From Tubiluchus corallicola (taxonomy: Eukaryota > Animalia > Priapulida), in NCBI GenBank assembly GCA_030141605.1, contig JAQGDQ010001441.1, positions 1-41,061 of the forward strand: a DNA stretch of 41,061 bases, written 5' to 3'. The notes under the pieces were generated by a model. The model saw nothing but the letters and a program-made list of their open reading frames with translations, made no database searches and was not told the origin of the DNA. The translations under genes were made by a program, and so were the position numbers. Shown piece by piece: positions 1 through 41,061 of this stretch. How positions within the stretch are numbered: position 1 is the stretch's first letter; the number at the start of each line of letters is the position of its first letter.

Positions 1-698
1 TGCTACTGCACTACACTACACTAAACTGCACTACACTACACTAAACTGCACTACACTACACTACACTACACTACACTACACTACACTACACTACACTACA
101 CCACACCACACCACACCACACCACACAACACAACACAACACAGCACCACACCACACTACGCTACGCTATGCTACACTACTGCACCACTACACTACTACAC
201 TACACTACACTACACTACACTACACTACACTACACTACACTACACTACACTACACTACACTACACTACACTACACTACTATGCTATGCTATGCTATGCTA
301 CTGCACTACACTACACTACACTAAACTACACTACACTACACTACACTACACCACACCACACCACACCACACCACACCACACCACACCACACCACACCACA
401 CAACGCCACACCACGCCATGCCACGCCACGCCATACCACACTACACTACACTACACTACACTACACTACACTACACTACACTACACTACACTACATTACA
501 CTACACTACACTACACTACACTACACTACACTACACTACACTACACTACACTACACTACACTACACTACACTACACTACACCACACCACACCACACCACA
601 CGACACCACACCACACCACACCACACCACACTACACTACACCACACCATGCCACACAACACAACACAACACAACACCACACCACACAACACTACACTA
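1..698. repeat. Compound pentanucleotide microsatellite (CTACA)n/(CCACA)n/(CAACA)n, runs off the window start
   Basis: Directly visible alternating blocks of CTACA, CCACA, CAACA and CTATG units; the overlapping ORFs (HYTTL repeats) are translations of the repeat. Confidence 0.97.
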
Positions 699-1077
699 TA
701 GTAGTACATTATTTTTAACACATTTTTCTTTACTTTGGTACAAAAATGCATGGACGCTATACTTAGACACGCATCTCGTCTCGAGTAAGTATTTAACATG
801 TTGCAAACACGATGTGATATAGACTTTGCACTGAGGAATTGTGCTAAAATTCGATTCACATGTTTTGCTGAAAAACTGCTCTGCTGCCTTTTTCGTAGTT
901 CCTCTTACTACCCATTAGCTTATATTTTGTGACTCAGGATTTTCTTATGGATATTTTATTAACAATAGTTGCATTACATGATTGCCTTTTCTGCCATTAG
1001 TTTTTTGAAACGTGTAAGTAGCTTAAAATGAAAGCATGATTATATTTTCACAAACAAAGAGTGTGCATTCAGTCATA

Positions 1078-1088
1078 TGTGTGTGTGC

Positions 1089-1122
<34 letters not shown>
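1078..1122. repeat. (TG)n microsatellite
   Basis: Visible dinucleotide run with two CG interruptions. Confidence 0.95.
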
Positions 1123-1124
<2 letters not shown>

Positions 1125-1208
1125 TGCCAGTGATCAAAACTCGAGCGAACGTTTTGCGCTTGTCAGCGAATTTTCGGAATGTATATTACGACTGTTGGAC
1201 TCACCATC

Positions 1209-1224
1209 CAGATGGCGCCATCTG
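1209..1224. promoter_or_regulatory. Perfect 16-bp palindrome CAGATGGCGCCATCTG (CTCF/YY1-like core on both strands)
   Basis: Palindrome seen directly. AGATGGCGC resembles the CTCF core and GCCATCT the YY1 core. It lies upstream of canonical GTAAGT donors at 1488 and 1735. Function is inferred. Confidence 0.4.
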
Positions 1225-1903
1225 CACTGAACAAACATTAATGTGTCAACTTACAGGTTCAAAATCTCCCGTTGCTCGTGCCGTACTATTGTAAAAAAGA
1301 TCTTGAACACACAGCTGGTTTATGTAGTATTTAACGTGTATTGCTTTGCCAATGTGCATTGTACGTATTTGTGCAAATAAAACTGAATTGAATTGTTCAA
1401 AGTCTCCCATTGCTCGTGCCGTTGAAGAAAAGACCTTGAACACACGTGCGCGTGAAGTGTATTATAGCAGTTGTTAAGTCCAGTCTGGTAAGTCTATCGC
1501 TAATGGCCGCTTGACTATATTGTAGCATTATTAAGTTTACAGATATACGCTTTCAATAAACCAATGGAAGATGAAATATTTTAGTATGTTATCATGTATT
1601 TTATATGTTTTTAGTTAATGATGGTTATTCTATGCTCATCATAGTGTGGAAACTGTGTAGAACTGTTACAGTGGCTGTGAACGGGACAATTTCCAGTGTG
1701 TTAAGTCTTCTGCTGGTACGTACTCGACTATTTCGTAAGTTTATTAAATTCATAGATTCACAGTTTGAGAAGACGAATTGAATGTGAAACGTATTAGCAA
1801 CTTATCATGTATTTTACCTTTTTACAATTCTGATTATTCTGTGGAAGCTGTGCAGTGTGTAGCCTGCATGTGGTCTATGGCGGTGCTACTTTCAGTCTAT
1901 TAA

Positions 1904-2418
1904 AGCACAAGAAAACCCTTCATGAACATAAAGCTTAAAAAATTCGCTGAAATTTATATCACTTACATACTGCCTTTTTGCATGCACGACTTCAATCGGC
2001 AGTCACGCTGTATAAATCATGTAAATTTAAACTCCCGGGATGACCGTTACACGCAGCCATTTTCACGACAGGTCATTTGAAACGAGTTTAGATAACATTT
2101 TGTAAAGTTTGAAAAAATAATCAGAGCATTCGTAGCGCACAAGTCACTAACTAAATAAAATTTTAAATTACTGTATCTCGTCAATAAAATTCAAAATACG
2201 TTTTTTGGTTAGTGAGTGGTGCACCCTGGGGGTGAGTCAGCAACATTTCACCAATTGGTGAAAACATTTTAAATTATTAATAATTTTCTTTTCTAGTTAC
2301 ATAAGTCTTTCTAGCAGTTAAACGAAAATCTAAGTAATATAGATTTGCACGAAAGTCTTTTGAAATATAATTTAGCATTGCCTTTTGTTCCCTTGATTTA
2401 CGTTTCGTACATGACGTA
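1904..2418 (-). mobile_element. Truncated Kolobok-like non-autonomous DNA transposon (family A), inverted relative to 8768-9443
   Basis: Reverse complement aligns by eye with ~8930-9443 along its whole length; outer end TTAA|AGCACAAGAAAACCC (TTAA at 1900-1903). TTAA target and AG..CT termini are Kolobok hallmarks. Confidence 0.8.
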
Positions 2419-2677
2419 TTGAACAATTGAAGATGAAGTATTTACCATGTCATCATGCATTTTATGTTTTCAGTTAATGCTGGCCACTCCGTGTTCAGCG
2501 TAGTGCGAGAGCTGTGTCACTGTACAACGCCGGAAACAGCACAATCAGTTTTGTTCGGTGGATGCCCCGGATTAAGTTCAATTGTTCATCTAGTCTGTTG
2601 TTCATAATCGACTTCTGTTAGAAGAGAAAGCATCACAGAAGACAGCAAAAATGGTTAGATATAATAATAATAATAAT

Positions 2678-2862
2678 AACTAGCAAAGGCCCCGCAAAAA
2701 ATTTTGAGTATAAATACACTTATCATCAATAATACGCGAACATCCTACACAGTCCTCTCTTATAACGCAAAGCCAGCAGCAGCTTTTACTGAATTAAAGT
2801 TATGGGCAGTTTTTGGAGGTTTTTCACCCCCCCGTTCCTCCCGGTGTGCCCGATTCGCAAAA
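2678..2862 (+). mobile_element. Internally deleted interspersed repeat (family D, possibly Helentron-like), inserted in (AAT)n
   Basis: AAAGGCCCCGCAAAA and CAGCAGC..CTTTTACTGAA.TAAAGTTAT.GGCAG are shared with 34176-34530; flanked by AAT runs. Superfamily call is tentative. Confidence 0.5.
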
Positions 2863-3415
2863 TATAATAATAATAATAATAATAACAAAACAACAGCAAC
2901 AGTTATTGTAATATCAGTTATTGTACTAATGGAAAGCTGTTGTCTTCGTAACTCTATAGTTAGAGAGAGAGAGAGAGAGAAAGACGAGAGAGAGAAAGAG
3001 AGAAAAGAGAAAGACACAGAGAGAGAGACACATGAAGAAACAAACCTACAGTTACATAAGTACACAGCATTCATTTCAGTTTGGAGGAAAAAATATCTCT
3101 TATATGTACATGTTCTAAACCTGGTCGTTCACTAGATCTCGACTCCATCCACCTATAGCAACATACCCCACAGGTGTGACCTTAGTTCAGAAATTGTAGA
3201 AGACTGTCGTAATTTAAACTTGAGAGATTTATTCCCTCAAAAGCACAACTATCGGATAATTAAACATGTGCTGCCATCTACAATTAAACTTGCTTGGTTT
3301 TGTTTTGTCATTACATGCAGTATCACAATTAATGCATGTAAAAGGTCATAAATTACTGTCATGGGGTCTGAAGGCATAGATACTACTTGGGTTGATTTTG
3401 CCATGCCTTGTTATC

Positions 3416-3988
3416 TAGGGTCACCATACGTTCGGGTTTCCCCGGACTCGTCCTGTTTTTGGGCTGGTTTTCAAAAAACCGGCAGTTTCTGTGGGTTTTG
3501 CGTCAATCTGTAAGTATGTACGGACATTGCCAACTGCAGAGGCGCATAGCAGTACGAGACAAAGAAAAGCTCATTAATTTTCAATACAAGATGTTGCTAA
3601 CATCTCAAAATGTAACCCTTGTAAAAGCTTTGTGTACATATTTACTGAACAAAAGTAAGCGATGCACGCATCACTGTCACATGACTCGCACCGTGGTCGA
3701 TACTCGGTCTTCGGAAAAGTATTCTTGGTCTCAGCCTCTGGCTCAGTCAAGTTCAAGTGTAACTGTTTCTGAGAGACAAGAAGAAGCAGGCGACTGACAG
3801 TTGCAGTGTGTTAATGTTTTTTGCAGTATAGCCATTTGGTATTACTATTAGAATACATGTAGGCCTATTTGTATAATTTGCATTTTATTTTGCATTGTTT
3901 TAATACACCCTAGACTAGTCGTTTTTGCCTACTTACAAGTGTACGAAAAAGTGTCCTCTTTTTCAACTCAGACAATATTTTAACCCTG
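3416..3988 (+). mobile_element. hAT (Blackjack/Tip100-like) MITE, copy 1
   Basis: Ends TAGGGTCACCATA ... TATTTTAACCCTG; 8-bp flanks TTGTTATC (3408-3415) / TTGTTACC (3989-3996), 7/8 match; long homology to 7651-8166. Confidence 0.8.
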
Positions 3989-5129
3989 TTGTTACCTAGT
4001 AACTGTATTTTGATGTTAAATTCAGGTTGTGACCTTGGACTTTGCTGCTCAATCACCTGTACCTGCTGAGCTTTCCATATATGGTAGTGAAGACCGCTAG
4101 TGAGTTTCTCTAGCCAATCAGGTTAGCTCAGCAGGTGCTTGTGACTTTCAGGCCAGCCTGAGCTTTATTTGATTCTTGCTGGTTATTACTGCAATGCAAT
4201 ATCTTTCACATCTTTGGCACTGTGTGTTCGCGAGTCATGTGGCACAAGAATAAAAAAAAGATTAAAACATCAAAACACACAGCTAGAAGATACAGCTATG
4301 TAGCAGAATGTTTAAACACAGTGTACATAATGTTTGCACACTGTTTTTGTGCTTGCATAGCAAAATCTTCCGTAAGTCGGCAATTAAACTTTTCTAGTTA
4401 TTCACAGACCCTGAATCTCCATCTCATGAGGATCATTTTGTTACCAAGCTCATTGCTCTATGTTGTTTCTAACCTGAGATAATCCACGTTGAAGTTGAGG
4501 TGCAGGCTACGCACTGAAAAACATAATCTTGAGAAAATTACTGTTACAATTAGTCATTGTTTTTTGTCGCGTTTCTACAAAACACTTAGCACCCGCACGT
4601 AAGTGTGGTTGCTATGACTTTTACAAAAAACAAATTGAAGTTACATTTATATCCAGTAGATGGCTCGGTCTGACGAAGATCTGGTCTTGTCAACAAAAAA
4701 AACCTGAAGCTAAATGGCAGATTCCACGAGCTACAATTGGAGTTAGAAAATACAAGTTTTTTACAATTTCAGTACTAGTTTCTAGACAGAAAAGGGAGAA
4801 ATTAGATTTTTAGTATTTTTTGGACATTTTCCTGATAATTTGATGCTAGAATATAAAAGTTCAATATATTTAACATTTATTTCATAAAAAGTAAAAAATC
4901 GACATTTTACCAAACTTTTGGTGCTTTCTATCATAACGTAGTTTTAACTATGCCGACTTATTGACGGTTTTTGTTTGCAATCACACAAATTGGCAGATTG
5001 ATTTAGTATGTTTGTCATTTAGCACAGTTTTGACTGTACAAAACTTTCTGAGATCGACATTTGCACAATTTCATTTCATAGACTCGTTCCTACATTTTGA
5101 CGCACCTTGTAGACGATTTACATGGTAGC

Positions 5130-5268
5130 ATTATTATTATTATTGTTATTATTATTATTATTATTGTTATTATTATTATTGTTATTATTATTATTATTAT
5201 CATTATTATTATTGTTATTATTATTATTATTGTTATTATTATTGTTATTATTATTATTATTATTATAT
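5130..5268. repeat. Interrupted (TTA)n/(TTG) trinucleotide microsatellite in intron
   Basis: Directly visible; explains the poly-I/L/N ORFs. Confidence 0.95.
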
Positions 5269-5425
5269 TCTGCTCCAGATATAAAAATGCATGTTGAAAA
5301 TAGGTAAAAGATTTGACGCATATGATTGGAATGCTATGATGTTAGAGATGCACCAAAGTTTAATGCTTAACAAATCCATCTGTACTTACAGTTCAAAATT
5401 TAATTCTCTGTTTGCTTTTTTTCAG

Positions 5426-7312
5426 AATTTTGACGAGAGCAGCGAAGAAATACCAGACATCGACAAGCGAGACTTCCACGGTTTTACAAGACTTCACAGA
5501 GCTGTGAGTGATAACAATGCCGACGAGGTGAAGCAACTGATACAAGATGGCGCCAACGTCGACGTTGCAAGTGCATTCGGGTACACAGCATTAATGCTTG
5601 CAGCTGCCAGGGGGCGGGAACGCATTGCTAGTCTGCTGCTAGAAGCAGGTGCTGATCCTAATGTAACCAGATCAAATGGTTGGACGGCGCTGATGTTTGC
5701 AATCAGGAAGGCAAAGGGAGCCGGTTTTGCGCTAAGCTTAGCCAACTTGTTGCTAGAAGGAGGCGCTGATCCTAACTTGATGAACAGAAACGGTTGGACG
5801 GCGCTGCATTTAGCTGCCGACGAAGAAGTAACTCTGGATTCGGGAGTGGTGACTTCATTAGTGAAACATGGCGTTCTCATTGAGAAACAAGATGTTGAAG
5901 GGAAGACTGCAGTTCAGAAGTACATCGACATTGCAACAAACAAAACCCTGAACAAAGAACTACGAGAGACTATTGGCTATCTGCTAAAATCTCAGTACGT
6001 AACAGCCAATAAAATGCTCGACAACCGTGATCAGGTTACATCTAAAACGAGACGCAGGAATCTACAGCTAAAGAAAGACACAGATTGTAAATCCGTGCCA
6101 GAAGTACTTAGTCTCTACGGCATAGGACGTCTTCCACCGACTGATGACAATCATGTTATCAGAACAAAAATTGAGGCCTTTGCCGCCAGAGTATGTACTA
6201 AATTGCGAGAAATAGATGAAAGGTTTGATTCCTTTTACAAGCTTGTTGGCAGCAGCGCATGCGGAATCAAAGCCGGGTTACCGGATGAGTTCGATTTTTT
6301 CATCATCTTGAAAAGCTTATGTGAGGATCTGAATGTCGAAGAAACCGACGAAGCAGGATACGTAAAAATTACGTTAGGCGACAAAGCAATGAGAATGTTT
6401 CCCGAGTTTTTTGAAAAGGGTAGATTGCTTTCTGGCAACTTTAAGAGTTATTTCGTGACTCTTGTATGCCGGGCTATCAACGTTATTTTTACGGAAGACA
6501 CAGAAATAACGGAATCTTTTGATTTCATTGATGTGGAGTGGAACAAGGTGTGTACTTGTATTCACCTTTTGTACCACGGAGGCTGCTATGAATCTCTGGA
6601 CATTTCACTGGACATAACACCTGTCTTAGAAGTGCCAGAGAATCCACCCGGGATGCTGCAGTCACACTACACTGGTTCCGCTACTCCTTATCACCTTGTA
6701 TTTAAGCCGTGCCCAGGCGCAGGACAAAATCACTGTGCCATATCCATGGCCGTGCTCGAAAGTCAACTTGTTGCAAACATGAGCGAGCCAAAGAAAGAAG
6801 GAATAATTCTGACGAAAGCTTTGCTCGACGATTACCTTTATTGTCGGCAACCGGAAGCCATCGATAGCCTAAAGCAGGAAAATTCCGAGAAGGATTTCGT
6901 GCGCGTGTTTTCTACGCTTAAATTCCATCCCAACAATCTCATAGATTCCTACGTAGTGAAAACGGCTTCATTTCGTGAAGCCAGCTGCTATGAAGATGAC
7001 AATCACTGGAAAGACGACGAAGTCTTAAATCGAATTTTAGGCATACTCACCTACATTTCAGAATGCTGCAGTAAAAAGCACATGCCTCACCATCTTCTTG
7101 ATGGCGTGAACGTGCTCAAAGAACATGCCAATAAGAAAATCGATGGTGTGCCTCTTTTGGATTTGATGGACCTATGTGCGGACAGAATTGGCGCTCATGT
7201 GCGAAGCAACACTGTGCCAACTAACTTAGGCATTACAATTGAAAAAGAAATCTTGCTTGAAAAAGTCGGGAAACGGGATGAGTTTCTCTTTTCGTGGTAC
7301 ACGTACGAGCAG
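5426..7312 (+). CDS. Main exon of ankyrin-repeat + Mab-21/cGAS-like receptor (cGLR) nucleotidyltransferase
   Basis: Within ORF 5291-7339. Acceptor TTTTTTTCAG| at 5425 and donor CAG|GTATTT at 7313, both phase 0; 629 codons. Four to five ankyrin repeats (GFTRLH, GYTALM, GWTALM, GWTALH, GKTAVQ; ~5480-5920). NTase motif LVGSSACGIKAGLPDEFDFF (6242-6301), third acid in ISLDITP (6611), Mab-21 C-terminal motifs SYVVKTASF and CCSKKHMPHHLLDGVNVL (cf. human cGAS SYHVKTAFF and CLRTEKLENYFIPEFNLF). The ORF's first 45 codons are probably intronic; start exon not firmly located. Confidence 0.92.
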
Positions 7313-7650
7313 GTATTTTATAGATTCAATTCAATTTAATTCAATTCAAAAGGTTTATTTATCTCTAATATAATATCTAACATGATATAATAGTGGATGT
7401 GTTTTTATATGATCACGACCAATTACAGATTTGTTCAAAGTCGAATGAGTTATTTATTTGAGTCGTTCAGCTTTAAGACTTTCTTTTCAGGAATATTTGC
7501 TGTTTGCTATCACATCCAGTTTACATTCCTGCCACGAACAAGGAGTATTATCTTTGCTTACAAGGTTGCACGACTTGTACCTGGTGGTGCACAATCCAGT
7601 GTTAGACATCAAAATCTTGCTACAGGTTTGTGTTAGAGATGAGTGTTAAC

Positions 7651-8166
7651 TAGGTTACCATACGTCCTGGTTTCCCCAGGCATGTCTTCCTTTTGGACCT
7701 CTGTCCTGGCGGGTTTTCAAAAAATCGGCAGTTTGTCCGGGTTTTGCCTCAATCCGTAAATATGTACGGCCGTTGCCAACTGCAGTACGAGACAAAAAAA
7801 CCTCGTTAATTTTCAATACAAGATGTTGCTAACATCTCAAAATGCAACCCTTGTAAAAGCTTTGTGTACATATTTACTGAATAAAAGTAAGTGATGCGCA
7901 CATCACTATGGGTTATGCGACTCACACCGCTGTCGATACTCGGTGTATTCGCTAACGACTTCGAATGACGCTTCCGGGAGCCATTTTGTTTGTTTTTATG
8001 TGAATTTATTTAGATTTGTATAGTTTTGCTGTTTTGCAGTTTTGAGCGTAATTGGTAAAAGTTAATTAGAAAGTAGCAATGCCGAAACGACATTGTGCAT
8101 TTACAGAAGAAATGAAGGCCTAGTACGCGTGTCCTCTTTTTCAACTCAGACAATATGGTAACCCTA
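7651..8166 (+). mobile_element. hAT (Blackjack/Tip100-like) MITE, copy 2
   Basis: TIRs TAGGTTACCATA ... TATGGTAACCCTA; 8-bp flanks GTGTTAAC (7643-7650) / TTGTTAAC (8167-8174); shares long blocks with 3416-3988 (e.g. TTAATTTTCAATACAAGATGTTGCTAACATCTCAAAATG). Confidence 0.85.
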
Positions 8167-8767
8167 TTGTTAACTCCTTCAGGACCGTAAGCATTTGCTG
8201 CATTTTGCATGGGTTAATGAAAAACTGATCACACCAAGTAGCGATTACGTTATGATTGATAATTTTTGTAGGTACTCCCCACGCAATGAATTTTAATGGA
8301 AAATTATAAAATATGAATTGCATGTGCTTATCTTAGAGAACTTAAAAATCAATTTTTAAAGAAAAAATTGAAAAAAAACTTTCGGTGACTGCAGTTTTTG
8401 CACTGTAACAATGTTCAGTATCACTTGTGTAAGCAGAAAGCTTCAACTGTCCAGACACAATCACTCTGATACAGTTTGACCTCAAGTCTACTCTATATTT
8501 AAGGAGAAATTCCTGTTAAAAGATGAAACATCCTTAATTTGTACTTGGTTGTTCAGTTAGTTTTTCCTGGACTCATTAGGAATGCCTGAAAGGAGCATGT
8601 TTTTCCCAATTTTATCCAATTTAAAACTCTTAAAATGCTAACACAAATAGCATGACTGGATAAGAAAGATCCTCGTCAGTAGAATGGAGCCTAATTTGTA
8701 ATCATTTAATTATGTTTGTGTTTACGAAACAACAGAAAAATCATAATCTTATAAGACCTATATTTAA

Positions 8768-9443
8768 AGGACAAGAAAAGGGGCACCTGAAGTAGTTTTC
8801 AGCAAAATCGCCTAAAAAAATTATATTACTTTATAGCAATTTTATGCGTATATCGTACTCGCACTGAAAGGAATTTTAGTTTATTTTCATTTTAAATTTC
8901 CCGAAGTCGCCATTACATGACGTCATATTACGCACAACGTAAATCAAGGGAAGAAAGGCAATGTTAAATTATATCTCAAAATACTTTCCGTGCAAATCTA
9001 TATTACTTAGCTTTTCACTTACCTGCTAGAAAGACTTATGTAACTAGAAAAGAAAATTATTAATTATTTTAAATATTTTCACCAATTGGTAAAATGTCGC
9101 TGACTCACCCGCCAGGGTGCACCACTCACTAACCAAAAAACGTATTTTTAATCTTATTGACGAGATACAGTAATTTTAAATTTTATTTAGTTAGTGACTT
9201 GTGGGCTACGAATGCTCTGTTTATTATTTCAAACTTTACAAAATGTTATCTAAACTTGTCATCTCAAATGACTTATCGTGAAAATGGCTGCATCTAACGG
9301 TCATGGCGGGAGTTTAAATTTACATGTTTTATACAGCGTGACTGCCGATTGAAGTCCTGCATGTAAAAAGGCAGTATGTAAGCGATATAAAATTTCAAAA
9401 CGAATTTTTCAAGCTTTATGTTTATGAAGGGTTTTGTTGTGCT
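8768..9443 (+). mobile_element. Complete Kolobok-like non-autonomous element (family A) with TTAA TSD
   Basis: TTAA|AGGACAAGAAAA ... TTTTGTTGTGCT|TTAA imperfect TIRs; related copies at 1904-2418 (inverted) and ~37530-37900 (diverged). Confidence 0.8.
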
Positions 9444-9613
9444 TTAACGGTGTGGTTCAGAATCGATGGCCATAATGGTTCTAACACTATGTACTTTGTC
9501 TTATTAACTGATTTATTTATTCTGCAAGCTACATTACAACATGATGTAAATATGTCGTCCCGTTGTTACATTTCACACCTGCTTTTTGTTAGCCAAGAAT
9601 TGTTTTGTTTTAG

Positions 9614-9660
9614 GTGATGAATGCATACGATAGCAATGATGAAATTCGAGCCACTGCAAG
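9614..9660 (+). CDS. Predicted small internal exon of the ANK-cGLR gene (VMNAYDSNDEIRATA)
   Basis: Acceptor TTTTGTTTTAG|, donor AAG|GTATGA; phase 0 in and phase 2 out, compatible with both neighbouring exons; open frame. Confidence 0.65.
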
Positions 9661-9889
9661 GTATGAATAACAGTAGTTCATTAACAACATGCAAATGTAC
9701 ATCACATGTCAATTCCTGTTATAAGAATGAGGTTTGATATGATGAGGCACCACTGCTGTTGATGATTACAACAATAAAATCAGACTCATTTTGCTACACT
9801 CATGTATATATCTAATCGTTATTTGCCATAGAAAATCGATATTCATAACTATGAAAGCACATCGCAGCATGAGAATAAAATTCACACAA

Positions 9890-10250
9890 CTGTTATAGGC
9901 ATCCAGTGCAAACTAAAAACTACTGTGCCAAAAATTTTAAACAAAATATACATTATAATGTTACACGCGTATTATAATAGACTATATACTATATATACAT
10001 ACAATTTAAAATGGACGTGGGTAAATAAAATTTGTGGATGAATAGATATTATCGTTTACGTATGTAGGGTTTTCAAAATGATTTAATGTATGTATTTTTA
10101 ATTTTGATTTGATTTCGTCGAAAGACTTGGTTTGTTTTAAATTTGATGGCAGGGTATTCCAAAGTTGAACTCCTTGTTTAGTGATAGAATTGTTGCCGTA
10201 TTTGTTAGTAGTGCGTGTTTGTTTAATATTGTCTGTTCTTGGTATAATAG
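9890..10250 (-). mobile_element. 5'-truncated LINE (CR1/L2/Crack-like) ORF2 C-terminus plus part of 3' UTR
   Basis: Peptide KYGNNSITKQGVQLWNTLPSNLKQ...FIYPRPF is homologous to the end of ORF 20074-20682; UTR motif CATCCAGTGCAAACTAAAAAC matches ~20961-20982 in reverse. Confidence 0.8.
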
Positions 10251-10822
10251 CACCCAAATAAAAAGAGAACAAAGTTAACAGCTTGCGTCTCAATGATGCA
10301 CCCAACACAACGACCATGTTGGCGAAACATGGTTCTTCTTTACTGCTTATGTTTCGATGCGCATTTGCATCATTCATATGAGCACATTCACCGGCCAGCT
10401 AGAGATAGAAATTAAACTTAAAACTAATGAACGCTACCCTATTACGTAGACTATGGAGTGCTCTGATGATGATGCAAATTAGCATCCAAATGGAAGCAAC
10501 AAAAAAGTACACACTTTGCTGTAAACAATAGCCTTTGTGTTTTGTGCAGTGTTGAAACTGAAACTGCTGACCAATCTTTTATTTACATTTTTGCTGTTCT
10601 ATTCGTCCAACTGTGACTGGATTATGGGAAATTGTAAAATGAGATAGCGGTTATTGATTTGTTGATACCAAACTTAACTGAAAGGAGGGAACATTTAACA
10701 AATTAAATTTTCAGATTCCTCTGGATTAATTGACGAACTGTTAGATTGAATTGGGATTTGCGATGATCCCGATGTAAATTGAAGATCAGATCGTTCTTCT
10801 CATACAGAGTCTAATGGTAATA

Positions 10823-11288
10823 CAGTAGTACCTTGGTTTTCGACCATAATTCATTTCTAAAAAGTGTTTGAAAACCGATTTGCTCGAGAACCAAATCATT
10901 TATTCCCATAAGAAATAATGCAAAAACAAATAATCCGTTCTCAAGCACCAAATGATCTGTAAAGTGTCACTAAAAGGATATATAATAATGCAAAAATGTT
11001 TATTCAAACAGTAGATATGATAATTGATAAGAAAAACATAATAGAATTACTTTGAAAGAAAAACATAATTGTTCCTGCATGAAAAAGCGGAAAAAATAAG
11101 CGTAGAAAGCAGTTAGCGATGTTAGGCGATTGAAATCTTGTTTACGCTCGGCTCTACTTGGCTCGCCACCCATGCTTTCATCACGTGTTTGGCGGTTGGT
11201 CGAGAACGGAGACAATTTCAGCTCGAATTTACTGGTCGAAAACCGATTTGTACAAGTACAGAGACGTTTGACAATAGAGGTATGACTG
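10823..11288. mobile_element. Tc1/mariner (pogo/Tigger-like) MITE
   Basis: TA|CAGTAGTACCT ... AGGTATGACTG|TA ends with TA TSD; subterminal GAAAACCGATTTG motif at both ends. Confidence 0.75.
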
Positions 11289-11697
11289 TAATGATTTTGA
11301 TTGATTTTTTGACATTTCAGTGAGATACTGAAGTTTGCAATTAACTACCAAATCTGTCCTAGTGGCAACATTGATGAGTTGACTTCAGTAACTAAACGGT
11401 ATGAATTTTCCTATAGATCAAATAAAGCTAAATTATGACTAATAATTATCCACAATATACGTTATTACGATCATGGAATTTTTTTGGTTCAAATTACATC
11501 TATTGTAAATTGCTGATGCTTACTAGTGGTATGAATAATTCTTGTTAGTAAAAACATTTTAAAATAAGTAGTATATTTGGTTTTATAATATGCTTTTTTC
11601 AAACACTTTAATTTCCATTTTGTATTAATAATGTTGTTTTCTTTTGGAAAGTTCAATACTGATTTAAATACAACAGCATCTGCTTTCATCATTTCAG

Positions 11698-11764
11698 GAC
11701 AATTGCAACATCATTGCTGGAAATAGCGAAGAAGATTGAAACCAGCAGTTTTGTTACACACTAA
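11698..11764 (+). CDS. Predicted terminal coding exon of the ANK-cGLR gene (RTIATSLLEIAKKIETSSFVTH*)
   Basis: Acceptor TTTCATCATTTCAG|, phase 2 matches the 9660 donor; TAA at 11762-11764; AATAAA at 12549. Confidence 0.6.
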
Positions 11765-12546
11765 ATGCTACACTTTCCATGGCACTGACTTTATTGAAAC
11801 CAGCAGTTTTGTTTCACACTAAATGCAACACTTTCCACGGCACAGACTTTATTGAAACCAGCAGTTTTGTTTCACACTAAATACAACACTTTCCATGGCA
11901 CAGACTTCATTGAAACCAGCAGTTTTGTTTCACACTAAATGCAACACTCTCCATGGCACTGACTTTATTGAAACCAGCAGTTTTGTTTCACACTAAATGC
12001 AACACTTTCCATGGCACAGACTTCATTGAAACCAGCAGTTTTGTTTCACACTAAATGCAACACTTTCCATGACACAGACTTTATTGAAACCAGCAGTTTT
12101 GTTTCACACTAAATGCAACACTTTCCATGGCACAGACTTCATTGAAACCAGCAGTTTTGTTTCACACTAAATACAACACTTTCCATGGCACAGACTTCAT
12201 TGAAACCAGCAGTTTTGTTTCACACTAAATACAACACTTTCCATGGCACAGACTTCATTGAAACCAGCAGTTTTGTTTCACACTAAATGCAACACTTTCC
12301 ATGGCACAGACTTTATTGAAACCAGCAGTTTTGTTTCACACTAAATACAACACTTTCCATGGCACAGACTTCATTGAAACCAGCAGTTTTGTTTCACACT
12401 AAATGCAACACTTTCCATGGCACAGACTTCATTGAAACCAGCAGTTTTGTTTCACACTAAATGCAACACTTTCCATGACACAGACTTCATTGAAACCAGC
12501 AGTTTTGTTTCACACTAAATGCAACACTTTGCACGGCACAGGCTTC
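11735..12546 (+). repeat. Minisatellite, 14 x 58 bp (ATTGAAACCAGCAGTTTTGTTTCACACTAAATGCAACACTTTCCATGGCACAGACTTC)
   Basis: Unit starts at 11735, 11793, 11851 ... 12489; only a few substitutions per unit, no indels, no unique spacers. Confidence 0.97.
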
Positions 12547-12548
12547 AT

Positions 12549-12554
12549 AATAAA
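12549..12554 (+). terminator. Putative polyadenylation signal AATAAA of the ANK-cGLR gene
   Basis: AATAAA immediately after the last 58-bp unit, followed by T/GT-rich sequence. Confidence 0.45.
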
Positions 12555-14215
12555 TTTTTATAATATGTGATTATCTGATGCTGTGATATATTTTCGTTCG
12601 AGACAGAAGGAAAGCCTAGATATGCTGGGAATAAAGGCAGTACTAAAAATTGTTCTTCACCCATGTAACTACTTTCGCATATCTTTTCTAATGCTTAAGA
12701 ATTTGAAAACAAGTAACGCAGTCTAGAACACATAGATCTATGTTTTCCTTTTGCAAACATGTATATTACTTTTAAACATGTATAAAGTATATAACCTTGT
12801 CAGTACAATGAACAGTATGTACCTAAAAAGTGTATAGGAGTAATATGTGGCTTAGTGAACTAAATTTGATAGCAAGTACAATTACTGCATGAGTTTCAAA
12901 TTATTGACACTGAAATCATAAATTTTGAAATTTTAAAATTGAACTATTTGCCCCGAAATTAACCATTTGACCTGTATGACCTCCAGCCTTGGACGCTCAT
13001 GAGTAATAAGTACATGCCTAATAAATTTTACTTTTGTTAAATGTATTCAACTTTTACAGTATTGGCTTAAAGCTTCAGTCCGACTCATGCTTTCTTTCGC
13101 TAAAATACGGAAACAAAAACACTACAGGTCATTAAATAAATATCTCGTCAACAGTCATTTTATTAAAAAATATAAATAATATACTAACAACACATTTTGC
13201 TGCATTATTCACAAACAACGTCAAATATGCGAGTCAGAAAACAAGATTTGATCATTTTATCTGCATGTTCAATAGTTCTGACAAAGCCGAATGGCAACGG
13301 GTACAAATGTCGAGTTTCTAAACGATCAAGTTTTTTTTCCAAATAACCATGAATACAGCACCCCCTGACGAGCGCAAAAAACAACTGAATTCCGCTAACA
13401 ACAGCATAGTCATTAGATTTGTAGACCGCATGCATTACATTATTTTTTCACAATATACTCAAAATCTTATAAAGAAACGAAACATCAGTTAGAAGCATGA
13501 TTATAACAGATTTAACAGATTTTTCTTTACAATATTCACTAACAATTTTTATTTGTCTCTTTGTATGATTGATTTACAGATTCTTACCCATGTGCGTTTT
13601 TCTGTTCCTGGGGGGTGAAATTTATAAACTTTTAGATGATCAACACTTTCGTATGCGGTTCTATTAACTTTTGGGCTGCTTCAGTCGTTTTAATGAAGAT
13701 TGTGTATCTGATTTTCTTGTGTTTTACAAAGCTGGTTGCTCCAGCAGGTTAAACTTTCTATAATTTATTTTTGTGTTGTTATTTTTTTAAACTGCAAATA
13801 AAATTCAACTCAATCAACTCGGCAGATGACCTGCATGCAGACATTTTTTAAGGTCAACGTAAAACAATTGAAGTTACTGAACTGTAGGGGCAGACGGCTT
13901 TGATTTACCTACATGTCAGGTGATGATTGTAGTTAAGACGCGCTGCTGTGGTACGCCTAACCTTTGACCTACAGCAACTACGCGTGTGCACAACGAAACT
14001 GTGAAAAGGCTTAATTATCAACAGTACCTCGTACATACAGACTTATGAAATATCACTAAAATGATTAAAACTGCAGTAGCTTGTAATTCACGTTTTTCAA
14101 ACTGTTTTCTGAAATATTGTAGTTGTTCGTAAAAACCACAATCCCATTGATAAAAGAAAAGGTTTCGCAAAGTTTCATCTTTCTGAGTTTTCAATTTTTG
14201 GCGTTAATGAAATTA

Positions 14216-15229
14216 TAGTGGCGTACCAAGTGCTTGTGGCGTCAGGGGGGAGGGGGTCAAAAAAACTTCTGGCGCCCAGCCCTTTTAATGTTTGGATCAG
14301 TAGTTTCGTGGGGGGTGGGGGAAGCCACCCGCCGTAGACGTTTTTTGCATCCCTCAGCCCGATTTTCCCTTTTCGACACGATGAGATAAAAATAAACATT
14401 TTTTCTAAGAATCACCCTGAGTTTGATTTGTGGTACTGCAGCAGAGTTACTCTTTTCTGTGCATCAGTTGCTCATAACACCCATGTCCTTAAACATTCAG
14501 CTCCAGCATTAAAACATGTAAAGATCATGAAATATACCAAACACTACAGGTTTTCACAATAATACAATCAGCATTTAGAGAAGCGTCACTGTTTCTCCCA
14601 AAATTATCAATCTGCTTTTCCACAGGACACCCTATACACGCCGTTAAGTAACAATATTAGCTTTTTCTACGCAGAAATTTGGATATAAAAAATGTAATTT
14701 TTCTACGCGATTCTCTGGGCTACGGTATTTGGAATTCTCTTAAAGATTTTTGAATTTAACTTTTTATAAAACACTCAAGGTGTGTAGTATAACACATACA
14801 ATCACACGCAAATTATAAACACTATTAAGAAATATACACAAAAAATACAAGAGAAAGTGTACAATGGTCACAGAGAACCGTTTGACGCAGATGAACTAAA
14901 AGAAAGAATTGTTGAGTGCTGGGACCCAAATACCCCTTAAAGAAGTGAAAACGAGTCAGCTGTTGGAGGAAACGCTTTTGTTTAGTTTGCAGTGAAATAT
15001 AAAGTCATATTATTTTGGATATAATAGAATTTGCATCGCTTTTCTATGTGGAAATTCAGTCGGTTTTGATGATCTCTGACTGGGCAATGTTGTTGTAGTT
15101 TGACTGTTAATTGTTTTGTTAATGTCGGATTGGTAATTAATAATTAACAGTCATTGAACTCTAGAAGATTTTTGCACCCTCTCACCCTTGAGATTGCCCC
15201 ATGTCGCCCCCCATCTTGTTACGCCTCCG
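14216..15229. mobile_element. Degenerate TIR element (hAT/Harbinger-like MITE)
   Basis: TAGTGGCGTACCAAG ... CTTGTTACGCCTCCG imperfect inverted ends with G-rich and C-rich subterminal tracts; no clear TSD. Confidence 0.4.
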
Positions 15230-15290
15230 TTAAATTTATTATTTTTCGCCTCTGTATCTGTTGTTTCTAGTGGAAGGTAAAGAAATCAAA

Positions 15291-15901
15291 TTAGGCTATA
15301 AGTGCAAGTGTTAAATCATCATCATTTTCCACGTCTGAAAGTTTGGAGCATTTCTCGAATTTTTTCAATTCTCTTCTGGATCCGCCGGCTGAACGGCTAC
15401 CTTCCGGATCGCGGGTTCCGGAATTGTCGTTTGAACCCTGCAGGTTTGTACGCCGCTCGGTCTGAAGCCGTCCTCTTAATTTCTTCAGCCTCTGTCTTAG
15501 TCGAGATGCCGAGTTACCGCTGTCGCCACTGTTTGCTTGTCTGCCACTTGGCACTTCTCGATTTTCCGCGCCCTCTTCCATGTTGCTGCTGTCTGCTTGT
15601 CTTCCGCTTAGCACTTCTCGATTTTCCTCGCCCTCTTCCGTGTTTCCACTGTCGCCACTGTCTGCTTGCCTTCCGCTTGGCACATCTCGATTTTCCGCGC
15701 CCTCTTCCGTGTTGCCACTGTCACCACTGTCTGCTTGTCTTCCGCTTGGCACTTCTCGATTTTCTGCGCCCTCTTGAGTGTTTCCGCTATCGCCACTGTC
15801 TGCTTGTCTTCCGCTTGGCACTCTCGATTTTCTGCGCCCTGTTCCCTGTTGCCGCCATCGCTCACATCTGCAGATTCTAGATCGTTGTCTTGTGCACTTA
15901 C
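15291..15901 (-). CDS. Putative terminal exon or pseudo-exon encoding an acidic Gly/Ser-rich 23-aa repeat protein (VPSGRQADSGDSGNTEEGAENRE)n
   Basis: GC-rich island. About five 69-bp units (one shortened to 60 bp) at ~15515-15870; open frame to TAA at 15291; candidate acceptor CCTTTTCTTATAAAG|. The first unit has a 1-nt deletion near 15822. Upstream exons not established. Confidence 0.45.
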
Positions 15902-16067
15902 CTTTATAAGAAAAGGTTTACTCATTAATTCACTGTATATGTTTGTATATGGCTTTTAGCTGAAATAAACTGATCAATCAATCAATCAATCAATAATGCG
16001 TAGTCAACCAAAACATTCCAATCCCAGGTATTGAAGGTGTGAGAAAATGTGCACTTATTATTAATTA

Positions 16068-16141
16068 TTAATAATACGTAAATAATAATAATAATTTATA
16101 ATAATAATAATAATAACAATAATAATAATAATAATAATAAA
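16068..16141. repeat. (TAA)n microsatellite, interrupted
   Basis: Directly visible. Confidence 0.9.
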
Positions 16142-16909
16142 TTAGTATTAGCCTTTTAATATTATTTATTAATAATAAAAGGCTAATACTTATTATTAGC
16201 CTTTTCGCCGTTCCAACGATTGATGATGATCGTGAAATTGTCAAAGGTTTAGTGTAACAGACATCACATTTGTGCACGCTTGACAACGCCTCGCAGCCCA
16301 TGCTATTGTAATACCAACAGTTTTAACAGCTAGCTAGAACCTTACCTAATTCGTTTTTTCTTATTCCCATGTAAAACCCTGCTAGTAAATCACTCTGCAC
16401 ACAGACTAATGCATAATTAAGGAAAGTCCACGCAAAACAACTGAAGTTACTGAACCGATGCGGCAGACGGCTTTGCTTTTCTCACACTAACCTTTGACCT
16501 CTACAGCAACTGCGCGTGCGCACAACAAAACTTATTTGACATTGTCTTAGAAAATCACTTTACTTGCAAGGGTACCCATACTCACATAAATTGCAAAGAA
16601 TAGGTTTCCAAAGTTTAAAAATCAGAAGTTATTATTGTATATCTGACGGGCCAACAAAGTTTCCATATTGTGCAGGTGTTGCAAATTCACTATCCAGATC
16701 ATATGATACTGCAGCAGTTGGTGTTTTAGTGCAGTTTATTGTTACACACACTTTATAGGTCTATAGGCTAAGTTCTATAAAATGAAGCAATTGTTGTATT
16801 ACTTGGGTACACCTCTTGTTGTACTCTAGAAAAGGTACAGCAGTGAATCAAATGCGCCCCGGGCTGTGATTTGCACGATTTACAAGAGACATCATAACAG
16901 TTGATACAT

Positions 16910-18578
16910 AATTTAACTGTAGACGAAGTTTTGAATGTTGATTTGACTGTAGATGAAGTTTTTATTGTTGATTTGACTGTTAATGAACTTTTGAATGTTG
17001 ATTTGACTGTAGATGAAGTTTTTATTGTTGATTTGACTGTAGGTGAAGTTTTGATTGTGTATTTGACTGTAGATGAACTTTTGAATGTTGATTTGACTGT
17101 TAATGAAGTTTTGAATGTTGATTTGACTGTAGATGAAGTTTTTATTGTTGATTTGACTGTAGGTGAAGTTTTGATTGTGGATTTGACTGTAGATGACGTT
17201 TTGATTGTTGATTTGACTGTAGATGAAGTTTTGAATGTTGATTTGACTGTAGATGAAGTTTTGAATGTTGATTTAACTGTAGATGAAGTTTTGAATGTTG
17301 ATTTGACTGTAGATGAAGTTTTGATTGTTTATTTGACTGTAGATGAAGTTGTGATTGTTGATTTGACTGTAGATGAAGTTTTGATTGTCGATTTAACTGT
17401 AGACGAAGTTTTGATTGTTGATTTGACTGTAGATGAACTTTTGAATGTTGATTTGACTGTTAATGAAGTTTTGAATGTTGATTTGACTGTAGATGAAGTT
17501 TTTATTGTTGATTTGACTGTAGGTGAAGTTTTGATTGTGTATTTGACTGTAGATGAAGTTTTGAATGTTGATTTGACTGTTAATGAAGTTTTGAATGTTG
17601 ATTTGACTGTAGATGAAGTTTTTATTGTTGATTTGACTGTAGATGAACTTTTGAATGTTGATTTGACTGTTAATGAAGTTTTGAATGTTGATTTGACTGT
17701 AGATGAAGTTTTTATTGTTGATTTGACTGTAGGTGAAGTTTTGATTGTGGATTTGACTGTAGATGAAGTTTTGATTGTTGATTTGACTGTTGATGAAGTT
17801 TTGAATGTTGATTTGACTGTAGATGAAGTTTTGATTGTTGATTTAACTGTAGATGAAGTTTTGAATGTTGATTTGACTGTAGATGAAGTTTTGATTGTTT
17901 ATTTGACTGTAGATGAAGTTTTTGTTGTTGATTTGACTGTAGGTGAAGTTTTGATTGTGTATTTGACTGTAGATGAACTTTTGAATGTTGATTTGACTGT
18001 TAAAGAAGTTTTGAATGTTGATTTGACTGTAGATGAAGTTTTTATTGTTGATTTGACTGTAGGTGAAGTTTTGATTGTTGATTTGACTGTAGATGAAGTT
18101 TTGAATGTTGATTTGACTGTAGATGAAGTTTTGATTGTTTATTTGACTGTAGATGAAGTTTTGAATGTTGATTTGACTGTAGATGAAGTTTTTATTGTTG
18201 ATTTGACTGTAGGTGAAGTTTTGATTGTGGATTTGACTGTAGATGAAGTTTTGATTGTTGATTTGACTGTTGATGAAGTTTTGAATGTTGATTTGACTGT
18301 AGATGAAGTTTTGATTGTTGATTTAACTGTAGATGAAGTTTTGAGTGTTGATTTGACTGTAGATGAAGTTTTGATTGTTTATTTGACTGTAGATGAAGTT
18401 TTTATTGTTGATTTGACTGTAGGTGAAGTTTTGATTGTGTATTTGACTGTAGATGAACTTTTGAATGTTGATTTGACTGTTAATGAAGTTTTGAATGTTG
18501 ATTTGACTGTAGATGAAGTTTTTATTGTTGATTTGACTGTAGGTGAAGTTTTGATTGTTGATTTGACTGTAGATGAAA
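16910..18578 (+). repeat. Minisatellite, ~56 x 30 bp (GATTTGACTGTAGATGAAGTTTTGAWTGTT) with recurring variant blocks
   Basis: Exact 30-bp period (two units per 60-nt line); flanked by ~58-bp direct repeats at 16821-16878 and 18592-18649. Confidence 0.97.
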
Positions 18579-20059
18579 TTTTGGCACCTTTGTACTTTAG
18601 AAAAGGTACAGCAGTGAGTCAAACGCCCCCTGGGCTGTAATTTGCACGAGTAAAGATTTTGAAGTTTATTTATTTAAGATCAAGCAACAAGGTGCGAAAA
18701 TATTCAATGTTCACACAGCAATTGAATAATTATTGTTCAATAATATCGTCAGATATACTTACTAAAATCGATCCAATTAAAAGCAACAATCCAATCACTA
18801 TAAAAAAGCAAAGATGATGTTTAGCAAGTTTTCACTCGAACAGCAAGTTATTTCAAATTATGTAATTTGAATGGCACGTATTTAACTAATTATTTTAAAA
18901 GTAAGTCCTGTTAGTAGTTGTGCATAATTTTGCATACATTCTTATTTAAAAACTTTCATAGTCTTATTATTTAACATTCTTATTTAATAATTTATAATTG
19001 TGATTATTAAAAAGCATAATAGATTAAATAAGATAAAAAATACATTTAAACTTTTTATTGACAAAGTTGTGTACGAAAAGTTGCAATTTAATGCAGTTAA
19101 TTTTGCAAAATTGAGAACTGTGTCTTGTTTTTTTGCAAAATGTTTGCTGCTACGGTCCCAGTTGTCTTAAACTCCGCATACAGCATTGATTTTTGATGCT
19201 ACTTCAAGGTCATCATATCCATATTTATTGGAATTGCGCGTTAAATTGCTATCAACTAAACTGCGTATTTTCTTGATTGCAAAACGGTTTAATCTGCAAC
19301 TTATAGACGTAATTTATGACAGGTTGAGCATTTTTCGTGAGAATACAACATACACCGACAGTACATAGCAAGAGCTCTTGTCCAGAAACCCGAGGTAATG
19401 AGCCGGTTCTGTGAGCGTGCGAAAAACATGCACACTGACTGGACAGTCAGCAGGGAATGACTGGCATTTTGTTTGACCTCATTTGATTACTCGTCCTTCC
19501 ATAAACACCAAGTAGGCACCGGGCAGACATGCAATTGTGCAACTAAAAGATGTGCAACTGAAAAGTGCAGCAATTTTGCTGGTGCACCAAAATTCGGCCT
19601 ACAGACATGTAATTTTAAATTGTGCAACTGACGCTATATGAGCCATGTTTCAAAGGCAAATGCGACTGACGCACAGGGTACTGGAGTGTGGAAACTGGAG
19701 AGTGACTCACTAGGTGGCGTAGGCAGCAGAAATGTGTTGACTGGTCTCCAGTTTCTGAATTTGTCATTGAATAACTTAAAGGAGGGTGGCAAGGACGTGA
19801 TTTAAATTCATTAATTCGTTATTCTTTCCCTCTTTCGTTTGGTTAATGGTGCCTTTTCCTAAGGCAGTGCCCCTTCTTATGTGTTTAACTATTACGTTTG
19901 GTTAAAAGTTGCTCAATTAAAAACTACGTGTCTGCGCATGCTCAGTTACGGTCCCATGCAGACATGCAAATTTCAGGTACACTAAAATTGAAAATCGCAA
20001 ATCTGCGTGAGACTTAAAACTCTGAGCCCAGAGGCAACTTTTAGATGCGCAGTTTTTAT

Positions 20060-21090
20060 AAATACACAACAAAATGGCATTAAGCACGGCATACATACGC
20101 CAAACCAGAGGCCATCTAACCAAGAAAACAAAAATTCTCATCTACAAAAGTCTAATATTACCACATTATCTATATGGTTGCACTTTACTTCAAAACGTTA
20201 AAAATGAAAACTTTAGAAAACTAAATACAATGCAAAACTACTCACTAAGATTAATTCATAGCTATTCTAATAAAACTGCTAAACAACATGCTGCTTCTGC
20301 AACAAGCTTAAGAACGTCCACAAAAATACCAATATTAGAAGCCTATCGAGATTATAAAACTCTGATATTTCTTTATAAATATATCAATAAACTGAGCATT
20401 CCATTTATAAACAATCCCTTAACATTCATTCCTGATACCACTTTAAACACTAGAACACACAGTTTAAAGCAAATTACAGTAAACAATAAATTTGGAAATA
20501 ACTCTATATCAAAACAGGCCATACATTTGTGGAACTTACTGCCCAGTGAAATAAAACAAATAGAAATTCTCCACCACTTTAAAAAGAAATTAAAAGAATG
20601 TCAATATAACAGGTTTCAACTTCCACATTGTGCATCAGATACTAATCACACAGACTTAACTTTCATCTACCCCCGCCCCTGACTCCATAAAACGATTAAA
20701 AATGATTTTGTTTTAAAATTATGTAATGTAATACGTGTTATGTTAGTTTTGTAATGTCAAATGTATAAAGTGTAAATGTAATGAGTGAAATTTATGTAAT
20801 GTGAAGCATGTTTCTGTGAATTGTGTCATGTCAAGTGTAAAATATGTCATGTAAAATTTAATGTACTTTTGTAATATTGTTTTGTAAACATATTTTAATA
20901 TGGTGTTTATAAATATGTTCATTTATTGTACATAATTGGGCCTTAGTTTTAAACTTTAGTGTTTTTAGTCTGCACTGGACGCATTTGTTTTGAACAGTGT
21001 TGTTATTTTAACATTACGCTGAGGCTTACTCAATTTTATTATAACGAGTGAACCATTTTAAAGACAAATAAAGAATTAATATAATATAAT
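20060..21090 (+). mobile_element. 5'-truncated LINE (CR1/L2/Crack-like): ORF2 post-RT C-terminus (20074-20682) and 3' UTR
   Basis: Motifs IYKSLILPHYLYG, LNTMQNYSLRLI, NTRT, FGNNSI..QAIHLWNLLPSEIK...FKKKLK are typical of the CR1-group ORF2 tail; AT-rich UTR ends AATAAA plus short AT repeats; second copy at ~9890-10250. Confidence 0.85.
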
Positions 21091-21955
21091 AATATTTAGT
21101 TGCATACGCGTAGGCGTTCTCATAAACTTCAGTTATTTACAGATTTTTCAACTTTTAGTTCAGTATCTGCGCGAGGTCGTAGGCCCTACGAGGCTGCAAA
21201 TGAGTGTTAAATCATATAAAACGCAAATTACTGTTGCATTTTATAGGTAGTTTTACTGCTGTTGCGATTTGTGATTACAAATTAGCGAGTTTAACGGTCA
21301 CAGCAGGTAGTTAGACAAAAGTGTTTTGAGGCCCGCACCTGGGGCAGATTAGGAGCTGTGTTGAAGACGGGAGCCTGGCATTACTGTCCTCTTATATTTA
21401 CCGTGTTGTGTTTGTTGTTTAATAAATGTGTAGTAAATGTGTAGTTTATTAAATCAAGTCTTGATAGTTTGCCATGCCCATCGTGGCTACCTCACACGCC
21501 ACACAATAAACAACAATGATCAGCAAGCAGCATTAACCACAATAATAAGTAGACACGCAACCACTATACCAATTATTTTACTCAGTATACAGTACACCCA
21601 TACCCGATGCCCATCCAGAATGCCCTATAAATAAACTGGTTCCACACAAATTAAAAACAACACCACTCATCGTGTTGTATTTGACCATTAAAATTTCGTA
21701 GAAAATGCAGCAGTGACCAAATCTCGTAGCGCTATTTTAATTCCAAGTTTCTTAGACATACGAATTGCCTTTACGGTCCATTTCGCTCATCAGTGAAGCG
21801 CTGCTAGACAAAAAATTATTTTTATTTTAAGTTAAAGTTTAATTTAACTGGGAAAGTTCTGAATCTCGTTATGAATAGTATATTGCTAGGCTCCACCTTG
21901 TTTCTTTTGGTACACTTCTATGGCAGCCCATGTGCAGTTTTGGGTACGTAGTGCC

Positions 21956-22223
21956 GAGGGCCTATTTCAACCTAAGCGAGGCCCCGGAAAGTGGGGCGTG
22001 TGAGGCCCCATCGGGTGGGGGGAGGTGGGTCGAAGCGCGGGCGGGCGTTACCATGGTTGACGCCGAGAAAATTTTTGAACTGCTAGAACGCCGGAGTAGC
22101 ATTTTCGAAGAGAAAATATGGAGTTATACAGTTGTTAAAGGAAAGAACATTGAAAAAACTGCTTTATTCTCAAGACCAGTCCTTAATACTTGCCAATACT
22201 GGCAAACGGCGTGCGTGCGGCAA

Positions 22224-22262
<39 letters not shown>

Positions 22263-22372
22263 GGGGCAGTATGTTTGCATAAAACAAAAAAGTTACCTTG
22301 GCGCGAGGCACCCCTAGAGGGTAAGGCCCGGCAAAGTATCCCCACTTACCCGCCCCCCTTGAATAGGCCCTG
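21956..22372. mobile_element. hAT MITE with perfect 8-bp TSD
   Basis: GTAGTGCC|GAGGGCCTATTTCAA ... TTGAATAGGCCCTG|GTAGTGCC (TSD at 21948-21955 and 22373-22380); internal (GA)n. Confidence 0.9.
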
Positions 22373-22735
22373 GTAGTGCCTTCCTCATCATACTCAGGGT
22401 TGCCGGACGTCCCTTATATATGGGGCTTTTCCCATATTTGATAATTTTGTCCCCTGTCCAGTTTCCAAATGTCCAGTTTTTAGTTCATTTTCAAATTTTG
22501 TAATAAAAATATTTTTACTTCCTTCTTACGGTTCTTATTAGTAACTTTTCTCAGATTCTCTTGTTGAAAATAACTCAAATGTAACGATTAAATAATAATA
22601 ATATTTTTCTGTTGATTGTGTTAAATAATTTTCAAATGATTTTACTTTTTTTGACACAACCACTTAAAATCCTTGCTTTATGTTTTTAACTTATTTCTCT
22701 ACTTTTATATAATATATTAGTTTCATATAATACAT

Positions 22736-23037
22736 CATCTAACAGTAGAATACAGTACCAACAAATTACGTTCGTTTAGATTAAACATGAGAGATTAATA
22801 AACACTAAGTATGCCCCGAGATGGAAGCCGACACAATGACAAGTTATACAAGAATGTTACCCATATTGAGTACTTGTGGCTGTACCAGCATCTAACAGTA
22901 GAATACAGTACCAACAAATTACGTTCGTTTTGATTAAACCTGAGAGATTAATAAACACTAACTATCCCGGTAGATGGAAGCCAAAACTTAATGGTAGGTT
23001 GTACAAGACTGCTACTGTTATTGAGTACTTGTGGCTG
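22736..23037. repeat. Tandem duplication, 2 x ~153 bp
   Basis: CATCTAACAGTAGAATACAGTACCAACAAATTACGTTCGTTT starts at 22736 and 22889; both units end TTGAGTACTTGTGGCTG. Confidence 0.9.
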
Positions 23038-23307
23038 AAACAGAAGCTAACTATTTATCAAGAAGAATTCTCTAAGACGAGGCAATGTACTGAACGAGAG
23101 GTGTGAGCCTCGTTGGAGGTGTACACATCTTCCATGAGATAGGCATCTTCCCTCAACGAACACCTTCAGTTATCAGTTGACTAAATTCAAAGTTGCTCCA
23201 ACTATCGTGTTATTTTTATTATTATAACTGTTTATTTTGATCATAGAAACATATCTGTCGTGTTTGCCACCCCCACTAAACCATGTAAGTGGTGGGTTTT
23301 CTAGTGC

Positions 23308-23567
23308 TTTAAGCTTCGTTTGCTCATGGTAGAGCAACAAATTCCATCAGCAAAGTGATGCTGGTCCATTTTCGCACCCCTATGCTCTGCTGGCCGGAAA
23401 ACCCACTTAACTTCATAGGACTTGCTGTTTTCTTGTGTTTTAAGCTTCGTTTGCTTAAGGTAGTGCTGCAAATTCCATCAGCAATGTCATGCAAGTGGTG
23501 CTGCTGGTCCATTTTCGCACCCCGATGCTCTGCGGGCCGTAAATCACACTTAACTTCATAGGACTTG
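23308..23567. repeat. Tandem duplication, 2 x ~130-140 bp
   Basis: TTTAAGCTTCGTTTGCT ... CACTTAACTTCATAGGACTTGC occurs twice (from 23308 and ~23439). Confidence 0.9.
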
Positions 23568-23852
23568 CAGATGTTTCCTAACCTAAAAGTGCCATCATAA
23601 AGATTTTTGTCCCCACCTCACAGGTTTAAGTCAACGCGGTCCTGGTAGATAATGTAGCTGTTAACGTATGCTGGTATACAAATGATGATGCACAAGTACT
23701 TAAAGTGCTGAATTGATTTGGCTCCCTGCATATATGAGCAGAGGAAATGTAATTTATAGTGACTATTTAAAATATTTGACTTTTAGGAAAAATTGTTGCT
23801 GTTTGTTTGGTCACACTGGTCTGGTTTTTGCTAATGCAGATGTGGGTCCCCC

Positions 23853-23878
23853 TATATAAATAACCAATAATATCAGTC
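23853..23878 (+). promoter_or_regulatory. Core promoter of the Kunitz gene: TATA box (TATATAAA) and Inr-like TCAGT
   Basis: TATATAAA at ~23853-23860, TCAGT at ~23874-23878, ~65-90 nt upstream of GCCATGG at 23942. Confidence 0.6.
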
Positions 23879-23941
23879 GAGTGTGACAAATATCAGATTT
23901 GACTCATCAGAAGAAACATTACTGCAGTTTATTCGTCAGCC

Positions 23942-24035
23942 ATGGTAGCTTTTTCTGTCATTTTAACAGTTCTGTTTGCTTCAATGGTGGCTGCTGGGAA
24001 TAGTGAAAATGAAGTAGCACCTGATGCACCTGCAG
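23942..24035 (+). CDS. Kunitz-type protein exon 1: signal peptide (MVAFSVILTVLFASMVAAGNSENEVAPDAPA)
   Basis: Strong Kozak GCCATGG, hydrophobic N-terminus, CAG|GTAAGA phase-1 donor compatible with exon 2. Confidence 0.85.
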
Positions 24036-25169
24036 GTAAGAAGAATTTCTAAAGTTTTCTTATTGATTGCTAAAAGGATTCCAAACCCAAAAGGTCTAAC
24101 AGTAAGGAAGGGCTTTTTTGGTTTTAAAGGAAAGAACAAGTCACTCAGTATGTTGAGTTTGTTTTCCTATTTGTATTTAAACTTTAAAAAAACATGCCAA
24201 AAATTGCACAAAAACTGTCTGGAAAGCATGAAACTAATTTATAAAATACTACCACTGTACAGAATTTTTCAGACACAGTGGTAGCTAAAATTCGCATGAA
24301 AATTATGACGTAACTGGTGGACCTTGTAACTTCTTGTAAGTGCATACACTGGTTTTTCGTAAGTACGCACTGCTTGAACTAATTCAAACTTTTGCGGGTT
24401 ACTTAATATTCATGCAAAAATATCACAAAATTATATTTTAGAGAAAAGTTGATAGCATGAACAACGTTTCTTTGTGGGATGAACGACGTCATTGGTGGAA
24501 GAATGAAACGAAGCGCTCAAGCGTGAAGTGATAGCGGCTTAAAAATAACTTTACTAATTACACGAGATACTTATTACACTTATATTACTAAATCCTAACT
24601 GTCAACATCAGTCCAACTTTCTGGAATGACCTCTTTAGGCCCTTCCTGTGTCAATTTGGTGAAATGCAACCACGACATTTTTTAGCTATTACCATTAGTT
24701 ATGGAATGCCAACGTGGAATTCAATGCTTATTTTAATACTAATAAATGACTTTTTAATATCAATAAATCATTTTTGAATCAGTCAAAAAATCAAATAAGT
24801 GTATTTTAACTTTAATTATTAAAACAACACATCGTTTTTTAAAAACTTTAATTACATATGCAAAAATTTCAACAGCAATCAGCTGTCATCATCAGTGGTA
24901 TCCTATGCAAACAACAGCCAGTTAATAAAGGTATTGCCTACAGTATAGAAAAGTATGCAGTAATTATGTATTTATAAAAAAGCCAAATAGGTTACTAATG
25001 AACAAACCTGTCGAAAAGAAATAGATACAGTAATGAATAGCTAAGTGTTTGAAAATAAAGTTAATGGGATTGAACTACTTAAGTGAAGTCCCAGTTATTT
25101 GCACCTCTGGTCACAATGCTGAAATTATTAAATTTGAACTGAATTAAAAAATTCTCCTCATTCCAGCAT

Positions 25170-25715
25170 TAACGACAATGTTTTTGCAAAAATAACTTTA
25201 TAACCACACAAACACAATTTCGCGTTCGCGCATCTAGTTCTTCGCTGCTACATGCATTTCGCCACTCGCTAATTAGACGGGCGCTAGCGCTTGCATTTCG
25301 GAAACGCATTGCACATAAAACGGGTGTTGTGCCTTTCAGATGAGAATTGTTAGTCTGTGACGAACTGCACACGTTCGGCAGCTGATCGGTGAACACAGCG
25401 GTAAATTTGAAATTTCAATTTTTATCTTAAAACATTCCTAGTTTTAGTACAACACGCTGAATATCTCGCAGTTGCACTGTACTTCAGTTTTCGCATTCGG
25501 AAACACGGGCAACATTGAAGTGGAATATTTTTTCTGTTGAAAATTATGTTGGTTTGTGATGTCATTTCGCCTGCGCTGCATCCCTTCAGCTAATTAAGCA
25601 TTTAATGTATCACTTAATAATCAGAAACGCTCTTGCAGTATCAATTTTTTTTAAATGTATAATTTTTATCGGACTTGAAAATGGGGTAGTATATAAAAAA
25701 TCATCCTGTTTTCCT
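25170..25715 (+). mobile_element. Kolobok-like element (family B) fragment ending just before Kunitz exon 2
   Basis: Ends TCATCCTGTTTTCCT|TTAA; homologous to ~26165-26336 and ~32905-33240; complementary end TTAA|AGGAAAACAGGA seen at ~33631. Confidence 0.7.
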
Positions 25716-25738
25716 TTAATGCTTTTAATTTACTATAG

Positions 25739-25921
25739 GATGCAGCGACCCACCATTGCCGTCAACATGTCGTTTAAACACCTTCTACGCTGATCGTGAC
25801 TACTACTACTACTTCAACACAGCTACGGGCTACTGTGAAATTTACGAACCAGATTCTCCTGGATGTCCGAAGAGAAGTCTCCATTTTGATTCAGCCTTGG
25901 AGTGCGTTCAGACCTGCAGAG
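25739..25921 (+). CDS. Kunitz-type protein exon 2: non-canonical Kunitz/BPTI domain
   Basis: TAG| acceptor, G|GTAAGC donor, phase 1-1, 183 nt; CSDPPLPSTCR...YYFNTATGYCEIY...GC...FDSALECVQTC has six Cys spaced 8-21-9-12-3. Confidence 0.88.
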
Positions 25922-25957
25922 GTAAGCACCCCAGGTTACGTGGTTTGTTTGGTGCAT

Positions 25958-26072
25958 GGTAGGTTTGTTACAGGTAAGTTTCGTACTGGTAATTTTGGTA
26001 CAGGTGAGTTTGGTGCAGGCAAGTTTGGTACAGGTAAGCTTTGGACATGTAATTTTAGTACAGGTAAGTTTG
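25958..26072 (+). repeat. 15-bp degenerate tandem repeat (GGTAAGTTTGGTACA), ~8 units
   Basis: Visible periodic CAGGTAAGTTT, CAGGTGAGTTT and CAGGCAAGTTT units. Confidence 0.85.
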
Positions 26073-26164
26073 CTTAGTTTTAATACAACACACTGAATAA
26101 AGTACAGTAGCACTGTACTTAAATTTTCCCCTTTCTAAACACGTGCAACACGCTCGTGAAATGT

Positions 26165-26336
26165 TTTTGCTGTTGAAAATTATGTTAGTTTGTGAAGTCA
26201 TCACCCGCCGTTAATTACGTTTTTAATCTATTCTTTAATTATCAGAAACGCTTTTGCAATATTAATCGTGTTAAAATGTATACTTTTTATCGCAGTTGAA
26301 AATGCTGTTGTATATGAAAAATTATCCTGTCTTCCT
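26165..26336 (+). mobile_element. Kolobok-like family B right-end fragment
   Basis: Homologous to ~25530-25715; ends ATCCTGTCTTCCT|TTAA. Confidence 0.65.
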
Positions 26337-26588
26337 TTAAGCACTTGACCCAATAACTGTTTACATTGCACGGTAACCAGATGACGCCATTTTTCACCAA
26401 AATGAGCGCGCTTAAGCGTGAAGTGATTGCGATTTGAAACTGAAATTAGCAATTACACTAGGCGCTAACTACAATTTCACTGCTGAAACTTTCTGTCTTT
26501 CTCAGATATTAGAATAAGTTCAATTTCTCGAGAGACTTGGCCTTTGCTTTAATGTGACGTTTTACCATTTGTTTCATTTTGCGTTTAG

Positions 26589-26759
26589 GAAAGGGAGTAT
26601 GCAAAGACCCACTGCCAAGATTCATGTGTTTGATCTCTTCCCTGGAAGCCTGGCATTACAATCCGAAAACTAAGGTTTGCGAGACGTTCCAGTTTGCAGC
26701 CTGTCCTGGAATTTACAATCAGTTCCCCACAAAGGAAGCATGTGACAAATTCTGTGGAG
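26589..26759 (+). CDS. Kunitz-type protein exon 3: Kunitz/BPTI domain
   Basis: TTTTGCGTTTAG| acceptor, GAG|GTATGA donor, phase 1-1; CKDPLPRFMCL...WHYNPKTKVCETFQFAACPGIYNQFPTKEACDKFC, Cys spacing 8-16-7-12-3. Confidence 0.92.
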
Positions 26760-27439
26760 GTATGAGCGAAATTTACATTTTCAAAACTTATTAGCAGAAA
26801 CTATTAATAATGTCGAGTTTACACAGGTACATTTTGACTCTGAAATGAAGACATAAAACTTAAAGAAACTAACAACAAGTACTTTTTCCGGGCACATACA
26901 CGGGTTCTTACTACTTCCAAACCCTTCAAATAGGAAAATGGAAATTTTGACTCTTGGTATGCATGCATCTAGCGTAGATGTCAACATTAAAAGCCGTATT
27001 TAATTTCACGAAGAAATTGTAAATAAACAGAGCTTTGAAATACTCGGGTGTAACATAAGTACACTCCGTAGTCGAGAAGACTCTCCGTTACCGTGTCGGT
27101 AGTTCCCCCATTGAACTTGCCCACCGGATGTGATAGTGATTCAGCGTGCACCCGCAGGAGCAGCAGCAGCAGCAGCAGCAACAACAACAGCCACCACCTC
27201 TACCGACTGATGGTGGTAGAGCTGGCAATTTTGATTTTGATAATCATCAAAAATGTAAATAATTTAGTGAATAAATAAAAATGGAAATAAAAATAAAACA
27301 GTGGGATGTAGAATTAACTCTCACCGTTCAATTAAAAAAAGTTCAAGCTCACAATTGATAGAAAGCCGACACTTTTTAAAGTGGTAAGCTATTTGATGGC
27401 ACAAGACAAACATCTTAATTTAAAATGTTGGTTTTACAG

Positions 27440-27525
27440 GTTCAGGTCCACGAGAGAAGCGCAGCAGAGATAAACGCACTCTACCTACGAAAAGGGCAGG
27501 CGAATATATTCATATTGTATATTAA
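27440..27525 (+). CDS. Kunitz-type protein predicted last exon (GSGPREKRSRDKRTLPTKRAGEYIHIVY*)
   Basis: GTTTTACAG| acceptor, phase 1 compatible, TAA at 27523-27525, AATAAA cluster near 27657. The four-exon model totals 177 aa. Confidence 0.6.
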
Positions 27526-28210
27526 ATATTATATTTTCATATAAACCACTGATCTTCATTTCTGCAATATGTAAAAAAATAGAAAGGCAAAGGTGACTGA
27601 CATTGGATAATTTAGTTAGATTGTTACATAGTTTAGTCCATTCATAAATATCAGTGAATAAATAAAAATAAAAATTAACAGAAGTAAACTTACATCGTTG
27701 CGGCAAATATCTAATGAAAAATTTCACTAGCTTGCACAAGACACATGTTCACTCACACAACAGAACAGCATAAATGAAAAACGTAACCAGGTCAATGCCC
27801 ACGCTTTGAACTTTCTGGCTAGATGGAGCCACCTTGGCTACAAAATTAAAATTTATTAAGTCAGGTTCACACTGGCCTTAATACCTACATATGTTTAAAA
27901 GGTGTTAAAATTCACTTTGCCGTGGTTCAAAATGGAGTAGAGTACAAAAGATTATATTGTTTACCCTTAAACAGCTAAGAAACAAAATAGAAAATAATTT
28001 GATCGAATTTAGAATTTATTATTGGCATATTGATTATATTTCAATGATATAAGATTTTATTGACGATTTACAATCAATGCAATTACAATTACAAGCTACA
28101 AAACATTACATAAACATTGTAATACATTACAATAAAGAACAGAACTACACTGACAAAACCCCACACATGGGGTATAATCGTGAACACAATATACAATAAA
28201 ACACAGTAAA

Positions 28211-28394
<184 letters not shown>

Positions 28395-28666
28395 TTACAA
28401 TGATATGCAAACAGCAAAACAGCAACAAAGTGCGAAAGTACACAACAAAGCTATTACATTTTAACTATAGTAGCCAAAAACAAATAACAAATATATATAA
28501 TTTTAGTATAGATACAGTTAGTACTATTTACTCCTTTTTAAACGTTTAAAACGCGATGGGCAGCCGTTTTGGTTACATTACAGTCGTTACCCCCAACCCC
28601 ATTGTGAATTTTAGCTTTTCGTTATAGTTCAAGTTAATGACGTTCTGTACCGGCTCGTAGCTAGAA

Positions 28667-29198
28667 TTAGTGAGGTGCTGCTTCAAAAAAAATTAGCCAT
28701 TGTTTTAAAACTGTGTAGAACGTAACAAACTTGTGTAATTTTAATGTTGTAGCTAATTTGAAGATCACGTGTTGAACAATCTCTTTTCTTAATTGCAACT
28801 TTCGCGTGGAGAGACAACTGTGAAATATTAAGCTGTTATAGTTCACTTACACTCACAGAACTTATTTCTTGGGGATGCAAGGCATCCATTATTAAATAAT
28901 TTATGTTTTAAGCGCACACACTAAGTTTGTGACGGTGCGCGGTAATCTCATGGCAATTGTTACTGTGATAGACAGAATACTTTTCTATCTAGCAGCAGAT
29001 GATAACGTACAGCATGCTATCTCCGACACCACGTTGCTTGAGCTGTGAAACAAACAGTACTTTCCTCACCTGCTCCGGTTCCGCTCAAGTATAAAAAAGA
29101 ACTATAGAAAAAAGACTTATTATATTGGATATTATCGATAATAATGAGAGAAAATAGGGGGTGCTGTAGTTCCACAGAACCCACACACGACCCACTAC
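28667..29198 (+). mobile_element. Interspersed repeat family C, copy 1 (probable non-autonomous DNA element)
   Basis: Colinear homology with 39811-40329 (TTAGTGAGGTGCTGCTTCA..., CTAGCAGCAGAT, GCTGTGAA.CAAACAGTACT, GGGTGCTG). Confidence 0.7.
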
Positions 29199-30057
29199 TG
29201 AAAAAATTACTATTGATGCTTGTTATATCAGAAAGAGAGTTTGTTTTACCTGTAGAAGGAGCAATGAAACAAAAAATATACATTGAATGAGTATACTAGC
29301 AGCAGTTGCCTGTAGTATTTTATGTACGAGTATCTTACTGGCTTTTGTCGATGCGTTAGTCGTATCCCAATGATGATACGAAAGAGTATTACAAACCGCA
29401 CAAACGTAAGAGGAATAAAGCGAAATCAAGAACAAGGAGGAAGGATGATTTAAATAAATTTTATTTTTTAAACAAAATTATCACATTAAAAAATAGATTT
29501 TTTAAACTCATTTTTGTAGCTGACGTGATCTGACTCACAAGCCGAGTGAGTCACTTATGATCAAATCGTATAATCTCTGTTATCTCATCTATGATGAGTA
29601 ATCTAGTCCCAAACTCTTATCAATTAATTACTCTGATTAATTTTCTAATTAATTTCTTATTCCAAAATTAATTCACAACATAAATTAATTGTGAATTTTT
29701 ACCTATGGCTTTTTTGATATTGTATGTCAAGCGACCTGCTAAAAAGATTTGGTCATTATCTTCTAGTTGAGTTGTTCGATTTTCTAATAGTTTACCAGAA
29801 ATTGTAATTGGTGCGCCATTGGTAAAAGCTCGAAATGCAAACCTTTTAAACGGCGATTAAATTATTTCGATTTAAAACCTTTCTTAGTATTTAACAGATA
29901 AATGTAAGAACGTTTGCTCTTAGGGTCTCACCCACACAGACCGTCATTGTTACACTGCTTTTATGCTTGTACACATTTTAATATGTATTGCATGCTTTTT
30001 TATAATGTACATGTGTGTATGTATATGTGTAGATTTCAATGAATATGTGTACTTTAC

Positions 30058-30570
30058 CAGAAACAAAAATTCTGGTTCTTAAACACACTCACACATAAAG
30101 AAACAGAAAATGTAAAATAATTCACGTGTTTAAGCATACTACCACATTAAGAAACAGAAAATGTAAAATAATTCAGGTTTTTAAGCATACTAAAACAGAA
30201 AGAAATCGAAAATGTAAAATAATTCAGGTTTTTAAGCATACTAAAACAGAAAGAAATCGAAAATGTAAAATAATTCAGGTTTTTAAGCATACTAAAACAG
30301 AAAGAAATCGAAAATGTAAAATAGTTCAGGTTTTTAAGCATACTAAAACAGAAAGAAATCGAAAATGTAAAATAATTCAGGTTTTTAAGCATACTAAAAC
30401 ACAAAGAAACACAAAATGTAAAACAATTCTGTTTTCTAGACATACTGACACTTAAAGTAACAGAAAGTGTAAAGCAATTCTGGTTCTAAAACAAACTAGC
30501 ACATAAAGAACTTGGAAATGTAAAATAATTCTGGTTTTTAAACACATTAACACATAAAGTAAAAATGTAA
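30058..30570. repeat. Minisatellite, ~10 x 51 bp, homogeneous core with degenerate edges
   Basis: TTAAGCATACTAAAACAGAAAGAAATCGAAAATGTAAAATAATTCAGGTTT recurs at 30181, 30232 and so on; lies ~40 nt past the stop of the - strand gene. Confidence 0.93.
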
Positions 30571-30609
30571 TTTAAATAGTTCTCAGACGACCATTCACTT
30601 CATAGTCTG

Positions 30610-31308
30610 TTAATCTTCGCAAACATAAACATTAAAGCACATTCTGGTTGCATTGCTATGTCCGCAGTACATCAGTCCTGTGTTGCACGGAGTTACACGC
30701 AGTATGTTGAATTCAATCGGTGGCTGGAAAATCGCAACAGTATCCTCGTTTGTATATGCCCAGGAAACGTAATCGCTCACCATATTCCTGGATTCTTCCC
30801 GGAAAGTGAAATGCTCCGGCTGGGTGACATCCCTCAACGTGTACACCTGAGCGCCATCTATTGGTTTCCGGAAATTTCCGTCTGTGCTACATCCGGCCGG
30901 GAAGACGATTCTGGACAGAAATCTTTGCTTGGTGAAAGTGAAGGCAAAAGCGTAGTGGAAGTAGCTCATGTGCTCCTTATATTTCGTGTAAAATGGCTCT
31001 AGATTGAATCCGGATTGTGGAGAACCCCACCAGTCCTCGCCTATATCCTCCGCTGATGATTGCACGTTTGTCGTCCCGTTGGGTAAACTGTACTGGTGGT
31101 AATAAAGGAGTTGGATGTTCATACAGTCTTTGCGACACTCTATTTCTTTCCTACATTGGTCTGCGTCGTACTTTGTTTCTTCGTCATCGTCGCTTATCAG
31201 TCCCCTTGCCTTCTTCTTTCCCTCGTATATGTAATTTCTGGAGCTGACTTTGACTGCCATCAGCATCGCCATCAAAACGCAGCAGAGGTATTTGAAAGTC
31301 GCTTCCAT
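30610..31308 (-). CDS. Secreted Cys-rich protein with a divergent discoidin/F5-8C (galactose-binding-like) domain; single coding exon
   Basis: Within the 280-codon ORF 30610-31452. The Met at 31308 begins a signal-like stretch (MEATFKYLCCVLMAMLMAVKVSS); an alternative Met is at 31404. FQPPIEFNILRVTP...RMCFNVYVC resembles the F5/8C C-terminus (PPI.ARYIRI.P...LR.ELYGC). The CDS is likely; the domain call is by eye only. Confidence 0.7.
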   Translation of the reverse strand: MEATFKYLCCVLMAMLMAVKVSSRNYIYEGKKKARGLISDDDEETKYDADQCRKEIECRKDCMNIQLLYYHQYSLPNGTTNVQSSAEDIGEDWWGSPQSGFNLEPFYTKYKEHMSYFHYAFAFTFTKQRFLSRIVFPAGCSTDGNFRKPIDGAQVYTLRDVTQPEHFTFREESRNMVSDYVSWAYTNEDTVAIFQPPIEFNILRVTPCNTGLMYCGHSNATRMCFNVYVCED

Positions 31309-31571
31309 TTTATGCAGAAAGTAACAAAGAACTTCCGTTTGCTTTAGAAGTTCAAGTGGCGCGTTCTGAGAACGCTGAACGAATTCATTGTTCTTTGAGG
31401 CCATTGTTTCTTTGGGAATAGGAATTTCTAAAGCAGACACTCGAAAAAACATAACAACGCGAATTCAGGTAATAGAGTTATAAGTAAAAAGGTCGGACGT
31501 TATAAGATCGCAGGAGAAAAAGGTCCCAGGTAAAAAAAATTACAGGCAAAAAGTCACACGAAAAAAGGAAA

Positions 31572-31688
31572 TAACCCAACCCCAATTTTAACACTGCCTT
31601 AGCCGTACCCCTTGCCTAACCGTACCGTAACCTTAGCCCTAACCCTAGCTCTAATCCTACCATAACCCTACCTCAACCCTATCCTAGC
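31572..31688 (+). repeat. Degenerate interstitial telomere-like (CCCTAA)n tract
   Basis: CCTAACC, CCTTAGCCCTAACCCTAG, CTAATCCTACC, TAACCCTACC hexamer-like units. Confidence 0.65.
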
Positions 31689-32279
31689 TCAGATTTTGTA
31701 AGCCAAGTGAATTACTACTGTAATCGCCTCATTAACTACGTAATTATCTAAATGCATATGGAGTATAAGAGTGTAGGTAGGAAGTAGTAGGAAAATTTTC
31801 TCTGGCGCGTGAATTGGCTGGAACAGGTTTTCCCCGAAGTTTTAAATTTTTCGATCATGTTTAAAAGTACTTACAAATCTTACTATAGTACGAAATTGTG
31901 CACATACAAATAGAGAATTAGTACTAACATTTATGATTGTAACTCAGTATGATGTCTAACACGTTTATTATTGTATTTCAACATGTCGTCTAACATTGTA
32001 CAATTGTTGTAAATAAGTAATTATATCATGATGTTTTAATCATTCGTTCTTTGCTTCTATTTATTTCTGGCTTAAAACTACAGTGAAGATCGACAAAATA
32101 CAAATAATATCTCTTCATGAACTTCCTTTAGATACAAAAAACTCAGTCTAATATCTCAAAACTCTATTTAATATCTTAAAAACTCCCATACTTTGATAGC
32201 AAACAAAAAGCACTGTGCCGTTTTCAAGTTCGCGACAATATATAAAGTTAAAACAGGATTCATTTTACTGTAAACTACG

Positions 32280-32452
32280 ACGTTTCCATTTGCGCGTAAT
32301 GTGTTGCGTGTTCCGTAATGCGTGATGCGTACTCAGACGAAAGCCATCACGCTCGAGTGAATACGTCTCGCGCATTACGTACGCATGGAAACATATACAC
32401 GTGTTTAAATATAAACTGTTGTATACGCATTACGCATCACGCATTATGCGCA
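32280..32452 (-). mobile_element. Family D repeat fragment, inverted relative to ~34290-34460
   Basis: CCGTAATGCGTGATGCGTA...GCCATCACG.TCGAGTGAAT...TTTAAATATAAACTGTT.TATACGCATTACGCAT matches the reverse complement of the ~34300-34455 segment. Confidence 0.75.
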
Positions 32453-32904
32453 AATTGAGTCCTTTTGTGCTAATTATGAGTGTTGTAATTAATAAAGCAA
32501 ACAAATTTCTCTTAGAATTCTCTTTGTCGTTTGAGTCTTCCGTTTGTTTTGCAGCTGTAAATGTGAAGCCAAACAGAGACATTCATGATTGAAGATGTTT
32601 AAAACACGTGAACAAGTATAATCTCAGTTAGAAGTGGTCTCATGTGGTTGACAGAGTAATTTTATAATCTGAAAAGGACAGTACGTTTGTAGCTGAAGGC
32701 CGGCGTTCGAATCGTGGTTGTGTGTAAACCTTTTTCAGAGTTTTTGATTTAGTATTGTTTCCCCCCTTCTTGGGCGTGTATATGATTGAGGTAGACGAAA
32801 TTAATGCAAAAACCAGATAGGTTTAAGCAAACTGTCTTGCATTAAAGCAAAACCTGACCCTGTCTTAAACTGTAAGTCAAAATAACTTACTCTTTAAAAA
32901 ATTA

Positions 32905-33240
32905 AAAGGAAATACAATTTTTTTTTTAAAACGACTTACGTGAAAGAATTATTACCGCACAAACACAATTTCACAATCGCGCCACTACTTCTTCGCTGTT
33001 TCATGCTTTTCATCATTCGTTAGTCAGAAGGGCACTAGCGCCTGCTTTCGGATAAGTATGGCACAAAAAACAGGTGCTGTACCTCACAGTTCAGATGTGT
33101 TAGTTTGTGAGGAACTACACACGTTCAACATCTATTATTTAATCATCAAAAACGTTTTTGCAGTATTTATTGTGTTAAAATCTATACTTTTTAACGTACT
33201 TGAAAATGGGGTAGTATATGAAAGATCATCCTGTCCTAAT
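32905..33240 (+). mobile_element. Kolobok-like family B copy, internally deleted
   Basis: CACAAACACAATTTC ... CTTGAAAATGGGGTAGTATAT.AAA.ATCATCCTGT shared with 25200-25715. Confidence 0.65.
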
Positions 33241-33466
33241 TTAAAACAAAAATTTAATTTTAATTTCAATTCTAATTTTAAAAACAAAACAAAAAGCGAT
33301 TAACTGTAAATGTTTTTATTGGAAACACCGACTTGAAGAAAAATAATATTTTCTTGAAAAATTAAAATTAAGACTAAGAAATTATCAAATTTTAGCATCG
33401 TAATTTCATTATGACAAGGATGTAGTTTAAAGTTTATCATAGAGTTTGCTAATTTTCAGACAAAGT

Positions 33467-33578
33467 TTATGCCTTTATAGCATTCTGTTTTTGAACTTCT
33501 TTATGTGGCTTTGTGGCATTTGCTTTATCCTGTTTTCCTTCCTTGTGGCTCTTGTCTTTAACACCAGTGTTCATTTGC
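33467..33578 (-). CDS. Predicted last exon of the basic protamine-like protein (QMNTGVKDKSHKEGKQDKANATKPHKEVQKQNAIKA*)
   Basis: Strong acceptor TTCGTTTTTCTTTTTGTAG| on - strand; phase 2 matches the donor after 36222; TAA at 33467-33469; AATAAA on - strand at 33315-33320. Confidence 0.7.
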
Positions 33579-34175
33579 CTACAAAAAGAAAAACGAAGTG
33601 AGATAATTGAGAAAACAAATCTATGAATGATTAAAGGAAAACAGGACGATTGTGTAAGCAGGAGTTCTGCATAAAGAATGCTCTAAAATATTGAAAACTA
33701 CAATAGCTTATTTTAAATCAAAGCTTAGATTAAATAATAATTACCTCGGATACTCAAATTTCGTTAAACTTTCAAAGCTACGCGCGACTCAATGAATCTA
33801 CTAAGATTGGCAGCGGTGCCTTTTTGTCACATTTTTGGCCGGCAAATAGAAGGCGGTACCGTGATAACCATGATCATGAACTGCAGTGTTAGTTTCTGAC
33901 GTCATATGACGTAAAGCCCATTTTTTGTGACATCATGCATTTAAGCAGTACTGTAACACCTATGCAAATGTGCGTGGTTAATTTCTGACGTAAGCAATAG
34001 CCGTGTTCAGTTGCCGTTAATTAACTTTCTAAGCTAATTATTCAAATATAAGGAAGAATTGTTAACTTTTATATGTATATTTAGGCAAGAATATGTATAT
34101 TTTGGACAGTAAATTAAAGTCAGATTGAGTCTAAACAATCGTCCGGTCTTTCTTTAAGTAAAATAATTAAATAAT

Positions 34176-34530
34176 AAAGGCCCCGCAAAAATTTGCGTAT
34201 AAATGCACTTATAAATGCATTGTGACGCAATAATGCGCGAATATCTTACGTAGCGTCTGTTTATTAATTACCTAAAGATGCGACTTCTTGCGCGCATAAT
34301 GCGCAATACGTGAACAATAATGCGTAATGCGTATAAAACAGTTTATATTTAAATGCGTGGAAGTGTTTCCGTGTGTACATAATGCGTGATACGCATTCAC
34401 TCGAACGTGATGGCTAGTATCTGAATACGCATCACGCACTACGCATTACGGATCACGAAGTTCGCGCACATGGAGTCGTAGCGTAGCGCGGAGTCAGCAG
34501 CAACTTTTACTGAAATAAAGTTATAGGCAG
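34176..34530 (+). mobile_element. Family D interspersed repeat (CG-rich, ACGCAT/ATGCGT motif clusters)
   Basis: Shares its ends with 2678-2862 and its interior with 32280-32452. Confidence 0.7.
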
Positions 34531-34620
34531 CGTACAAGTGAATGACTTCAGAACAATGCAAACGATATTGTAGCTTCTAAGCAAGAATTGCTCAAAATGG
34601 AACCTCTAATTCATTATGTA

Positions 34621-35232
34621 CAGTGCTCCCTCATTTATCGCGGGTGTTCCGTTCCAGGCCCACCCACGATAAGTGAATTTCCGCGAAGTAGGGACGCTAT
34701 ATTTATTTTAGTAGTTATACATTATTTTAAGTCTTTATAAACCCTCCCCACACTCTTACACATAACCCTTTCCCATTCCCTTAATAAATTTTCCCATAGT
34801 GTACATGTACCTTTTAAAAAGCTTTCCATAAATCAACCAATTGTGTGTTGTGTACAATCTCACGTCGGCAAGTAGCATCTCAAACGGGCACAAATACTAC
34901 ATTTTGTTTTTGGTGTGTATTCATCCGCCGAATAAATGCACTATTTACTGTAAATGGTAATTCTTTATGATTTATAATATTCTTTTAATGTTAGAATTAA
35001 TATTCTTAATATATTTTTATACATTTTGTGATTTTTTTCATGCAAAATTCATCAAATCCATACATTACTGTACAATACGCATTACGCATGTGCAAAAATA
35101 CTTTACACGGAGTACCGCAAAAACCCGCGAAACAGCGAAAATACCTCGATAAATATTTGCATTGATATTTTTGAAAGCCCGCGAAACGGCGAGTCCGCGA
35201 TAAAAGAATGACGAAGTAGCGAGGGAACACTG
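34621..35232. mobile_element. Tc1/mariner (Tigger/pogo-like) MITE
   Basis: TA|CAGTGCTCCCTC ... GAGGGAACACTG|TA TIRs with TA TSD; subterminal CCGCGA repeats. Confidence 0.88.
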
Positions 35233-35476
35233 TATTTACAATGAAGCTAATGCATGTAATGAATTAACAGACCTATAGAAAAGAAAGAAACAGCAAAAGT
35301 ACGCCTGCTTCTTTTTTGCAGGTCTGTTAATTCATTACATATTTGGCTTTCTTGTAAAAGTATAATTATTAATTAATTAGTTATTTAATTGTTAAATTTG
35401 AATTGATTAAGTAACGGTTGAGTTGTTGCAAGAATCGTGGCCTGCCAAGAATCAAAGCCATAATGAGATCACCCCA

Positions 35477-35802
35477 AAGGCGCGTTCACACTAGCGAGTA
35501 CCCGTCGCGCGTTTTCTCTCTGACAACAAACTCGTAGTGTGGACTGTTTTAGGGGGTTACAGTTGGCAAGATATTGTAAACTCTCCGTCAGTCGTTGCGA
35601 GTTGATTTACTGTCTAGTGTGAACGCCTTGGCTAGCAGTGAATAGAGAAGTGAGTGTCAGCTCGCGCTTACTGTCAGAGAGTAACTCTCAGCAAATTTTG
35701 CTCTCTAGTCTGAACACAATTGCGAGTTACTTGGTAAGTTAGCTTGGCGGAAAATCTCGCTAGTGTGAACACCCTTGCAAGTTACTTATGTCTGAACGCG
35801 CC
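35477..35802. mobile_element. PIF/Harbinger-like MITE
   Basis: GGCGCGTTCACACTAGCGAG at the left; CTCGCTAGTGTGAACACCC (to 35774) and TGAACGCGCC (to 35802) at the right; internal CTAGTGTGAAC copies. TSD unclear. Confidence 0.65.
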
Positions 35803-35856
35803 ATACAATGTGGTATGAATATCAAAATCCCACAATTGAAAAGCCATGAAAAGGAA

Positions 35857-36015
35857 AGAAAGAGAGAGCAGATAGCATTTTGAACTACCAAGTGCTGAAG
35901 CTCTTCTTCAGGGGAACAAAAAAGTTTGAAAAAGTTAAGAAAGAGAGAGCAGGCAGCATTTTGAACTATCAAGTACTGAAGCTCTTCTTCAGGGGAATAA
36001 AAAAGTTTGAAAAAA
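35857..36015. repeat. Tandem duplication, 2 x 81 bp
   Basis: AAGAGAGAGCAG...CTGAAGCTCTTCTTCAGGGGAA.AAAAAAGTTTGAAAAA at ~35860 and 35941. Confidence 0.9.
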
Positions 36016-36221
36016 ATCAAAAGAAATTACTAAAACTACTAAACTAATTTCTTTTATGAGTTTCAAAAACTTATGGTACAAATAACGATAAGCTTCGAAT
36101 GTTTAATTTTATTTGTGCTGTTAAAGAACTGAATTGATTTGAGTCGCGTTTTGTGGACCTGATGGCTTTGTTTTTAGCACGCCCTGTATGCTCGCTTGTT
36201 CATCAAATTGTGTTACCGTAC

Positions 36222-37170
36222 CTGCTTAGTAAGTTGCAAAGTATTGACGTTCTTTCAGTCCTTTGTTTACGATCATTTTCCACTTTAGCAGTACCTTCTT
36301 TCTTAACATTCGATTCTTCTGTCTTACTTTTATCTTTGGAGTTTAAAATTACTTTTCTTAAGGCGACTTTGGGTTGCGATTTTCTTTTTTCAGACTTGTT
36401 AACTCTCTTGGCAGCTGCAGCTACAGCATTGGCTCTCCTTTTTTTAGTTGCAGCTTGGCAACTGGAACTTCCTTTGCCTTTTTTTGCTTCTGCTTTGGAA
36501 CTTCGTCTCGCAGCCGTAGTTGCAGACATAGATCTGTCTCTGATAGTCAATGTTCCAGACGTGGACCTTTCTTTTGCAGACATGGACCTTCCTTTTGCAG
36601 ACATGGACCTTCTTTTTACAGACATGGACCTTCCTTTTGCAGACATGGACATTCCTTTTACAGACTTGGATCTTCCTCTGGCAGTCATGAGAACAACGGC
36701 AGGCTTTCCTTCTTGAGCGGCAATTCTGGACCTCGATCTTCTAATGTTAGTAATAGAACTTCTTCTGTTGGGCACAGTTCTTCTTTGGGCGGCCATAATT
36801 CCAGACTTACGTTTTCCTCTCTTAGCTGAAGAAGTTGAAGATTTGCATCTTCCCCTGTTTGCAACAGCCTTGGATTTGGGTATTACCTTCTTAGATCCAA
36901 CCCTTGATCTGGATCTGAATTTGTTGGACGCGGCTGTAGACATGGACCTCCTTTTGTTACCTCCGGCTGTAAACTTTGATCCTCTTTTGCCAGACGCACT
37001 TTTGCTTTTGCCTTTGGAGAAGCGCTTACTTGATGATTTGAATCGTCTAGACACTGACCTTCCTCTTCTGCTAGATGACATTCCAGATGTGGATCTTCTT
37101 TTTGGTGATTTGCTTCTGTCATCAGTTCTCGTTGACTTTGCTCGGCCATATCTTCTACGCGACTGTGAAC
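36222..37170 (-). CDS. Main exon of Arg/Lys/Ser-rich protamine-like (sperm nuclear basic protein-like) protein
   Basis: The frame of ORF 36203-37081 stays open upstream to acceptor CATTTAAG| at 37171 (adds SQSRRRYGRAKSTRTDDRSKSPKRRSTSG). Very basic, RS/SR dipeptides, heptad RSMSAKG repeats (21 bp, ~36560-36680). Donor AG|GTACGG after 36222. Function inferred from composition. Confidence 0.8.
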
Positions 37171-37529
37171 CTTAAATGAGACATGGTTTGCGTGAACGAT
37201 TTGCAACCACCCGGGTTCGATGCTCGATTTTGGAGTTCTAAGTTATAGAAAATTTTCGGGGAGAATATGTACATCCACACTTCTGCCAGTCCAGTAGCTC
37301 ACCTTAAAGGTATATCCTTGATAAAGAGTCTGCTATTGGGGTTGAAAAACATGGCGTTGAATAGGTCTTGCTATTAAATGCTACTTTCTAGCCTATGTGC
37401 ATTTAAAAGTGGAAGGCAGCTCAAATACAAAAACTCTTTTTAAGGAGAAGAAAATATAATTTTAAAATATGTTTAAAAAACTTTCCATACAAAGTTACGT
37501 TATTTAGCATAACGCTTACCTGTTTGAAA

Positions 37530-37732
37530 TATTTATGTAACTAGAAAAGAAAATTTCTTAGTAAATAAAAATGTTCACACCAACTGGTAAAATATCACTG
37601 ACTCACCTTCCCAGTGTGCACCACTGATTCACCAAAAACACATTACTGATGCTATTGACGACAAGAACTAATTCAAATTTTTGCCTAGTTAGGAAAGAGT
37701 GTCCTACGAATGCTCTGATTATTTTTCAAACT

Positions 37733-37798
<66 letters not shown>

Positions 37799-37900
37799 CA
37801 TTTAAATGGCTGCACCTAGGAGTTTAAATTTAAAAGTTTTATACAGCGTTGCTACTAATGCAAGCTCTGTGTGCAATAAGACAGCATGTAAGAGGTACGA
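37530..37900 (+). mobile_element. Diverged Kolobok-like family A copy containing (AAGT)n at 37733-37797
   Basis: TTATGTAACTAGAAAAGAAAAT, CTGACTCACC, CTACGAATGCTCTG and GGAGTTTAAATTTA...ATACAGCGT are shared with 9036-9340. Confidence 0.7.
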
Positions 37901-37984
37901 ATGTTTTAAATCTATAAAATCTATAAACCTATAATATATGTAAGTCAAGGATTTCTTTAGAAAATATACAAAAGCCATTCTTAC

Positions 37985-37991
37985 TATTCAT
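37985..37991 (-). CDS. Candidate start exon (ATG AAT A|GTAAGA) of the protamine-like gene
   Basis: Phase-1 donor compatible with the 37170 acceptor (gives MNSSQSRRR..., 355 aa in total); lies ~110-200 nt from the RFX/CRE-like cluster. Very short, so chance is possible. Confidence 0.4.
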
Positions 37992-38096
37992 TCTTTATCA
38001 ACGGCTAGCCCTCAAGCTGAGCAATAGGAATACTTTGTATTTTTCCCTGAAATAATTTCTCTGACAGCAAATGGTTGTAGTTTGAGATAACGCAAA

Positions 38097-38276
38097 CTTA
38101 GCAACGCAACTGTTGCTATGGTCATCGCCACCATCTTGTACGTCATCTTCTGTGAGACGGAAAATAGCTAAGAGTCATGACGGTTGCTTGGCGATAAAGT
38201 TTTAAGCAAAGCAGAGTTCGTTTTTACACGTTCTGTGATAAAGCATTGATAATGGGCTGGCGCCATCTAGTAGTAG
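38097..38276. promoter_or_regulatory. Putative promoter cluster: RFX X-box-like, CRE-like and CTCF-like motifs
   Basis: GTTGCTATGGTCAT (38112), GTTGCTTGGCGAT (38183), CTTAGCAAC (38097), TACGTCA (38139), TGGCGCCATCTAGTAG (38258). Confidence 0.5.
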
Positions 38277-38757
38277 AAGCTAAAATCGTATTTGTGCTTT
38301 TTTTAAGTTACATCACGATAGTTTGATATTTTTTACACCTCGGCAAGGTTTTATATTAAATCTTTAAAAATTTGTTTTTAAAATTATGAATATTTAATTT
38401 TAAACTTAACATTACAAATTAGAAAAATAGATCTTGAGTTGCAATAAAAACTATAAAGTATAAAATGCTATAAAATAAGAAAAAAGAGAAGTAAGAGAAA
38501 GAGTAATCTGAACGGTTTCTACGGCTATAAGTGCTTGTATTTTATTGTGTGCTTCCGTGCGGCAAAGAATTTAAAATTAAGATCGTCAAAGTGAAATGTT
38601 AAATGTCGTTTTACTGACCGACCTGTTTAGTGTTCTAATCTGAAAGTCAGTCGAAATATACATAAGAAAATTTCTTATGCGCTGGTTGTAACGAGACCAG
38701 TACCTATTTTTGGTATCTACCTACCACTCTATAAGCTACCTGCCTGTCTACATACTC

Positions 38758-39017
38758 GCCTACCTACCAAACTACCTACCTACCTACTTACCTACCTACC
38801 TACCTACTTACCTACCTACCTACCTACCTACCTACCTACCTACCTACCTACCTACCTACCTACCTGCCTGCCTACCTACCTAACCGCCTACCTACCTACC
38901 TACCTACCTACCTACCTACCTACCTACCTACCTACCTACCTACCTACCTACCTACCTACCTACCTACTTACCTACCTGCCTACCTACCAACCTATCTACC
39001 TATTTACCTACCTACCT
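38758..39017. repeat. (CCTA)n tetranucleotide microsatellite
   Basis: Directly visible. Confidence 0.96.
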
Positions 39018-39492
39018 TATGTCTACCTACATGCTTAAAATAAGAAATCTTTTATGATAATTAACTGCTGTGATTTTGACATTTTAATCTGTTCGTTTTC
39101 TTGCTGGTAGGTGACAGCACGTTACAATAGCTGCTTTCTTGTTCTCTTGGTTAGGTTTGATCTGTTGCCTGCAGAGTACGCTGCATATCTTCTGATGTGA
39201 GCTTTTGCTGGCTTCTCTTTTACCCTTTACTAAGTCAATATTGCATTGTTATTGACGTGCTACGTTTTTTTCTATTTCTTGCTTTTGTTATTTCTAAAGA
39301 ACGTTATTTCAAATGATACTTAACTGATCTCTTACATAACTAAATACTACAAGAAAACACAATAAAACGTTTTCTTGCAATTTTTTTTGGGGGGGGGGGG
39401 CAGTTTGACTTTTTTAATTGAAGCCTAAACAACAGTATTTGTACACAAACAATGTGCTAAACACTGCTATTATTCAAACTGTGATTGAACAC

Positions 39493-39630
39493 CTATCTAT
39501 GCCAGAGTGAGCATTTGGCTTTCGTGGAATAGGTCAACCACCACTGTTCCTCGTCCCGTAACTTCGTAAATAGATGCTGTAGCCACTGTGCCCGGTTAGC
39601 TGCAAGGAGGCATTCTTCTTCTTCTTCATT
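39493..39630 (-). CDS. Possible exon of an unidentified gene (NEEEEECLLAANRAQWLQHLFTKLRDEEQWWLTYSTKAKCSLWHR*)
   Basis: GC-richer island, acceptor CCCATTTCTATTCAG|, open frame to TAG; no recognisable domain. Confidence 0.35.
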   Translation of the reverse strand, partial: NEEEEECLLAANRAQWLQHLFTKLRDEEQWWLTYSTKAKCSLWHR

Positions 39631-39810
39631 CTGAATAGAAATGGGAGCACATTTGGAAAACTGTGCCTTCATGTTAAAGGGAATATATAAACTGATACTC
39701 TTTGAAAACTCGACAATGTTTTTCCCATTGTTGTCGCATCCACACTCCGTTGCTCTAATGTTTACATAGTTCATTGCAATAAGTTGAATATTACATTTGA
39801 CATTTAAAAA

Positions 39811-40329
39811 TTAGTGAGGTGCTGCTTCAGAAAATTTTTAGCCATTGTTTTAATACTGTGTAAAACGAAACTGGCATGTGTAATTTTATTGTTGTTATTT
39901 GTAACTGTAATTTTAAACAAACATACATAAAAAAATTTATACATAAACTTGATAAAATCCTGAACAAAAAATGTTTTGCTTACGAATAACCGTCGCTGTT
40001 CAATAATAGGCTGGTACACGGATTTTAAGCACATGACAACAAACTGTGTGAGCGACAGTACTTTTTCTACCTAGCAGCAGATCCTACTACGCTAGCAGTA
40101 TAGCATACATGGTGTTATCTCAGGCATGTGAGCATGGTCGCATGCGCACAAGAGTCAAAGCCACTACTGTGCTGGGCTGTGAAGCAAACAGTACTACCCT
40201 CACGTGCTCTGGTTCCGTACAAGTATAAACAAAGAGCTAAAAAAGACTTATTACATTGAATATTACCGAAATATTGGGTGAATATAGAGGGTGCTGCTGT
40301 TTCACAGTACCTATACAGGAGCCGCTACT
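39811..40329 (+). mobile_element. Interspersed repeat family C, copy 2
   Basis: Colinear homology with 28667-29198. Confidence 0.7.
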
Positions 40330-40811
40330 ATTACAGTAATGCACTCTTTTTCAACATTGTTGCTCCTTGCCCCATCTATGAAACCAGGGACATTGTCCTT
40401 GGCTCGTTTAGAATGCAGATAAGGTAAAACACGGAGCTAGTTGAGCAAGCGACATTAACAGCATTTACATTACTGAAATCGATGCTGATACTAATCATCG
40501 ACCGATCGATACATTCAAGTATGACAAGACACAGATTTTCAAGGGCCTGCAATGGACTGTCCACTCATGGGTCAGCAAGTGGACGACGAGCATTTGACTG
40601 GTAGTGATTATACAGCAAACGGAAGTAAGTGGCTTCTCTAGGAGTGAAGCCAGACTGTATCGGAATAGAGGATTCAAGGTTCAGACTCTGAAAAGCTGAG
40701 TAAAATGGAAACTTCTTTATGATTAAAAAATTTTGTTAAAGGTTAAAATTAAATTTTAAAATATTGAAAACACTAGGATGACTTCAAATTAAGACGTGCT
40801 CTTTCTGTGAT

Positions 40812-40885
40812 GAGCCAATAGCTGAAGGCATGCAGCGTGCGACTTGTAATCGCAAGATTTGGCGTTCAATTACAGGAATGGTTCA
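40812..40885 (+). pseudogene. tRNA-Thr(TGT)-like pseudogene or tRNA-derived SINE head
   Basis: 74 nt. Acceptor stem GAGCCA/TGGTTC, D stem GCTG/CAGC, anticodon arm TGCGA-CTTGTAA-TCGCA, GTTCAA loop; the T stem does not pair. Confidence 0.5.
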
Positions 40886-41061
40886 CAATTTTTAGCTTAA
40901 TTAATTTTTAGAAATTTTAAAAATGAATTTTAAAAATCCTTTGTTGATTTAATAACTTAAAAATGCATAATAAAAATGTTTGTTTTCAAGAAAAGTAAAG
41001 TTTAACTGGACTATAAAAACTGAAGAATTTAGTTATGTAAGAGATCAGTTAAGTATCATTT

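What the first reader, a model, noticed from the sequence alone, without database searches (positions are those of the whole stretch)
5426..7312. Ankyrin-fused cGAS-like receptor with intact catalytic triad and no zinc thumb
Seen: four to five ANK repeats, a basic linker (KTRRRNLQLKK), then GS-x11-EFD, a third Asp (ISLDITP) and SYVVKT. The segment after ISMAVLESQLV is short, with no cGAS H-x5-CC-x6-C zinc ribbon, and the common GSxxE reads GSSAC. Established: Mab-21/cGLR enzymes make cyclic dinucleotides that signal to STING, and ANK-fused forms are known from invertebrate surveys but are poorly characterised. Inference: an innate-immune sensor that may be gated by a protein ligand or by ANK autoinhibition rather than by DNA.
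Basis: partly seen in the sequence, partly recalled or inferred. Interest (0 to 1): 0.8.

Follow-up and report, generated by a model that had tools for sequence, protein, structure and literature searches.

The report
Ankyrin-headed cGAS-like immune sensor gene
This animal gene joins ankyrin repeats to a cGAS-like enzyme domain that keeps its three catalytic acids, a pairing already catalogued in a priapulid worm and corals, and it likely works as an immune alarm enzyme that would be switched on by something other than DNA or RNA.

Summary
5426-7312 is one large coding exon of a spliced animal gene; four more exons follow to a stop at 11764, and the first exon was not found. It encodes 4-5 ankyrin repeats plus a Mab-21/cGLR domain whose model (pLDDT 92.5) matches cGAS (Z 29) and keeps GS, E288, D290 and D396. 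The architecture is known: a clade-mate from Priapulus caudatus (28% identical) is in the cGLR catalogue of Li et al. 2023. What is distinctive: an acidic enzyme domain (pI 5.15; nucleic-acid sensors are above 8.5), a clade-specific WNKVC loop, a changed product pocket (cGAS R376 to A, S434 to D, aligned by motif), and a ~110-residue tail seen only here and in one ortholog. Best reading: a ligand-gated cyclic-dinucleotide synthase, trigger probably not nucleic acid, product perhaps not 2'3'-cGAMP. Activity, ligand, product and ankyrin role are untested. New member of a known kind.

The parts
5426..7312 (+). Large internal coding exon (629 codons): ankyrin repeats, linker and the whole cGLR enzyme domain
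   Evidence: Open frame; AG before 5426 and GT after 7312; 76% identical to residues 22-658 of ortholog P0002
5468..5953 (+). Four clear and one degenerate ankyrin repeat (residues ~15-176)
   Evidence: Pfam Ank/Ank_2/Ank_4, E 1e-23 to 4e-20; five repeat starts
5954..6022 (+). Helix after the repeats (LNKELRETIGYLL), the best-conserved segment against the ortholog and recognisable across the clade
   Evidence: 22 of 23 residues identical to P0002; similar N-K-x-x-R/K...G-x-L pattern in alignment A1; helix 177-199 in the low-confidence single-sequence model
6044..6076 (+). Basic linker KTRRRNLQLKK; shared with the ortholog, not a clade feature
   Evidence: 7 of the 9 other clade members have 0-2 K/R in the matching segment
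6086..7228 (+). Mab-21/cGLR nucleotidyltransferase domain (spine helix, NTase core, helical bundle); acidic
   Evidence: AlphaFold2 pLDDT 92.5, pTM 0.91; cGAS 4k9b Z 29.4, rmsd 2.9 over 322 residues; Cv-cGLR1 8gjw Z 28.2; pI 5.15, net -18 for residues 233-600
6248..6295 (+). GS-x11-EFD: activation loop with catalytic E288 and D290
   Evidence: E288 acidic in 106 of 106 rows, D290 in 103 of 106
6539..6553 (+). WNKVC loop, the clade signature, where cGAS has GSPAV (register by eye)
   Evidence: 11 of 11 clade rows, 0 of the other 95 rows; 2 occurrences in the held text of Li et al. Table S1, both Priapulus caudatus
6611..6613 (+). Third catalytic acid D396
   Evidence: D in 104 of 106 rows; on strand E171-183 of the model, model residue 176
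6737..6817 (+). Lid (A438 where cGAS has R376) and the 20-residue E445..K464 segment that lacks the zinc ribbon
   Evidence: R at this column in 69 of 106 rows but 1 of 11 clade rows; E..K span is 20 residues in 88 of 106 rows against 32 in human cGAS (counted by eye)
6944..6964 (+). DSYVVKT: D507 (cGAS S434), Y509 (cGAS Y436), K512
   Evidence: D507 in 11 of 11 clade rows, 13 of 106 overall; Y509 93 of 106; K512 92 of 106; aligned to SYHVKT of cGAS by HMMER
7491..7625 (+). Downstream exon, 45 codons, start of the C-terminal tail of unknown family
   Evidence: 62% identical to P0002 656-702, E 7e-12; AG/GT, phase 0/0
9614..9660 (+). Downstream exon, 47 nt, tail
   Evidence: tblastn hit, weak alone, E 0.045; AG/GT, phase 0/2
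11321..11398 (+). Downstream exon, 78 nt, tail
   Evidence: 89% identical, E 3e-9; AG/GT, phase 2/2
11698..11764 (+). Last coding exon with stop TAA at 11762-11764; its end lies in the first unit of a 58-bp tandem array
   Evidence: 79% identical over 19 residues, E 0.003

Best explanation
The gene encodes an ankyrin-repeat/cGAS-like receptor (ANK-cGLR) with a complete catalytic triad, which likely rests inactive until a non-nucleic-acid trigger, probably a protein engaged with help from the ankyrin repeats, switches it on to make a cyclic dinucleotide that would signal to STING-domain receptors. Shown: the exon structure, the domains, the cGAS fold of the model, conservation of GS/E288/D290/D396, the acidic domain and membership of a Priapulus-containing clade. 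Inferred: (1) catalytic competence, about 0.8; (2) ligand gating through the back face of the spine helix, as in other cGLRs; (3) a trigger that is not dsDNA or dsRNA, about 0.6; (4) a product other than 2'3'-cGAMP, about 0.5; (5) STING as receptor, about 0.7. Whether the ankyrin repeats capture the ligand or clamp the enzyme is open; I favour capture or scaffolding, because repeat number varies widely among clade members while the enzyme core does not.
For: Fold: Foldseek E 3e-14 to human cGAS; Z 26.5-29.4 for all 50 listed entries, all cGAS or Cv-cGLR1. Triad: GS plus three acids intact in 97 of 106 rows at 18-31% identity apart from the ortholog. Family: XP_014668761.1 (=P0005; 28% identical over 400 residues; same clade, SH-aLRT 99) is in Tables S1, S2 and S4 of PMC9980059. 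Trigger: that paper reports pI above 8.5 for nucleic-acid-sensing cGLRs and proposes non-nucleic-acid ligands for acidic ones such as Pd-cGLR, pI 5.0; this domain has pI 5.15, its ortholog 6.04, and the spine segment carries 6 K/R against 6 D/E. Product: of five cGAMP-contacting cGAS residues named in PMC10855445, K362, S378 and Y436 are kept while R376 is A438 and S434 is D507 (motif register by eye); the only one of 15 active cGLRs with no basic residue at the R376 position is Sp-cGLR1, which makes 3'3'-cUA. Receptor: P. caudatus is listed with 5 STING genes. Intact gene: downstream splice phases agree with the ortholog, which is encoded without interruption on a 2,728-nt contig.
Against: No activity, ligand or product was measured. 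None of the 15 active enzymes of the published screen has an ankyrin hit in Table S2, so the class has no proven member that I could find. The activation loop lacks the aromatic residue at GS+2 seen in 14 of 15 active enzymes. pI of a whole domain is not the charge of the ligand groove, which I could not compute; 4 of 11 clade members have pI 8.4-8.7, and a basic linker (pI 9.9) sits just before the spine helix. Two oyster enzymes keep the R376-position arginine and still make 2'3'-cUA, so that residue does not fix the product. STING was not checked in this genome. The 5' exon and its junction are unverified.
Confidence: 0.55

Rival explanations
1. It is a conventional dsRNA (or dsDNA) sensor like Sp-cGLR1 or Drosophila cGLR1; the basic linker supplies the positive surface and the ankyrin repeats only localise the enzyme or recruit partners.
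For: 9 of 15 active cGLRs respond to nucleic acid without a zinc ribbon. KTRRRNLQLKK is kept in the ortholog and precedes the spine helix. Best sequence hit among solved structures is 8gjy, cGAS-like receptor 1 (E 7e-4), whose aligned stretches match the Sp-cGLR1 row.
Against: Enzyme domain net -18, spine segment neutral; the linker is not basic in 7 of 9 other clade members; 53 of 77 full-length relatives have pI under 7 and only 10 above 8.5.
Confidence: 0.25
2. It is a nucleotide-binding scaffold or a non-cyclising transferase with a non-immune role, as the Mab21L proteins have in development.
For: The pocket is remodelled (A438, D507, WNKVC, no aromatic at GS+2). Most constructs in the published screen were inactive (15 active of 140). 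MAB21L1 (5eog) is the second sequence hit in the PDB.
Against: Triad kept in 97 of 106 rows; top structural matches are cGAS and Cv-cGLR1; MAB21L1 itself lacks the GS motif in the alignment; lineage-specific expansion (at least 5 P. caudatus paralogs) fits immune genes (inference).
Confidence: 0.13
3. This copy is a recently broken gene: its upstream exon is lost or joins out of frame.
For: No match to the ortholog's first 21 residues in bases 1-5425. The exon starts with N where the ortholog has E and stays open only if the upstream intron is phase 0; no laid contig covers 5426-5486.
Against: 1,887 bases without a stop, four intact downstream exons in matching phase, 71-96% identity to the ortholog in the folded parts. 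A short acidic first exon can lie outside a 41-kb window or diverge beyond recognition.
Confidence: 0.06

Closest known systems
Priapulus caudatus ANK-cGLRs XP_014668761.1 and XP_014666123.1 (Li et al. 2023, PMC9980059, Table S1); also XP_014675828.1, XP_014670921.1, XP_014661479.1
   Same: N-terminal ankyrin repeats, single cGLR domain, LVGS..K.GLPDEFD, WNKVC loop, IDSY..K, no zinc ribbon; one clade in the tree.
   Different: 26-29% identity only; C rather than N at GS+3; fewer repeats than most; basic linker; more acidic domain (5.15 against 6.8-8.7); a ~110-residue tail from four extra exons that they lack.
Acidic cGLRs Pd-cGLR and Sp-cGLR2 (PMC9980059)
   Same: Acidic enzyme, no zinc ribbon, proposed non-nucleic-acid ligand; Pd-cGLR also lacks the GSxxE acid.
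   Different: They have no ankyrin hit in Table S2, keep a basic residue at the R376 position, and make 2'3'-cGAMP.
Vertebrate cGAS (PDB 4k9b, 6ct9) and oyster Cv-cGLR1 (8gjw)
   Same: Same caged NTase fold, Z 28-29, rmsd 2.9-3.0; triad, K362, S378, Y436 and K439 equivalents kept.
   Different: 16-21% identity; no zinc ribbon; acidic rather than basic; R376 and S434 positions changed; ankyrin head and helical tail instead of cGAS's unstructured N-terminus.
Stylophora pistillata ANK- and death-domain-fused cGLRs (PMC9980059 Fig. 4C legend)
   Same: Fusion of a cGLR core to protein-interaction repeats, proposed for protein or ligand binding.
   Different: Not compared in sequence here; whether the fusion arose once or several times was not tested.

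Membership tests
cGLR (Li et al. 2023 criteria) | Three catalytic acids in [DE]h[DE]h ... h[DE]h after a GS motif | tested here: met
   G275 S276, E288, D290, D396
cGLR (Li et al. 2023 criteria) | Literal motif h[QT]GS x8-20 ... x50-90 ... | tested here: inconclusive
   The literal pattern fails (V before GS; 103 residues before the third acid), but it also fails for P0005, which the authors list, and only 1 of their 15 active enzymes has Q or T there (by eye); so it does not discriminate
cGLR (Li et al. 2023 criteria) | Homology over both the NTase core and the C-terminal helix bundle | tested here: met
   Pfam Mab-21 280-448 (just under cut-off) and Mab-21_C 502-573; 28% over 400 residues to the listed P0005
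cGLR (Li et al. 2023 criteria) | Predicted structural homology to cGAS/cGLR | tested here: met
   pLDDT 92.5; Z 29.4, rmsd 2.9, 322 residues aligned
cGLR (functional definition) | Ligand-triggered synthesis of a cyclic dinucleotide that activates STING | not testable with these tools
   Needs biochemistry; no genome was available to look for STING
ANK-cGLR architecture | Ankyrin repeats in the same polypeptide as the cGLR domain | tested here: met
   Both in one exon and one frame; 24 of the 30 best hits scanned carry ankyrin repeats
Vertebrate-type cGAS | Zinc ribbon H-x5-CC-x6-C | tested here: not met
   Absent; E..K span 20 against 32 residues
Vertebrate-type cGAS | Basic enzyme domain (pI above 8.5) for dsDNA binding | tested here: not met
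   pI 5.15, net -18; whole-domain value, surface not computed
Mab21L1/2 developmental proteins | High identity to MAB21L1 and a degenerate active site | tested here: not met
   Only a weak match to 5eog (E 0.002) and an intact GS/E/D/D

The most novel reading that the evidence does not exclude
A priapulid-type subfamily of ankyrin-headed cGLRs detects a pathogen or damage protein rather than nucleic acid, uses its remodelled pocket (WNKVC, A438, D507) to make a messenger other than 2'3'-cGAMP, and fires one-protein effectors (caspase-STING-STING and HEPN-STING-STING fusions noted, unreviewed, elsewhere in this genome): a CBASS-like sensor-to-effector circuit in an animal.
Probability: 0.15. 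Interest if true: 0.8.

Novelty: new member of a known kind. Interest (0 to 1): 0.38.

Why it matters
The ligands of acidic and domain-fused cGLRs are a stated open question (PMC9980059, Discussion), and I found no characterised ankyrin-fused member (searches; listings only). This gene is a compact test case: few repeats, both domains in one exon, an expressed-looking ortholog and a sharply defined subfamily signature. If a protein trigger or a new messenger were shown, it would extend cGAS-type sensing beyond nucleic acids in animals. As it stands it adds one more sequence, a subfamily signature and an unexplained tail to a known catalogue.

Tried and rejected
Single-sequence fold of the whole exon: pLDDT 41, unusable beyond the repeats. 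Docking of the ankyrin region on the enzyme domain: no model was obtained, so autoinhibition is neither supported nor weakened. Expression of this copy: no RNA holder listed; run X2 laid only on repeats. Run X1 covers 5487-7239 with 2 differences and no gap, but may be the source sample, so it is not independent; it has no cover at 5426-5486. First exon: no convincing match by tblastn, local alignment or an ATG..GT scan; the in-frame ATG at 5291 runs through the polypyrimidine tract and is probably intronic; the acidic peptide near 2929-3059 comes from an (AG)n repeat. C-terminal tail: no Pfam family, no Atlas hit, only itself among 439 candidates of similar length, none among 114 shorter candidates, no match in the fetched proteins; longer proteins were not searched and the tail was not folded, so this is no proof of novelty. 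Idea that N373 of WNKVC equals the uracil-selecting Asn of CdnE: rejected, that residue lies in the lid helix (PMC10442399), which here corresponds to 438-445. Profile searches of the PDB with A1 and A2 were swamped by ankyrin hits (8gjy at E 2e-56). Searches for 'R376I' and 'N166' found no paper; the role of R376 in linkage choice is recalled (Kranzusch 2014, seen only as a reference line) and not relied on. No whole genome was available, so STING and copy number were not checked.

Full report
What is there. The window is repeat-rich animal DNA of 27-45% GC. Bases 5426-7312 read as 629 codons without a stop on the + strand and are bounded by a pyrimidine tract with AG and by GT, so the finding is one exon. 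The only close homolog among 5,419 candidates scored is P0002, 773 residues, 73% identical, from a 2,728-nt contig of an unnamed run. Laying it on the window gives four more exons, 7491-7625, 9614-9660, 11321-11398 and 11698-11764, with AG/GT ends and phases 0, 0, 2, 2 that keep the ortholog's frame. Because P0002 is encoded uninterrupted on a contig barely longer than its reading frame, it is probably a spliced transcript (inference). Its first 21 residues have no match upstream in the window, so the 5' exon is unlocated.

Domains. Pfam gives four ankyrin stretches, Mab-21_C above cut-off and Mab-21 just under it. A model of the enzyme part built on 106 sequences (the window plus 105 of the 125 hits; 20 short or very long hits left out) has pLDDT 92.5. 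It matches cGAS at E 3e-14 and at Z 29.4, rmsd 2.9 over 322 residues, with oyster Cv-cGLR1 at Z 28.2. The ESM Atlas agrees: first hit 0.96, ten of ten best hits Mab-21 families. G275, S276, K282, E288, D290, D396, E445 and K464 are each at least 90% invariant in the alignment, and 97 of 106 rows keep GS plus all three acids. Residue-level geometry of the triad could not be read from the model; its equivalence rests on motifs, strands and the global match.

Relatives. 24 of the 30 best hits scanned carry ankyrin repeats, and 78 of all 125 match the window's repeat region. Of the ten best hits four carry names, all Priapulus caudatus; more distant named hits are a clam and a coral (2 of 10 looked up). 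In a quick maximum-likelihood tree (90 of 106 rows, those with at least 250 aligned residues; SH-aLRT only) the window lies in an 11-row clade with support 99, all ankyrin-fused, holding the four Priapulus proteins. WNKVC marks 11 of 11 of these and 0 of the other 95 rows. In Table S1 of Li et al. (3,139 rows, cells cut at 400 characters) it occurs twice, both times in P. caudatus. The host is thus an animal whose nearest catalogued kin for this gene are priapulid; at under 30% identity that does not identify it.

What is known. Li et al. 2023 (PMC9980059; seen: passages, sections 6, 7 and 10, searches of supplements 1-5, part 1 of 8 and 15 rows of supplement 3; the supplementary figures were not readable and may bear on domain frequencies and surface charge) list about 3,000 cGLRs, 87% without extra domains, some with ankyrin or TPR repeats. 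XP_014668761.1, a member of this clade, is in their Tables S1, S2 (Ank_2) and S4; P. caudatus is given 2 cGLR and 5 STING genes. None of their 15 active enzymes has an ankyrin hit; whether ankyrin-fused proteins were among the inactive constructs I could not tell (the word does not occur in Table S3). Searches for a characterised ankyrin-fused cGLR (listings only) showed none.

The zinc ribbon is absent, but the E..K segment is 20 residues in 88 of 106 relatives, and by eye none of the 15 active invertebrate enzymes has the ribbon, the two dsDNA sensors included. C at GS+3 is rare, 5 of 106 against E in 84, yet 4 of 15 active enzymes have H, K, K or N there. Neither argues for or against activity or for a ligand. 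One loop feature does cut against easy activity: 14 of 15 active enzymes have an aromatic residue at GS+2, where this protein has A.

What is distinctive. First, charge: residues 233-600 have pI 5.15 and net -18, the ortholog 6.04; the spine segment has 6 K/R and 6 D/E. Li et al. report pI above 8.5 for nucleic-acid sensors and propose other ligands for acidic enzymes. Acidity is common in these relatives (53 of 77 under pI 7) but 4 of 11 clade members are at 8.4-8.7, and the basic linker may compensate. Second, the pocket: PMC10855445 (passages) names K362, R376, S378, S434 and Y436 as cGAMP contacts in human cGAS. By motif register they are K427, A438, S440, D507 and Y509. R376 is kept in 69 of 106 rows but 1 of 11 clade rows; D507 is in 11 of 11 clade rows and 13 of 106 overall. 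Sp-cGLR1, the one active enzyme without a basic residue at the R376 position, makes 3'3'-cUA. This hints at a different product; it does not predict one. Third, a tail of about 110 residues from four small exons, found only here and in P0002.

Mechanism. Established for the family: cGLRs rest inactive, bind a ligand on the back face, and make a cyclic dinucleotide for STING. Inferred here: the same cycle, with a non-nucleic-acid trigger engaged with help from the repeats (0.55 overall); rivals are a dsRNA/dsDNA sensor (0.25), a non-cyclising scaffold (0.13) and a broken copy (0.06). Earlier unreviewed notes on other pieces of this genome report caspase-STING-STING and HEPN-STING-STING genes; I did not test them and use them only in the novel case. 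A note on a flatworm ANK-cGLR array reached a similar filing; it is not independent evidence.

Verdict. Real, well supported, and a new member of a catalogued architecture, with a subfamily signature and an unexplained tail worth recording. Interest 0.38.

Noticed in passing
window 11735-12548: A 58-bp tandem array, 14 copies at 96% match, starts inside the last coding exon; each unit repeats the final codons and stop. The window's protein ends FVTH* where the ortholog continues for about ten more residues, so the array may have reshaped the C-terminus.
   Followed up: partly
window 6185-6288, run X1: Short contigs at 90-95% identity lie over the GS loop region; four of seven listed differences there are at third codon positions. 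This hints at one or more paralogs in that run.
   Followed up: no
window 30610-31452 (-): 280-codon ORF; from M49 it looks by eye like a secreted, cysteine-containing protein with a signal peptide. No Pfam family, no PDB hit better than E 0.7.
   Followed up: partly
window 36203-37081 (-): 292-codon ORF very rich in S, R and K, containing a 21-bp repeat (36556-36689); recalls protamine-like sperm proteins (from memory, untested). No Pfam family.
   Followed up: partly
window 10006-10377 (-) and 20074-20682 (+): Two related ORF fragments that look like the end of a non-LTR retrotransposon protein (resemblance recalled, not tested); the first lies in an intron of the gene.
   Followed up: no
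window 16911-18583, 5-698, 28207-28394: A 30-bp minisatellite of 56 copies, (ACTAC)n and (TAA)n arrays produce long spurious ORFs.
   Followed up: yes
P0014 (XP_060574718.1, Ruditapes philippinarum) and P0016: Proteins of about 2,260-2,290 residues with ankyrin repeats, a MYND finger and apparently two Mab-21 regions: a more elaborate cGLR architecture.
   Followed up: no
P0029 cluster: A 972-residue ANK-Mab-21 protein with 605 cluster members on contigs of 4-45 kb from ENA and Logan, far more abundant than any other hit.
   Followed up: no
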